Of a stretch of 64,000 nt of DNA, positions 1 to 64,000 are shown one piece after another. Origin of the DNA: Nitrospirota bacterium (GTDB lineage: Bacteria; Nitrospirota; UBA9217). The position numbers and the translations under genes were made by a program. The notes beneath the pieces were generated by a model, which worked only from the letters and a program-made list of their open reading frames with translations, had not been told where the DNA came from and did not search any database. Location of the stretch: contig CAWCKW010000012.1 of assembly GCA_963796285.1 (NCBI GenBank), positions 576,001 through 640,000 of the forward strand, read 5' to 3'. The first letter of the stretch is position 1. Each line of letters opens with the position of its first letter.

Positions 1-768
1 CAAAGCGACCTGATCATCATTGCGGGCAGGCCGTCCATGGGCAAGACGGCGTTCTGTCTGAACATCGCGGCGCACGCCGCCATTGAAAAAGGAAAGTCGG
101 TGGCGATCTTCAGCCTCGAAATGTCCAAGGAGCAGCTGGTGCTTCGTATGCTGGGTTCCGAGTCGCGGGTGGACGCGCACAAACTGCGTACCGGCCACTT
201 GTCGGATCGTGACTGGACGCCGCTCTCCACCGCTGCAGGCAGACTCGCGGAAGCGCCGATCTTTATCGATGATACCGCCGCGATCTCGGTGCTCGAGACG
301 CGGGCCAAGGCCCGCAGGCTGAAGGCGGACCAGGGCCTTGACCTTATCATTGTCGACTATCTGCAGCTCATGCGCGGCCGGGGTGATGAAGGCAGCCGCG
401 AGCAGGAAATCTCGAACATCTCGCGTTCGCTCAAGGCGCTTGCCAAAGAGCTCCAGGTCCCGGTCATAGCGCTCTCGCAGCTGAACCGGGCGGTGGAGAC
501 GCGGCCCGGCAAGGAAAAAAGACCGATGCTTGCCGACCTTCGCGAATCCGGCGCCATTGAACAGGACGCGGATGTGATATTATTCATTTATCGTGATGAG
601 GTCTATAACAAGTGTGAATGCCCGTACGACGGCGAATGCCTGTGCGGCCAGAGGGGAAAGGCCGAGGTGATCATCGGGAAACAGAGAAACGGTCCGATCG
701 GCAAAGTAGACCTGACGTTCGTCAACCGGTACACGAGGTTCGAAAACGCGGAGAAAAGGGCTTTTTAA
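1..768 (+). CDS. dnaB: Replicative DNA helicase, C-terminal part (begins upstream of window)
   Basis: Frame open from base 1: [11 protein letters not shown] Walker [40 protein letters not shown]. Confidence 0.97.
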
Positions 769-828
769 TACCCTGCGGTGTTGCGAATACAAACAACGCT
801 ATTGGATCAAATCTAAAAACCCCAGATA

Positions 829-905
829 GACCACGGAGGAAGCCAAGGTGATAAAACCGCTGGTCCCAAAATTCTGTTCTCCGTGTTACCATTGTCTCCG
901 TGGTG
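829..905. repeat. Degenerate hairpin element with CCACGGAG / CTCCGTG(G) arms
   Basis: ccacggag at ~831, ctccgtgtt ~879 and ctccgtggtgg ~896; same style as other intergenic repeat hairpins in the window. Confidence 0.45.
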
Positions 906-977
906 GATTTTTATCTTTTCCAGCGACCGCCACTCATTCTTCTATAAAATCCATAATCTCCAGCAGGGAGGTTTCCT

Positions 978-1761
978 GTGGCTTCAGATAAAGCAACGAT
1001 CAGCGAAAACATACAAAAGTTCCTCGGAAAATCCGACTGGAAATCAGCTATCGCGGAGATGGAAAGTCTTTTCGCTGTTGACCCCGATCCTATGGTCCGC
1101 GTGAGGATCGGCAACGCCCGCCAAAAACTCGGCCACAAATCTGAGGCTGCCAAAGAGTACATCCATGCTGCGGACCTGTACGCGGACGGCGGGTTTGTGG
1201 TTAAGGCCCTTGCCCAATACAAACTGGCGCTCAGGCTTGATCCAACGAGCAGGGACGCCCTGAACAAAATAGAAATGCTTCATTCCAACAAATCGATCAC
1301 CGATTTAAAGCTCGAGCCGATCGAGGACAGGGCACGGGAGTCGACCAGGAGCGTTATCCCGCTCTTCTCCGATTTTACCCAGGAAGAGTTCAACGAGTTC
1401 ACCAAGCGCATGATCATTCATACCCTGACTCCCGGAAAGGCCATCATCAAAGAAGGGGACAGAGGAAGATCGGTCTTTATCCTTACCCGCGGTTCTGTAA
1501 AGGTCTATTCCACAATCAGGGGTAAAAAGGTGGAACTTGCCGCTCTCCAGGCGAGTGATTTCTTCGGCGAGATCGCTTTCCTCACGGGCAAGCCAAGGAC
1601 CGCGACCGTTGAGACGATAGAGGAATCGGATGTGCTGGAGGTGTCTGAAGAAGATCTCAATGCAAATGATCAGCAAGAGCCCCCGTATCAGAGAGGTCCT
1701 GCATAATTATCATGAACAGCGCGCCAATAGCACCCTCGAAATAGTGAAAAGTTCTCTTTAA
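978..1761 (+). CDS. TPR-like N-terminus plus cyclic-nucleotide-binding domain protein (one indel near 1660)
   Basis: FFGEIAFLTGKPRTATV cNMP-binding motif; removing one A at ~1660 continues MQMISKSPRIREVLHNYHEQR to TAA at 1759-1761. Confidence 0.8.
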
Positions 1762-2000
1762 CAGCGTGATGCCGGTATGCCTGGTACCATACGCTGCATT
1801 TGAACAATAGTCCTCGCGGATAGTGGAAAGCCTATTAGACCTCGAACGTGATTCGTGTTAATCACAAGTCAGCATGGTTGCGCAGTGTCAATAGTTTTGA
1901 ATTTGCTCCGTGTGTTCGTGGTTGCCGGTTTTATTGAATCGAGCATGTAATATGTAATATACGGCAGCAGTCATGGACACTGCAGCAGACAGAGGTGCCT

Positions 2001-2861
2001 ATGCTTCGTCATCCGGCTGTAGCAGGACAGTTCTACAAAGGATCTACCGAATCGCTCAGGAAGCAGGTTGGGGAATTCATCGTACCCGGTGCTGTAAAAA
2101 CAAAAGCCCTCGGCATCGTATCTCCCCATGCGGGTCTGATCTATTCCGGATCAGTGGCCGGGGCAGTGTACTCCCGGATCGAACTGCCGGACACCTTTGT
2201 GCTCATCGGGCCGAACCACACCGGCCTTGGCGCACCGGTTTCGCTCATGTCCAGGGGCCAATGGGAGACACCACTCGGCCTCGTTGAGATCGACGAAGCC
2301 CTGGCCGCTTCGATCCTTTCAAAGTCCCCGCGCATCCAGGAAGATTCACTTGCCCACCTCCGCGAACACTCCCTTGAGGTACAGCTCCCCTTTATCCAGT
2401 ATTTTAAGAAGAAGTTCAGGATCGTCCCGATCCAGATGCTCGATACGAGGCTCGAGACGTGCAAAGAGGTTGGAAGGGCGGTGGCGGAGGCGATAAAGGA
2501 ACACGGAGAGCACAGGGCAGAGGGCAGAGGGAAAATACACACCAACTCCGAACTCCGAACTTCAAGGGACGTGCTCATCATTGCGAGTTCCGATATGAGC
2601 CACTATGAGCAGGCTGCAGCGGCAAAAGAAAAGGATTTTAAAGCGATTCACCAGTTGCTGAATCTCGATCCAGAGGGGCTGTATCGCGTGGTCAGGGAGT
2701 ACGGCATCACCATGTGCGGGTTCGGCCCGGCAGTGGCCATGCTCGTTGCCTGCAAACTCCTGGGGGCGACCAGTGCGGAACTCATCAAGTATGCGAACTC
2801 TGGAGAGGTGAGTGGGGACTACGATCAGGTGGTCGGGTATGCGGGGCTAGTTGTTGTGTAA
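2001..2861 (+). CDS. amrB: AmmeMemoRadiSam system protein B (MEMO1 family)
   Basis: RHPAVAGQFY, PHAGLIYSG, GPNHTG, EHSLEVQLPF, SSDMSHY, TMCG, VVGYAG. Confidence 0.93.
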   Translation: MLRHPAVAGQFYKGSTESLRKQVGEFIVPGAVKTKALGIVSPHAGLIYSGSVAGAVYSRIELPDTFVLIGPNHTGLGAPVSLMSRGQWETPLGLVEIDEALAASILSKSPRIQEDSLAHLREHSLEVQLPFIQYFKKKFRIVPIQMLDTRLETCKEVGRAVAEAIKEHGEHRAEGRGKIHTNSELRTSRDVLIIASSDMSHYEQAAAAKEKDFKAIHQLLNLDPEGLYRVVREYGITMCGFGPAVAMLVACKLLGATSAELIKYANSGEVSGDYDQVVGYAGLVVV

Positions 2862-2913
2862 TTAATTACCTATCTTGGAATTTCAGAATCTAGTACCCTA
2901 AGATATTGTCCAT

Positions 2914-2928
2914 TAACTAATTGAAAAT
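2914..2928. promoter_or_regulatory. Putative IHF site
   Basis: Reverse complement reads TTTCAATTAGTTA, close to WATCAANNNNTTR, just upstream of the sigma54 promoter. Confidence 0.45.
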
Positions 2929-2942
2929 ACAATATATTAATG

Positions 2943-2958
2943 TGGTACAAGTATTGCA
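2943..2958 (+). promoter_or_regulatory. Sigma54 (-24/-12) promoter of the minor pilin operon
   Basis: TGGTAC-AAGTA-TTGCA with GG-N10-GC spacing, ~260 nt upstream of pilV. Confidence 0.75.
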
Positions 2959-3217
2959 TACTTGATAAATTGAATCAAGCGAACGGACTTAAAAGGAAAT
3001 GCAACGATAAAGACGAATTGCACCATGTTATGCCTGGTATGTTCATCAGTAATCGAAAATCCTTATCCTGAGGCCATTATATTGGAACGCTATCCAGTGA
3101 ACCCATCATCAGGAATGGGAGGTCGGAGATCTGATGACGGCAGAAGCGGCGCACTCGAGGCAATATCATGATAAACAGGATCAGCAGATCGTGCACGCCA
3201 ATTAGGAGAATCGAACG

Positions 3218-3676
3218 ATGAGGCGCACTATTAAAAAACAGAAAGGTTTTACTCTTCTCGAACTGCTTATTGCCATGATGCTGTTGGCCATTGGCCTCTT
3301 GGCCACGGCCAGTATGCAGGGAACTGCTATACATGCAAATTCTTTGTCAAACAGGCTTTCCGTGGCAACCACCCTGGCCCAGCAGGTAGCGGAAGAGATC
3401 ACATCTCTCAGCAAGACCGATGTCCTGTTAAGAACAGCCTCGGGGCCGGATGTTCTCTATCCGACGCTGGACCCGGTTACCCCGTCAAGCGACCTTTTTG
3501 TGCCGGGTGCCGGCACATTCAGAGCGCGATACCAGATAATACCGAACGCTACAACTTTCAGTGGCGTATCCATTAAGGATACAACGCAGATACATGTAGA
3601 CGTTTATTTTGTTTCTCCGGATGGTGTAAATGTTCCAAAGATCGTGGCATTCACTACGTATAAAGAGGTCCAATAA
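3218..3676 (+). CDS. pilV: Type IV minor pilin PilV-like
   Basis: KG|FTLLE prepilin cleavage motif; first gene of V-W-X-Y1 order. Confidence 0.85.
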   Translation: MRRTIKKQKGFTLLELLIAMMLLAIGLLATASMQGTAIHANSLSNRLSVATTLAQQVAEEITSLSKTDVLLRTASGPDVLYPTLDPVTPSSDLFVPGAGTFRARYQIIPNATTFSGVSIKDTTQIHVDVYFVSPDGVNVPKIVAFTTYKEVQ

Positions 3677-4636
3677 ATGAAAAGGACGATTCTCATAAAA
3701 ATACAGCAAGGATTTACATTGATAGAATTGCTAATCGTTATGTTTATGCTCGGTTTGGTGACAATGGCCCTCTATTCTTTGTACACAACGCACCAGCGTT
3801 CCGCCTATGTTCAGGACGAAGTGGTGGAAGTCCAGCAAAACCTGAGGATCGCCATGGACAAAATAACCAATGACGTAAGGATGGCCGGATTATTTATTCC
3901 CTCGCCTGCCACAGCCACATTCAATGCTTTTCCGGTCCAAGCCACGGGTGATGGTGCCGGCGTAGCCAATTCCGATACGTTAACATTAAATTCTGAATCA
4001 TCATTTCATATTTTTGCTGCAATAACGCAGTCGGCGACACCAGTATTTAACGTTGCCTATACCGATTCCGTTGATGCTTTTAACACCGGAGATACAGTCA
4101 GGATCATAAGAGCAAATAGCAAAACGCAGCCTGGAGGGAATTGTACCTACTTGGTTGCGGGCACGCAAAGGATTCCCCCTCAAATCACACTGGGTCCTGA
4201 TACGACCAGCTGCAACAGTACACCCGCGGGGACCTTTCTGGCGAACGATGTTATCGTCAGGGTTGAGAGTAATGGGGTTTACCCGGTGACGATCACTTAT
4301 TGCCTGGGATCACAGACCGGTGTGGCTGGATGCGGCGGCGCAATAGCGACCTGCCCCTCAGGAGATTTATGCCTGATGAGGATTTTGAACATCGGGACGG
4401 CAAACGAGGTAAGCCAGTTGATCGCTCAAAATATGTCAGGGCTCCAGATCAGTTATCTTATGAACCTTCCTTTTAGCGTTGCGGAAGCCAGCTCACTGGT
4501 TAACCCAGTGGACGTGCTCAAAATGCGCGCGGTGAGGGTTACGCTCGTCGGAAGAACCGTGAAGACCACGGGCCTTTCGGACAACACGACAAAACAGAGG
4601 CAGTTGGAATCAGTCATCGGTTTCAAAGAGTTGTAG
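3677..4636 (+). CDS. pilW: Type IV minor pilin PilW-like
   Basis: QG|FTLIE; QQNLRIAMDKITNDVRMAG; C-terminal VRVTL. Confidence 0.85.
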   Translation: MKRTILIKIQQGFTLIELLIVMFMLGLVTMALYSLYTTHQRSAYVQDEVVEVQQNLRIAMDKITNDVRMAGLFIPSPATATFNAFPVQATGDGAGVANSDTLTLNSESSFHIFAAITQSATPVFNVAYTDSVDAFNTGDTVRIIRANSKTQPGGNCTYLVAGTQRIPPQITLGPDTTSCNSTPAGTFLANDVIVRVESNGVYPVTITYCLGSQTGVAGCGGAIATCPSGDLCLMRILNIGTANEVSQLIAQNMSGLQISYLMNLPFSVAEASSLVNPVDVLKMRAVRVTLVGRTVKTTGLSDNTTKQRQLESVIGFKEL

Positions 4637-4644
4637 GAGGCCAT

Positions 4645-5139
4645 ATGACACGAGCAGAACAGCCGAAGATGAGCAAAAAGGGAATTTATACACTAGCAGG
4701 GCATGCTGGAAACGAACGCGGCATGGCCTTGGTCATTGCCCTGGTAATGCTGGTTCTCCTTACCATGCTTGGCGTATGGGCGCTGGACACTTCCAGCACT
4801 GACCTCCGCATATCGGGAAATAGCAAGACCACCCAGGTCGCATACTACGCCGCAGAAGCCGGTGTCGGCTATGCTTCGAACAGGGCAGTACTTGAGAATT
4901 CGTATGTCGCGACCGGGGCCAGCGTAACGATTCCTGATCAATCGCTCGATAACAGCACCATTAAGATGAATTCGCGTTTTTTGATCAAAGCGCCTCTTCC
5001 GGCGGGTACTATGTATGAATCCAATTTGCAGGATATTGGACAAGAGAAGTTACCCGTCTATTTTACCTTGAATTCACAAGGTACGGCAGTGAATAATTCC
5101 ATAGTGAACATTGAAGCTTGCGTTGTGCTTATCCCCTGA
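4645..5139 (+). CDS. pilX: Type IV minor pilin PilX-like
   Basis: NERG|MALVIAL lacking Glu5; AYYAAEAG motif; AGGAGG RBS. Confidence 0.85.
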   Translation: MTRAEQPKMSKKGIYTLAGHAGNERGMALVIALVMLVLLTMLGVWALDTSSTDLRISGNSKTTQVAYYAAEAGVGYASNRAVLENSYVATGASVTIPDQSLDNSTIKMNSRFLIKAPLPAGTMYESNLQDIGQEKLPVYFTLNSQGTAVNNSIVNIEACVVLIP

Positions 5140-5202
5140 TTAACAAAGGCGCGGGGGTCTGTGCGGGAATAGTCAGTTGGTCTTTTTATGAAGGAGGATA
5201 TT

Positions 5203-5580
5203 ATGAAAAAAATATTGTTTACTTTTTCGACGGCTTTAGCGATATGCTTATTCATGGTTGTCGGGACCGGCATTGCACGGCAGGGAGGACCACGGGCGGG
5301 TTCTGCGTACGATCCCGCGGTTAAATATTCCGGTGATTACGATCCCGACCTGCTGTTTTTCAGAAACAGCTCTAAAGACGCGAACTGGCGTCGCATTCCA
5401 CCGCTCGATCTTCTTATAAAAGTGACCTGCTCTGACGCGCTGGAGTCGTTGAAGCGGGAGGGCATGTGGAAAGGGCATTTGAAAATCGACGGTTCTTGCG
5501 GTTCGACTGCCGAGCCTGCCGAATGGGCATTGGGCAACAGGCTGAACTATGATGAAGAACAGGGACAGGGTGCGCGTTAA
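5203..5580 (+). CDS. Small secreted protein resembling the Cys-containing insert of the PilY1 N-terminal domain
   Basis: AAGGAGG RBS, signal peptide MKKILF..; motifs YDPAVKY, C..L...G...G.L...GSC and LGNRLNY match PilY1 residues encoded at ~5805-6068. Confidence 0.75.
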   Translation: MKKILFTFSTALAICLFMVVGTGIARQGGPRAGSAYDPAVKYSGDYDPDLLFFRNSSKDANWRRIPPLDLLIKVTCSDALESLKREGMWKGHLKIDGSCGSTAEPAEWALGNRLNYDEEQGQGAR

Positions 5581-5609
5581 AGAATGGTGGTACATTAAAA
5601 GGAGGCTGT

Positions 5610-8600
5610 ATGCGAAAGTCACTCTTTATCATATTCATCGCAATATTGGCGGCAGTTGCCGGTCCTGGTGTCGCAACGGCCGGTCCGGATCGCTTCGCGG
5701 GTGATACGGTCATATATGGGGGGTCTGCTTCGGTCCTCGAGCCAAATGTCCTTATCATTATAGACGATTCCGGAAGCATGGGTGATTCAGTCCCCGGAGG
5801 CAGCTACGATTCCAGCGTGACATATACCGTAACCAACAATTGCTCGGGAAATTGCAGTACGAACGCGGTGTATAAAACGACTGACGGCGGAGCGACCGGC
5901 ACATTACTTAATGCGAGTGTTAATAATATAACCACATCGTGTCCTAGTGGTACTAACCCACGTTCAATCTTACAGACTTATGGAATTTACAGCGGCCGGA
6001 AATTGAGTTCCAGCGGTGCGTGTTCATCAGGAAACGCGGTCTATGTTTTGGGCAATTATATCAACTGGTATCACAGCACGACCGGATTTAAGTCGAAAAT
6101 ATCAATCGCGCGGGATGTGGTCAAGAACCTCGTGAATACCACGAACGGTGTAAAATTCGGGCTCATGACGTATCACTATGTCGGCGGCACCGGGCAGGGC
6201 GCGCAATTCCTGAATGTCTCGGTATCGGGCAGTAACTATATAACTACCGTGAAGGACATGGATTCTATGCATACCGGCTCGGTTACCAACAGGCAGGCCC
6301 TGATATCGTCAGTTGACACGCTTACTGATTTGAACGATACTCCGCTGGGGGAATCGCTTGTCGAGGCATTACGCTACTACCAGGGCAGTACAAGCGCTTT
6401 CGGAAATACCATCGGCCTGAGCGGAAGCCCGGCAACATACACCTCCCCGATCGATTTCGGTTGCCAGAAAAACTATATTGTTTTCGTGACCGATGGCATG
6501 TCGACGGCGGATAATAGCGCGAATCTGGATTTTGTAAACACATTATACGGCAGATATGACGGCGGCAACTGCAGTTATACTACGTGCGCCAACGATAGGA
6601 GCCACTCACTTGCCGGCGTCGCGCGCTATCTCTATGAAACCGATTTGAGGACCGATATTACCGGCACTCAGAACGTCGTCACCTACATGATCGGGTTCGG
6701 ACTCGGGGCGGACCAGGAAGCGATCGATCTCCTGACACTGACCGCGGACAGTAAGCATGGCCGCGGCGGTGATTTCGAAGCCGGGAACGAAGCGGAGTTA
6801 AGCCAGTCGCTCACGAAGATCATAGCGAGTATTTTTATCACAGACTCGTCGTTTGTCGCGCCGGTTGTGCCGGTGAGCCCCGAAAACAGGACGTTCAGCG
6901 GAAGCAGATTATATATGGGGTTCTTTAGACCGGAGGCAGGGGCGGTTTGGAGCGGCAACCTGAAGAAATACGGCCTCCAGGACCAACTTGCCTCGGGGAA
7001 TTTATGCGGCAATAATCAGGATGAGGTCCTTGACGTGACAGGACATTGTGCCACCTATGATGACGGCGCAGGCGACGTCAATATCAGTCAGGCCAGGCCT
7101 GATGCCCGGGACGGTGTAACGATTCCGGCAAATGTGGCGAGCGGAACTTTCCGGCCCGGTTCACAATCCTACTGGAGTACGGTCCCGGACGCTGGCGAAG
7201 TCAAGGAAGGCGGCGCGGGAACGCTGTTGTTGAACAGGACCATGGCCATCAGCTGTGCAACCTGCGACATATCGGGCGCTGTTTCGGACACGGGAAAACG
7301 CAAGATCTACACTTATCTGGGAATCAATACAGACCTGACTAACGCGAGTAATGCTTTCAGCACCTTGAATGTGGGACTTACTCCCGGGTTATTTGGCCTG
7401 CCCGGGCCGATCATACCAACGGGAACAACCACGGATGTAAAATTGCTCATCAATTTCATTCATGGATTTGACACATACGGCATTAACTCGGCAGGCACCA
7501 CTACGACTGATAGAGACTGGATCTTGGGCGATGTCCTGCATTCCAAACCCCTGTTCGTCAGCTACGCAACCTTCACTTTTACCACCACAAATGAAGCGGA
7601 CTGTACAAAGAACAAGAGCATCATCTTCTTCGGTTCCAACGACGGCATGCTGCATGCCTTCAAGGACTGCGACGGCAACGAGGCTTGGGCGTTTATTCCC
7701 CCGGAGGTGCTTCCTACGCTCCAGTATTTGCAAGGTCCGACCCACGCGTACTTCGCGGACAGCTCTGTTAAAGCCTATATATTTGATAGGAATAATGACG
7801 GCACGATCGATCCGTCCGATGGTGACACCGTGATTCTTATCTTTGGTCTCCGAAGGGGCAGTGGCAAAGACAGTCAGCCTACGCAAGGCCTCTATTACGC
7901 CCTTGATGTGTCAAACCCCACTCAGCCGAAGTTCATCTGGAGCATCGGAAACAATAAAACTCTGATCGGAACAACGAATACGATAACTGCGTTGTTCGGG
8001 GACATGGGCGAGAGCTGGAGCGAACCGAAGATAGGGAAAATAAAGCTGGGGACCACTGATAAGATCGTCGCCTTATTCGGCGGTGGATATGACAATTGCA
8101 ATGAAGACTCACGTTACGGTTCGACACAGACTTTCAGCTTAGGCGTCTGTGGCGCCGTGGCATCGAGCGACGGCGGACTGGACGTGAACGGTCAACCGAT
8201 CACGAGTGCCGGAGCAACACTGGTCACGAGTCTTAATAGCGCCCAATATAAGGGGAGGGCCTTCTACGTTGTTGAGATCGCTTCAAAAGTGAGTACGACG
8301 ACAGCATTCGATTACAGCAATAAAGGCAGCCTGATATGGAGCTATAATCAGGCCGGTAGTCCGCCGCTGGAGTTTTCAATGCTGAGTGAGCCGGCCGTAA
8401 TCGACAAGAACTACGACGGATATGCGGACACTGTTTATATGGGTGATACGGGCGGGAATATATGGAGGTTCGACATCTCGTCAACCAACAAGACCGATTG
8501 GAATGTGAAAAAGATATTCTCATCAAATCCGGGATTTACGGGATATCCACCCCCCGGCGTTGCCGACGGCACGAATGGGAGAAAAATACTTTACAATCCC

Positions 8601-9329
8601 TCCGTTGTAATCGATAAGAATTTCGTCCGGATATACTTCGGCACTGGAGACCGGGAACATCCTTTAAACAGGGCTGTTGTGGACAGGTTCTACGAAGTGA
8701 TTGACAAGGGGAATATTACGAGCGCCTTGACTGAGGTCAAATTGGTTGATGTTTCAACAGACTTGATACAACTGGGTACTGCTGCCCAGGTCGCTGATTT
8801 TGAAGGCAAGATTAGACAGGTGGAGGACAAGGATAATACAACCTATTATGGCTGGTATATTCGCATGGAAGGTTTTGAGCATTTAGGTTCGGATCAGGTT
8901 TTTTCCGCCGGAACACTGACCGTGACGCCCTTTCAAGGGGAAAAAGTTATCAGTAATCCCCGGGTCTTTAACGGCATAGTTTATTTCACGACCTTTATGC
9001 CGAATACCAATGTGGCTGTCGATCCCTGCAACCAGGGGAATACCGGTCAAAGTTTTCTTTGGGCGGTGAATCCTCAAAATGGGGGTTCTACCCTAAATTT
9101 AAATACTACCAATGATTCCACCGCTAATTTCAATGCACTGAAATGGAATGCATATGCATCAATGGGAAAATCTGGAAATGCGGTTTATCTAAGGACTGAC
9201 CGGGCTGGACATCTTGGCACTGGAATGGCGTCACCTCCGGGAGAGATCATGGGATGCAGTGGAAGCTTGTGTCCCTCAAGACCTGATCTGAGTGGACATA
9301 TATTGCAGATATACTGGCGACAGAAATGA
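5610..9329 (+). CDS. pilY1: PilY1/PilC type IV pilus tip adhesin with vWA domain and beta-propeller
   Basis: Signal peptide; MIDAS DDSGS..TPL..TDG; LGDVLHSKP, GSNDGMLHAF, EAWAFIP, GESWSEP, Ca-binding DKNYDGYAD, YFGTG. Confidence 0.93.
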   Translation: MRKSLFIIFIAILAAVAGPGVATAGPDRFAGDTVIYGGSASVLEPNVLIIIDDSGSMGDSVPGGSYDSSVTYTVTNNCSGNCSTNAVYKTTDGGATGTLLNASVNNITTSCPSGTNPRSILQTYGIYSGRKLSSSGACSSGNAVYVLGNYINWYHSTTGFKSKISIARDVVKNLVNTTNGVKFGLMTYHYVGGTGQGAQFLNVSVSGSNYITTVKDMDSMHTGSVTNRQALISSVDTLTDLNDTPLGESLVEALRYYQGSTSAFGNTIGLSGSPATYTSPIDFGCQKNYIVFVTDGMSTADNSANLDFVNTLYGRYDGGNCSYTTCANDRSHSLAGVARYLYETDLRTDITGTQNVVTYMIGFGLGADQEAIDLLTLTADSKHGRGGDFEAGNEAELSQSLTKIIASIFITDSSFVAPVVPVSPENRTFSGSRLYMGFFRPEAGAVWSGNLKKYGLQDQLASGNLCGNNQDEVLDVTGHCATYDDGAGDVNISQARPDARDGVTIPANVASGTFRPGSQSYWSTVPDAGEVKEGGAGTLLLNRTMAISCATCDISGAVSDTGKRKIYTYLGINTDLTNASNAFSTLNVGLTPGLFGLPGPIIPTGTTTDVKLLINFIHGFDTYGINSAGTTTTDRDWILGDVLHSKPLFVSYATFTFTTTNEADCTKNKSIIFFGSNDGMLHAFKDCDGNEAWAFIPPEVLPTLQYLQGPTHAYFADSSVKAYIFDRNNDGTIDPSDGDTVILIFGLRRGSGKDSQPTQGLYYALDVSNPTQPKFIWSIGNNKTLIGTTNTITALFGDMGESWSEPKIGKIKLGTTDKIVALFGGGYDNCNEDSRYGSTQTFSLGVCGAVASSDGGLDVNGQPITSAGATLVTSLNSAQYKGRAFYVVEIASKVSTTTAFDYSNKGSLIWSYNQAGSPPLEFSMLSEPAVIDKNYDGYADTVYMGDTGGNIWRFDISSTNKTDWNVKKIFSSNPGFTGYPPPGVADGTNGRKILYNPSVVIDKNFVRIYFGTGDREHPLNRAVVDRFYEVIDKGNITSALTEVKLVDVSTDLIQLGTAAQVADFEGKIRQVEDKDNTTYYGWYIRMEGFEHLGSDQVFSAGTLTVTPFQGEKVISNPRVFNGIVYFTTFMPNTNVAVDPCNQGNTGQSFLWAVNPQNGGSTLNLNTTNDSTANFNALKWNAYASMGKSGNAVYLRTDRAGHLGTGMASPPGEIMGCSGSLCPSRPDLSGHILQIYWRQK

Positions 9330-9386
9330 AGAGGCACTAAAAAGCGTCGCAAGGGGAACTAGGTAATACGAGGGGCCAGATAAACA

Positions 9387-10328
9387 ATGACAAAAAAAAT
9401 AGAAGTGTTCTGTCTCATGATCTTGATGATTAGTTTCTTTGCCTGCACGAAAGAGGGGAAAGCGCCTGGTCCCGGCACTTCCCCTCAACAGGGGGGAAAC
9501 GCAACGCATGCATCCAGCGAGATCGGCCGGCAATCGCGAGGGAGTACGATGGTTGGAATCATGCCGGAAAATCCGACAGTGATGACGGATATCCAGGCGG
9601 TTTATTCCGGAGTCGGTCCGGCAGCATATCAATGGAAGAAAAATTCTCTGGTAATTCCCGGACAAACAACCTACAAACTCCTGAAAAAATATTTCTTGAG
9701 GGGCGATACGATTACGGTCATTGTGACTTCAGGCGGTATCGAAGAATCGGCATCCGTCGTCATCGGCAACAGCGTGCCGAATGTTGTATCAGTCCCCTTT
9801 AGTCCGCAATACATACATGCGGGAGTCGATATCACGGTTAAGCCCGTCGGGTTTGATCCGGATGGTGATGAGGTCGGGTTCCGTTATGTATGGTCGATAA
9901 ACGGCAAGGAACTCTTAGGAGACTCACCGGTTCTGAGCGGCAACGACTTCAAGAAAGGCGATACCGTAATGCTCAAGGTAATCCCCTATGATAGAGAAGG
10001 CGATGGGGCGCCTTTTTTAACTATGGGAATGATTATTCCCAATGCTTCACCCCGTATTATATCGGTTCCCATTGAGGAGTTTCTGGGACGTGAATACACA
10101 TATCGCGTTGTAGCTGAGGACCCCGATGGCGACCCTCTTTCCTATTCTTTTGCTTCCGCGCCACAGGGAATGACTATCGACGCCAAAACGGGCGTCATTA
10201 ACTGGCGGATCGACGATAAGCCGGAGGGCGCTTATGCCGTTGAAATCGTTGCGCAGGACCCTGACGGCATCAAGGCCACACAGAAATATACTCTCTCTGT
10301 AACGCACACGGAAGGAGGCGGGAAATGA
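9387..10328 (+). CDS. Lipoprotein with tandem Ig-like repeats
   Basis: Lipobox FFAC; repeated DPDGD..Y.W and APQGMTIDAKTGVINW Ig motifs. Confidence 0.8.
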   Translation: MTKKIEVFCLMILMISFFACTKEGKAPGPGTSPQQGGNATHASSEIGRQSRGSTMVGIMPENPTVMTDIQAVYSGVGPAAYQWKKNSLVIPGQTTYKLLKKYFLRGDTITVIVTSGGIEESASVVIGNSVPNVVSVPFSPQYIHAGVDITVKPVGFDPDGDEVGFRYVWSINGKELLGDSPVLSGNDFKKGDTVMLKVIPYDREGDGAPFLTMGMIIPNASPRIISVPIEEFLGREYTYRVVAEDPDGDPLSYSFASAPQGMTIDAKTGVINWRIDDKPEGAYAVEIVAQDPDGIKATQKYTLSVTHTEGGGK

Positions 10329-10810
10329 TGCTCCGTGGCTCGACACTACGCACTATAAAGGGTTTTACCGCGATTGAGATGATAATTGTACTTGCTATTA
10401 TCAGCGTTTTATCCGCCATGGCTTTGCCGTCTTACCTTCAGTGGCGCAGAAGTATCGAAGCCAGAGAAACGGCAAGAGATTTCGTGAACATACTCAGGAA
10501 GGCGAAAAGCGAGGCACTGAGATCGAACCTGGAGCAGGAAGTGGGGTTTAACTCAGCCTTGCGACAATACGGCGGCAAAAGGCAGGGAAATCAGGCATAC
10601 AATTCCACAGCCTGGTCAGCGGCAGCGAACTGGACGAACATCAAGCCCGAAGTGACTTCTACCCCGACCATTAGTATTCGATTTCATCCCAATGGAACAT
10701 CCACAAATAGCTCAGTATTCTCCAGTGCCACCTTAACAGTAAAGGACACTGCTGGAACACGACAATTCGTGGTCTCCGTGTCTAATACGGGCATAATCTC
10801 TACAAGGTGA
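10325..10810 (+). CDS. fimT: FimT/FimU (GspH-like) minor pilin
   Basis: KG|FTAIE, ALPSY, AKSEA, IRFHPNG, VSNTG. Confidence 0.8.
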   Translation: MMLRGSTLRTIKGFTAIEMIIVLAIISVLSAMALPSYLQWRRSIEARETARDFVNILRKAKSEALRSNLEQEVGFNSALRQYGGKRQGNQAYNSTAWSAAANWTNIKPEVTSTPTISIRFHPNGTSTNSSVFSSATLTVKDTAGTRQFVVSVSNTGIISTR

Positions 10811-11118
10811 TCCGGCAGCAGCGTTCCCGTCAGTTATCATTCTCCTTTTTGCGGAATATCCCTGGTATTTGATCAGTTGATCAGCTTTCATCGTGTCGAC
10901 GTAAGTACGACTCTTCCGAGCCGAATGTCTCATAAGTCATTTAATGTACAATCTCAAGTGCATCTTTCCCATCTACCTTCACAGTAAGTACGGCCATCAA
11001 AGTTTCCTGGTTTTATATGAAAAACAAATTATAGCTGGAAATCGCAATAACGTATTAATCCTCCTGCGGTATAGAGAGAGCATCGAGAATCTCGAAATCC
11101 GACAATCAGGAGGCTTCA

Positions 11119-11610
11119 ATGGATCACAAGGATCAGCTGTCGACGTGCCCTGTTCGGGCTGAAAGAGGTTTTACGCTCACAGAATTAATCGTTGTGTTGG
11201 CCTTGCTCACCGTCCTCTCCGCTATTTCTATACCGCCCTTTGTTCAATGGATAAGCAACGCCAAATACCGCACATCTGCTCGAAATATTCTGTCCATATT
11301 GCGGGAAACAAAAAGTAAGGCCATAACCTCCAACCTGGAGCATCGGGTCGAGTTTGAATCTGAAAACCGGAGATATCGGGTTAAACGCGGAAATAGATCG
11401 AGTAACAGCAACGACTGGAGCACGGTGATATATGACTGGACCATCTTTCCTACGGGTGTAAATATGAATGCAAATGTTGCAACTATACATCTCAACCCGA
11501 ACGGCACAACCAGCGGCGGTACGATTGCGATCCAGAGTGCAATTAGTAAGACAATATTCGAAGTTCGAATCGCCAGCACTGGCAGGATTCGAATCTCGAA
11601 GGTATTATAA
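11119..11610 (+). CDS. Second FimT/FimU-like minor pilin
   Basis: AGGAGG RBS; RG|FTLTE; paralogous to 10325-10810 (SNLE..V.F, RYR..GN..NS..WS, PNGT, STGRI). Confidence 0.8.
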   Translation: MDHKDQLSTCPVRAERGFTLTELIVVLALLTVLSAISIPPFVQWISNAKYRTSARNILSILRETKSKAITSNLEHRVEFESENRRYRVKRGNRSSNSNDWSTVIYDWTIFPTGVNMNANVATIHLNPNGTTSGGTIAIQSAISKTIFEVRIASTGRIRISKVL

Positions 11611-11637
11611 TATGGAATCGGCATAACCATGAAGATG

Positions 11638-12576
11638 CGCCAGTTCTATAGCGAAGTGCAACACTTGGGGTAGCTATGCTACTCTAAGTTTCTATGCCAA
11701 AATCATATAAGCATCTGAGCCAAGAAGAACGAGAGCTCATTGCCGCCCAGCTCTCAGAAGGTTCCAGTGTCGGCGACATTGCAAAAGCCGTAGGCCGGAA
11801 CAAAAGCATGGTCTCACGCGAACTCAAGAGGAACTCTCCGCCGGAGTCCCTTCCGGGCACATGCTCGGGCTTGTGAACGAAAAACGAATGCCAATAAGCA
11901 CGAGCGATTAAAAAACGACCTCGTCAGGCACTATGTGAAGGACGGCCTGGCTCAGGGATGGTCCCCTGAACAAATCTCTGGACGGATCCGAGTAGACCAT
12001 CCAGGGCAAACCATCAATCACGAGGCTATCTATCAGTACATCTACCATCCCCAGAATCCAGATCGGGTGGAGATGGCCGAAGTCCGTTGAGAGTCGCCGT
12101 TACTATGGTCACTGGGAGGGCGACAGTCTCGTCTTCCGAAAGAGCAAGTCGGCGTTAAATAGCCTTGTCGAGCGCAAGAGCCGTTTTGTTCTAATCACCA
12201 AGCTACAGCGAACGAGCGCTGCCGAGACAAACAGGGCTGTCATTGACCGACACAAGAAGCTCCCAGCCAAGGGACGCCAAACACTCACGGTTGGACAACG
12301 GGACCGAGAATGCCAAGCACGAAACGCTCTCGGCCAAGCTTGGGATCAAATGCTACTGTGCCCATCCCTATGCATCCTGGGAGCGGGGCACTAACGAGAA
12401 CATCAACGGGCTCATCCGGTGGTACTTGCCAAAGGGTACCGACTTTAGTAAGATTGCTTCCGAGCAGATAGCTTGGATTGAATATCTTCTTAACAGCCGA
12501 CCGAGGAAGTGCCTCGGTTACAGAACACCATTGGAGGTCGCGGCCTCAAGCCGTAGCACTTCGAGATAGAATCCGC
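11638..12576 (+). mobile_element. Decayed IS30-family insertion sequence
   Basis: Imperfect terminal IRs (cagttctatagcgaagtgcaac vs reverse complement ggattctatctcgaagtgctac); transposase fragments inside. Confidence 0.85.
11694..12569 (+). pseudogene. IS30 transposase, frameshifted and internally deleted
   Basis: YKHLSQEER..IAKAVGRNKSMVSRELKRN HTH; WSPEQISG; HWEGD; DNGTE; PYASWERGTNENINGLIR; LNSRPRKCLGYRTP, spread over different frames. Confidence 0.88.
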
Positions 12577-12588
12577 GGATGTCGTAAA

Positions 12589-12625
12589 AAGTCATGATCA
12601 CCGACTACGCCGGTGATCATGACTT
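12589..12625. repeat. Perfect 15-bp inverted repeat with 7-nt loop
   Basis: AAGTCATGATCACCG-ACTACGC-CGGTGATCATGACTT. Confidence 0.85.
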
Positions 12626-12850
12626 GGAACACCATGTGGTGTATGCAGCAACCAAAAAACAGTATCATATGACACAGGGAACCCCTTAAACAGCATCACG
12701 TCATGGGCAAGTATTCTCAATCTGTTCCGAACTTCCTGCCGGTGTTCAAATAAATCGAACGTCAATACCTTACAGATGAATTAAATCGCCACCATGAACA
12801 GTGACACCATAGGCATTCAAAATGACGCTTTGAAAACGGTCTATGAGATG
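12621..12850 (+). pseudogene. Remnant of a third FimT-like pilin (3' half)
   Basis: Fragments DLEHHVVY..KQY....G / SWASIL / LPAGVQIN / NVNTLQMN* / DTIGIQND..KTVYEM align by eye with the C-terminal half of 11119-11610. Confidence 0.65.
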
Positions 12851-12895
12851 GACGGATCCGCTTACCACCATATTATTAACGGTGTATGATTACAT

Positions 12896-12979
12896 CGTTA
12901 TAGTGAGCGACCACCGGGCGCTTGGCAATCTGGCTGTAAAATTTAGGATTGCTTCGTCGCAACGTTCCTCGCAATGACG
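12896..12979. repeat. REP/RPE-like palindromic element (GTCATTGCGAG...GCAATC type)
   Basis: Right half GATTGCTTCGTCGCAACGTTCCTCGCAATGAC; degenerate left half cgttatagtgagcg...ggcaatct. Confidence 0.65.
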
Positions 12980-13009
12980 CGTTGTTGAGTGTGTTTGCAT
13001 TAGTACATC

Positions 13010-13038
13010 TTGACACTCTTAACTATACGGTTTATCCT
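13010..13038 (+). promoter_or_regulatory. Sigma70 promoter of maf (predicted leaderless transcript)
   Basis: TTGACA-17-TATCCT, ATG 7 nt after the -10. Confidence 0.65.
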
Positions 13039-13045
13039 GAGGAAC

Positions 13046-13621
13046 ATGAAAACGCCCATCATTCTCGCGTCAAACTCGCCTCGCCGCAAAGAGCTGCTGC
13101 GTCAGCTCGGTCTGGATTTCAGCATCGATCCGGCCGATGTGGACGAGCGCGTTCTGCCTAATGAAGTGCCGGAAGGATATGCTGTGCGGGTAGCGCTCGA
13201 CAAGGCGCGTCTCGCGGCCGCGCGGGCAGTCTCCGGCATTGTTATTGCCGCAGATACTATTGTTGTCGTTGATGACGAAATACTCGGTAAGCCGGCAGAT
13301 GCGAGTGATGCCGAACGAATGCTCAAAATGCTCTCCGGAAAAGCACATCGCGTGATCACCGGCCTTGCGGTCATGGATGTTGCTACGGGAAAGACCGTTA
13401 CCCGAACCTCGATCACCCGTGTCTGGTTCCGTCGCCTTGCGCAGCAGGAGATAGTTTCCTATATTGCCACCGGCGAACCACTCGACAAGGCCGGCGCTTA
13501 CGGCATCCAGGAACGAGGTGCTTTGCTGGTTGACAAGATAGATGGGTGCTATTTCAACGTCGTCGGACTACCGCTCTCACTACTCGGGAAACTGCTCCTT
13601 GATTTTGGCATTAATATGTAG
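13046..13621 (+). CDS. maf: Maf family nucleoside triphosphate pyrophosphatase
   Basis: IILASNSPRRKELL, AADTIV, ILGKP, DKAGAYGIQ, NVVGLP. Confidence 0.95.
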   Translation: MKTPIILASNSPRRKELLRQLGLDFSIDPADVDERVLPNEVPEGYAVRVALDKARLAAARAVSGIVIAADTIVVVDDEILGKPADASDAERMLKMLSGKAHRVITGLAVMDVATGKTVTRTSITRVWFRRLAQQEIVSYIATGEPLDKAGAYGIQERGALLVDKIDGCYFNVVGLPLSLLGKLLLDFGINM

Positions 13622-13692
13622 GCGTCGCGATATAACAGCACCGACCAGTTGCATTAAAATGCACTTCATCCTTTTTTATTACACGTCAGGCC

Positions 13693-13721
13693 TTGACAGC
13701 CGATCAATATCATACTAAAAT
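13693..13721 (+). promoter_or_regulatory. Sigma70 promoter of the LuxR regulator
   Basis: TTGACA-17-TAAAAT. Confidence 0.65.
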
Positions 13722-13758
13722 ACTAACATATCCAACCGATACGGAAACGGGGGTTGTT

Positions 13759-14403
13759 ATGTCTATAATTCGTATAATGATCGTTGCAAACGACCCAAAT
13801 CAGATGCAAGCGCTTAACGCTGCACTTGACCAGCAGGATACAATGGGTATTATTTCAATTGTATCCTCGAGTGAAACCGCTATTAAGCAGCTGACAGCCT
13901 CTCCCGATATCATGCTCTTAAATCCCGAGGTGCTGAAAAAACATACTCTCTCGCGATTTATACACGCGATCCATACAAAGTCGTCCCGGACAAGGATCAT
14001 TCATCTTCTGCAGCGAACTCCTCCCGATGAAGATCTTATATATGACATCAAGGCGGGTGTCAGGGGATACATCAAGACGACCGATTCGCCTGCGATCATG
14101 ATAAAAGCAATTCAAGCTGTATTCAATGGAGAAATTTGGGCTGAACGCAGGATCCTGGAAAAGGCGATTTCAAATCCCGTGTTGTTGCCCGAGATACTTA
14201 ACGTGAACGTCCCGGGGCTTGCACCGCTTACGAGCCGGGAGAAGGAAATGCTCACCCTGGTCATGAAGGGTGAATCGAATAAGGAGATCGCGGCCAGGAG
14301 CAGTATCAGCGAGCGAACAGTAAAGACCCATCTGTATCGTGTATATCGGAAACTGAATGTTAAGAGCAGGACCAAAGCAATTGCATTATTCTCGCATTCG
14401 TAA
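13759..14403 (+). CDS. NarL/LuxR-family regulator with degenerate receiver domain (CsgD/VpsT-like)
   Basis: LTSREKEML...GESNKEIA....ISERTVKTHLYRVYRKL HTH; receiver reads IVAND and DIMLLN (phospho-Asp is Asn). Confidence 0.9.
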   Translation: MSIIRIMIVANDPNQMQALNAALDQQDTMGIISIVSSSETAIKQLTASPDIMLLNPEVLKKHTLSRFIHAIHTKSSRTRIIHLLQRTPPDEDLIYDIKAGVRGYIKTTDSPAIMIKAIQAVFNGEIWAERRILEKAISNPVLLPEILNVNVPGLAPLTSREKEMLTLVMKGESNKEIAARSSISERTVKTHLYRVYRKLNVKSRTKAIALFSHS

Positions 14404-14423
14404 CATTATTGGTTTCATCATTA

Positions 14424-14469
14424 AATACGACTTTAGGTCTATTGACATACAATCTTAAACTGCTATCCT
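14424..14469 (+). promoter_or_regulatory. 7-2-7 NarL/LuxR-type operator abutting a sigma70 promoter
   Basis: TACGACT-TT-AGGTCTA (14426-14441), then TTGACA (14442-47), 16-nt spacer ending in TGC, TATCCT (14464-69). Confidence 0.6.
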
Positions 14470-14475
14470 TTAACC

Positions 14476-14704
14476 AAATACTGCGCTGTGCCATTGCTCT
14501 CAGGTGAACAGAAGCTGGTACATTGGCGAGAAACTTCTATCCCCCCATGAATAAAGTTTAAGCCGACCAGAATCTATCACCAGGACGCAATAGTAAACAA
14601 CCAGTTAAAATAATTAGGTTTTGCAGCGCAGTAATGAAGGCGTCTTGATGACAAGTTGAGAGGAGAGATCCTTTCACAAAAAACATCGGGGCGCCTTGTT
14701 TTTT
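14476..14704 (+). ncRNA. Candidate structured non-coding RNA of unknown family
   Basis: Own promoter; nested helices with G-U pairs that work only on the + strand; final hairpin plus T6; no credible ORF. Confidence 0.6.
14637..14704 (+). terminator. Long hairpin with GAGA tetraloop followed by T-tract
   Basis: AAGGCGTCTTGATG / CATCGGGGCGCCTT and TGAGAGGA-GAGA-TCCTTTCA, then GTTTTTT. Confidence 0.6.
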
Positions 14705-14814
14705 CCCCCTTTCAACAGAGCTGCACCAGCACTCCGATTCAATCTTCAACCAATCTAGTTGCGATTCCCACTCAAGCCTTGACGAGGCTGCAGAATGACT
14801 GTATCATGCGACCC

Positions 14815-16059
14815 ATGTCTGCCGTGCTTTTCACTGCCTATCTTTTCATCCTGGGGACCGGCTATTGGCTCAAGTACCTGAACCTTGCGTATTTAAAAGT
14901 TCATGGTAAAACCGTGCCTCCTGAATTTAAGGGTGTGGTCGGTCCGGCGCAACTGGAAAAAATATCCGATTATACATTGGAGAACAGCCGTGTCGGTTAT
15001 TTTGAATCAATCCTCGGTAACATCCTCACCATCCTCTTCCTTTTTGCCGGACTGCTCGGCGTCTACGATCGTTGGATACTTTCGCTAACCGGCTCGCTGC
15101 TCTGGGGAGGTTTGCTTTTTTCCCTCATCATGCTGTATGCTGAAACGCTGATCGATATTCCCTTCAGCCTCTACAGAAACTTCAAGATCGAAAATCGCTA
15201 TGGATTCAATACCATGACCATGCGTCTCTGGTTTATTGATCTGATAAAGTCAATCACGATCTCAACGGTCATTGGTTCTGTAGTCGTTCTCTCGGCGCTC
15301 GCGATCATCCAGGCCAGCCCCTCCTGGTGGTGGCTCTGGGTATGGATGTTTCTCTTGGTCTTCGGTATTTTCGTCATGTATATTTCGCCTTATGTCATTG
15401 AACCGCTCTTTTTTAAATTTGAACCGGTGAAAGCGGAGGGATTGGAAGAGAAGGTGCGCGTACTGATGGAACGCGCCGGTCTTAAGGTCGGCCGCGTGTT
15501 CCAGGTGGATGCGTCCCGCAGAAGCCGCCATTCGAATGCATACTTCACCGGCATCGGCAGGGTAAAGCGGATCGTATTGTTTGATACCCTGTTAGATCAA
15601 ATGACACACGAGGAGATCCTCGCGGTCCTTGCGCACGAGGTAGGCCATTGGAAGATGCGGCATGTGCTGAAGCGGATCGTCCTGACGGAGGCAATGGCGT
15701 TTTGCGGGTTGTTCCTGGCATTTCATCTTCTCTCGTGGGACGGGCTGCCGGGCATGATCGGACTCGCCAATGCATCGTTCTTCGCAAGGGTCGTTATCCT
15801 GGGATTTCTAAGCTCATTGGCCATGTTCCCGCTTACCCCGCTCTTTTCCTCTCTCTCGCGGAGAGACGAGCGCGAGGCGGACCAGTATGCTTCGGATCTT
15901 ACCGGTCGTCCTGATGCCATGGCGTCCGCCCTGGTGAAGCTTTCGCGGGAGAATCTTGCCAATCTGCACCCTCATCCGCTCTATGCGAAGTTCCACTACT
16001 CTCATCCGCCGGTTGTGGAGAGGATACGGAAGTTGAAGGCAGGAGCTACTAGCCAGTAG
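14815..16059 (+). CDS. M48 family (Ste24-like) membrane zinc metallopeptidase
   Basis: NAYFTG, RIVLFDTL, AHEVGH (HExxH), EREAD, YSHPP; start set at ATG 14815 behind TTGACG-17-TATCAT. Confidence 0.93.
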   Translation: MSAVLFTAYLFILGTGYWLKYLNLAYLKVHGKTVPPEFKGVVGPAQLEKISDYTLENSRVGYFESILGNILTILFLFAGLLGVYDRWILSLTGSLLWGGLLFSLIMLYAETLIDIPFSLYRNFKIENRYGFNTMTMRLWFIDLIKSITISTVIGSVVVLSALAIIQASPSWWWLWVWMFLLVFGIFVMYISPYVIEPLFFKFEPVKAEGLEEKVRVLMERAGLKVGRVFQVDASRRSRHSNAYFTGIGRVKRIVLFDTLLDQMTHEEILAVLAHEVGHWKMRHVLKRIVLTEAMAFCGLFLAFHLLSWDGLPGMIGLANASFFARVVILGFLSSLAMFPLTPLFSSLSRRDEREADQYASDLTGRPDAMASALVKLSRENLANLHPHPLYAKFHYSHPPVVERIRKLKAGATSQ

Positions 16060-16135
16060 TCAGGAGTCAGGGAAAATCCATTTTTGCCGCCTATCCGTTC
16101 GTCTTGCTGCCTTCTGTTTCTATCTCCCGGTCCTT
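16044..16135. repeat. Period-7 repeat (AGCCAGT AGTCAGG AGTCAGG) with a weak pyrimidine-rich return arm
   Basis: Tandem heptamers at 16044-16071; the M48 stop codon lies inside them. Confidence 0.5.
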
Positions 16136-16188
16136 GTCCCTACACTTTCCCATTGACCACCATCGTCATGTTGTGCTATTTTTGGACC

Positions 16189-16440
16189 ATGAAGAATCCC
16201 GCCTCTACTGCCCGCCTTGAACAGAAAGTGAAGCGTCTCTCAACGCTTATCGAAGTGAATGCTCTTAGCAGCTCGACTCTCAATCTTGACCAGAACCTTG
16301 AGAACATGATGGCAATCTCCAAGCAGGCGATAGATGCGGAAAGAAGAATATTGATGAAGTGGTGGTGCATGTCAGGGACGCGGGGAAGAACGTGAAAGAC
16401 GCTTCCGAAGAGATAAAGAAAGCCCGTGGAAGCTGCTTAG
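16189..16440 (+). pseudogene. Chimeric remnant: GAF-sensor N-terminus joined to an unrelated coiled-coil C-terminus
   Basis: RLSTLIEVNALSSSTLNLDQNLENMM..SKQAIDAE is a GAF-entry helix; another frame then reads KNIDEVVVHVRDAGKNVKDASEEIKKA.. Confidence 0.5.
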
Positions 16441-16569
16441 GAAGCCTTGATGTAGTAGTGAAGAGAACGTGAATAGATATTACAAAAATAGAGACTGGAT
16501 ATCGGGACAGTGATTGAACCTCAATCACTTAATCTCTTTTTTCTATTATGTCATTCTAAAGGAGTCTGA

Positions 16570-17827
16570 ATGTCGATCCAGGCAATTAAAGGTGTGAAGG
16601 ATGTGCTGCCGTCGGACATGCCGGTATGGCAATACCTCGAGGCGACGGCGCGCAGGCTGTTTGAGGACTTTGGGTTTGCCGAGATACGGGTCCCGGTTTT
16701 CGAATATACGGAACTGTTTGCCCGGAGCATCGGTACGTCAACGGACATTGTTGAGAAGGAAATGTATACCTTTGAGGACCGCGACGGGAGAAAGATCACG
16801 CTCAGGCCGGAGGGGACCGCGGGCGTGGTGCGCGCGTTCGTCGAGCACAAACTGTATGCCGATTCCCAGCTGACGAAACTGTATTATCTGGGCCCCATGT
16901 TCCGGCATGAGCGGCCGCAGAAAGGGCCGTTATCGCCAGTTCTACCAGATCGGCGTTGAAGCGATCGGACTCGACCATCCTCATGTCGATATCGAGGTCC
17001 TGGCGATGCTGCACGCTCTTTTCGCCAGACTCGGCATTACGGGCCTGAGCCTTCAGATCAATTCCCTCGGCGACAACGAGTGCCGGGGAGCATACCGGGA
17101 CGCGCTCAAACAGTATTTATCGACAAAACTTCCGACCTTGTGCGCGGACTGCCGGCGGAGGTACGAGACCAACCCGCTCCGCGTCCTGGACTGCAAGGTG
17201 GATGCGGACAAGTTCATGGACTCGCCGGTCATGCTCGATTATCTCTGCGATCCCTGCAAGTCGCATTTCGAGACCGTAGAACAGGGGCTGCGCAAGCTCG
17301 GGATCCCTTTTGAGGTCAACAAGCGCCTGGTGCGCGGACTGGACTATTATACCCGCACGACATTCGAGCTGGTCATGGGGCATATGGGCGCGCAGAATAC
17401 CGTGGCCGCGGGCGGCAGGTATGACGGTCTGGTCAAGGAGATCGGCGGTCCGGCAACTCCTGGGATCGGTTTTGCGCTCGGCGTCGAGCGGGCGATATCG
17501 CTCATGGATACCAGCAACGTGGTGTTTCCCCGGCCCGCGCTCTTCATTGCCGCGCTTGGTCCGGATGCCGTGGCGCTGGTGCTTCCGATCGTCCATCATC
17601 TCAAATCGTCAGGGATCCCGGTTGAGACGGATTATACGGGAGCAAGCCTCAAGAGCCAGATGAAGAAGGCGGACAAATCAGGCGCCGGCCACACGCTGAT
17701 CATCGGGGAACAGGAAATGAAGAACGGGATAGCGATCCTCCGCAATATGCAGAACAAGGAACAGGCCGAGATCGCTCTCGTGAACATAGAAGAGGAACTG
17801 AAAAACAGAATGGCACGCCGAGCATGA
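16570..17827 (+). CDS. hisS: Histidine--tRNA ligase (one indel at ~16926)
   Basis: [56 protein letters not shown]. Confidence 0.96.
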
Positions 17828-18303
17828 GAGTTGGCGTGCTTTCAGACACTCATGTGCCGGCCGCTGCGCGGTCGCTTCCTCCGGTCGTCTTCGAACTTTT
17901 TAAGAACGTTGACCTCATTCTCCATGCCGGTGATATCGTTGATCTGTCCGTGCTCGACGAACTCAGGACTATCGCGCCCGTCGAGGCAGTCGCAGGCAAC
18001 ATGGACGGTTCCGAGGCCCATCTGACACTTCCCACTAAGAAGATCATCCTTCTCGGCGCCTTCAAGACCGGACTGATACATGGTAAATATAAAATAGATA
18101 TTCAGCGCGAGATGATCAGGAAAGAGTTCGATGATATTGATCTGATCGTCTACGGACATTCGCATACGCCCTTCTGGGGAAAGATCCACGGCGTATATTT
18201 CCTAAATCCGGGAAGCCCGACCGATAAACGGCATGCGCCGTACAATTCAGTCGCATTACTTGAGGTTGGGGACGAGTTGAAGGCGGAGATCATAAGAATA
18301 TGA
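17824..18303 (+). CDS. YfcE/MJ0936-type metallophosphoesterase
   Basis: SDTH, HAGD, GNMD, HG, GHSH, NPGS. Confidence 0.92.
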   Translation: MRVGVLSDTHVPAAARSLPPVVFELFKNVDLILHAGDIVDLSVLDELRTIAPVEAVAGNMDGSEAHLTLPTKKIILLGAFKTGLIHGKYKIDIQREMIRKEFDDIDLIVYGHSHTPFWGKIHGVYFLNPGSPTDKRHAPYNSVALLEVGDELKAEIIRI

Positions 18304-18563
18304 TGACGAACGGGGCGTTGATCGATCATTTCCCTTGCGTTCATTACCGAATAAGACTATCGGATATCTGCGGTTGGAACAGTTGCAGGCAAGAAATCAA
18401 TGATCAGGCAGTCGTGTAAGCAACTGGACATGATCCTTAATCTGTCCGCATCAGATACTTTCATCGGCAAGGACGATAACGATACGGTTGATCGCAGGGA
18501 ATATGCGGACAACATCGTTTTAAGTTGCAAAGGACTCTGCTTTGTGATAAATTTCGACCATCT

Positions 18564-19995
18564 ATGGCGATTGAAAAAATAAAATTCGGGACCTCGGGCT
18601 GGCGCGGCGTGATAGCGGATGATTTTACCTTCAGCAGAGTGCGCGCGGTCACTCAGGCGATCGCCGACCATCTTGCCGCTCAGGGGTTGAAGGACAAGGG
18701 AGTGGTCGTAGGATATGATACGCGTTTTTTGTCTGAGCGATTTGCCGCGGAGTCCGTCAAGGTATTTGCGGCAAACGGGATACGCTCGTTTCTCTCGAAC
18801 AGGGATGTCCCCACCCCGGCGGTCGCCTTCGACATCATACGAAGAAAGGCCGCGGGAGGTATCAACTTCACCGCCAGTCACAACCCTCCGGAATATAACG
18901 GCCTGAAATTTTCCTCGGCCTGGGGCGGTCCGGCCTTGCCGGAAGCCACGAAAGATATAGAAGTGCGGGCCAACGCTCTCATTGATAAAAATTCCATCAT
19001 GACCATGTCGCTGGTTGAAGCAAGGCAAAAAGGGATGGTGGAAGATGAAGACCTCCGCAAAGCCTATCTCGATGATCTGAGAAAAAAGATAGATTTTGAA
19101 CCAATCAAAAAAGCTAAATTGAAGATCGCTGTCGATCTGCTCTATGGTACGGGCAGGGACTATCTGGACAGTGCTCTCAGGGATTCCGGATGCGCGGTCA
19201 CGCTTGTGCATGGCCATCGCGATCCGCTGTTCGGCGGCCGTTCTCCTGAACCGTCCGAGGAAAATCTCGCCGAACTTGCTGAGACGATGAAAAAAGGACG
19301 CTTTGACATCGGTCTGGCGGTGGATGGAGACGCTGATCGTTTCGGGGTCATGGACCCCGACGGGACCTACATTAATCCGAATCAGGTCCTTGCCCTGGTC
19401 CTTGATTATCTTTGCCGTACCCGGGGCTGGAAAGGCGGCGCTGCGCGCTCCATTGCCACTTCTCATCTCATCGACGCGGTTGCGAAGAAGCATTCGGATC
19501 GAGGTGTATGAGACGGGCGTTGGGTTCAAATTTATCGGAGAATTGCTGGTGCAGGGGAAGATCATCTTTGGCGGCGAAGAAAGCGCTGGAATGACGATCA
19601 AGGACCATGTACCGGAAAAGGACGGCATCCTTGCCTGCCTTCTGGTCGCTGAAATGGTTTCAAGCGAACGAAAATCGATCAAAGAACTGCTGAAGAGGCT
19701 TTATAAAGAAGTGGGGGCCATTTTCAACGACCGGGTCAATATACGGCTTACGGAATCCAATCGAGCGCAGGTCTACACACGGCTCGGTCAGCCCCTGAAC
19801 GAGTTCGGCGGACTTCGCATCAAAGGCAAGAAGACCACTGCGGACGGGACCAAGTACATGCTTGAGGACGACAGCTGGGTCCTGATGCGCGCGTCGGGCA
19901 CTGAACCGGTGGTCCGAGTGTATGTCGAGTCATCGTCCGAAGAGAATTTAAAAGCATTAATAGAAGCAGGGAGGAAGTTCATTCTCGGGCAGTGA
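18564..19995 (+). CDS. Phosphoglucomutase/phosphomannomutase (one indel at ~19495)
   Basis: FGTSGWRG, TASHNP, DGDADR, GFKFI, GEES, RASGTEP. Confidence 0.94.
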
Positions 19996-20000
19996 GCCCA

Positions 20001-20058
20001 TTGCGGATTATGGAATGCGGATTTTAAATCCGAAATCTACAATCCGAAATCCGAAATT
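20001..20058. repeat. Period-7 inverted-repeat hairpin (TTGCGGA / TCCGAAA class)
   Basis: ttgcgga ttatgga atgcgga - tccgaaa tctacaa tccgaaa tccgaaa. Confidence 0.85.
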
Positions 20059-20063
20059 GATAG

Positions 20064-21482
<1,419 letters not shown>

Positions 21483-21484
21483 CC

Positions 21485-21877
21485 ATGGATCGACCTGCCT
21501 TCGAAATACTTGTTCAGAATTCCCTCCGAAAACTTCCCCGCAGGTTCAAACAGAAACTCGCCAACATCTCCGTTGAGATAGAAGACCGCCCTTCCCAGCA
21601 GCTCTTGAATGACATGGGAATACGGTCCGGTACGTTATTCGGTCTGTACCAGGGAGTACCGCTCACGAAGCGGGAATGGAATTACGGGAACATGCTTCCC
21701 GACAGGATCGTCATCTACCAGCACCCGATTGAGAGCGTTGCCGCATCGCCTGAAGAGATCGAAAAGATTGTTCAGGATACGGTGATCCACGAGATCGGCC
21801 ACTATTTCGGGTTTTCCGATAAGGAGTTGCGCGAAATAGAAGCTGTGAAAAGAAAGGATATGCAGAACAAGCGGTAA
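21485..21877 (+). CDS. Zincin-like metallopeptidase family protein
   Basis: LFGLYQGVPL, LPDRIVIY, HEIGHYFG. Confidence 0.88.
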   Translation: MDRPAFEILVQNSLRKLPRRFKQKLANISVEIEDRPSQQLLNDMGIRSGTLFGLYQGVPLTKREWNYGNMLPDRIVIYQHPIESVAASPEEIEKIVQDTVIHEIGHYFGFSDKELREIEAVKRKDMQNKR

Positions 21878-21894
21878 GTTGATAATTTCTCTAA

Positions 21895-22374
21895 TTATCG
21901 GTACAGCTTTACGATCTTCTCAATGATCCCCGTTGTTGATGCGCCTTCAATATATCCAACGCTGATCACCTTCCCGCCCCTGGCTTCAACAATATCCCGG
22001 CCGACGATCTTCTCGATCGGCCAATCGCCGCCCTTGACCAGCACGTCGGGTTGGAGCTCAGCAATGATCCGGTGCGGATCGGGTTCAGGGAACAGGACGA
22101 CGTAATCAACGGACTCGAGTGCCGCGAGCGTTTCCATGCGGTCCGCAGCGGCGTTGATCGGCCTCTTTTCCCCTTTGATCCCGCGTACGGAGGCATCGCT
22201 GTTCACGGCCACGATCAGGAGGTCGCCAAAGGATTTTGCTTTCGAGAGATAACGCGTGTGGCCGGTGTGGATCAGATCAAAACAACCGTTCGTAAAGACT
22301 ATTTTTTTGCCCGCTGCGCGGAGGATGCCGAGGAGAGGCTGCAATTCCTGGACGGTCTTTATTTTAGTCTGCAT
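21895..22374 (-). CDS. rfaE2: D-glycero-beta-D-manno-heptose 1-phosphate adenylyltransferase
   Basis: FTNGCFDLIHTGH, VNSDASV, KGEKRP, LVKGGDW, STTGII. Confidence 0.93.
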   Translation of the reverse strand: MQTKIKTVQELQPLLGILRAAGKKIVFTNGCFDLIHTGHTRYLSKAKSFGDLLIVAVNSDASVRGIKGEKRPINAAADRMETLAALESVDYVVLFPEPDPHRIIAELQPDVLVKGGDWPIEKIVGRDIVEARGGKVISVGYIEGASTTGIIEKIVKLYR

Positions 22375-22528
22375 GCGGAACTATAATATAAAAGCGAAAA
22401 GATTGCAAGGGGAGAGGAATCACAGGGGAGAGGAAGAGCAGGGGGAAATCGTGATCGAGGGAGCAGTTTCAGCCTGATATTGTTAATGCACCGGGTTCTT
22501 TCCGGATGATATCTTGTTCGCTGTGTAA

Positions 22529-23602
22529 TTAATCCTGGTGAAGAGAATATATCTCATCAAACAATGGGGCAATATCACGAAAGGCCTTCAATACCTCAGG
22601 GTCGAAGTGCTCCGGCATGGTTCTCCCGTCGCCTTGAGTAATGATCTTACAGGTCGTTTCATGGTCAAAGCCGGCCTTATACGGTCTCTTGCTGCGCAGG
22701 GCATCATACTGATCAACCAGCATGACTATTCTTCCCTCCATCGGGATCTGTTCTCCCTTAAGTCCTCTTGGATATCCTTTGCCGTCCCATCGCTCGTGGT
22801 GAGTAAGCGCTATGGATGCCGCAATCTGAATGCCGGGATAGGTCGATCCAGCCAGCATCTTTGCACCGATGGCAGAGTGTGTTTTCATGATCACAAATTC
22901 CTCGGAAGTGAGGGCCGCAGGTTTCAGAAGAATGCTGTCAGCGATGCCGATCTTGCCGAGGTCGTGCATAGGGCTAGCAAACGATATGGTCTCGACAAAG
23001 GATGACGGCATATCCATTGCCTCAGCGACCTTGTTTGAGTAGAGGCCGATCCTCGCGATGTGGAGGCCGGTGTCCGTGTCGCGGTACTCGGCAACGGCCG
23101 TCAATCGCTGGATGACCTCGTTGCTCATTTTTCTGACCATCGTCAGAGCGTCCGCCAGCTCCTGCGTCCGTATCCGTACCGTGTCTTCCAGCAGGCGCTT
23201 GTAATTCTTCTCCATTTTGAGGAAGCTGGTGTATTTGACCGCCTTTTCCACCGAGTGCACGAGATAGCTGGGATTATACGGCTTCGTGATAAAATCAAAT
23301 GCCCCGAGTTTGATCGCGTCTACGGCTATATCCAGTTCCGCGAACGCGGTCATCAGGATCACAGGGAGCTGTTGATCATAGGCGTGAATTTTTTGGAGGA
23401 GCTCGATACCGGTGATCTGAGGCATCTTGATGTCGGTCAAGACCACGTCGAAGGCGATCTTCTCGATCATGGCCATGGCATCAATCGAATGTTGACACGC
23501 GTACACTGTATAGCTGTACTCTTTTAACAAAGTTGAAATGGATTCAAGCACATAAGCGTCGTCATCGACAATGAGCAGCGTGTTATTTACCTTGTCGTCC
23601 AT
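22529..23602 (-). CDS. Response regulator with HD-GYP cyclic-dinucleotide phosphodiesterase domain
   Basis: REC (VDDD..TDIKMP..KP) plus [29 protein letters not shown]. Confidence 0.93.
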
Positions 23603-23805
23603 CTATTTATGACCTTCCTGGAGAAGTGCGCGGCCGCCTCTCCAAATTCCAATCTTGGAATAGTATAGCGGAAATATTCAACAAATGCCAATTCTTCTCA
23701 TTATAGCAAATATTCTCTTCCCTATGGCGGTAAATATTTGGTATAATCTGCGCAACTACGGTTTCATGAATCCCTCTATTAAATGAACCGGACAAGGAGC
23801 ATACC

Positions 23806-25568
23806 ATGGCGGTTGGGGATGTAAAAAAAAGGATCGGTGAGATGCTTGTTGCCGGAGGGCTGATCAAGGAAGAGCAGCTTATGCGGGCGCTTGAAGAACA
23901 GAAAAAGGGGGGGGGAAGGTAGGCGAAATTCTCGTGGACCTGGGATTCATCAACGAGCATATGATGGCAACATTCCTCGCCCGGCAGCTTCATCTCCCGT
24001 ACATAGAAATCGATAAACAGCTGGTAGACACCGACAGTGTAAGGATGATTCCAGCTGAAATGGCGAGACGCATCACGGCAATTCCGTTGTACAGAGACAA
24101 GGAAGCGCTGGTCGTGGCCATGGCGGATCCGCTGAATATCTTCGGCCTTGACGACATGCAGAAGGCAGCAGGCAAAGAGATCCGGAAGGTCGTTGCCACA
24201 CGGAGCGACATCCAAAAAGCTATTTCCAGCTATTATGGCATGGGGCATACCATCGATGCGGCGACCATGGATTTTGCCGGCGAGACGGGCACCGCTTTAG
24301 CAGAAGCTGTGGAGATGACCGGCGTCACGTCAGAGGACGCGCCGGTGGTCAAGCTGGTGAGTATGCTGATTGCGCAGGCCATCATCGACCGTGCCAGCGA
24401 CATCCACATCGACCCGGAAGGGAAATCCATCAAGGTGCGTTACCGGATCGACGGTGTGCTGATCGAGGTAAGGACCCTGCCGCGGGAGTTGCATGCACCA
24501 ATCGTCTCCCGCATAAAGATCATGGCAAATATGGACATCTCGGAAAGGCGCGTACCGCAGGACGGACGTTTCCAGGCACGGATCACGCATACCGAAACCG
24601 GCCCGGTCGTGACCGCCGTGTTTCGCGAGCGGAGCGTCCTGCGTATTGTTGATGAAGGCTCGACGGTGGACATCCGTGTTTCGACCCTGCCGGTCATTCA
24701 GGGAGAAACGGTTGTAATGCGCATCCTCGACCGCTCACGTATTATCCTGACCCTCGAGGGACTGAATTTCTCCGCGGATATGCTCGATAGGTACCGCAGA
24801 CTCATCACAAAGCCTTATGGCATGATCCTGGTCACGGGACCGACGGGAAGCGGGAAAACCACGACGCTCTATGCAAGTCTCAACACCATCGACCGGAAGG
24901 CGAACAATCTGGTTACGATCGAGGACCCTGTCGAGTATCAGATCATGGGGGTGAACCAGGTCCAGGTCAATGCCAAGGCGGGTGTGACTTTCGCCAGCGG
25001 CCTGCGTTCCATTCTGCGGCAGGACCCTGATATCATCATGGTGGGTGAGATCCGCGACCGGGAGACGGCCGAGATCGCCATCCATGCGGCGCTTACCGGG
25101 CATCTGGTCTTCGCGACGCTCCATACAAATGACGCGGCCGGCGCCGCTACCCGGCTCATTGATATGGGCATTGAACCGTTCCTTATTGCTTCTTCAACGC
25201 TCGCGATTCTCGGGCAGCGTCTTGCGCGGAAGATCTGCGACCGTTGTAAGAAACCCTATCCCGCGACCCCTGATCTGCTCAAGAGCCTCGGCATTGCGAC
25301 CGGCAATGTGACCTTTTACCGGGGTGAAGGGTGTCCTGCGTGTAAGAAAACAGGGTACCAGGGCAGGGTCGGTCTCTATGAGTTGATGGATATGACTGAA
25401 GCGGTCAGGGAACTGATCATTTCCAAGGCATCAAGCTCTGCCATAAAGACCACGGCCTCGCAGTCAGGATTCAAGACCCTGCGCCAGGAAGGCCTGGTCA
25501 AAGCCGCAGCCGGATTGACCACGGTGGAAGAGGTGCTCAGGGTTACGCAAGAGGCGGAAGGGATCTAG
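23806..25568 (+). CDS. GspE/PilB-family assembly ATPase with N-terminal MshEN domain (frameshift in G9 run at 23907-23915)
   Basis: AAGGAG RBS; RIGEMLVAGGLI...QL.RALEEQ; ASDIHI, PQDGR, GPTGSGKT, TIEDPVE, LRQDPD, CxxC pairs. Confidence 0.9.
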
Positions 25569-25570
25569 CA

Positions 25571-25680
25571 ATTGCGGATTTCGGATTGCGGAATGCGGAT
25601 TGTGGAGCGCGGAGCGCGGTAAAAAACAACCGGTTTTTATTGTTTTTAAATCCGCAATCCGAAATCTGCAATCCAAAATT
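25571..25680. repeat. Period-7 inverted-repeat hairpin between convergent genes
   Basis: ttgcgga tttcgga ttgcgga atgcgga ttgtgga gcgcgga gcgcgg ... tccgcaa tccgaaa tctgcaa tccaaaa. Confidence 0.9.
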
Positions 25681-27401
25681 TATCTGATATACGCTTCCGT
25701 CACATATCTTCGCATCATGCGGTGGCTGTTGAAGTAGTAGGCGTTCTTGCTCACGGCATTCTTCATCATCGTGCTCCACTTGCTCTTGTCGGAGTCGTAG
25801 TATTTTGGAATGATCAGATTTTCCAGCTTATGGTAGAGGTCTGCTGCATCCTCGGCATCCGACGTGCCGGGCTGTGATTTCTCGGTCGGCATCGCGCCGA
25901 TGGACCAGCCGGTGAACCCTTCGATGTGGCCTTCGATCCACCACCCGTCCAGCACGCTGAAATTCACCACACCGTTATGTGCCGCTTTCATGCCGCTGGT
26001 ACCCGAGGCCTCAAGCGGCCTGAGCGGTGTGTTCAGCCACACGTCCACACCCGAGACAAGCTTCAGCGCGATGTCCATGTCATAGCCAGGGAGGAAGGCG
26101 ATGGCGATCTTTCCCTTGAGCTTGTCCCGATATGCGTAGATGCCCTGGATCAGCCGCTTGCCGTTGTCATCCTGGGGATGCGCCTTCCCCGCGTAGATGA
26201 TCTGGAGCTTGCCCCTATCATTGATTTTCAATAAGCGATCGATATCGGAGAACAGGAGGTGTGGCCGTTTATACGCTGTGGCTCGTCGTGCAAAGCCGAG
26301 GGTAAGGGTGTTCGGGTCCATGACCACTCCTGTGGCCTCGCCGACGTAGGTGAGCAGTTTTTTCTTTGCTTCGCGGTGCGCGTCCCACATCTCCAACTCA
26401 GGGATGTTGCCTGAACGGACGAACAATTCCGGCTCATTGGCCCATCCGGGGATGTATTTATTGAAGAGGTTCGCCATCTCTTCGCAGGTCCAGGTGAAGG
26501 TGTGTACCCCGTTCGTAATGGCGTGAATATGATAACCAGGGAACATTTGCTGCGAGACCTCGCCGTGCTTCTTCGCCACCCCGTTGATGTACTTGCTCAG
26601 GTTGAGCGCAAGCATTGTCATGTTCAGGTTGTCCTTGCCGGCGAGGTCCCTGAGCACGTCGAACGGAATGATCTCGCCGAGCACCTGCTTGACGAGGGGA
26701 TAGGGGAACTTGTCGTGGCCCGCCTCCACGGGGGTGTGGGTGGTAAAGACGCAGAGGTCCCGCACCCTGCCAACGTCCCAGACGGACCGCTCGTCCCATA
26801 CGCTCTCGATGTCGCGTTTGAACCGGAGCAGCAGCTCGAGCGCCAGAAAACTGGCGTGCCCCTCGTTCATGTGGAATTTTTTTATGTGAAAATCAAGGGC
26901 CTGGAGCATGCGCACACCGCCCATGCCGAGCACGACCTCCTGCTTGATGCGGTAGGTGCTGTCCCCACCGTAGAGGTGATCGGTCAGGCGCCGGTCCTCC
27001 GTTGCGTTCTCAGGCAGGTCCGTGTCCAGGAAGAGAATAGGTACTTTGCCTCCGGTGGGGCTGATGACGAGATACATCCAGGATTGAATATAGACGTCCC
27101 TTCCCTCGATATGCACCTTGACCTTAGCGGGCAGAAGCGTCATATATTTTGCCGGGTCCCATACAACGGGTTTTTCCTTCTGCCAACCGTTCGCGTCGAT
27201 GTCCTGATTGAAGTAGCCCTTGTGCGTGATCAGCGTCACGGCTACGAGAGGCAAATCGAGGTCTGCGGCGGATTTGATGGTGTCGCCGGCCAGGATCCCG
27301 AGGCCGCCGCTGTAGGTTGGGATATCATTCTTCACGCCGATCTCCATGGAAAAATAGGCGATCATGGGTTCGGCAATAAAATCGTTCAGTCCGTTGTTCA
27401 T
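25680..27401 (-). CDS. glgP: Alpha-glucan (glycogen) phosphorylase
   Basis: AYFSME, YSGGLG, HMNEGH, ARRATAYKR, EASGTSGMK PLP site, DGWW. Confidence 0.95.
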   Translation of the reverse strand: MNNGLNDFIAEPMIAYFSMEIGVKNDIPTYSGGLGILAGDTIKSAADLDLPLVAVTLITHKGYFNQDIDANGWQKEKPVVWDPAKYMTLLPAKVKVHIEGRDVYIQSWMYLVISPTGGKVPILFLDTDLPENATEDRRLTDHLYGGDSTYRIKQEVVLGMGGVRMLQALDFHIKKFHMNEGHASFLALELLLRFKRDIESVWDERSVWDVGRVRDLCVFTTHTPVEAGHDKFPYPLVKQVLGEIIPFDVLRDLAGKDNLNMTMLALNLSKYINGVAKKHGEVSQQMFPGYHIHAITNGVHTFTWTCEEMANLFNKYIPGWANEPELFVRSGNIPELEMWDAHREAKKKLLTYVGEATGVVMDPNTLTLGFARRATAYKRPHLLFSDIDRLLKINDRGKLQIIYAGKAHPQDDNGKRLIQGIYAYRDKLKGKIAIAFLPGYDMDIALKLVSGVDVWLNTPLRPLEASGTSGMKAAHNGVVNFSVLDGWWIEGHIEGFTGWSIGAMPTEKSQPGTSDAEDAADLYHKLENLIIPKYYDSDKSKWSTMMKNAVSKNAYYFNSHRMMRRYVTEAYIR

Positions 27402-27452
27402 ACGTCTCCTTTAATAATAAAAATTCGAAACTATTCAGGCTGATCACACAAT

Positions 27453-27605
27453 GCCAAGAATACGCCACAATGGCCGCGAAGAGGCACACTGAGCTTCGCG
27501 GAAAAAGCTGACAATATTTCTGGCTTTAAGCCAATAGACTTCATTGTTATCGATTAACAATGTATGCCTGTGCCTGCTTCAGCGGTGTTTGTCCGGGTTG
27601 TCGGG
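27453..27605. repeat. Degenerate copy of the ~150-bp MITE-like element
   Basis: Shares gaaaa-gct..caa....tctgg..ttaa.cca core and gtccgggtt end with the 32505 and 33783 copies. Confidence 0.5.
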
Positions 27606-27606
27606 C

Positions 27607-28392
27607 TTAATCGAGCCGGATCCTGTTCGGCCAGGTGTAGATGTTCATCCGCTCTCCGCGGGCAAATCCCACGAGGGTTATCCCCATGTCCTCGGCATAA
27701 CTGATGGCCATGCACGAGGGTGCGGCCCTGCTGATCAGGATGGGAAATCGGTTCCTGCCAGCTTTTGTCACGATCTCCGATGTTACCCTGCCGCTGGTGA
27801 GCAGGATCTTGTTCTCCACCGGGACCGACTGGAGAAACGCCTTCCCGATAAGTTTGTCCACGGCATTGTGTCTGCCGATATCCTCGGAAAAGAACAGGAT
27901 GTCTTTCCCGTCCGAGAGCGCCGCACTGTGCACACCGCCGGTCTCAAGATAGAGGGATGAGATATTCCTGAAAGTTTTAAGCAGATTTTTGATGTCATCC
28001 AGGGCTACCATCACTCCGGTAACATCTATTCTTTGGTCCGCGTACATCCGGTAGCTGGTGAAGGTGATGCCTTTGCCGCAGCCCGAAGAGATGGTTCGTT
28101 TCTCGAACATCTTTTCCCAGCCCGTTGGAAGGTCCGATAGATCGATCCGTATGGCGGCGTCCTTCTCAATAACCTCCAGCTTCTTGATCGCTGATTTGTC
28201 CTGCAGCAGGCCTTCGGACAGAAGGAACCCCACCGCGAGTTCCTCGAGTTCGGACGGTGTGCAGAGAAGCGTCACGAGCTGCTCATTGTTCAGAATGAGC
28301 CTGATGGGGAGTTCAGACGCTACTTCATCGATAGTTCCTTCGACGGATGTGCCCGAAACCTTCAGTATGAGCGCCTCCCGCTTCGTTTCCAC
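27607..28392 (-). CDS. fdhD: Formate dehydrogenase accessory sulfurtransferase
   Basis: LAVGFLLSEG, SSGCG, TGGVHSAA, EDIGRHNAVDK, TSGR, GFAR; GTG start behind TTGCCC-17-TATAGT. Confidence 0.93.
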   Translation of the reverse strand: METKREALILKVSGTSVEGTIDEVASELPIRLILNNEQLVTLLCTPSELEELAVGFLLSEGLLQDKSAIKKLEVIEKDAAIRIDLSDLPTGWEKMFEKRTISSGCGKGITFTSYRMYADQRIDVTGVMVALDDIKNLLKTFRNISSLYLETGGVHSAALSDGKDILFFSEDIGRHNAVDKLIGKAFLQSVPVENKILLTSGRVTSEIVTKAGRNRFPILISRAAPSCMAISYAEDMGITLVGFARGERMNIYTWPNRIRLD

Positions 28393-28616
28393 GAAAGGAC
28401 TATAACATAAACAGGCCCATGGGGCAAGAGTTGAGAGTGAATGGGTTGAAGCGAATGAGTTCGTTGTCCGGCGATCGAAGGTGGGAGACAGATCCTCTGG
28501 ATTTGTCACGCTTACTGTCTCATGACCAATCATTTCGGGATGGTCCGGCTACCTTGCGACGGATGGTAAGACTTGCCCCTTAAGACTCCATGGGAATTGA
28601 GCAAAGGACATTTCAA

Positions 28617-28645
28617 TTGACCTCACCTGCTCATGCGTGTATAGT
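28617..28645 (+). promoter_or_regulatory. Sigma70 promoter
   Basis: TTGACC-17-TATAGT upstream of 28678. Confidence 0.6.
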
Positions 28646-28677
28646 ATCCCGGAATATTTGCGCGAAAGAAAAACTGC

Positions 28678-29652
28678 ATGAAAAACATTCTGTCTTTGCC
28701 GGTACTCCTCATTCTCTTCACAACGACTTCATTCGCCGGTCCTTTCGAGGGGCCTCTCATCATCAAAAACGGGCATCCTCTCTATGTTGCTATTGGAAGC
28801 CCGTCTCTGATGTCGGCCGAATCTGAAAACAATCTTGATATCAACTTCTCTTATTCAAGTACCTATCGCGTAAAGAGATCGAATGACTGGTATTTCGGTA
28901 TTGATCTTGAAACAGCTATTACGGATATTCAACTTAAACGGTTGGTGGGAAAAGAGACTGAGATCGGGCTCGATATCCCGATTATCAGGTACGGTCCTGG
29001 TTTCATGGACGGCGCCATTGGTACCTACCACGATTCAATAGGGCTACGCAACGGTTATAATAGAAACGACCGGCCACGAGATCAATTCCTTCTTCAAATA
29101 ACACATAACGGTGAAATAGTGATCCAAGGTGAGCCAGGGAAAACGGCCTTGGGCGATATCATGGTCGAGGTTAAACAAGCACTATACGATAATCGCGCAT
29201 CAACCATCATCAGCCTGCAAGCGTTTCTGAATGTTCCGACAGGTGATGCTGATTCGGCATTTGGCAGCGGGAAAGCAAACGGGGGAATGGCCGTGCTCAT
29301 CAACGAGAAGTTGAGGAGCGACGTTATGCTGTATTTAAATGCCGGTATCGGTCTCATTGATAAGCTGGAGGCAATACAAGAAGTCAAGCTGAGGAACTAT
29401 TATTACGGCGGAGTGGGTTTGGAATGGCTGTATTCAAAATCGATATCTCTCAATGCGCAGATATTTATCCAGAGTTCTCCCTTTCCCAAAAGCGGAGTAT
29501 ATTTTATTGACTATCCCTCAATGTTAGGCAGCTTCGGCGGTAGATACAAGGTCGATGCTCTGTCATCAATTGGTATCGCCGTGACTGAGGACCCGGATAC
29601 CGCCGGTGCTCCGGACATCATGATAGGCGCTGATTATCGTTATCAATTTTGA
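28678..29652 (+). CDS. Outer-membrane beta-barrel protein (DUF3187-like)
   Basis: Signal peptide, alternating beta-strands, GFMDGAI..YH, PTGD...GSG, TED, terminal YRYQF. Confidence 0.75.
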   Translation: MKNILSLPVLLILFTTTSFAGPFEGPLIIKNGHPLYVAIGSPSLMSAESENNLDINFSYSSTYRVKRSNDWYFGIDLETAITDIQLKRLVGKETEIGLDIPIIRYGPGFMDGAIGTYHDSIGLRNGYNRNDRPRDQFLLQITHNGEIVIQGEPGKTALGDIMVEVKQALYDNRASTIISLQAFLNVPTGDADSAFGSGKANGGMAVLINEKLRSDVMLYLNAGIGLIDKLEAIQEVKLRNYYYGGVGLEWLYSKSISLNAQIFIQSSPFPKSGVYFIDYPSMLGSFGGRYKVDALSSIGIAVTEDPDTAGAPDIMIGADYRYQF

Positions 29653-29668
29653 AGACCGGCTCCAACTC

Positions 29669-30057
29669 ATGAAAATGGGAAGGGCTTTCTCGAAAACATC
29701 ATCGCCCTCTACATACAGGATGCTACGGTCTACCGGTTTATCCCCGACATGCTGGGAGACGAGAATATGCGCGTGCGGCTCGGGGCCGCGGCGCTCGTGG
29801 AGGAGTTGGTTGATGAACACTGGAATGGGCTTCAGATAACGGTCTCGGGGCTCATAATACTCCTGTGGCATGAGAGCCTGACTATGCGGGGAGATGCCGC
29901 CTCGGCGCACGGTATTATCAAAGACCCGTCGGTTGTTGACGTGCTGCAAGCGTGCCTGCGTGATACACTCCGGGCGTTTGTGAGGCCGTTAGAGATGCAT
30001 TGTCGGAATGAAGCATCTCAGGGGACGGCCTGCGGCCAATGCAAACCAAAGCATTGA
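29669..30057 (+). pseudogene. Degenerate HEAT-repeat protein
   Basis: GFLENIIAL...IPDMLGDENMRVRLGAAALVEEL...MRGDAA; broken start and drifting C-terminus. Confidence 0.5.
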
Positions 30058-30175
30058 ACTAATCGTCTACGCGGTTCCGAGCCAACTAAGCAGTCAAGGG
30101 GAAATAAAACTCTTGCAAGAATTTATCCATAAGCCTTGATGCTGCAGGGTCAGAAGACAGTACCTCGTTAGAAGC

Positions 30176-30205
30176 AAAAAACCCCCGGTACGATACCGGG
30201 GGTTT
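30176..30205 (-). terminator. Rho-independent terminator
   Basis: AAACCCCCGGTA-CGA-TACCGGGGGTTT with A-tract giving a U-tract on the - strand. Confidence 0.85.
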
Positions 30206-30235
30206 CAGAAACGAGAGGAAACAGGATGCCGTGAT

Positions 30236-31030
30236 TTAGAAGCTGACTCCCACTTCGATGAAGGGGCCGCCGAACTTGATATCAGCATTCACATCGGATA
30301 CCTGATTAGATGCGATCTTAATTTGCTCCGCACGGTAACCGGCGCTGATGTAGAGAGGCCCGATCGGCATGATTTTCAACATACCCATATAATCGTAGAA
30401 GTGACTGTCGCCGATGGCGATGCCTCGTACTTCGGCTTCAATGCTTAACATCGAGATCGGCTTCACCCGGACTCCCACGTAGATCATCGGGATCGCAAGC
30501 GTTTTGCTGATGGACGCGGTTTTCCTGATCCCGGCTGCATTGCCCGTTATTTCTCCATCAAAACTGATGATCTTTGCGTTCAGGCCCAGCTCAACGTTGA
30601 GCACGCCTGCTGTCGCGGTCTTCAACACAGGGATCGGATAAAATAATGCCACATCATAGTGGTCCAGCTTGATCTTGGATTCGAGCGACGTGTTGGCATC
30701 GAAATGTACGTCACCGTATGTGAAACTTTGGGTCTTTTTTCCTGTCCCGTCAAACGACATGGGAGTGTACATGGCATAGATATTCGGCAGGATCAACGGA
30801 AGTTCGGCCTTTATGCGGACAAAAGGCCGGTTTTTGCTGTCTAAGTTCAGGTCGTCTTTGAGGTCAAGCGTGTCACTCGCCGCAGTTCCCTTATATGCCA
30901 ATGTTCCTGACGGTGTCTGCCTCCAGTAACCCACACCGGCGTCCAGGCCGATGAATGCAAAGGCACGGTAAGGGACAACGAGCATCGCAAGGACGAACAA
31001 ACAGACTACATAGCTACGAATGCTTTTCAT
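30236..31030 (-). CDS. Outer-membrane beta-barrel protein (TIGR04219-like)
   Basis: Signal peptide AFA, G.GYW..TPSG, P..LPNI, IPMIY, GYR, GPF...VSF terminal Phe. Confidence 0.8.
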   Translation of the reverse strand: MKSIRSYVVCLFVLAMLVVPYRAFAFIGLDAGVGYWRQTPSGTLAYKGTAASDTLDLKDDLNLDSKNRPFVRIKAELPLILPNIYAMYTPMSFDGTGKKTQSFTYGDVHFDANTSLESKIKLDHYDVALFYPIPVLKTATAGVLNVELGLNAKIISFDGEITGNAAGIRKTASISKTLAIPMIYVGVRVKPISMLSIEAEVRGIAIGDSHFYDYMGMLKIMPIGPLYISAGYRAEQIKIASNQVSDVNADIKFGGPFIEVGVSF

Positions 31031-31157
31031 TTTATCTTTCTCCTCTTGAAGTAGATTCTCTGGATCAGTTTAAACTTTTATAAACGTATCAAACAGCACC
31101 TGTTTTGTCAAGATTATTATAAAATCCTAATTTTACGCTTGACAGAACATGCAAAAT

Positions 31158-31184
31158 GTATTACAAAATTAAAAATCGTAACAC
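31158..31184 (+). promoter_or_regulatory. NikR operator overlapping the nikR promoter
   Basis: GTATTAC-N13-GTAACAC pseudo-palindrome just downstream of TTGACA (31139) and upstream of the RBS. Confidence 0.8.
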
Positions 31185-31193
31185 GGAGGTGCC

Positions 31194-31613
31194 ATGTCCG
31201 GATTGACGCGCTTCGGCGTTTCCATTGACAGCCAGCTTATCAAGAAATTCGACGCGCTTGTAGGACGCAAAGGCTATACCACACGGTCCGAGGCCATCCG
31301 CGATATGATCCGCGACAGCCTGGTGGAGCAGGAGTGGGAGACCGAAGACCGGGAAACCGTGGGCACGATCACCATCGTCTACAACCACCATACCCGCGAA
31401 CTCGAACATGCGCTCACGGACATGCAGCATAAGTCCTTTCATCAGATCGTTTCCACACTCCACGTCCATCTTGACGCTCACAACTGCCTGGAAGTCCTGG
31501 TCGTGAAGGGAATGAGCCGGGAGATCAGAAAGATCGCTGACCGGCTGATCGGCACGCGGGGAGTGAAACACGGGAAGCTGACGACCACGACGACGGGAAA
31601 AGAACTGGTATGA
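31194..31613 (+). CDS. nikR: Nickel-responsive transcriptional regulator
   Basis: RFGVS RHH strand, [24 protein letters not shown]. Confidence 0.96.
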
Positions 31614-31685
31614 AGTACAGGGGTCAGGTGACCGGACCGGCAGAATGAATAAAATGGCTTAGAGAAAGCGATATGAGGAGAGAAC

Positions 31686-32471
31686 ATGTACAACACTATC
31701 AGGGCAGGTATTTTACTCATCTGTGTACTAATGCTGGCGCCGACAACAGCATGGGCCACGCATCCATTTGGGGTGGATGACACGAGCACGGAAGGCGCGG
31801 GGAATTTTCTTCTCGAACTGACGGGCGAATATGCGAAGGACAATTCGCTCAGGGCTACGACGGAGAATGCCATCATCACGGCGGGAGCCAGCGAGCATAT
31901 AGATTTTTCCCTCGAAACGCCCTATCTTCTGCTGAACCCGAGCCCGGTCACCGGTGAGTTCGCGAGCGGGAAGGGCGATGTCCGTATCCAGATGAAGCAG
32001 CAGCTTTTTGAAAATGAGGTCAAGCAATCCATGGCCTACAAATTCTACGCTGATATCCCTACAGGTGATGATAAAAAAGGTATTGGCACGCACAACGTGG
32101 TATGGGGCTTTGGCCTCATCGACACCCAGGAGTGTCATAGCAATGCCTTTCATCTGAACGTGGGATACGAGGTGTTCGGGAAGGACATGAAACATTGGCA
32201 TTTTGCGCAGGATTATGCCTTCAAGTTCGGTCTGGCTGCCGAACATAAGTTCACGGAATCCTTCCGTCTGGTGACCGAGTTGGCGGGCGAGTACCGGAAA
32301 GAGACCGATGAGGTGTCAGATACCCAAACCGATTTACGGCCATTTACTTTCCTGACCGGATTTATCTATGACATCTCAAAGTCCTGGTATGTTGATCTCG
32401 GCGCCCGCGCGGGATTGAACAAATATGCTGATGATTATTCGGTGCTCGCGGGTACAGCGTGGAGGTTTTAG
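31686..32471 (+). CDS. Putative outer-membrane channel in the Ni operon
   Basis: Signal AWA|THPFGVDDT, PTGD..KG.G, beta-strands, terminal WRF. Confidence 0.75.
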   Translation: MYNTIRAGILLICVLMLAPTTAWATHPFGVDDTSTEGAGNFLLELTGEYAKDNSLRATTENAIITAGASEHIDFSLETPYLLLNPSPVTGEFASGKGDVRIQMKQQLFENEVKQSMAYKFYADIPTGDDKKGIGTHNVVWGFGLIDTQECHSNAFHLNVGYEVFGKDMKHWHFAQDYAFKFGLAAEHKFTESFRLVTELAGEYRKETDEVSDTQTDLRPFTFLTGFIYDISKSWYVDLGARAGLNKYADDYSVLAGTAWRF

Positions 32472-32504
32472 TCACTTGCAAATAAAATTCCTCTCAACAT
32501 GGAA

Positions 32505-32643
32505 AGAAAATATCTCCGGAGACGCAGAGCTCGCAGAGAAAAGCTTAAAAATGTTCTGGGTTAAAACCGAGACGTAAAGGTTTTTGATCTAACTCCGCGT
32601 CCTCCGCGAGAGACGCCTTTGGATTCCTTATGTCCGGGTTAGG
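32505..32643. mobile_element. MITE-like hairpin element with period-9 CGCAGAG arms
   Basis: gacgcagagctcgcagag...tctgggttaaaacc...ctccgcgtcctccgcg...tgtccgggttagg; clear homolog of the 33783 copy. Confidence 0.75.
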
Positions 32644-32654
32644 AAGAGGGTTGC

Positions 32655-33323
32655 ATGCATATCCCTGACGGTTATCTTGGTCCTCTTACCTACGGCGTGA
32701 TGTATGCTGTTACGGTGCCCTTCTGGGCCATTGCGTCATGGAAGATGAATAGGACCCTCAAGGCAAAACAAGCTCCCTACCTCGCTATTGGTGCGGCCTT
32801 CAGCTTTGTGATCATGATGTTCAATATCCCGATCTTCGGAGGGACAACAGGGCACGCGACCGGCGCCACCCTGATCTCCATCCTGATAGGACCGTGGGCC
32901 GCGACGATCGCGGTCTCGGTGGCGCTCATCATCCAGGCGCTGCTCTTCGGCGATGGCGGGATAACCGCGATCGGCGCGAATTGTTTTAACATGGCGATCG
33001 CGGGCGTGTTTATGGGCTATGGGGTTTATCGGCTCGTATCCGTGGGATCAGCCGTCGGAAGCAGAAGACGCCTCATTGCAGGGGGCGTAGCAGCCTATGT
33101 AAGTTTGAACATTTCCGCTCTATTGACCGCTATTCAACTCGGTGTCCAGCCCATCATCGAACGATCTTCTTCAGGAGAGCCGCTGTATGCGCCTTTTCCA
33201 CTCAGCGTGGCCGTTCCCGCAATGGCGATCGAGCATCTGTTCCTCTTCGGGTTTGTCGAAGCCGCGGTCACGGCCCTGGTGATCAGATATTTTCAGAAGA
33301 ACGAACCTGAGATGCTGGGGTAG
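32655..33323 (+). CDS. cbiM: ECF Ni/Co transporter S component (NikM/CbiM)
   Basis: MHIPDGYL N-terminus, GTTGH, QALLFGDGG..A.GAN. Confidence 0.95.
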   Translation: MHIPDGYLGPLTYGVMYAVTVPFWAIASWKMNRTLKAKQAPYLAIGAAFSFVIMMFNIPIFGGTTGHATGATLISILIGPWAATIAVSVALIIQALLFGDGGITAIGANCFNMAIAGVFMGYGVYRLVSVGSAVGSRRRLIAGGVAAYVSLNISALLTAIQLGVQPIIERSSSGEPLYAPFPLSVAVPAMAIEHLFLFGFVEAAVTALVIRYFQKNEPEMLG

Positions 33324-33346
33324 GAGGAGAGTCAGGAAGGGAGTAA

Positions 33347-33381
33347 GAGTCAGGAGTCAAGAGTCAAGAGTCAAGAGTCAA
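33347..33381 (+). repeat. Tandem heptamer (GAGTCAR)5
   Basis: gagtcag followed by gagtcaa x4. Confidence 0.9.
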
Positions 33382-33415
33382 GAGAACTCATTACATCAAA
33401 GGCAAAGAAAACCGC

Positions 33416-33757
33416 ATGACAACAACAAAAAAACTCTGGATCGGCATCGGTATTCTCGCGTTGCTCTCACCATTGGGGTTGATCCTCCCTGCGCTGTTCG
33501 GCGCCGGAGGCGCCTGGGGGGAGTGGGGGATCAATACGATCGAAAAGTTAGTTGGTTTTGTTCCCGAGGGCATGAAGCGTCTAGCTGATCCCGGGAAAGT
33601 GCCTCTGCCAGGTTATACAGTACCCGGGCAGAGCACAGGGCTCGTAAGCGGAAGTTTCGGCTATCTTGCGTCCGCCATCATCGGCATCGCGCTGGCAGCG
33701 GTCGTTATGTTCCTTTTAGTGAAATTGCTGGTCCGCAAGAAAAAGGGTAGTGAGTAA
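33416..33757 (+). CDS. NikN/PDGLE-type auxiliary membrane protein
   Basis: LSPLGL...AWGEW...P.G.....PLPGY, two TM helices, between M and Q. Confidence 0.85.
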   Translation: MTTTKKLWIGIGILALLSPLGLILPALFGAGGAWGEWGINTIEKLVGFVPEGMKRLADPGKVPLPGYTVPGQSTGLVSGSFGYLASAIIGIALAAVVMFLLVKLLVRKKKGSE

Positions 33758-33782
33758 CTAAAGAAGGAAACCTTCTTAAAGC

Positions 33783-33936
33783 GGCAAGACATTTTCTCGC
33801 AGAGGCGCAGAGTTCGCAGTGAAAAGCTTACAAATGATCTGGTTTAAAACCAATACTTAAAGGTTTTGATTTAACTCTGCGTCCTCTGCGTGCTCTGCGA
33901 GAGACGCTCTTTTGGTCCAGGATTGTCCGGGTGAGG
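33783..33936. mobile_element. MITE-like hairpin element with period-9 CGCAGAG arms
   Basis: ctcgcagaggcgcagagttcgcag...tctggtttaaaacc...ctctgcgtcctctgcgtgctctgcgag...ttgtccgggtgagg. Confidence 0.75.
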
Positions 33937-33956
33937 AGTGAACGTGAATCCTGCAG

Positions 33957-34841
33957 GTGGTCATGGTGTCAAACGATAGATTTCTGGACAAGACGCTCCT
34001 TGCGGTCTCGCGCGCGGCGGAACAGTTCCTGTTCTCCGAGCAGTATGCCGCCCGCGCCGGGTTCCTGCAGTCGCTTGATATCAGGATCAAGCTCATAACC
34101 TTGCTGGTCCTGCTCATCCTCATCAGCGTGCTGCACACCCCCGGGACGTTATGGGTCCTCTATGCACTGGGCCTTTTGCTCGCTGCGGTTTCCCGCATAC
34201 CGCTCTGGTTCTTTCTAAAGCGGGTCTGGTTGTTCGTTCCGCTCTTCTCGGCAGCTATCATTCTGCCGGCAATCTTGAATATCATCACGCCTGGCGAGCC
34301 GCTCTGGACCGTGATGACGTTCAAGCATCCCTACGTTTGGGGCCCTTATACAATTCCCGCTGAAATAACCGTCACGCGCCAGGGGCTCTGGGGCGGCATC
34401 CTGTTCGTGTCGCGCGTGGCCGCGTCGGTCTCCTTTGCCGTGCTTTTCACGCTGACGCACCGTTGGGCCGAGATCTTCGCCGGCCTCCGCGCGCTCCATG
34501 TCCCGCGTATCTTTGTCATGACGCTCAGCATGACCGAGCGATACCTCTTTGTGCTGCTGCGGATGATCCAGGATATGTATCGGGCCAGGAAGAGCCGGAC
34601 GATCCAACCGCTCGCTGTTGCCGCGGAGCGGGACTGGATCGCCTCTCGCATCGGCGTCACCTTCAGGAAGTCCGTGGAGATGAGCGGCGACATCTATAAG
34701 GCCATGCTCTCGCGCGGCTTTCAGGGAGAGTATCGATCTCTCAACCGGTCCAGCGCAAGGGCAATCGACGCTGTCTGGCTGGTGACAGTCCTCTCCCTGA
34801 GTGGTATACTTCTCCTGTTCGAAAGGGGAATGCTGTGGTGA
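33957..34841 (+). CDS. cbiQ: ECF transporter T component (NikQ/CbiQ)
   Basis: LQSLDIRIKL, RYLFVL, ARKSR, AMLSRGF. Confidence 0.92.
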   Translation: MVMVSNDRFLDKTLLAVSRAAEQFLFSEQYAARAGFLQSLDIRIKLITLLVLLILISVLHTPGTLWVLYALGLLLAAVSRIPLWFFLKRVWLFVPLFSAAIILPAILNIITPGEPLWTVMTFKHPYVWGPYTIPAEITVTRQGLWGGILFVSRVAASVSFAVLFTLTHRWAEIFAGLRALHVPRIFVMTLSMTERYLFVLLRMIQDMYRARKSRTIQPLAVAAERDWIASRIGVTFRKSVEMSGDIYKAMLSRGFQGEYRSLNRSSARAIDAVWLVTVLSLSGILLLFERGMLW

Positions 34842-35646
34842 CAACCGCGTTCAGCCTGCGCAATATCGAATACGCCTATCGGTCAGGGGCCCCGGTCCTG
34901 AGCAACCTGAACCTGGACTTTCAGCCGGGCGAGCGGACCGTGGTCCTGGGCGCGAACGGCACGGGTAAATCAACGCTCCTCTCCCTGCTGGACGGCCTGG
35001 TATTTCCCGGCTCAGGGACGATCCACGCCTTCGGCAAACCCTTGTCAGAGGCCGCGCTGGAGGACCGCTCCTTTTCCATGGATTTCAGAAAGCGCGTCGC
35101 CTTCGTGTTCCAGAACTCCGATGTGCAGTTGTTCTCATCCACGGTCTGGGACGACGTGGCCTTTGGTCCGCTCCAGCTCGGCTGGTCCGCGTCAGAGGTG
35201 CGAACAACGGTCGAGGGACTTCTTGAAACGCTTCATATTTCGGACCTGCGGGATCGAGCGCCGCACACGCTCTCGGACGGCCAGAAGAAAAAGGTCGCTA
35301 TCGCGTCGAGCCTCGCCACGGACCCCGACGTGCTGCTGCTCGACGAGCCCACGAGCGGGCTGGACCCGCGGACGCAGGTATGGCTCATCGAACTTCTGTG
35401 GGACCTGCACAAACAAGGCAAGACCATTATTGCAGCCACGCACGACCTGTCGATCGCCGGAGATATCGCTGACCGGGCCATTGTGCTTTCGGAAGACCAC
35501 ACGGTTGCCGCGGACGGAACGTTTTCGGAGGTCATCAGAAACGACGATCTGCTGCTCAAGGTCAATCTGATCCACGAACACGCGCACCGGCATGGCGACA
35601 CGGCCCATGTCCACCGCCACGGCCACTATGGACACTATCACTCGAA
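34838..35646 (+). CDS. cbiO: ECF transporter ATPase (NikO/CbiO) with His-rich tail; reads through into the next gene as assembled
   Basis: GANGTGKS, FQNSDVQLF, LSDGQKKK, LLDEP, THD, HEHAHRH. Confidence 0.9.
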
Positions 35647-35656
35647 CGGAGGCGCT

Positions 35657-35941
35657 ATGCACGATACCCATAAACATTCACACGGCCAGGGACACGGTCA
35701 CGACCACGACAATGTCGAGACCGAGGTCCTGCGAAAACTCCAGGTGATGATCGAGCACTGGATCGAACACGGCGACAGCCACGCGGAGAACTATTCGGAG
35801 TGGGCCGCCAAGGCGAGCGAGGCAGGGGAGGAAGAGGTTTCCAGGGAGATTCACCTGGCCATCGCCGACAGCGAATCAGTGAAGAAGCATCTTCAGCGGG
35901 CAAAGGCGATCCTGGCCGCGAAGCTGGTGATGAGGAAGTGA
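35657..35941 (+). CDS. Small His-rich helical protein, probable metal-binding protein
   Basis: Own GGAGG-N4-ATG; MHDTHKHSHGQGHGHDHD then KL..MIEHWIEHGDSHAENY.EWA. Confidence 0.7.
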   Translation: MHDTHKHSHGQGHGHDHDNVETEVLRKLQVMIEHWIEHGDSHAENYSEWAAKASEAGEEEVSREIHLAIADSESVKKHLQRAKAILAAKLVMRK

Positions 35942-35945
35942 TTAT

Positions 35946-36020
35946 ATTTCGGAATGCGGAATGTGGAGTGCGGAATGAAAAAGATATTTCATCCGAAATC
36001 CGAAATCTGCAATCAGAAAT
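35946..36020. repeat. Period-7 inverted-repeat hairpin (ATGCGGA / TCCGAAA class)
   Basis: tttcgga atgcgga atgtgga gtgcgga ... ccgaaat ccgaaat ctgcaat cagaaat. Confidence 0.85.
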
Positions 36021-36034
36021 TTGAGAGGGATCCT

Positions 36035-36625
36035 ATGCAAGACATCCAAAACAACGACCTTCGTGAAGTCATCCAGTTTCACGGCCACCTCTGCCCCGGG
36101 CTTGCGCTTGGCTATCGCGTGGCAAAGGCCGCGCTTCGCGAATTGAAGGCGGACCGGCCGCAGGACGAGGAGCTTGTGGCCATCGTTGAGAACGACTCCT
36201 GTGCTGTTGATGCAATCCAGTTCATCACCGGCTGCACCTTCGGGAAGGGAAACCTCATCTTCCGCGACTACGGCAAGCACGTATATACCATCTTTAATCG
36301 CAGCACCGATCAGGGTGTGCGCATCTCCGAGGACTATCGCGGGTTTGAAAATGATAAGCGTTATTCCGAGCTCAGGAAGCGGCAGGAGGCTGGTGAGGAC
36401 GTGTCGCGCGAGATGCAGGTGTTCAAGATGGAAAAGGCAGCGGCGATCCTGAAGGCTGATGAGAAGGAGATACTAACCATCACGCCGGTGTCTTCGCCGC
36501 CGCCGGAAGAAGCAAAGATTCGGGGTTCGCTGCGCTGTTCCATCTGCGGCGAGAAGTTCATGGGATCACGCAGTCGTGAGAAGAACGGGAAGGTTATGTG
36601 CATCCCGTGTTTTGCAAAAGCGTAG
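36035..36625 (+). CDS. FmdE/FwdE-family protein with C-terminal C4 zinc finger
   Basis: FHGHLCPGLALG, ENDSCAVDAIQ..TGCT.GKGNL, CSICGE..CIPC. Confidence 0.9.
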   Translation: MQDIQNNDLREVIQFHGHLCPGLALGYRVAKAALRELKADRPQDEELVAIVENDSCAVDAIQFITGCTFGKGNLIFRDYGKHVYTIFNRSTDQGVRISEDYRGFENDKRYSELRKRQEAGEDVSREMQVFKMEKAAAILKADEKEILTITPVSSPPPEEAKIRGSLRCSICGEKFMGSRSREKNGKVMCIPCFAKA

Positions 36626-36863
36626 GATATCACCAGATTATGATACATTACATTATTATCAAACTTATTCGCAAAAAGAGACGCCGGCATCTACATACTG
36701 CTCCAATCCGTATCTGCATTATTTTCACTCCCAATATTGTACTGAGTCTTCAATAACCTCCTCTTTTTGCTACTATATTCTTGACAATAAACCCCTCTGA
36801 AGTTATTATAACGCTGCTTTTCTATCCCTCATACGAACGCAGCGCAACAATAAGGAGGATACT

Positions 36864-37632
36864 ATGAAAAAAGCTTTTGTTTTTCCAGTATTTGTTTTAT
36901 TGCTCCTGACCGGATGTGTCTCGCAGGGAAAGTACGATCTCAAGTCCAAGGAACTCCAAACGCTTTCATCGAAGAGCGAAGATCTTCAGGCACAGCTTCA
37001 GGCCAAGACCAGCGAAAGCGAAGCGCTCAAACAAGACAAGGGAGCCCTGATACAGGAAAAGGAAGCTCTCCTGAAGGACAAGGAAGCCTACCAGAAGGAG
37101 AACGACACGCTCCAGTCGCGGATCAACGAATTGTCGCAGAAGGCGGAGAAGGCCGAGCAGCTCGAGAAGGCCACGCAAACCTATCAGGACCTGCAGAAGA
37201 AGCTCGAGAAGGAGATCCAAGAGGGTCAGGTGCAGATCAAGGAGATGAAGGACCGTCTGACCATGACCATGGTGGACAAGATCATTTTCCCCTCCGGCAG
37301 CGCAAAGATCAGCAAGGAAGGGAAACAAGTGCTGGACAAGGTGGTCAGCATTTTGAAAGATGTTAAAGACAAACGAATCCAGATCGAAGGGCATACGGAC
37401 AATGTGAAGATCGTGAGCGAGCTGAAGAACCGGTTCCCCACAAACTGGGAGCTGTCGACTGCCCGGGCGACCGAGGTGGTGAGGTATCTCCAGGAGAAGG
37501 GCGGCCTCAATCCCAATCTTCTTTCTGCGACAGGCTACGGTGAATACCAGCCGGTCGCTCCAAACGACTACCGAAGAGGGCCGGCACAAGAACCGCCGTA
37601 TCGAGATCGTTCTGCTGCCGTTGTTAAAGTAG
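36864..37632 (+). CDS. OmpA/MotB-family coiled-coil lipoprotein (one indel at ~37568)
   Basis: LLTGC lipobox, coiled coil, EGHTD, NWELS..RA; corrected frame ends GRHKNRRIEIVLLPLLK*. Confidence 0.88.
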
Positions 37633-37640
37633 GTTTAGAT

Positions 37641-38279
37641 ATGTTCACCGGGATCGTGGAAGAGATGGGGAGCGTGAAGGCGCTCCGGCGTGATGCGGGA
37701 GCGGCCCGATTGACCATATCCGCATCCACGGTGCTCGGCAATACCGTCATCGGGGACAGCATCTGTGTGAACGGCGTCTGTCTTACGGTCGTCGATATGA
37801 CGAAGAGCGAGTTCTCCGCCGATATTGCGGTGGAAACGCTGAAGGTCACGAACCTCGGCGAGCTCAGGACCGGAGCAAAGGTCAACCTCGAGCGCGCCCT
37901 CCAGTTATCAGCCCGGATCGGCGGTCACCTGGTGAGCGGTCACATTGACGCGATAGGCCGCATCCGTGAGAAACGTGAAGAGGGCAACGGCTGGCGCATC
38001 TTCATTGATGCGCCGGAAACCGTCTTGAGATATGTCATAAAAAAAGGCTCGATCGCGATCGACGGCATCAGTCTTACGGTCGCCGATCTTGACAAGGCCG
38101 GTTTTTCCATCGCCATCATCCCGCACACCGCCAAGCTCACGACGCTGGGGTTCAAGTCCGCGGGCGACAGTGTGAATCTGGAGTCGGATATTATCGGGAA
38201 ATACGTTGAACGACTTCTGTCCGGAAGGGTGGAAGGCGGCGTGAGCCTGGAACTGTTACAGAAGAGCGGATTTGCGTAA
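37641..38279 (+). CDS. ribE: Riboflavin synthase (alpha)
   Basis: [42 protein letters not shown]. Confidence 0.96.
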
Positions 38280-38285
38280 CGAAAA

Positions 38286-38350
38286 GCGTCAAGGGTCAAG
38301 GCTCAAGGGTCCAGTCAAAGACAGAGAATCAGAATCTCTGACCCATGACC
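38286..38350. repeat. Period-7 hairpin (GGGTCAA / TGACCC class)
   Basis: gcgtcaa gggtcaa ggctcaa gggtcca ... ctgaccc atgacc. Confidence 0.65.
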
Positions 38351-38382
38351 AGGATGTTGTTATTAAGAAAAGGTGGTTTACA

Positions 38383-39588
38383 ATGAAGTTCAACACGATC
38401 GAAGAAGGCATTGAAGATATTAAAAAAGGCAAGATGGTCATCCTCGTTGATGATGAGGACCGGGAGAACGAAGGAGACCTGACCATGGCCGCGGAGGCCG
38501 TGACGCCCGAGGCCATCAATTTCATGGCCACGCACGGTCGCGGGCTCATCTGTCTGTCGCTGACGTCGGAGCGCGTGGAGCAGCTCCAGCTCCCGATGAT
38601 GACCACGGACAATACGTCGTCGTTCGGAACGGCGTTCACGATTTCCATCGAGGCGAAGAAGGGCGTGACCACGGGCATCTCCGCGGCTGACCGGGCAACG
38701 ACGATCAAGGCCGCCATCGACCCCAAGTCCAAGCCGGCGGACCTGGCGCGGCCGGGGCATGTATTTCCGCTCCGCGCACGTTCAGGCGGCGTGCTCCAGC
38801 GCGCGGGCCAGACCGAGGGATCGGTCGACCTTGCCCGGCTTGCGGGGCTCTACCCGGCCGGCGTGATCTGCGAGATCATGAACGATGACGGCACCATGGC
38901 CCGCGTGCCGCATCTCATGGAATTCGCAAAAAAATTCCATCTCAAGATCATTACGGTAAAGGACCTGATCGCCTACCGGGTCAGAAAAGAATCGCTCGTG
39001 CGAAGGGTGGCGGTCACGAAAATGCCGACCAGCCACGGAAGCGATTTTACCGCGATTCTCTATGCGAACGACATCGATCGGATGAACCACATGGCCCTGG
39101 TAAAGGGCGACATCAAACCCGAGGATGAGGTCCTCGTGCGGGTACACTCCGAGTGCCTCACCGGAGATGTGTTCGGTTCGCTCCGCTGCGACTGCGGCGA
39201 CCAGCTCCACAACGCCATGAAGATAATCGACGAAGAAGGCAAAGGGGTCATCCTCTATATGCGCCAGGAGGGCCGCGGTATCGGCCTCGAAGGCAAGCTC
39301 AAGGCCTATGAGCTTCAGGACCAGGGCAAGGACACGGTTGAGGCAAATCTGGCGCTCGGATTCAAGGCCGATCTCAGGGACTATGGCGTGGGCGCTCAGA
39401 TCCTGCGCGACCTCGGTGTCCGGAAGATCAGGCTGCTTACGAATAATCCCAAGAAGATCGTAGGTCTCGAAGGCTATGGATTGACCGTCGTGTCGCGCAT
39501 ACCGATCGAGATGCACCCTCATGCGAAGAACCTCCAGTATCTCAAGGTGAAGAAGAGCAAGATGGGGCATATGCTGGAAAAGGTGTAA
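38383..39588 (+). CDS. ribBA: Bifunctional DHBP synthase / GTP cyclohydrolase II
   Basis: [52 protein letters not shown]. Confidence 0.96.
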
Positions 39589-39627
39589 TAAGCAACATTG
39601 CGGATTAGCAGAATACGAATTGCGAGT

Positions 39628-39713
39628 AAATACAAAAACGCAAATCACAAACGTTCCGGGATTGGAATTTCACTTTGGAATTTTTGGGATTTCGATTTGA
39701 GATTTGAATTTCG
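39628..39713. repeat. Period-7 hairpin (AAATCAC / TTTG class)
   Basis: aaataca aaaacgc aaatcac aaa ... ttggaat, tttggga, tttcgat, ttgagat, ttgaatt. Confidence 0.55.
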
Positions 39714-39726
39714 CGAGGAGGGTTCG

Positions 39727-40194
39727 ATGCCAAAAATAATACAGGGTGATCTGACGGCGAAGGGGCTCAAGTTCGGAATTGTCGCTGCCCGGTTCAATGA
39801 TTTTATCACAAGCCGGCTTCTGGACGGGGCCATTGACGCGCTTCTGCGCCACGGCGCGGCGGACAGCGACATCGAGGTCCTCAAGGTCCCCGGGGCATAC
39901 GAAATCCCCCTTGCCGCAAAAATGCTCGCCCAGTCAAAAAAATTCAATGCGATCATCTGTCTCGGCGCGGTGATCCGCGGCGCGACACCCCACTTCGAAT
40001 ACGTGAGCGCCGAGGTGAGCAAAGGCGTGGCATCGGTCTCCATGGAAACGGGACTGCCGGTCATTTTTGGCGTCCTGACCACCGACACCATTGAACAGGC
40101 GATCGAGCGCGCCGGCACCAAGAGCGGCAACAAGGGCTGGGACGCGGCCCTCTCCGCCATCGAGATGGCGAACGTTATGAAGCAAATGGCCTAG
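39727..40194 (+). CDS. ribH: 6,7-dimethyl-8-ribityllumazine synthase
   Basis: [39 protein letters not shown]. Confidence 0.97.
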
Positions 40195-40235
40195 CAGCGG
40201 ATGCATATACCGGGACGGCGGTCAGGCGACAGGGA

Positions 40236-40667
40236 ATGAAGAGACGCAAGGCAAGGGAGCATGCGCTCCAGATATTGTTCCAGCTCGATATAAGAAAAGA
40301 GAAGCCATCCGCTGTTGTCCTGAAGCATTTCTGGGCAGAGTATCAGCCGGATGATGAGGTCAAGGCCTTTGCCGAAGAGATCATCAAGGGGACCTATAAG
40401 CATCTTCCTGAGATCAACAAGCTGATCCACAAGTGCGCGAAGAACTGGACGATCGACCGCATGGCCGTGGTTGACCGCAACGTGCTCAGAATGGCGGTGT
40501 ATGAAATTCTTCACCGGATGGACATTCCCACCAGTGTAACGATCAATGAGGCCATCGAAATCGCAAAAAAATACGGTACCGAAGAATCGGCTTCGTTCGT
40601 GAACGGCATTCTGGACAGCGTAGCCAGGACGACCGGGAAAATTGACGAGGGAAAGATCGAGTCGTAG
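40236..40667 (+). CDS. nusB: Transcription antitermination factor
   Basis: RRKARE.ALQ, W..DR...VDRNVLR, INEAIEIAK, FVNGILD. Confidence 0.96.
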   Translation: MKRRKAREHALQILFQLDIRKEKPSAVVLKHFWAEYQPDDEVKAFAEEIIKGTYKHLPEINKLIHKCAKNWTIDRMAVVDRNVLRMAVYEILHRMDIPTSVTINEAIEIAKKYGTEESASFVNGILDSVARTTGKIDEGKIES

Positions 40668-40675
40668 GAGAGGGG

Positions 40676-41188
40676 ATGTACGGCGTGACGGTGAAGGTGA
40701 TGCTCAAGGACATAAAACAACTCGCGACAGAAGCCTTGATCGTTGGTTTCAATGAAGATGTCCGGCCGCTGAAAGGCGTTGCCGGAGAACTCGACTGGCT
40801 GCTCTGCGGTTCTCTCTCCGCTCTTGTTCTCTCGAAAAAACTCCGTGGTTCGCTCGGTGATGTGGCCCTTGTCACCTCGCAGGGCAAGGTGCCCGTGCAA
40901 AAGATCTTCATGGTGGGGTTGGGGCCCCGCAACGGGATGACCCCGGCAACCCTGCGGAGTGTTGCCAGGAACGCGGCGACCACAGCCGTCGGCGCTGGCG
41001 TCAGGAGCGCGGCGATAGAATATTTTCCGTCCTCCGAGATGCCTCTTGACACTGGGGTAAATGCTCTGTATCAGGGGCTGGACGAGGGTGCCGGTGGACG
41101 CAGCTTCGATGTCTTCTTACTGGCTTCGGATGCTGCTGCCTACGAACAAATTTCACGATCGTTGAAAGAGCCTCCTGCAAAGGCCTAG
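40676..41188 (+). CDS. Stand-alone M17 aminopeptidase N-terminal-like domain protein
   Basis: EDVRPLKG.AG.LDW.LCG.LS, KIFMVGLG; no catalytic domain. Confidence 0.7.
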   Translation: MYGVTVKVMLKDIKQLATEALIVGFNEDVRPLKGVAGELDWLLCGSLSALVLSKKLRGSLGDVALVTSQGKVPVQKIFMVGLGPRNGMTPATLRSVARNAATTAVGAGVRSAAIEYFPSSEMPLDTGVNALYQGLDEGAGGRSFDVFLLASDAAAYEQISRSLKEPPAKA

Positions 41189-41221
41189 ACTTGACCTAAA
41201 GCTGCCGTATTAAGTTGCAAG

Positions 41222-41244
41222 CGCAGGCTACAGCCTGCGGCTAC
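41222..41244 (-). repeat. GTAG-type REP element
   Basis: Reverse complement GTAGC-CGCAGGCT-GT-AGCCTGCG. Confidence 0.65.
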
Positions 41245-41297
41245 CCAAGCGGGACACATTCAGAATCCTCAATGGATGACCTGCACAGGAGAACCCG

Positions 41298-42602
41298 ATG
41301 ATCCCTCGCTACAGCAGACCGGAGATGACCAGCCTCTGGGAACCGGAGAACAGATACCGCGCCTGGCTCGAGGTCGAGATCCTCGCCTGCGAGGCGAACG
41401 CCAAACTGGGACTGATACCGGCACGGGCGCTCTCGACCATCAAGAAAAAAGCGGACTTCAAGGTCAAGCGGATCGATGCCCTTGAAAAGATCGTGAAACA
41501 CGACGTCATCGCCTTTCTCACCGCGATCGGGGAGCAGGTCGGCCCCGATTCCCGCTACATCCATCTCGGTCTCACGTCCTCGGACGTTCTCGATACCTCG
41601 CTCGCGTCGCTCATGCGCAGATCATCTGATATTATTATCGATGATATCCGCCTCCTTCTCAAAACCCTCAAAAAGAAGGCGTTGCAGCATAAAAAGACGG
41701 TCATGATCGGCCGTTCACATGGTGTGCATGCCGAGCCAGTCACGTTCGGTCTCAAGATGGCGCTCTGGTATGAGGAAATGCATCGCGCACTCGAACGCAT
41801 GATGCGCGCACGCGAGGTAATAAGCGTAGGCAAGGTATCGGGCGCAGTCGGCACGTTTGCGAACATCGACCCTTTTGTTGAATCCTACGTCTGTGGCAAG
41901 CTTGGGCTGAAACCCGAACCCGTTGCGACGCAGGTGGTGCAGCGCGACCGGCATGCCGAGTTCCTGACAACCCTCGCGCTTATCGCGTCGTCGATCGAGA
42001 AATTCTCCATTGAGTTGCGTCATCTCCAGCGGACCGAAGTGCTTGAAGCCGAGGAGTACTTCTCGGAAGGGCAGAAGGGTTCGTCCGCCATGCCGCATAA
42101 GAGGAACCCGATCTCCGCCGAGAATCTTTCGGGTCTTGCCCGTGTCGTTCGCGCGAACTCGATCGCTGCCATGGAAAATATTGCACTCTGGCACGAGCGG
42201 GACATCAGCCATTCGTCGGTCGAACGGATCATCATTCCCGACAGTACCATCCTTATTGATTACATGCTTTCTCGGTTCACTACCCTGATAGACAAACTCT
42301 TTGTGTATCCCAAGAACATGCAGCGCAATATGGCGATCTCCAAGGGACTTTTCCATTCAGAGACCGTGATGCTCGCGCTCGTGGAAAAGGGGATTTCGCG
42401 CGAGACCGCCTATTCCACCGTACAACGGAACGCCATGGAGGTGTGGAAGCAGGGCGGCGATTTCAAACAACGGCTGAAGAGCGATCAGGATATTCGAAAG
42501 TACTTGAGCGCCAAAGAGATCGATGATTGCTTTGATCTTTCGCATACGCTCGCGAACGTTGATTTCATTTTTAAGCGTGTTTTTCGGAAAAAGCATAAAT
42601 AA
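41298..42602 (+). CDS. purB: Adenylosuccinate lyase
   Basis: [43 protein letters not shown]. Confidence 0.97.
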
Positions 42603-42605
42603 TCT

Positions 42606-42673
42606 GCCACCGAGGCACGAGGTCACGACGAACGGTTTTTCAGTTCTTCTTCGTGTCATTGCGCCGTTGTGGC
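42606..42673. repeat. Period-8 hairpin (GGCACGAG / CTTCGTGT class)
   Basis: gccaccga ggcacgag gtcacgac ... cttcgtgt cattgcgc cgttgtggc. Confidence 0.65.
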
Positions 42674-42694
42674 GAAAAGGAAGCGATAGTGATT

Positions 42695-44092
42695 ATGTTC
42701 GATAAGTTTCATGAAGAATGCGGTGTATTCGGTATTTTTAACCATCCTGATGCTGCGAACCTTACCTACCTGGGGCTGTACGCACTCCAGCACCGCGGTC
42801 AGGAATCGGCCGGCATCGTGTCGTCAGACGGCAAGCGGCTTTTTGGCGAGAAATCCATGGGTCTCGTGGCGGACATCTTCACGGAGGACCGGATCAAGAA
42901 GCTTCCCGGTCACATGGCCATCGGGCACAACCGCTATTCGACCACCGGCGATAGTATCGCCATAAATATCCAACCCATCCTCGTGAACTTCGCGCTCGGC
43001 GGTCTCGCCCTTGCTCACAACGGCAACCTGGTAAATGCCGGCATCCTCAAGGACGAACTGGAGGCCTACGGCTCCATCTTCCAGTCCACGATGGACAGCG
43101 AGGTGATCATCCACCTCATCGCCCAGTCGCGCATGGCCACCCTGCACGAGCGAATCATCGACGCCCTCAGTCATGTGCAGGGTGCTTACAGTCTGCTCAT
43201 TATAACCGAAGGGGAACTCATTGCTGTACGCGACCCGAACGGGTTCAGACCGCTCTCGCTTGCCGAGCTCGACGAGGGGTATGTGGTCGCTTCCGAGACC
43301 TGCGCCTTTGACCTGATCGAGGCAACCTATATCCGCGATGTCGCACCCGGCGAGATGGTCGTGATCAACAGCACGGGCATCCACTCATCGTTCCCCTTCC
43401 GACCCGCGGAGCCGTCCCATTGTATTTTCGAGTTCATCTATTTTGCCAGACCCGATAGCATGGTCTTCGGCCAGAACGTGTATACCATCAGGAAGAATTT
43501 CGGCAGACAGCTGGCCCGCGAGACTGGTATCGAGGCAGACGTCGTGATCCCGGTCCCTGATTCCGGTGTGCCGGCGGCCCTGGGATATGCCGAAGAGGCG
43601 GGGATCCCCTTTGATACCGGCCTGATCAGGAACCACTATGTAGGCCGCACCTTCATCGAGCCCCGCCAGACCATCAGGCACTTCGGGGTAAAGATCAAGC
43701 TCAACCCGGTAAGGGATGCCCTCAAGGGCAAACGCGTGGTCGTGGTGGACGATTCCATCGTGCGCGGCACCACAAGCAAGAAGATCATCAAGATGATCAG
43801 GAACGCCGGCGCTAAAGAGATCCATATGCGCATCAGCTCTCCGCCGACCTCCTACCCGTGCTACTATGGCATTGATACTCCAACGAGACAGGAACTCATT
43901 GCATCAACGCACAGTATCGAAGAGATCAGGAAGTACATTACTGCCGACACAATTGGATATATCAGTTTGGACGGTATTCAGAAAGTAGTGCCGCACCGCA
44001 TGAATTACTGCTCCGCCTGTTTCGACGGGGAGTATCCAGTGCCGTTTCCCGGCGAGAGGATGCTGCAGTTGGGGTTGTTTGATAAAGAATAA
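42695..44092 (+). CDS. purF: Amidophosphoribosyltransferase
   Basis: Propeptide EE|[40 protein letters not shown], Fe-S cysteines. Confidence 0.97.
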
Positions 44093-44219
44093 GGACGGCA
44101 GGTTCTCTATATAAAACACCAAATTTTCAAATAATGCACCATGAATACAATCCAAACGCGTTTCGATAGTTGTATGCTTAGTTTGTTCGAGGATATAATT
44201 TATAATTGTTGGCAGGAAA

Positions 44220-44295
44220 TGGTGCCGAGGCGCAGAATTGAACTGCGGACACGAGGCTTTTCAGGCCTCTGCTCTACCAACTGAGCTACCTCGGC
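44220..44295 (-). tRNA. tRNA-Phe (GAA)
   Basis: GCCGAGGTAGCTCAGTTGGTAGAGCAGAGGCCT-GAA-AAGCCTCGTGTCCGCAGTTCAATTCTGCGCCTCGGCACCA: cloverleaf with encoded CCA; TTGACA-18-TATTTT promoter upstream. Confidence 0.97.
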
Positions 44296-44698
44296 ATTTT
44301 TAACAACAACTCACTCACGGCAGGACGGTAAAATAGCAGAGTAGTGGGTTGATTGTCAAGCGATTTTTCTTTTGCTGATGAAAAAGGTAAAAGGTATCGC
44401 CCGGATCCGGTTGTCGTCAAGATAAGCTGTACAGCAAAAGGTTTTATTGCTGCGGCTCTGACGCACCTCGCTATCCCCGTCAGCAGCCTGTTTATCATTT
44501 CCGTTTTCATTAAGAAGCATACCGAGGTCCGTTTCACTTGTAGTTTCAGTCTGTTTCCAATCCACGTTCAGTTTCTCCATAACCGTTGTTTTGCGCTTAC
44601 CCATTGAGTTGCACTTCGACAAAAAAGTATTACCTTGACTTTAGTTGCCATTGTTTGGTAAAATTTCTTCTATCAGTTTGATATGACAAGCAAATTCA

Positions 44699-46447
44699 AT
44701 GGATAAAGAGACCTCCGAAATAGCCAAGTTAACGGGGCGTATTTCGCAAGACCCTAAGTCAAAGCTTTTTGTTCCGCTTGCGGAAGAATACAAAAAAGCT
44801 GGAGACCTGGAGATGGCTATCCATGTACTTTTGGAGGGGCTCAAAAACAATCCAGATTATGTAACGGCCCGGTCATACCTCGGCAAGCTTTTGCTTGTAA
44901 AAGGAGATCTGGCTGGTGCGCAAAAAGAATTTGAAGAGGTCGTAAAACACATACCTGACAATCCTATGGCCCAGAAAAAGCTGGGCGATCTTTTTATTAT
45001 TCAGCATAGGCCGCAGGATGCGCTTCCGCATTATAAAACCGCATTCTCTCAAAACCCCAATGATGAAGAGTTGGCTTCCCTGATTTCAGACCTTGAAGCT
45101 GGCGGGGATGTCAGTTCAAGAATCCAATTGACTGAGGCGAAGAAAAAAGCCGGGCAGGCGGAAAGACAGGTGCCGCCCGCTACACTGTCTGCCCGTGAAC
45201 CTGCGTCTGCGCTCGCTCCTGCCCCGGTATCACAAGCTGAACCCCTGACTCAGATTGGAATTCCGCCAGAGTCTCAGGAGTTGTCACCTGCGCCGTTTGC
45301 AGAATCGGCACGTGCGTCCGTTTCTTCGGTTATGGAAACAGAAGAACCGGAAGAGGTTCTGATCGTGGAACCGCTTGAGCCGGAGATCACCTGGACGGAA
45401 CCGCCGGTGAGCGGTTTTGATCTTTCAGGGGAACAAGCAAGCGAAGCAGTACCCGTGATTTCCGCAGAAGAACGTCACGACGTTGCAGTCTCGGTACCCA
45501 ATCACGTTCAGGATGAGCCGGCTGTCAGCGAAGACATTCCTCTCGAAACTGATCTATTCACATTTGAAGACACGGAGAAAACCCACGCGGGTATTTTTGA
45601 GGAAACAGCCGCGGACAAGATCAATGACGCTGCGTACGGTGAGGAGATCACTGAAAAGTTCCCGGAAGTAACTCTGGAAGAAGTTTCGGAAAAATCAGAT
45701 GACTTCACGACCGATACCCTTGCAGAACTTTATATCGCCCAGGGTTTCTTCGAAAAGGCCATTGAAATATACGAGCGGATGCTCGCAGATAATCCGAACA
45801 GCCGGGGGCTGAAGGACAAGCTGGCAAGGGTGAGGGCCGCAGGATCACAGCCTGGTATTCCCTCAGCTGAGGGGGAAAAGGAACCGGCCGGTCACGCTGG
45901 ACAAGAAGTCGGGGAACACGGAGCTGTTGCTGAAGTCGGTGAAATTGCAGGCGAGCCGTCGATTTTCGATGAGCTGGAAGGACCCTGGCCGAAACAAGAG
46001 TCGGAAACAGAGGACGTGATGCCTGAGGTTGTCCCTGAGGCCAGGGGACATGTCCCGACAGCCGTACCGGAAGAAATAACGACCAAAGCCGGGGATTTAG
46101 AGGCGCCGGGTGAATATAAACCAGGAGAAACATCACCGGTAGAAGATCTTTTTGCCGAATCCAGGGAGTATAAACCTGCACCGGAGATAACAGAACATCC
46201 GGCAGCAGGGGGAGCTGAACGGTTTGACGGGGTGTCGGCCGAGACAGGTGAGCAAGGGCAGGCCCAGCCAAAGCCGCAGTTTCTCGATTTTGAACCGCAG
46301 GAGTATATTCATCCTCAAACGGAGCACGGATCCCTGAAACCGACTGCTGAAAAAGTGCACGCAACAGCTAAAGCCGCTACTGTCGGGCGCAATGAAGCAA
46401 TTGCGCGTTTGGAAACATGGCTCACTAATATCAAGAAGGAGAAATAA
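44699..46447 (+). CDS. TPR protein with long acidic low-complexity linkers
   Basis: DPKSKLFVPLAEEY TPRs, internal TDTLAELYIAQG TPR, C-terminal amphipathic RLETWLTNIK. Confidence 0.85.
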   Translation: MDKETSEIAKLTGRISQDPKSKLFVPLAEEYKKAGDLEMAIHVLLEGLKNNPDYVTARSYLGKLLLVKGDLAGAQKEFEEVVKHIPDNPMAQKKLGDLFIIQHRPQDALPHYKTAFSQNPNDEELASLISDLEAGGDVSSRIQLTEAKKKAGQAERQVPPATLSAREPASALAPAPVSQAEPLTQIGIPPESQELSPAPFAESARASVSSVMETEEPEEVLIVEPLEPEITWTEPPVSGFDLSGEQASEAVPVISAEERHDVAVSVPNHVQDEPAVSEDIPLETDLFTFEDTEKTHAGIFEETAADKINDAAYGEEITEKFPEVTLEEVSEKSDDFTTDTLAELYIAQGFFEKAIEIYERMLADNPNSRGLKDKLARVRAAGSQPGIPSAEGEKEPAGHAGQEVGEHGAVAEVGEIAGEPSIFDELEGPWPKQESETEDVMPEVVPEARGHVPTAVPEEITTKAGDLEAPGEYKPGETSPVEDLFAESREYKPAPEITEHPAAGGAERFDGVSAETGEQGQAQPKPQFLDFEPQEYIHPQTEHGSLKPTAEKVHATAKAATVGRNEAIARLETWLTNIKKEK

Positions 46448-46804
46448 ATGCCCTTTTCCGAAATTCTGAAGGAAGTAGTCAATGGTACGGAAGGCGCCAT
46501 TGGCGCGCTGATCGTGGGTCTTGACGGCATTCCTGTTGAAGAGTTCGCCGTGAACAGAGAAATGGACATTCAGGCAATGACCGTTGAATTCTCGTCGCTC
46601 CTTAAGGAAATAGAGAAAGGCTCCCAAGCCGCGCAGATGGGATCAACCAAGGAGGTGACGGTCATCTCGGACAACGCCATGATCATGCTGCGCAGGCTGA
46701 ATGATGAATATTTCTTTGTCTTGGTCATCAAACCCGATGGAAATTTCGGCAAAGGGAGATTTCTCCTTCGTATGTCGGTGCCGAGGCTGCTCAAAGAGTT
46801 CTGA
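46448..46804 (+). CDS. Roadblock/LC7 domain protein (MglB/MglC-like)
   Basis: [25 protein letters not shown]. Confidence 0.88.
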
Positions 46805-46840
46805 AAAAATTGTCGTTTATCTGCAATGCGGTCGTTCCAT

Positions 46841-46862
46841 AAACTGCCTCGGGCAGTTTTTT
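46841..46862 (+). terminator. Rho-independent terminator-like hairpin
   Basis: AAACTGCC-TCG-GGCAGTTT followed by T-tract. Confidence 0.6.
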
Positions 46863-46880
46863 ATTTTGTACGGGGGAAGC

Positions 46881-47331
46881 ATGAAAATCCTGGTCATTCA
46901 CGGGCCCAATCTGAATCTCCTTGGTAAGCGTGAGCCGGATATCTACGGCTCATTCACCCTTGACGATATCAACAATCGGCTTGCGGCGCTTGCCGTCGAG
47001 CTCGGCGTTGAGCGTGTCGTTCTATCAATCGAATCATGAGGGAGAACTGGTCCAGAAGATCCAGGACGCCATGGGCGTCTATCAGGCCATTGTAATAAAT
47101 CCGGGCGCGTATACTCACACGAGCGTTGCACTTCGTGATGCGATCGCATCCTCCGGTATTCCGACCGTGGAAGCGCACATCTCCAATATCTATAAGCGTG
47201 AGGAGTTCCGCAAGCATTCGTACATCTCCGGCGTGGCCATAGGGCAGATCACCGGCTTTGGGGCTGACAGCTACCTCCTCGCATTGAGAGCAGCGGTCGG
47301 GTCCGGGAAGGCGAGCGGGAGCAGCAAGTGA
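46881..47331 (+). CDS. aroQ: Type II 3-dehydroquinate dehydratase (indel ~47012)
   Basis: [17 protein letters not shown] / [27 protein letters not shown]. Confidence 0.95.
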
Positions 47332-48414
47332 TCCGGAGGCCGGAACAGGACCGTCTTGCCGGGCTCAGGCAGCTCATGAGCGAGAGCGGAGTCGATTCGC
47401 TTCTCGTGAACCGGCGCGAAGATGTCCGCTATTTAAGCGGTTTTACCGGGTCCTCCGGTACCCTGCTGGTCACTTCCGATCGAGCATGTCTGATCACCGA
47501 TTTCCGCTATAAGGTGCAGGCCCGCGGTGAAACGACCGGTATCACAATCCTGATCCAAAAAAAAGATTATTTTGCGGCCGTTCGTGATGCCGAGGAACGA
47601 ATGGATGTGGACACACTCTGGTTTGATGAGTCGGCGATCACTGTCGAAGGGCTCAAAAATTTTAAAAAAAAGGGGTTCAAGATCAAGGGACACCGTGATC
47701 TTGTCATGACCCTGAGGCAGCAGAAAGACAAACAGGAGCTTGCGAACATCCGCACGGCCATTCGCCGTTCTGAGGAAGCGTTCCGGGAGTTAAAGGCGGA
47801 TATTCATCCAGGCGCCACGGAACGGGAGCTCGGTTTGAAACTTGAATATCTGATAAGGGAAAAAGGTTCCCGCAGGGCGGCCTTTGATATCATAGTGGCT
47901 TCCGGCGTTCACGGTGCCATGCCCCATGCCGCGGTCACAAACCGCCGCATAAAAAAAGGTGACCTGATCACATTCGACTTCGGCGCCGAGGCGAATGGAT
48001 ATTACAGTGATATGACAAGGACCATCTGTGTCGGGCGGCCATCTGCACGACAGCGGGAGATCCATGGGATTGTCCTGCAGGCCCAGGCAGCAGCGATCAA
48101 GAGCGTCAGGGCCGGCATTCCGTGCAAATCCGTCGATAACGCCGCACGGGAGGTCATCAAAAGGACCGGATATGGCAGGCACTTCGGTCATGGCACCGGG
48201 CACGGCATCGGGCTCATGGTCCATGAAGGGCCGTCTGTCTCTCCTCTGTCCGGTGATACGGTAAAAAAGAACATGGTGTTCACCGTCGAGCCCGGCGTGT
48301 ATATTCCCGGTTGGGGCGGGGTCCGGATTGAAGACATGGTCCAGGTGACGGAGACCGGCGCAAAGGTGATGACCATCGCTGCCCCGGGAGCTGGAGGGCT
48401 TACGGAGTCTCTAG
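47328..48414 (+). CDS. Xaa-Pro aminopeptidase, M24 family (indel near C-terminus)
   Basis: YLSGFTGS, TDFRY, DFGA...GY.SDMTRT, HGTGHGIG..VHE, TVEPG, GVRIED; corrected end TSLPRELEGLRSL*. Confidence 0.92.
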
Positions 48415-48417
48415 GTT

Positions 48418-48550
48418 CTGACCCCGATAAGCCGGAACTGAAAATAGAACCCACAAGGCATTTCGCGCAAAGCCGCAAAGGACGCAAAGGAAATCCTAAA
48501 TCTTGGTTTGAAAACTAATTCAAAACGTTGTTCAGGTTTATCCGAATTAG
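48418..48550. mobile_element. MITE-like element with ~21-bp imperfect terminal IRs and period-9 CGCAAAG units
   Basis: ctgaccccgataagccggaac ... gttcaggtttatccgaattag; cgcaaagccgcaaaggacgcaaag; tcttggtttgaaaact core. Confidence 0.65.
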
Positions 48551-48601
48551 AGTCTTCAGATTTATTAAATTAATCGTCACACGAAAGGGAGGTAGTACGA
48601 A

Positions 48602-49169
48602 GTGCCGGTATCTACAACAGAGTTTAGAAATGGTTTAAAAATCGAGATCGATGGTGAGCCCTATGTGATCGTGGAGTTTCAGCATGTGAAGCCCGGCAAG
48701 GGCGGGGCATTTGTGAGGACCAAGTTCAAAAGCCTCAAATCGGGTAACGTTACCGACAAAACATTCAGGGCGGGTGAAAAAGTCGACGTCCCCGATCTAG
48801 AGGAAAAGACCATGCAGTACCTGTATGGGGCTGACAAGGACCGCGTGTTCATGGATACGACCACGCTACGAGCAGGTATCCCTGAATGAAAAGCAGCTCG
48901 GCGACAGCATCAATTATTTGAAAGAGAATATGGAGATCAAGGTCCTCTACCACAAGGGGATGCCCATCAACATTGATGTGCCCATGTTCGTGGAGCTTGC
49001 GATCGCCAGGACCGACCCGGGCGTACGCGGCGACACTGCTTCGGGTGGGTCCAAACCGGCTACGCTGGAGACCGGCGCTGTGGTCAAGGTGCCGCTTTAC
49101 ATGAACGAGGGAGACGTCATCAAGGTCGACACGCGCACGGGCACCTTTATCGAGCGGGTCAAGAAATAG
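48602..49169 (+). CDS. efp: Elongation factor P (indel ~48865)
   Basis: [33 protein letters not shown]. Confidence 0.96.
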
Positions 49170-49211
49170 CCCTGATCACCATCACACCAGCGACATGGAA
49201 AAGGAGTAATC

Positions 49212-49689
<478 letters not shown>

Positions 49690-49747
49690 GACTGCAATTC
49701 ACCAATGAAAATGCGACATGATAACTAAATGGGGTTGAGGTGAATGA

Positions 49748-51082
49748 GTGTTTAAAAAAATATTGATCGCCAACCGCGGTGAGATCGCACTCCGCGTCAT
49801 CCGGGCATGCAAGGAGATGGGCATCAAGACCGTTGCCGTGCATTCCACCGCGGACGCAAACTCGCTGCACGTGCGTTTTGCGGATGAGAGCGTGTGCATC
49901 GGCCCGCCGAAGAGCTCGGACAGTTATCTGAATGTGCCGAGCATCATCAGCGCCGCCGAGATCACCGATGCCGAGGCCATTCACCCCGGGTACGGCTTTC
50001 TGGCGGAGAACTCGAGTTTCGCCGAGATCTGCAACTCCACGGGGATCCGTTTCATCGGACCGAGCCCCGAAAGCATCAAGCAGATGGGAGACAAGGCCAG
50101 GGCGCGGGAAACGGCGCAGAAAGCGGGAGTCCCCGTGCTGCCGGGCAGCAATGGCGTGGTGACCGAGGAAAGCAGCGCCATTGAGATCGCGCGGGAGCTC
50201 GGATTTCCGGTGATCGTCAAGGCCGCCGCGGGCGGGGGCGGCAAAGGGCATGCGCGTGGTGATGGAAGAGTCTGAATTCGCCAATGCCTTTGTCATGGCC
50301 CAGACCGAGGCGCTTGCGGCGTTCAGCAACGCCGACGTCTACATCGAAAAGTATATCCTTCAGCCGCGTCATATCGAGATGCAGATCATCGCCGATGAAA
50401 AGGGAAACACCGTCTACCTTGGCGAACGCGAATGCTCGATCCAGCGGCGGCACCAGAAGCTCATCGAGGAAGCCCCCTCCGTCATAGTCGACGAAAGCCT
50501 GCGAAAACAGATGGGCGAGATGGCCGTTGCTATTGCCAGGTCCGTGAAGTATCGGAACGCAGGCACCATCGAGTTCCTGATGGACGAGAACGCAAAATAC
50601 TACTTTATGGAGATGAATACCCGTATCCAGGTGGAGCACCCCGTGACCGAAATGGTGACGGGAATCGACCTCGTGAAAGAGCAGATCCGGGTGGCGGCCG
50701 GACTGCCGCTTTCGTTCACCCAGCGTGATATCAGGATCAAAGGACACAGCATCGAATGCAGGATCAACGCCGAAGACCCGGAAAAGTTCACCCCCTCTCC
50801 CGGAACGATCACCGCGTTCAATCCTCCGGGGGGCCTCGGCGTACGGGTGGAAACCGCCGCATACACGCAGTACGTGATCCCGCCCTATTATGATTCGATG
50901 ATCGCAAAGCTGGTCGTGCATGCGGAGACGAGGGCTGATGCGATCATGAGGATGCAGCGTGCACTGAACGAGTTCATCATCGAAGGGGTGAAGACCACGA
51001 TCCCCATGCACAAAAAAATCCTCGACGACCCGGATTTCCAGAAGGGCGATATTTCCACGAAGTTCATGGAGCGGTACAATAG
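49748..51082 (+). CDS. accC: Acetyl-CoA carboxylase biotin carboxylase (indels ~50235 and at the stop; end approximate)
   Basis: [55 protein letters not shown]. Confidence 0.95.
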
Positions 51083-51093
51083 ACCCGGCGCAA

Positions 51094-51721
51094 GTGATAT
51101 CGGAGGGCTCTGCCTGATCCTCGATCAGGACCTGCTCCGCGTCGACCCGGTGCAGGCGATGCAGCAGGCGCTCGACGCCGGGGTGACGTTTTTCCAATAT
51201 CGGAACAAGAGACGGCGCGAGGAAGGGCATCTATGAAACTGCATTGATGCTTGCCCGGATCGCCAGGAACGCACAGGCGCGTTTCATTGTCAATGACCAT
51301 GCCGACATCGCGGCGGCAGTTGATGCTGACGGCGTGCACCTTGGGCAGGACGACCTCCCGGTCGAATTCGCGCGAAGACTGCTTGGCAAGGACAAACTCA
51401 TCGGGATCTCGACCCATAGCCTTGAGCAGGCCGTCGCAGCAGAGGCTGCGGGCGCGGACTACATCGGGTTCGGCCCCATCTTTCCAACAGTCGACTAAGG
51501 ATGCGGGGCAAACGCAGGGAATCCGGAATCTATCGATCATAAAGCAGACTGTCACCCTCCCTGTCATAGCAATTGGCGGGATCAAACACTCGAATGTTCG
51601 GGATGTCATCTTGTCCGGTGCGGACGGGGTCGCGGTTATCAGCGCAATCTTGTCGGCCGGGAACATCGCAACAGCTGCCGGGAATATATTGAGATCAATT
51701 TCAGATGTCAGGAGAGAATGA
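51094..51721 (+). CDS. thiE: Thiamine phosphate synthase (several indels; start approximate)
   Basis: [46 protein letters not shown] across three frames. Confidence 0.9.
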
Positions 51722-52824
51722 ATGAAACGATTTATGTATATCGCGTCAACGTTGTTCATCTTGATGGCGGGTTGTACCCGCCAGGATGAGAATGTGATCA
51801 GGATAGGCGCGGCCGGTCCCATGACCGGGGACCAGAGCAAGATGGGATAGACCTCAGGAATTCGCGTTGAGCTTGCCGTGGCCGAATGGAACGAAAAGGG
51901 CGGCGTACTGGGGAAGAAGATCGTGCTGCTCTCCGCCGATGATCAGGCGGACCCGAAACAGGCAGTATCCATCGCGAACAAGCTGATCAACCAGAAGGCC
52001 GTTGCGCTCGTAGGCCACTGGAATTCGAGCTGTTCCATCCCCGCGTCGAAGTACTATCAAGACGCGAACATGGTCATGATCTCTCCAGCCACAACGAATC
52101 CCCAACTTACGCTTCAGGGCTTCAAGAACGTTTTTCGCGTATGCGGCACCGATGACCAGCAGGGCAAAATAGCCGCGGAATTTGTTCTGAAGACCCTCCG
52201 TCCAAAAAAAATAGCGATCATCCACGACAAGACCGCCTACGGCCAAGGGTTGGCTGATTATTTCAAACGTGCGCTTGGCGACCAGTGTGCAGGTCGTCTA
52301 TTATGGCGGCATCATCCAGCGGGATCCTGATTATAAAGCAGTGCTCACGACCATCAAACAGAGCGAATCCTGAGCTTTATTTCTTCGGCGGCATCTATCC
52401 CGAGGCCGGCAGGCTGGTGCGCCAGGCAAAGGAGATCGGCATGAACATCCCCATGATCACCGGTGATGGCGTGTATGATCCGACATTCATCAATATTGCG
52501 GGAAAATCAGCCGAAGGGACCTATGTGACCTTCGGTGAGGAGCCGGCAGGGCTTCCATCGGCAAAGTCATTCATGGAAAAATACAAAGCCAAATACGGCG
52601 ATCCGGGCCCGTACTCGATCTATGCATATGATGCCGCGAATATCATTCTGACCGCCATAGCTGAAACCAGGAACACGGATGGATCGAAAATGGCGGAGTA
52701 TATTTCCAAGACCATCTTCCACGGTGCTTTTGGCGACATCTCTTTTGACAAGAACGGCGACGTAACAAAGGCTCCCTATGTGATCTGGCAGGTCAAGGGC
52801 GGAAAATTCGTGGAAATAAAGTAG
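51722..52824 (+). CDS. livK: Branched-chain amino acid ABC transporter substrate-binding lipoprotein (several indels)
   Basis: MAGC lipobox, IGAAGPMTG, DDQADPKQA, GHWNSS, DDQQG, HDKTAYGQGLA. Confidence 0.88.
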
Positions 52825-52840
52825 GACGGATCATCATCCC

Positions 52841-53742
52841 ATGTTTACCCAGCAGCTCATAAACGGCCTTGCGCTCGGCGCGGTATACGCACTTATCGCG
52901 CTCGGGTATACCATGGTCTACGGCATCCTCCAGCTCATCAACTTTGCCCACGGCGAGATCTATATGCTCGGGGCGTACCTGGGTATCATTGTCCTCGGTG
53001 CCTTGACCTATCTGGGACTTACCGCATACAGCCTGCCGTTGTCACTTTTGATCACGGTAATCATATCTATGGTCTTCTGCGCTGCCTACGGCGCGGTCAT
53101 TGAACGCGTTGCCTACCGTCCGCTCAGGAATGCATCAAAGCTTGCGCCGCTTATCAGCGCGGTGGGATGTCGATCATTCTTCAGAATTTTGTGATGCTTG
53201 CCCAGGGAAAGGAATATAAGAACCTGCCTCCCATGCTTCCCTCGCAAGGCGTGATCATCTTCGGCGCCAATGTCTCGCCGGTACAGGTCTTTATCCTGAG
53301 CGCATCGGTCCTGATCATGGTAGGTCTCCAATTCTTTGTGTCGAGAACGCGGCTCGGCAAGGCCATGCGAGCTACTTCGCAGGACCGGGTCATGGCCGGC
53401 CTGGTGGGCATCAATATCAACCAGGTCATTTCCATCACCTTCATGATCGGTTCGTCTCTTGCCGCCGTTGCGGGGGTGATGGTGACGCTCTATTACGGGG
53501 TGGTGCATTTCTTCATGGGCTATCTGGCGGGCATCAAGGCATTCACCGCGGCGGTGCTTGGCGGGATCGGCAGCATACCCGGGGCGATGCTCGGCGGATT
53601 CATGCTCGGTCTCATCGAGAACTTCGGTGCGAGCTATATTTCGAGCGTGTATAAAGATGCTTTTGCTTTCCTCGTTCTTATCATCACCCTTATTATCCGT
53701 CCTGCAGGACTGCTGGGACAAAAGTCCGTGGATAAGGTGTGA
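52841..53742 (+). CDS. livH: Branched-chain amino acid ABC transporter permease (indel ~53165)
   Basis: QQLINGL.LG.VYALIALGYTMVYG..INFAHG, KAFTAAVLGGIG, RPAGLLG. Confidence 0.93.
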
Positions 53743-53749
53743 CAAGAAT

Positions 53750-53834
53750 CGGCTGTCCGGCAGTCGATGGTCAAGAGCATTGTCTGAATCATCTTAAAGT
53801 TGACCGACGGCTGTTGAATATCGAATTATTCAAT
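53750..53834. repeat. Degenerate period-7 hairpin
   Basis: ggctgtc ggcagtc atggtcaa ... ttgacc gacggct gttgaat atcgaat. Confidence 0.5.
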
Positions 53835-53847
53835 CTAGGAGGTTTCC

Positions 53848-55140
53848 ATGTCCGATATTAAAAAAATGTATAAAACCATCATGTCCGACAATTTTCCACC
53901 GGAGATGACTATTACCTTCGGTGATCAGAAGCTGGTGTACCGGAAGAGGTCATGGAAGATCGCTGATGAAGGGTCCGGTGAGGTCATCGAGAAAGGCCTG
54001 CGTTATGGCGAGAATCCCGACCAGCAGGCCGCCATGTACCAGCTGGTAAGCGGTAACCTCATGCTCGCCGGGGTGAAGTTCATAGAGCCTGGCAACGGTC
54101 TCGTAAGCACGATCACCGAGGAGCAGATGGTCCAGGCAGGGAAACACCCCGGCAAGACGAACTTCACCGATCTCGATAATGCACTCAATATCCTGAAATA
54201 CCTGATGGACCGTCCCGCGGCTGCCATCATGAAGCACAATAATCCCTGCGGTGCGGCCTATGGAAAGACCGTGGCAGAGGCGTATGACCGGGCGAACATG
54301 GCTGACCGCATCGCGGCTTTTGGCGGCTGTCTTGTAATCAATCGCCCGATGGATAAGCAAACCGCTGAAATGGCGAATATGAATTATTTGGAGGTTGTCG
54401 CGGCGCCGGACTATGAGGAAGGTGCCATAGCAATCTTGTCGAAACGCAAGAACCTGCGCATCATCAGGCTTGAGAAGATCAACGAGCTTGCAAAATACCG
54501 GGATATGAGCGTTGTTGAGTTCAAGGCGCTCATTGACGGCGGTCTTATTGTTCAACAGTCCCAGAAAAATGCGATCCGTAAGAAAGCTGATTTTCAGGAA
54601 GCGAAGACGCTTTACAAAGGCAAGGAGTATAAGATCGAGCGGAAACCGACGGATGAGGAATACGACGACATGCTGTTCGGCTGGAACGTGGAGCAGGGGA
54701 TTACCTCAAACTCGGTCATCTATGTGAAAGACGGCGTGACGGTGGGCATCGGCACTGGCGAGCAGGACCGGGTAGGGGTGGCCGAGATCGCGATCGTCAA
54801 AGCCTATACGAAATATGCGGACGCGCTCTGTTTCAAGAAATACGGGATACCTTATAAACAGTTTGAACTGGAAGCCGTTCAGGGTAAACGGGAGAAGGGT
54901 GCGCTCAAGGAGATCGATGAGCAGACCAGGAAGGACAAAGGCGGTCTCATCGGGTCCACGATGGTATCAGACGCCTTCTTCCCGTTCCGTGATGGTGTCG
55001 ATGTGGGCATTAAAGAGGGAATAGTCGCCATTGTGCAGCCGGGCGGCTCGGACCGGGATTTCGAGGTCATTACAGCTTGCAATGAGGCGAATCCCAAGGT
55101 CACCATGGTCTTTACCGGACAGCGGGTGTTCAAGCATTAG
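53848..55140 (+). CDS. purH: PurH-family protein comprising only the AICAR transformylase-like region
   Basis: LRYGENPDQ.AA, KHNNPCG, AFGG, EVVAAP, SNSV, GIG.G..DRV, SDAFFPFRD, QPGGS, R.FKH. Confidence 0.88.
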   Translation: MSDIKKMYKTIMSDNFPPEMTITFGDQKLVYRKRSWKIADEGSGEVIEKGLRYGENPDQQAAMYQLVSGNLMLAGVKFIEPGNGLVSTITEEQMVQAGKHPGKTNFTDLDNALNILKYLMDRPAAAIMKHNNPCGAAYGKTVAEAYDRANMADRIAAFGGCLVINRPMDKQTAEMANMNYLEVVAAPDYEEGAIAILSKRKNLRIIRLEKINELAKYRDMSVVEFKALIDGGLIVQQSQKNAIRKKADFQEAKTLYKGKEYKIERKPTDEEYDDMLFGWNVEQGITSNSVIYVKDGVTVGIGTGEQDRVGVAEIAIVKAYTKYADALCFKKYGIPYKQFELEAVQGKREKGALKEIDEQTRKDKGGLIGSTMVSDAFFPFRDGVDVGIKEGIVAIVQPGGSDRDFEVITACNEANPKVTMVFTGQRVFKH

Positions 55141-55316
55141 CTCAGACCCGCAGAACCCGTTTTATTAAATATACCCTCAGATCAGCCGTGGAAACGAGCG
55201 GGACACATCTGGGGGCATTCATTTTTAGTATTGAATCGTGCTTTCCCGGCAGGCAAAGAACCCTCATTCTTTCTCCAAATTCAGTTATTCACGAACCGCT
55301 TTTACCAAGTGTCGTC

Positions 55317-55345
55317 TTGACTACCATGGCGTTATTGCTTATAAT
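55317..55345 (+). promoter_or_regulatory. Near-consensus sigma70 promoter
   Basis: TTGACT-17-TATAAT. Confidence 0.75.
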
Positions 55346-55427
55346 TGAATTCATTGGAGCGCGGGCTGGTAAGCTAGTGTAGTTGGATTTGGTTTGTTCA
55401 AATATGAAAGATCGAGGGAGAATCTGA

Positions 55428-55611
55428 ATGATTAATAAAGATAACATGCCTCATTTGTGAAGCGGCAAATTATTTCAAGGAAGAGATCCTTGAGATCATG
55501 CCGGATATTTCGATTGCCCAGCTTGCTGACATGGTGTCATTATATATTTACTATCAATATGGCATTACCAAAGAAGAAGCGAAGAAGGTTATTGAAACAA
55601 CCTGTTTATGA
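55428..55611 (+). CDS. Small (~60 aa) helical hypothetical protein (one indel ~55447)
   Basis: GAGGGAG RBS, promoter upstream; MINKDN/LICEAANYFKEEILEIMPDISIAQLADMVSLYIYYQYGITKEEAKKVIETTCL*. Confidence 0.6.
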
Positions 55612-55771
55612 AAACTGCATGAGTTTCAGGAAGAAGGCATCACCCAACAACTGAATCATAACTTGATTATTTCCAACAGTAATGATTGGCGGCAGGTTGA
55701 ACGGGAACAGGTTTTGATTATATTATCCGGTCGTTATTGGTTTTAATAGAGCTGCCAAAAGATATCATGCT

Positions 55772-56551
55772 TCACATTAAAGCCTTTATCTCCCGCATCT
55801 TTTCTTCCGCGGCCTTTTTGCCCCGCTTCAGCAGTTCCTTTGATTTCGAGAGATCATACAGGGGGATCCCCCTGGCATTCACCTGAATCATCACGTCCGC
55901 GAGCTTTTCCTCTTCCCGCGCGTTCCGCGACGCCCAGAGCGCCGAAAGGTGCGCTGCGATCTTCACCATATTGTCGAATTGCTCCATTTCCAGTGCCTTG
56001 AAATTCACATTTACCGCGATCACTTTCTTTAAGCCCAATTCTTCTCGAACCGTTCTAACCGGGATCTGGCTGGAAACGCCGCCATCGACGAGGGACTTCT
56101 TGTTGATCTCCGTGGGCGTAAAGACGACAGGAAGGCTGCAACTGGCCTGGACTGCCCGGGCAATGGATCCCGTGGTGATGCTGACCTTCTCTCCGGTACG
56201 GAGGTCAGTAGCAACAGCGGCAAAGGGGAGGGGCAGGGCAGAGAACTTTTTAATGGGAAGGATGTTGTCCATGAAGCGGTAGATGCCATCGCTCGATATG
56301 AGGCCTGTCCGGGGGAGGGTGAACTTAAGAAGGTCCATCCATTTGGTTTCCAAAAGAGTGCGCTGGATTTCCGAGACGGGCATGCCGGCGCAATAGAGCG
56401 CGCCGATGATGCTGCCGGCACTGGTCCCGGCTATGGCATGAATAGGAACTCCCTCCTGCTCCAGCACATCCAGAACGGCAATGTGGGCAATGCCGCGCAC
56501 GGCCCCTCCGGAAAGGGCCAGTCCGAATCCGGGATTTGGTGATGGAGGCAT
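55772..56551 (-). CDS. Patatin-like phospholipase (RssA/NTE type)
   Basis: LSGGAVRG.AH, GTSAG, ASCSLP, DGG. Confidence 0.93.
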   Translation of the reverse strand: MPPSPNPGFGLALSGGAVRGIAHIAVLDVLEQEGVPIHAIAGTSAGSIIGALYCAGMPVSEIQRTLLETKWMDLLKFTLPRTGLISSDGIYRFMDNILPIKKFSALPLPFAAVATDLRTGEKVSITTGSIARAVQASCSLPVVFTPTEINKKSLVDGGVSSQIPVRTVREELGLKKVIAVNVNFKALEMEQFDNMVKIAAHLSALWASRNAREEEKLADVMIQVNARGIPLYDLSKSKELLKRGKKAAEEKMREIKALM

Positions 56552-56911
56552 GTTACCTTATCTTCCCCTGTTTGGAACATGAAAAAATACTTTGAAGGGA
56601 TAACAGGAGTAAAAAGACTGTGTAACTGCTCAGGAGCATCAGAAACCGCGGTGGAAATTGCGGAAACTGGGATCGCTTGGCGAGGCACGATTGTATGCAA
56701 AATTTGTTTGTTTTAACGAATCTGAAAGAACAACCGTGTTCAGCTGTTTGTTATAACACAGTCGAGACCCGTGGTCTTATTCGACCTGTTGTTGTAGTGT
56801 GTTTTGACCTGAGTAGTTACAATCCCGTAACCGGTTTTGTCCTGTAATCCTGTCCTTGAGATTCCGCCCGGGCTTGTTAGTTCCGCAATGGAAATAAAAG
56901 AGAATAGGGAT

Positions 56912-57514
56912 TTATTTTGCTGAAAATCTTTCGACCGCGTTCTTAATGTGCCCTCCAATATCCTCAAAAGCGTAAAGGATGCACAGATAGGTCGAAGAGG
57001 ACTTGGGCGCGCATTCACCGGTTACCAGCCTGTCTTCGTGGGCGGTCGAGAATTCGTTGGCCATGCGCTCCATGGCGTCGGCTTCGGCCCTCGCCGTATC
57101 GAGAGCTGACTGAGCGCCGGTAACAGCTGCCTCACCGGCCTTTTTGAACACTTCTTTGGTTTTGGTGAAGAGTTTGCCGGTTTCGTTGATGGCCTTGTCG
57201 CTGAACAGCATACCCTCCTTGATCCGGCCCCGGCTGTTCTCGGTGATGCGCTTGATGCTGGTCGCGCTCTTCTCAATGTGTGACGGGACGGTCAGGAGCG
57301 CACGGGCTTCGCTGTTGGTCTTTGCCATTTTCGCGAGCGTGGCGGTCAGGATATCTTCCTTGGTATGGATCTCTTTGGCGAGCTCATCGGCCTGATCCAG
57401 AGAGGTGAGCTTGCTCTTCATGAACCCGTCCTCCGTGAGTTCGAGCATCTCCTGCGCTTTGTGTACCAGCAGGTATATCTCTTTTTTCAGGTCTTTTATG
57501 GTCTGTTCCGGCAT
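56912..57514 (-). CDS. PhoU-like helical domain protein
   Basis: Two helical repeats, HIEK, HEDRLVTGEC, FEDIG.H; AAGGAG RBS. Confidence 0.75.
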   Translation of the reverse strand: MPEQTIKDLKKEIYLLVHKAQEMLELTEDGFMKSKLTSLDQADELAKEIHTKEDILTATLAKMAKTNSEARALLTVPSHIEKSATSIKRITENSRGRIKEGMLFSDKAINETGKLFTKTKEVFKKAGEAAVTGAQSALDTARAEADAMERMANEFSTAHEDRLVTGECAPKSSSTYLCILYAFEDIGGHIKNAVERFSAK

Positions 57515-57821
57515 AGGATGAACGCTCCTTTCAAATATCTCTGATAGTATTGATGCGGGTGAGGTGATAAAATTTATGAAACTATAGCAGAAAACCGTTG
57601 ATATGACATGTTAAATATTCTTATATGATGATTGTAATGTTTTATAGATTTCGAAATCGTGTAAGCAATTGCGCGATGCGTATGGCTGATAGCATGAATT
57701 ACCCGTATGTCTATAAATATTTTAGCATATTTTGTTTGAGTTGGCGGCTTTTTTCTTGACTTAGCATGAGGCCGCTGGTATAACCTAACTCATCAATCAT
57801 CCCTCCTGCGCGGAGCAGATA

Positions 57822-59100
57822 ATGCCCTTTTTTGCCGAGGAAATCTTTGTCAGCGACGTACACAAGAAGCCGGTACTCGACCAGATGGGCGAGGAGATCG
57901 GCAGGCTCAAGGACATTATCGTTTCCGGAAGAGAGGCCCTCCCTGCGGTCACTTTCCTGATTGTCGCCTCCGGAAAGACCACCTATCAGATCCCCTGGGA
58001 CCTGATCAACCTCTTTAATAAACGCGTCATCTCCGTCAATACGAACCGCAATAGCCTAACACCGTCCGTGCTATCAACCAATGAGATCCTGCTCTGCAGG
58101 GACATCCTGGACAAGCAGATCGTAGATATTAACGGCGCCAAGCTGGTGCGCGTCAATGATCTCGAACTCGGCGACGTCAAGGGACACCTCTGTCTCGTTG
58201 CTGCGGACATCGGCTTTCGGGGGATCCTGCGCAGGCTCGGGATCGAGGCCCGCGGGGAGAAACTGCTCTCGCTCTTCCGGTACAAACTGCCGAAAAAATT
58301 GATCGGCTGGCACTATCTCCAGACCGTAGAGCCCAAGCTCACGAGGCTGACCCTTACGGTGTCCCGGCAGAAGGTGGCGAGGATCCACCCGGCAGACCTC
58401 GCAGAGATCATCAGCGAAGTCTCACAAAAGGAGCGGACCGCGCTGTTCGGCAGCATGGATGTGGAGACGGCGGCAGAGGCCCTGCATGAACTGGAACCCC
58501 AGGTCCAGGTCGATATCATCGACGACATGTCCAAGGAACAGGCGTCGGACATCCTTGAGCAGATGCCCCCTGATGAGGCGGCTGACGTGCTCGGCGATCT
58601 GCCCGAGGCCAAAGCGCAGGAACTCATCAACCTCATGGAGAAGGAAGAGGCCGAGGACGTCCAGGATCTCATGGAACACGAGGACAACACCGCCGGCGGT
58701 CTTATGACCACCGAATACCTCGCTTTCCCGCCGGACATGACCGTTGAAGAGGCGATCAAGGAACTGCGTCTCGAGGCGCCGGACGTAGAGACGATCTATT
58801 ATCTCTACATCCTGGACCAGCAATGAGCATATTGTCGGCGTCATATCTCTCAAGAACCTTATCCTCGCCATGCCTCAAACGTTGCTGAGCGATATCATGA
58901 TAACGCCGGTCAAAACCCTTCCGCTGGATGCCAGACAAAAGGACGTGGCCGAGTTCATCTCGAAGTATAACCTGCTTGCCGCTCCTGTGGTGGACGAGAA
59001 TGATGTCCTTCGCGGCATTGTGACCGTGGACGACGTGGTGGATTTCCTCTTGCCGACCGCATCACGCAAAAAGCGACCGAAAGCAGATAACCTGCACTAG
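57822..59100 (+). CDS. MgtE cytosolic-type protein (PRC-barrel, MgtE_N, CBS pair), no TM domain (indel ~58822)
   Basis: LDKQIVDING..LVRVND, HPADLAEI, MPPDEAAD, TAGGLMT, YNLLAAPVVD, GIVTVDD. Confidence 0.9.
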
Positions 59101-59147
59101 TGCGTCATATCTCCGATGACGAGTCAAAGGAATGTGTGGTAGGGCCT

Positions 59148-60385
59148 GTGTATGCTCGAATAAAAGAAAAATACATGTGTTAGTTCTCTGTCCGTCTCGG
59201 CCCGGGCATTATAACCGCTAATGTGGACAACGACGCAGGCGGCATTGCCACCTATTCAGTTGCCGGGCGCCCATTTCGGCTATTCACTCCTCTGGACGCT
59301 GATCCCTATAACTATTGCTCTTATCGTAGTGCAGGAGATGGTCGCACGAATGGGTGTGGTGACCGGCAAGACGCTGGCGGATCTGATCAGGGAGAATTTC
59401 GGGGTCAAAGCGACTTTTTTCCTCATGTTGAGCCTGCTGTTCGCGGACATGGGCAATACCGTGGCTGAGTTCGCCGGCTGGGCCTCGGCCATGGAGATGT
59501 TCGGGGTGAACAAGTATGTCTCCGTGCCGATCGGCGCGTTCGCGGTCTGGCTGCTCGTGGTGAAAGGCACCTACCGGTTTGTTGAAAGGATATTTCTTAT
59601 TGCGTGCACCGTCTATTTGACCTACGTGGTTTCGGCATATTTTGTTCATCCGCCGTGGGGACAGATCATGCTCGACACCGTCAAACCGTCCTTTGATTTC
59701 AAAGCCACCTATATTCATGATGCTCATCGGCATTGTCGGGACGACGATAGCGCCGTGGATGCAGTTTTATCTCCAGTCAGCCGTTGTGGAAAAAGATATC
59801 AAAGTAGGAGAATTACGGGGCATCCCGGATGGATGTGATCGTCGGCTGCATCATGACGGACGTCGATAGCATTCTTCATAATCGTTGCGTGCGCCGCGAC
59901 AATGTTCACACACGGCATCAAGATCAACGATGCTAAGGACGCCGCCGTGGCGCTCGCCCCGCTTGCGGGCAAGTACGCTTCGGTACTTTTCGCCATCGGG
60001 CTGGCGAACGCCTCGCTGTTCGCCGCATCCATTCTGCCTCTGGCTACGGCCTATTATGTTTGTGAAGGGATGGGATGGGAGTCCGGCGTTGAACAAGAAC
60101 TTTCAAGACCGCGCCGCAGTTCATGTGGCTCTATACCGGCATGATCGCTGATCGGAGCGCTCATTATCCTGATCCCGAATGCGCCACTTATTCCAATCAT
60201 GTTGGTATCGCAGGTGGTCAACGGCGTCATGCTGCCGTTCGTGCTTATCTTTATGCTCCTGTTGATCAACAATAAGGAGCTTATGGGAGAATACACCAAT
60301 TCGAGGACTGTTTGACATCATCGCCTGGACCACGGTCGTAATCATGATCGCATTAACGTAGCTGACAGCTCCATGGTCTGTGACA
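59148..60385 (+). CDS. NRAMP-family divalent metal transporter, many indels (ends approximate)
   Basis: GPGIITANVDNDAGGIATYS, QEMVARMG, NTVAEF, GTTIAPWMQF, SQVVNG, LMGEYTN. Confidence 0.85.
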
Positions 60386-60399
60386 AGCTTCCTTTACGG

Positions 60400-61102
60400 T
60401 CAGGTCCCATTCCTGTCATACGGAATAGGATCATCCACTCCCGCCTCTTTGAATCCTTTCAACCGCAGCATACAGCTCTCGCACTTGCCGCAGGCCCTGT
60501 CACTGTTCTGGTAGCAGCTCCAGGTCAGGTGGAGCGGCGCGCCGAGTTCCACTGCTTTTCTCACGATCGCCGACTTCTTCAGATGAATGAGCGGAGTGAC
60601 GATCTCGATCCGCGTTTCCGGCTTCGTTCCCATCTCTATGACCTTGTTGAAGGCCTGATAAAATACCTCACGACAGTCGGGATAACCTGAACTGTCCTCT
60701 TCTACGGCGCCGATGAATATCTTTGTTGCGCCGATGACCTCCGCCCACGAAGTGGCAATGGACAAGAAGATGGGCGTTCCGGAAGGGGACGTAGGTCGTA
60801 GGAATTGCGGATTGCGGATTTTGGATTGCAGATTGAGAAGGGTCAACTTCAGGAACTGGGATGTTTTCGTCTGTCAGCGCTGAGCCGCCGATCACCTTCA
60901 GGTGCTCGATACTGACCGTAAGGCGTTTCTCGGCTGTGTAGAAATCCGCTATTCCATTGAATGCCTGCAGTTCCCTCGCCTCGGTCCTTTGTCCGTAATT
61001 CACATGCAGGAACGCCAGCCGGAACCGTTCATTCGCTATCGCGGCCGTGACGCAACTGTCCATGCCGCCGCTCACGAGGATCACTGCAAGTTCTTTTTTC
61101 AT
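60400..61102 (-). CDS. queC: 7-cyano-7-deazaguanine synthase (indel ~60768)
   Basis: [32 protein letters not shown]...ACGKCESC..R. Confidence 0.95.
60804..60838. repeat. Five tandem heptamers (ATTGCGG class) inside queC
   Basis: attgcgg attgcgg attttgg attgcag attgaga; encodes [12 protein letters not shown] on the - strand. Confidence 0.85.
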
Positions 61103-61200
61103 GGAAGCAGTTTACCAGCAACGTTCCGGAAATTCCACAGCATTTTAGCGCGATGCGTCTCTCGTCTGCAGTGAACGGTCGTCCATCGTCCCGCGCTCTT

Positions 61201-61338
61201 TCAATGCGCCCCGTGGATGAGCATGGGAAGACATCGGGTACAGACGATCTTCTCTTCACCCTCATGATAGCATGGAAGGTATACCCTGGTCTTATCGTCC
61301 GTACCACAGACAAAACATTTAAGCTGTATTTTTGACAT
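61201..61338 (-). CDS. 45-aa Cys-rich mini-protein (CxxC...C...CxxC)
   Basis: MSKIQLKCFVCGTDDKTRVYLPCYHEGEEKIVCTRCLPMLIHGAH*; GGAGG RBS inside the upstream gene end; below the ORF-track cutoff. Confidence 0.8.
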   Translation of the reverse strand: MSKIQLKCFVCGTDDKTRVYLPCYHEGEEKIVCTRCLPMLIHGAH

Positions 61339-61339
61339 G

Positions 61340-61555
61340 TCATTCCTCCAACGCGGCGTTGATCTCATCCACGATCTTGTTCGGGTCGAGGTTGTGCATC
61401 ATCGAACCGAAGGACAGAGATTCCACATTGATGCCGGCGCAGGTAAAGCATCCGTTGCCGAAATGTTTCTCGATAACCGCCTTTGCCGCCGGGCTCATGC
61501 GTATCACGTCGCCGATCAGTGTGTCCTTTGTCACTTTAAGCTTTTCCGTAACCAT
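61340..61555 (-). CDS. DUF1858-like small Cys/His protein
   Basis: TKDTLIGDVI...P....VIEKHFG.GCFTC.....ESL..G..MH.LD; AAGGAGG RBS. Confidence 0.85.
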   Translation of the reverse strand: MVTEKLKVTKDTLIGDVIRMSPAAKAVIEKHFGNGCFTCAGINVESLSFGSMMHNLDPNKIVDEINAALEE

Positions 61556-61611
61556 AGTGTCCTCCTTTGATAGGTGATTGATCATATGTTACCAGAACGG
61601 GCACGCACCCG

Positions 61612-61664
61612 TTATGACCTGCGTCATATTTATGAACTATGGTATACTATGAGCCATGTCATAG
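61612..61664. promoter_or_regulatory. Two Crp/Fnr-type boxes in a divergent promoter
   Basis: TTATGA-N6-TCATAT (61612-29) and CTATGA-N6-TCATAG (61647-64), each ~41-42 nt upstream of the start implied by a -10 (TAACAT on -, TATACT on +). Confidence 0.75.
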
Positions 61665-61724
61665 CGAATCCGGATGGTTTGACGTATACTGCGCCCATCT
61701 TACTACCTGAGGAGGTAATTCATT

Positions 61725-62135
61725 GTGGACAAGTTCGTAAAGGGGTTTATCGTCATGAGTGTCATATATCTCGGTGTTGCAGCCGTCATGGGGATCGTCA
61801 TGCTCGCGAACCAGAACGTGATGGGGCTCAAGTTCGTCCATTCTCACCTGAACATGCTCGGCTGGGTATCGATGATGATCTACGGAGTGGGTTACCATAT
61901 CCTGCCGCGCTTCATGGGACGGGCGCTGTACAGCAATAAGATCGGCGAACTGCAGTTCTATCTCGCGAACATCTCTCTCGTGTCCATGCTCCTGTTCTAT
62001 ACCCTGAACGTTTACAATCCAAGCGATATTTACCGGACCATTACCGTGGTATCGGGGGCCGTCCAGGCATTTACCTTGTTTCTCTTCCTCTACAATATGC
62101 TGATGACGCTTCTCACGAAAGTAAAACAACCGTAA
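61725..62135 (+). CDS. Four-helix membrane protein resembling a heme-copper oxidase subunit I fragment
   Basis: HSHLNMLGWVSMMIYG..YH.LPRF motif; GAGGAGG RBS. Confidence 0.8.
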   Translation: MDKFVKGFIVMSVIYLGVAAVMGIVMLANQNVMGLKFVHSHLNMLGWVSMMIYGVGYHILPRFMGRALYSNKIGELQFYLANISLVSMLLFYTLNVYNPSDIYRTITVVSGAVQAFTLFLFLYNMLMTLLTKVKQP

Positions 62136-62218
62136 GCGCTTCGTTTGCGCTCATGGTTGATCGTTCCCGGCAGAGGGAACAAGCAACATAAACCATCAGT
62201 TATCGGCTTTTCTTTGAC

Positions 62219-62893
62219 TTACGATGAGAAGCTCATCAGCCCTTCACGGTCCTTGATAATGATCTTCCCGTCCGAATCCGTCACCAGGCCTTCTTTTTTA
62301 AACTTGCTGAAGGTGCGGATGGAGGTCTCAACCGTGGTCCCGACCATGTCGGCAACGTCCTGTTTGGTCAGCCGCATGTCGATCATCAACCCCGCGTCTG
62401 TCTCCACTCCGACCTTGTTCCCCAGCTTGAGCAAAAGCGCCGCGATCCTCGCTTCTACACGCTCAAGGGCGATGTTCTTGAGCGAGTCATAGGAACTCTT
62501 CATCCGGTCGCCGAGCTGGAGCGCAATGCAGAACATGAGGTTCGGGAACCGATCAACAAGCCGCATCAGGTTTTTCCGCGATATTTTCAGGATCTCCGAG
62601 TCTTCCATCGCAACAGCATTGGCGGGGTAGGGGAAATTCCGCAGAACCGCCACACCGCCGAAGATGTCATATGGGGAGATTATCTCCAGGATGATCTCCT
62701 TGCCGTCGTGGGAGATCTTCGTCACTTTTACTTTGCCCGTCAGAACGATATAGAACCACTCCGGTGCATCACCTTCCGTAAAGATGTCATCTTTTTTTCT
62801 GAACAGTGCCGTGGAAAGGTAGTGTTCCAGCTCCTTGAGCTCCTCGTCGGAAAGGTTCTTGAACAGGTCGATCTTCTTGAGGTTCTTAATCAC
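62219..62893 (-). CDS. Crp/Fnr family transcriptional regulator (Dnr/HcpR-like)
   Basis: G.VKV.K....GKEIIL, YPANAVA, VEARIAA.LL, LTKQDVADMVGTTVETSIR; no FNR Cys cluster. Confidence 0.93.
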   Translation of the reverse strand: MIKNLKKIDLFKNLSDEELKELEHYLSTALFRKKDDIFTEGDAPEWFYIVLTGKVKVTKISHDGKEIILEIISPYDIFGGVAVLRNFPYPANAVAMEDSEILKISRKNLMRLVDRFPNLMFCIALQLGDRMKSSYDSLKNIALERVEARIAALLLKLGNKVGVETDAGLMIDMRLTKQDVADMVGTTVETSIRTFSKFKKEGLVTDSDGKIIIKDREGLMSFSS

Positions 62894-63377
62894 GATGTTC
62901 TCTCCTCGTTTTCTGAGATATCGGCCTCAGCCGTTTCCAATAGATATATTCTGATGACCCTGGAGCGATCAAGTCGGGAAGTTTTCCGGCCCGCGCGTAG
63001 CCCCGATCATAATAGAAGGCCTGCGCCGTGCGGTTGAACGTCGAAACACAGAGATAGAGGTAGTGAGAATAGCGCGCTGTTTTCTTTTCCGCGAATGTCA
63101 GGAGCCTTCTTCCGATACCATGCCTGCGCATCGATGGCGACACGCCGATGGCGCGGAGATAGCCGCCGCGGGCAAACACCGGTTCCGGAGCGAAGATGAT
63201 GAAACCGGTCACCACCGCTCCATCCATGCAGACATAGGCCTGTTTCAGAAGAATATATTTTTTAAAGTCGATCCGCTCATGCAGCGTCTTCCAGGGCTCA
63301 GAAACTTCGGTGATTTCAGTGCAGGCCTGGATGTGAGAACGCTTCATTGGGACAATGCTGAGAATCCATTTTTTCAC
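62886..63377 (-). CDS. GNAT family N-acetyltransferase
   Basis: IGVSPSMRRHGIGRRLL, LCVSTFN..AQAFY...GY. Confidence 0.88.
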   Translation of the reverse strand: MKKWILSIVPMKRSHIQACTEITEVSEPWKTLHERIDFKKYILLKQAYVCMDGAVVTGFIIFAPEPVFARGGYLRAIGVSPSMRRHGIGRRLLTFAEKKTARYSHYLYLCVSTFNRTAQAFYYDRGYARAGKLPDLIAPGSSEYIYWKRLRPISQKTRREHRD

Positions 63378-63995
63378 CTAAATCCTCTTCTTTTCCTCTT
63401 TCAGTCGGTTGAAAAGTTCACGCGCTTGGCGCTCCGTATCCACCCGGGTCCCGGTGTTGTCGATGACGTGATCAGCATGGCCCCGCTTTTCCGAGAGCGG
63501 CATCTGGCTCGCTATTCTGCTCAAAGCCTGTTCGCGGCTGAGGTGGTCCCGGATCGAAAGCCGCTCTATCTGTTGCTCAACATCAGCATAGACCACGACG
63601 GTCTTGTCCATATTCCGGTGATATCCGGTCTCAATGAGTAGTGCAGCATCAAACACAATGATGCTGTCCGGCTGCCAACGACGAAGCTGCTGCACCTGGG
63701 TGGTGTACACATGAAAGACCCTGGGATGCAGGCAGCTGTTAAGCCAGGCCCGCTTCTCCGCATTGTTGAATACTATCTCGCCGAGTTTCCTGCGGTCGAT
63801 GCCGTCATTCGGCAGCAGGATCTCCTGCCCGAAGTAACCGAGCACCTCTTGAAAAGCCTGCTGCCCGGGTTCGAGCAGATCATGTACGATACGGTCGGCA
63901 TCGATGATGTGTGCCCCGAGGTCCTTGAACACGCGCGCCACAAGGCTTTTCCCGCTCGCGATCCCTCCGGTGAGTCCTACAATGGTCATCATCAT
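63378..63995 (-). CDS. coaE: Dephospho-CoA kinase
   Basis: VGLTGGIASGKS, IDAD, IDR..LG.IVF, LN...HP, RIASQM, VIDN. Confidence 0.96.
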   Translation of the reverse strand: MMMTIVGLTGGIASGKSLVARVFKDLGAHIIDADRIVHDLLEPGQQAFQEVLGYFGQEILLPNDGIDRRKLGEIVFNNAEKRAWLNSCLHPRVFHVYTTQVQQLRRWQPDSIIVFDAALLIETGYHRNMDKTVVVYADVEQQIERLSIRDHLSREQALSRIASQMPLSEKRGHADHVIDNTGTRVDTERQARELFNRLKEEKKRI

Positions 63996-64000
63996 GCCTT

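Follow-up and report, generated by a model that had tools for sequence, protein, structure and literature searches.

A previously uncatalogued structured small RNA gene adjoining an atypical NarL/LuxR-family regulator gene in uncultured Nitrospirota

Several regulator genes of Proteobacteria have as their direct neighbour the gene of a small RNA (sRNA) that they control, as in OxyR/OxyS, GcvA/GcvB, SgrR/SgrS, LuxO/Qrr1, CbrB/CrcZ and PxrR/Pxr. Among the sRNAs with C-rich loops, 6C of the Actinobacteria (RF01066; M. tuberculosis 6C/B11) is about 90 nt long and forms two C-rich hairpins. It is reported to bind several mRNAs through C-rich loops (PMC6486639), and the C-rich or anti-Shine-Dalgarno loops of RsaE/RoxS, cuckoo (CcsR) and SprX-type sRNAs are thought to pair with G-rich ribosome-binding regions (PMC4615179, PMC4005690).

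The locus described here lies in a window of 64,000 nt, this being the whole stretch of DNA that was analysed, from a bacterium of the Nitrospirota. Members of this phylum abound in soils, sediments and wetlands, and the majority have never been cultured; to our knowledge, their RNA regulators are nearly unknown. Table 1 of a 2022 review gives three annotated sRNAs for the Nitrospirae (PMC9029176), and literature searches at the level of listings returned no description of an sRNA such as the one found here. Positions 14442-14704 of the window (+ strand) hold a real and previously uncatalogued gene for a small RNA, about 230 bases in length. The coordinates of its features are collected in the table.

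Like the regulator-sRNA pairs, the locus combines conserved adjacency to a regulator gene with an sRNA that has its own promoter and a conserved block upstream of it. Here, however, the regulator is an atypical NarL/LuxR-family protein with Asn at its phospho-acceptor position, and its control over the RNA is one that we infer. The tandem orientation is that of cbrB-crcZ, but the promoter is of the sigma-70 and not of the sigma-54 type. With 6C the RNA shares its salient sequence feature, a conserved C-run exposed in a hairpin loop. It has one such loop, borne by a rod of about 105 nt that is part of a three-way structure about 160 nt in size, it gives no RF01066 match, and its host belongs to a different phylum and possesses Hfq. 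Compared with RsaE/RoxS, CcsR and SprX it is larger, has a single motif, shows no similarity by sequence or model, and lacks an enrichment of predicted pairing with ribosome-binding sites. By these comparisons the RNA resembles both the C-rich-loop sRNAs and the regulator-sRNA pairs, is a member of none of them, and constitutes a new RNA family.

Features of the sRNA locus and its immediate neighbours, with positions in the window
Feature	Position	Strand	Basis
Atypical NarL/LuxR-family regulator gene, 214 aa	13759-14403	+	Pfam GerE 6.5e-22; directly upstream of the RNA
Conserved block AAATACGACTTTAG, candidate activator site or UP element	14423-14436	+	6-19 nt upstream of the -35 hexamer
Sigma-70-type promoter of the sRNA (TTGACA, TGc, TATCCT)	14442-14447, 14461-14463, 14464-14469	+	promoter scan; 32/32 loci
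sRNA transcript, predicted, ~229 nt	14476-14704	+	start predicted from position of the -10 element, 3' end from that of the U tract
P1 closing helix, 5' strand UACUGCGCUGU	14479-14489	+	pairs with 14623-14633; 11 bp, MFE fold
P2, long imperfect arm with apical loop	14490-14594	+	MFE helices
Apical loop CUAUCCCCCCAUGAAUA, C6 at 14541-14546, candidate seed	14537-14553	+	family consensus, unpaired probability
Conserved 3'-strand block AGAAUCUAUCACCAGGACGC; family Gag..a.CA.Ca.Gaugc	14569-14588	+	family alignment
P3 side hairpin	14599-14620	+	MFE fold; outside model R1
P1 closing helix, 3' strand GCAGCGCAGUA	14623-14633	+	MFE fold, family covariation
Intrinsic terminator: 14-bp outer and 8-bp inner stem, GAGA loop, then UUGUUUUUU	14637-14704	+	MFE fold
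M48 peptidase promoter TTGACG-17-TATCAT, ATG 14815	14779-14817	+	promoter scan; ATG 7 nt after the -10 element

The sRNA promoter has a 16-nt spacer, a TG two bases before the -10 element and 10/12 matches in the promoter scan, and TTGAC with TGn-TAnnn[T/A] is present in all of the 32 RNA-bearing loci described below. Folding of 14470-14706 (+) gave -84.1 kcal/mol as compared with -52.1 +/- 4.6 kcal/mol for shuffled sequences (z = -6.96), and none of 200 shuffles was as low; the minus strand reached -74.3 kcal/mol (z = -3.99). The fold and the ubiquitous promoter bear out the original prediction, made from the letters of this DNA, that the + strand encodes an unannotated structured RNA equipped with a promoter and a terminator. 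The promoter, helices, C6 loop, side hairpin and terminator that it had listed all lie where it had placed them. It had also claimed at least five G-U pairs fitting only the + strand; the MFE fold has nine among its 77 pairs.

In that fold the P2 arm is built of the helices AUUGC/GCAAU, GGUGA/UCACC, CUGGU/ACCAG, UGGC/GCCG and AAACUU/AAGUUU, and its internal loops and bulges are all short. Part of the block AGAAUCUAUCACCAGGACGC is an internal loop in the family model, but in the present copy the MFE fold pairs it. The place of P3 is occupied in homologues by a hairpin of variable sequence. The outer stem of the terminator pairs 14637-14650 with 14684-14697 and is followed by T6 at 14699-14704. 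A small protein encoded by the RNA was considered and rejected: the longest ATG frames span 18-77 aa in 34 distinct homologues and no frame is common to them.

A search with the regulator yielded 40 orthologous loci and four distant loci from Acidobacteriota. With the window counted, promoter, RNA and terminator directly follow the regulator gene in 32 of 41 orthologous loci. A covariance model, R1, was built with Infernal from seven of these 32. It matches the window at 14479-14703 (61.5 bits, E = 1.9e-17) and recovers 30 of the 32 RNA-bearing loci at E <= 1e-3, the two most diverged homologues scoring more weakly (L045, E = 0.004; L042, E = 0.29), and it matches none of the nine RNA-less regulator loci and none of the four Acidobacteriota loci.

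Searched with R1, 35 of 64 genomes of the Nitrospirota family, in 14 of 19 genera, contain the RNA, a count obtained with stricter filters that missed at least one genome positive by other evidence (G020). There is one copy per genome in 34 of the 35 positive genomes and two in the other. Among eight sampled relatives from the same genus, three carry the RNA. An even sample of the phylum added 13 positives among 27 further genomes of the same family, and R1 found the RNA in 0 of 123 genomes from 21 other Nitrospirota families. Within the genomes searched, the RNA family is confined to one family of uncultured Nitrospirota. One MAG (G081) holds two regulator-plus-RNA modules, L022 and L051, on different contigs (255 and 159 bits).

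Covariation at orthologous loci had been proposed as a check on the prediction and was found by two routes. A MAFFT alignment of 31 sequences analysed with RNAalifold recovered only P1 and the terminator, with compensatory changes at 13 of 22 pairs. The model-fitted alignment (35 matches, 34 distinct rows), which leans towards R1, has standard pairs in 90.0% of 1563 cells versus 33.9-41.8% when slid by 1-3 columns. Changes on both sides occur at 38 of 50 pairs versus 10-17 in the slid controls, the covariation score is 0.381 versus 0.044-0.068, and 0/500 shuffles reach any of the observed measures. The margin is large, and P1 and the terminator are supported independently by the MAFFT alignment.

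By element, P1 has both-side changes at 13 of 14 pairs with 94% of cells paired, and helices 2-7 of the model (P2) are 75-91% paired with both-side changes at 21 of 24 pairs. The outer stem of the terminator is 97.5% paired and nearly invariant (G-C in 33-34/34 rows); its exchanges, U-A/U-G and C-G/U-G/U-A, are compatible with the + strand alone. Over the whole family alignment there are 137 G-U/U-G cells as against 47 A-C/C-A cells, an excess which identifies the + strand as the one transcribed into the structure.

Sequence is conserved along with pairing. The strands of P1 read aCUGcGCUGUu and aaCAGCgCaG, with the core CUGCGCUG/CAGCGCAG, the top of P2 is GCGGC/GCCGC, and the terminator stem is AGGCGUCuCGAU / caUCGgGaCGCCUU. 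The apical loop follows the consensus aCUuC...cCCCCc, also written ACUUCUUCCCCCCC. A run of at least six C at nt 50-65 is present in 30 of 34 distinct homologues, with a mean predicted unpaired probability of 0.81 versus 0.39 for all nucleotides. The C-rich loop, noted in the original prediction, is the best conserved unpaired element of the RNA.

The set of 4227 covariance models of Rfam 15 was compared with the window, with 14300-14900 and with homologous loci. The window gave no match at gathering score except one tRNA, 14300-14900 none at E up to 10, and 12 homologous loci none at E up to 0.1. The original prediction had likewise matched the RNA to none of SRP RNA, tmRNA, RNase P, canonical 6S and riboswitches. 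In its size class, rod-like shape and closing helix the RNA is like 6S RNA (RF00013), and a divergent 6S-like RNA binding RNA polymerase might be considered. The genome, however, has a canonical 6S gene of its own elsewhere (G000:C12:1524125-1524304, 103.5 bits), the locus gave no RF00013 match even at E up to 10, and the MFE fold has no large central bubble. Identity with 6S RNA was rejected because of the canonical gene and the missing match, and we regard a 6S-like role as extremely unlikely.

The long imperfect inverted repeat could also be that of a repeat or mobile-element relic, such as a REP or MITE-like palindrome. Many dispersed copies had been named in advance as an observation that would tell against an RNA gene, but BLAST found the 392-nt intergenic region in a single copy in its own genome, the other seven hits being 15-22 nt long with E >= 4, and a repeat element was rejected on this ground. 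The one copy in nearly every positive genome, the fixed synteny, the compensatory changes and the G-U asymmetry likewise oppose this origin, and its probability is practically negligible.

Of 30 loci that R1 detected on its own, 29 have the regulator gene directly upstream, and the 30th is cut by the end of a contig; the tie between RNA and regulator that had been proposed is thus confirmed from the side of the RNA. In the window, M48 Pfam domains lie downstream of the RNA, and maf lies upstream of the regulator at 13010-13621. Among the model-found loci, M48 is downstream in 26/30 and maf upstream in 27/30.

The frequent M48 neighbour, and the terminator placed between RNA and peptidase gene, would suit a cis-acting leader or attenuator, riboswitch-like, of the peptidase gene. 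Against this, the peptidase has its own conserved promoter, and the layout of promoter and ATG recurs in most orthologous loci whether or not the RNA is present; by its sequence, the peptidase mRNA is likely leaderless. Four of the 30 loci have no M48 match downstream (another gene follows in G008 and G024, and a third locus is short), and no Rfam riboswitch matched. The adjacency to the regulator and the separate promoter of the peptidase together mean that the RNA travels with the regulator and is not a peptidase leader, in agreement with the original prediction. A leader function seems very unlikely to us. The segment 14476-14704 (+) is a gene in its own right, present once in the genome and encoding a structured sRNA.

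Further features of the window were noted around the locus. A type IV minor-pilin cluster (N_methyl, PilX_N, PilY1, GspH) occupies 3218-11610, upstream of the RNA gene, and a receiver-HD-GYP protein and an MshE-like ATPase are encoded downstream at 22532-25568; in several relatives a similar distance separates the MshE-like ATPase gene from the RNA gene. Within 16084-17827, a hisS-like ORF (16907-17827) enters the Pfam profile at its position 104, and the N-terminal part of hisS may lie in another frame as the result of a frameshift or an assembly error.

In L014, L015 and L019, RNA-less loci of close relatives, the spacer between the regulator and the peptidase gene behind it is much shorter. 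The shortened spacer of L015 (2180-2260) has kept a TTGACA promoter and a remnant, TTCCCCCC. The short spacers and this remnant point to loss of the RNA body by deletion.

The regulator has the receiver domain and the GerE helix-turn-helix of NarL/FixJ response regulators, and its residues 4-208 gave full-length profile matches to the structures of VraR (5hev, 9.3e-21), DesR and NarL. At the phospho-acceptor position, the end of beta-3, Asn stands in place of Asp (PDIMLLNPE in this genome). Among 41 orthologues the position is Asn in most, Asp in five and Ser, Gly, Thr or Gln in a few, and the helix-turn-helix is invariant in all 41. Nine of these 41 loci are without the RNA and retain the regulator with the helix-turn-helix unchanged; the regulator hence cannot serve the RNA alone. 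The orthologues also share an invariant W-A-x-R-R, which we take to lie at roughly the position of the c-di-GMP motif of VpsT. VpsT is among the structure matches of the regulator (1.3e-14), and a search of the short region against solved structures did not recover VpsT itself.

Feedback of the RNA on the regulator mRNA received no support from the duplex scan described below, where the regulator start region paired with the loop at -11.6 kcal/mol and ranked 757th of 3694. A GGGGG Shine-Dalgarno sequence precedes the regulator in 9/31 RNA-bearing versus 0/9 RNA-less loci, a difference which is only a lead because these loci are related.

The four Acidobacteriota loci (L053-L056, about 2230-2330) share a different element, some 75 nt long and almost without variation, that carries a terminator and is located behind a distant LuxR-type regulator (29% identical). 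Rfam gave no credible match to this element, the sole one (22 bits vs a gathering score of 48) being attributable to chance. It may represent a second regulator-plus-sRNA pair.

Upstream of the sRNA promoter, conservation extends over about 25 bp, 6-31 nt from the -35 hexamer, with the family consensus tGCAa.TcCA.aAAATac.ACTTT.G....ATTGACa in 32 loci. The block at 14423-14436 (AAATRCRACTTTnG) carries 1.0-2.0 bits at most positions. A LuxR-type 7-2-7 operator had been predicted here, and the box TACGACT-TT-AGGTCTA is indeed present at 14426-14441, with 5/7 positions complementary in the window. Its left arm and an A-rich 5' extension are conserved across the family, but the right arm (0.44-0.66 bits per position) and the dyad are not, the complementarity of the arms averaging 3.4/7 (range 1-6) over the 32 loci. 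A conserved left arm beside an unconserved right arm makes the block an asymmetric site. It may serve as an activator site, as an UP element or as both, and, being A/T-rich, it could be an UP element in part.

In a regulon search AAATRCRACTT was met at eight sites of the genome, of which just the one at this locus adjoins such a promoter, and no conserved counterpart of the block precedes the regulator's own promoter. The latter, CCTTGACA-N17-CTAAAAT within 13650-13721, is itself conserved across the family. In the same genus, an inverted repeat of the type TTGCAT-N4-ATGCAC lies about 35 nt upstream of its -35 element, and the block that precedes the sRNA promoter likewise contains TGCRA words.

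Parts of the region are contained in 20 listed public sequencing runs, two of which are on record as RNA libraries (soil metatranscriptomes). These two gave contigs of 167 and 211 nt at a depth of 31-35, covering 14483-14645 and 14483-14683; the contigs that reach 14683 continue for nine further letters, and their variants are those of a close relative (G004). A 171-nt contig with five differences covers 14522-14671. The evidence thus consists of assembled contigs of a close relative, free of strand and end information, and the two runs, being of the same size, may be one data set. In both runs (X19, X20) 14202-14473 and 14712-15100 are not covered, which serves as context only; a comparison DNA run covers all 30 bins. 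The contigs from the RNA libraries agree with the span of the predicted transcript and give a hint of expression. A diverged homologue reached a depth of 353 in a further run (X21), which was left out of the expression evidence because it is flagged as probably DNA.

These data also bear on the possibility that the RNA is simply the structured 3' UTR of the regulator transcript, which it would stabilise and terminate without having any separate function. RNA and regulator are always adjacent, and the scan found no terminator-like site on the + strand in 13500-15000, and none between the regulator stop at 14403 and the RNA, so that regulator transcripts should read into the RNA. Set against this are the strong promoter of the RNA, conserved in every RNA-bearing locus, the RNA-library contigs, which cover the RNA and not the regulator gene, and the regulator genes that stand without the RNA in 9/41 loci. 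Moreover, a covarying structure of about 160 nt with a conserved loop exceeds the needs of a terminator. We consider the 3' UTR explanation improbable.

As to function, the reading we prefer, with moderate confidence, is that of a trans-acting base-pairing sRNA under the control of the adjacent regulator. The accessible C-rich loop would be the seed, a candidate for pairing with G-rich stretches of mRNAs, and Hfq, which is encoded in the genome (PF17209, 109.2 bits), would probably assist. The regulator, lacking the usual phospho-acceptor Asp, would control transcription of the RNA through the block 5' of the -35 element. Like trans-encoded sRNAs of the Hfq type, the RNA is transcribed from a promoter of its own, as predicted, and its Rho-independent terminator ends in a U tail. 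Outside the window, at G000:C12:1204362-1204745, there is a second Hfq-like frame (65 bits) with an in-frame TAG, followed by a weak Hfq match.

Putative targets were sought by computing duplex energies of the loop with 3694 start regions taken from home-made gene calls. The pairing with G-rich ribosome-binding sites that the original prediction had put forward gained no support here, since loop duplexes were no more frequent than those of shuffled loops: there were 274, 112 and 50 at <= -16, -18 and -20 kcal/mol, and six shuffled loops gave 132-387, 31-143 and 12-43 at the same cut-offs. A 14-nt complement of the consensus loop was also searched in 64 genomes with at most one mismatch, and one-mismatch matches were about as common as for the reversed control; the exact complement was found at the RNA gene itself and once in G085, a genome that scored no model hit. 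The frames picked up by a cruder scan over every ORF start were for the most part spurious. A G-run before the MshE-like ATPase was discarded as a target, since it lies inside conserved coding sequence and the start call was wrong. The target scan also met a long G-rich tract with runs of 8-15 G outside the window (G000:C12:1807200-1807260).

The absence of a target signal in the duplex scans would equally be expected if the RNA acted by binding a protein, as a sequestering or scaffold RNA that works by titration and not by pairing with mRNAs. An RNA-binding protein would then recognise the C-rich loop and the conserved ACCAnCA / GAUGC block as displayed on the conserved rod. The large covarying scaffold accords with this, as does helix sequence conserved beyond the needs of pairing, namely the G-C pairs of the terminator and the P1 core; a long covarying scaffold with near-invariant P1 and terminator sequence is unusual for a plain pairing sRNA and fits a protein partner as well. 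On the other hand, the gene context suggests no partner protein besides the regulator, and pairing sRNAs such as 6C typically expose one accessible C-rich loop (PMC6486639). No CsrA gene was found in the genome, which is 96% complete, so that a CsrA sponge was rejected, and arrays of repeated GGA or A-rich motifs are absent from the RNA. Protein binding is in our view a less likely but serious alternative, and the one with the greatest weight.

A closed RNA-protein circuit would combine elements of both. The regulator would activate the RNA gene, and the invariant near-palindromic helices, either the P1 core (CUGCGCUG/CAGCGCAG) or the terminator stem, would bind the regulator or a partner, so that the RNA would replace the missing phosphorylation input, the C-loop serving as a second, mRNA-directed arm. 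We offer this as a speculative model with a rather slim chance of being correct.

For the Nitrospirota, the locus supplies a new RNA family that is well supported and for which a covariance model is ready for use, a defined promoter, a candidate cognate regulator and a clear candidate seed. Promoter, upstream block and regulator can be tested in a heterologous host, and the family lends itself to annotation in metagenomes and to deposition in Rfam. The locus would open up a novel kind of mechanism solely if the RNA-protein reading were true.
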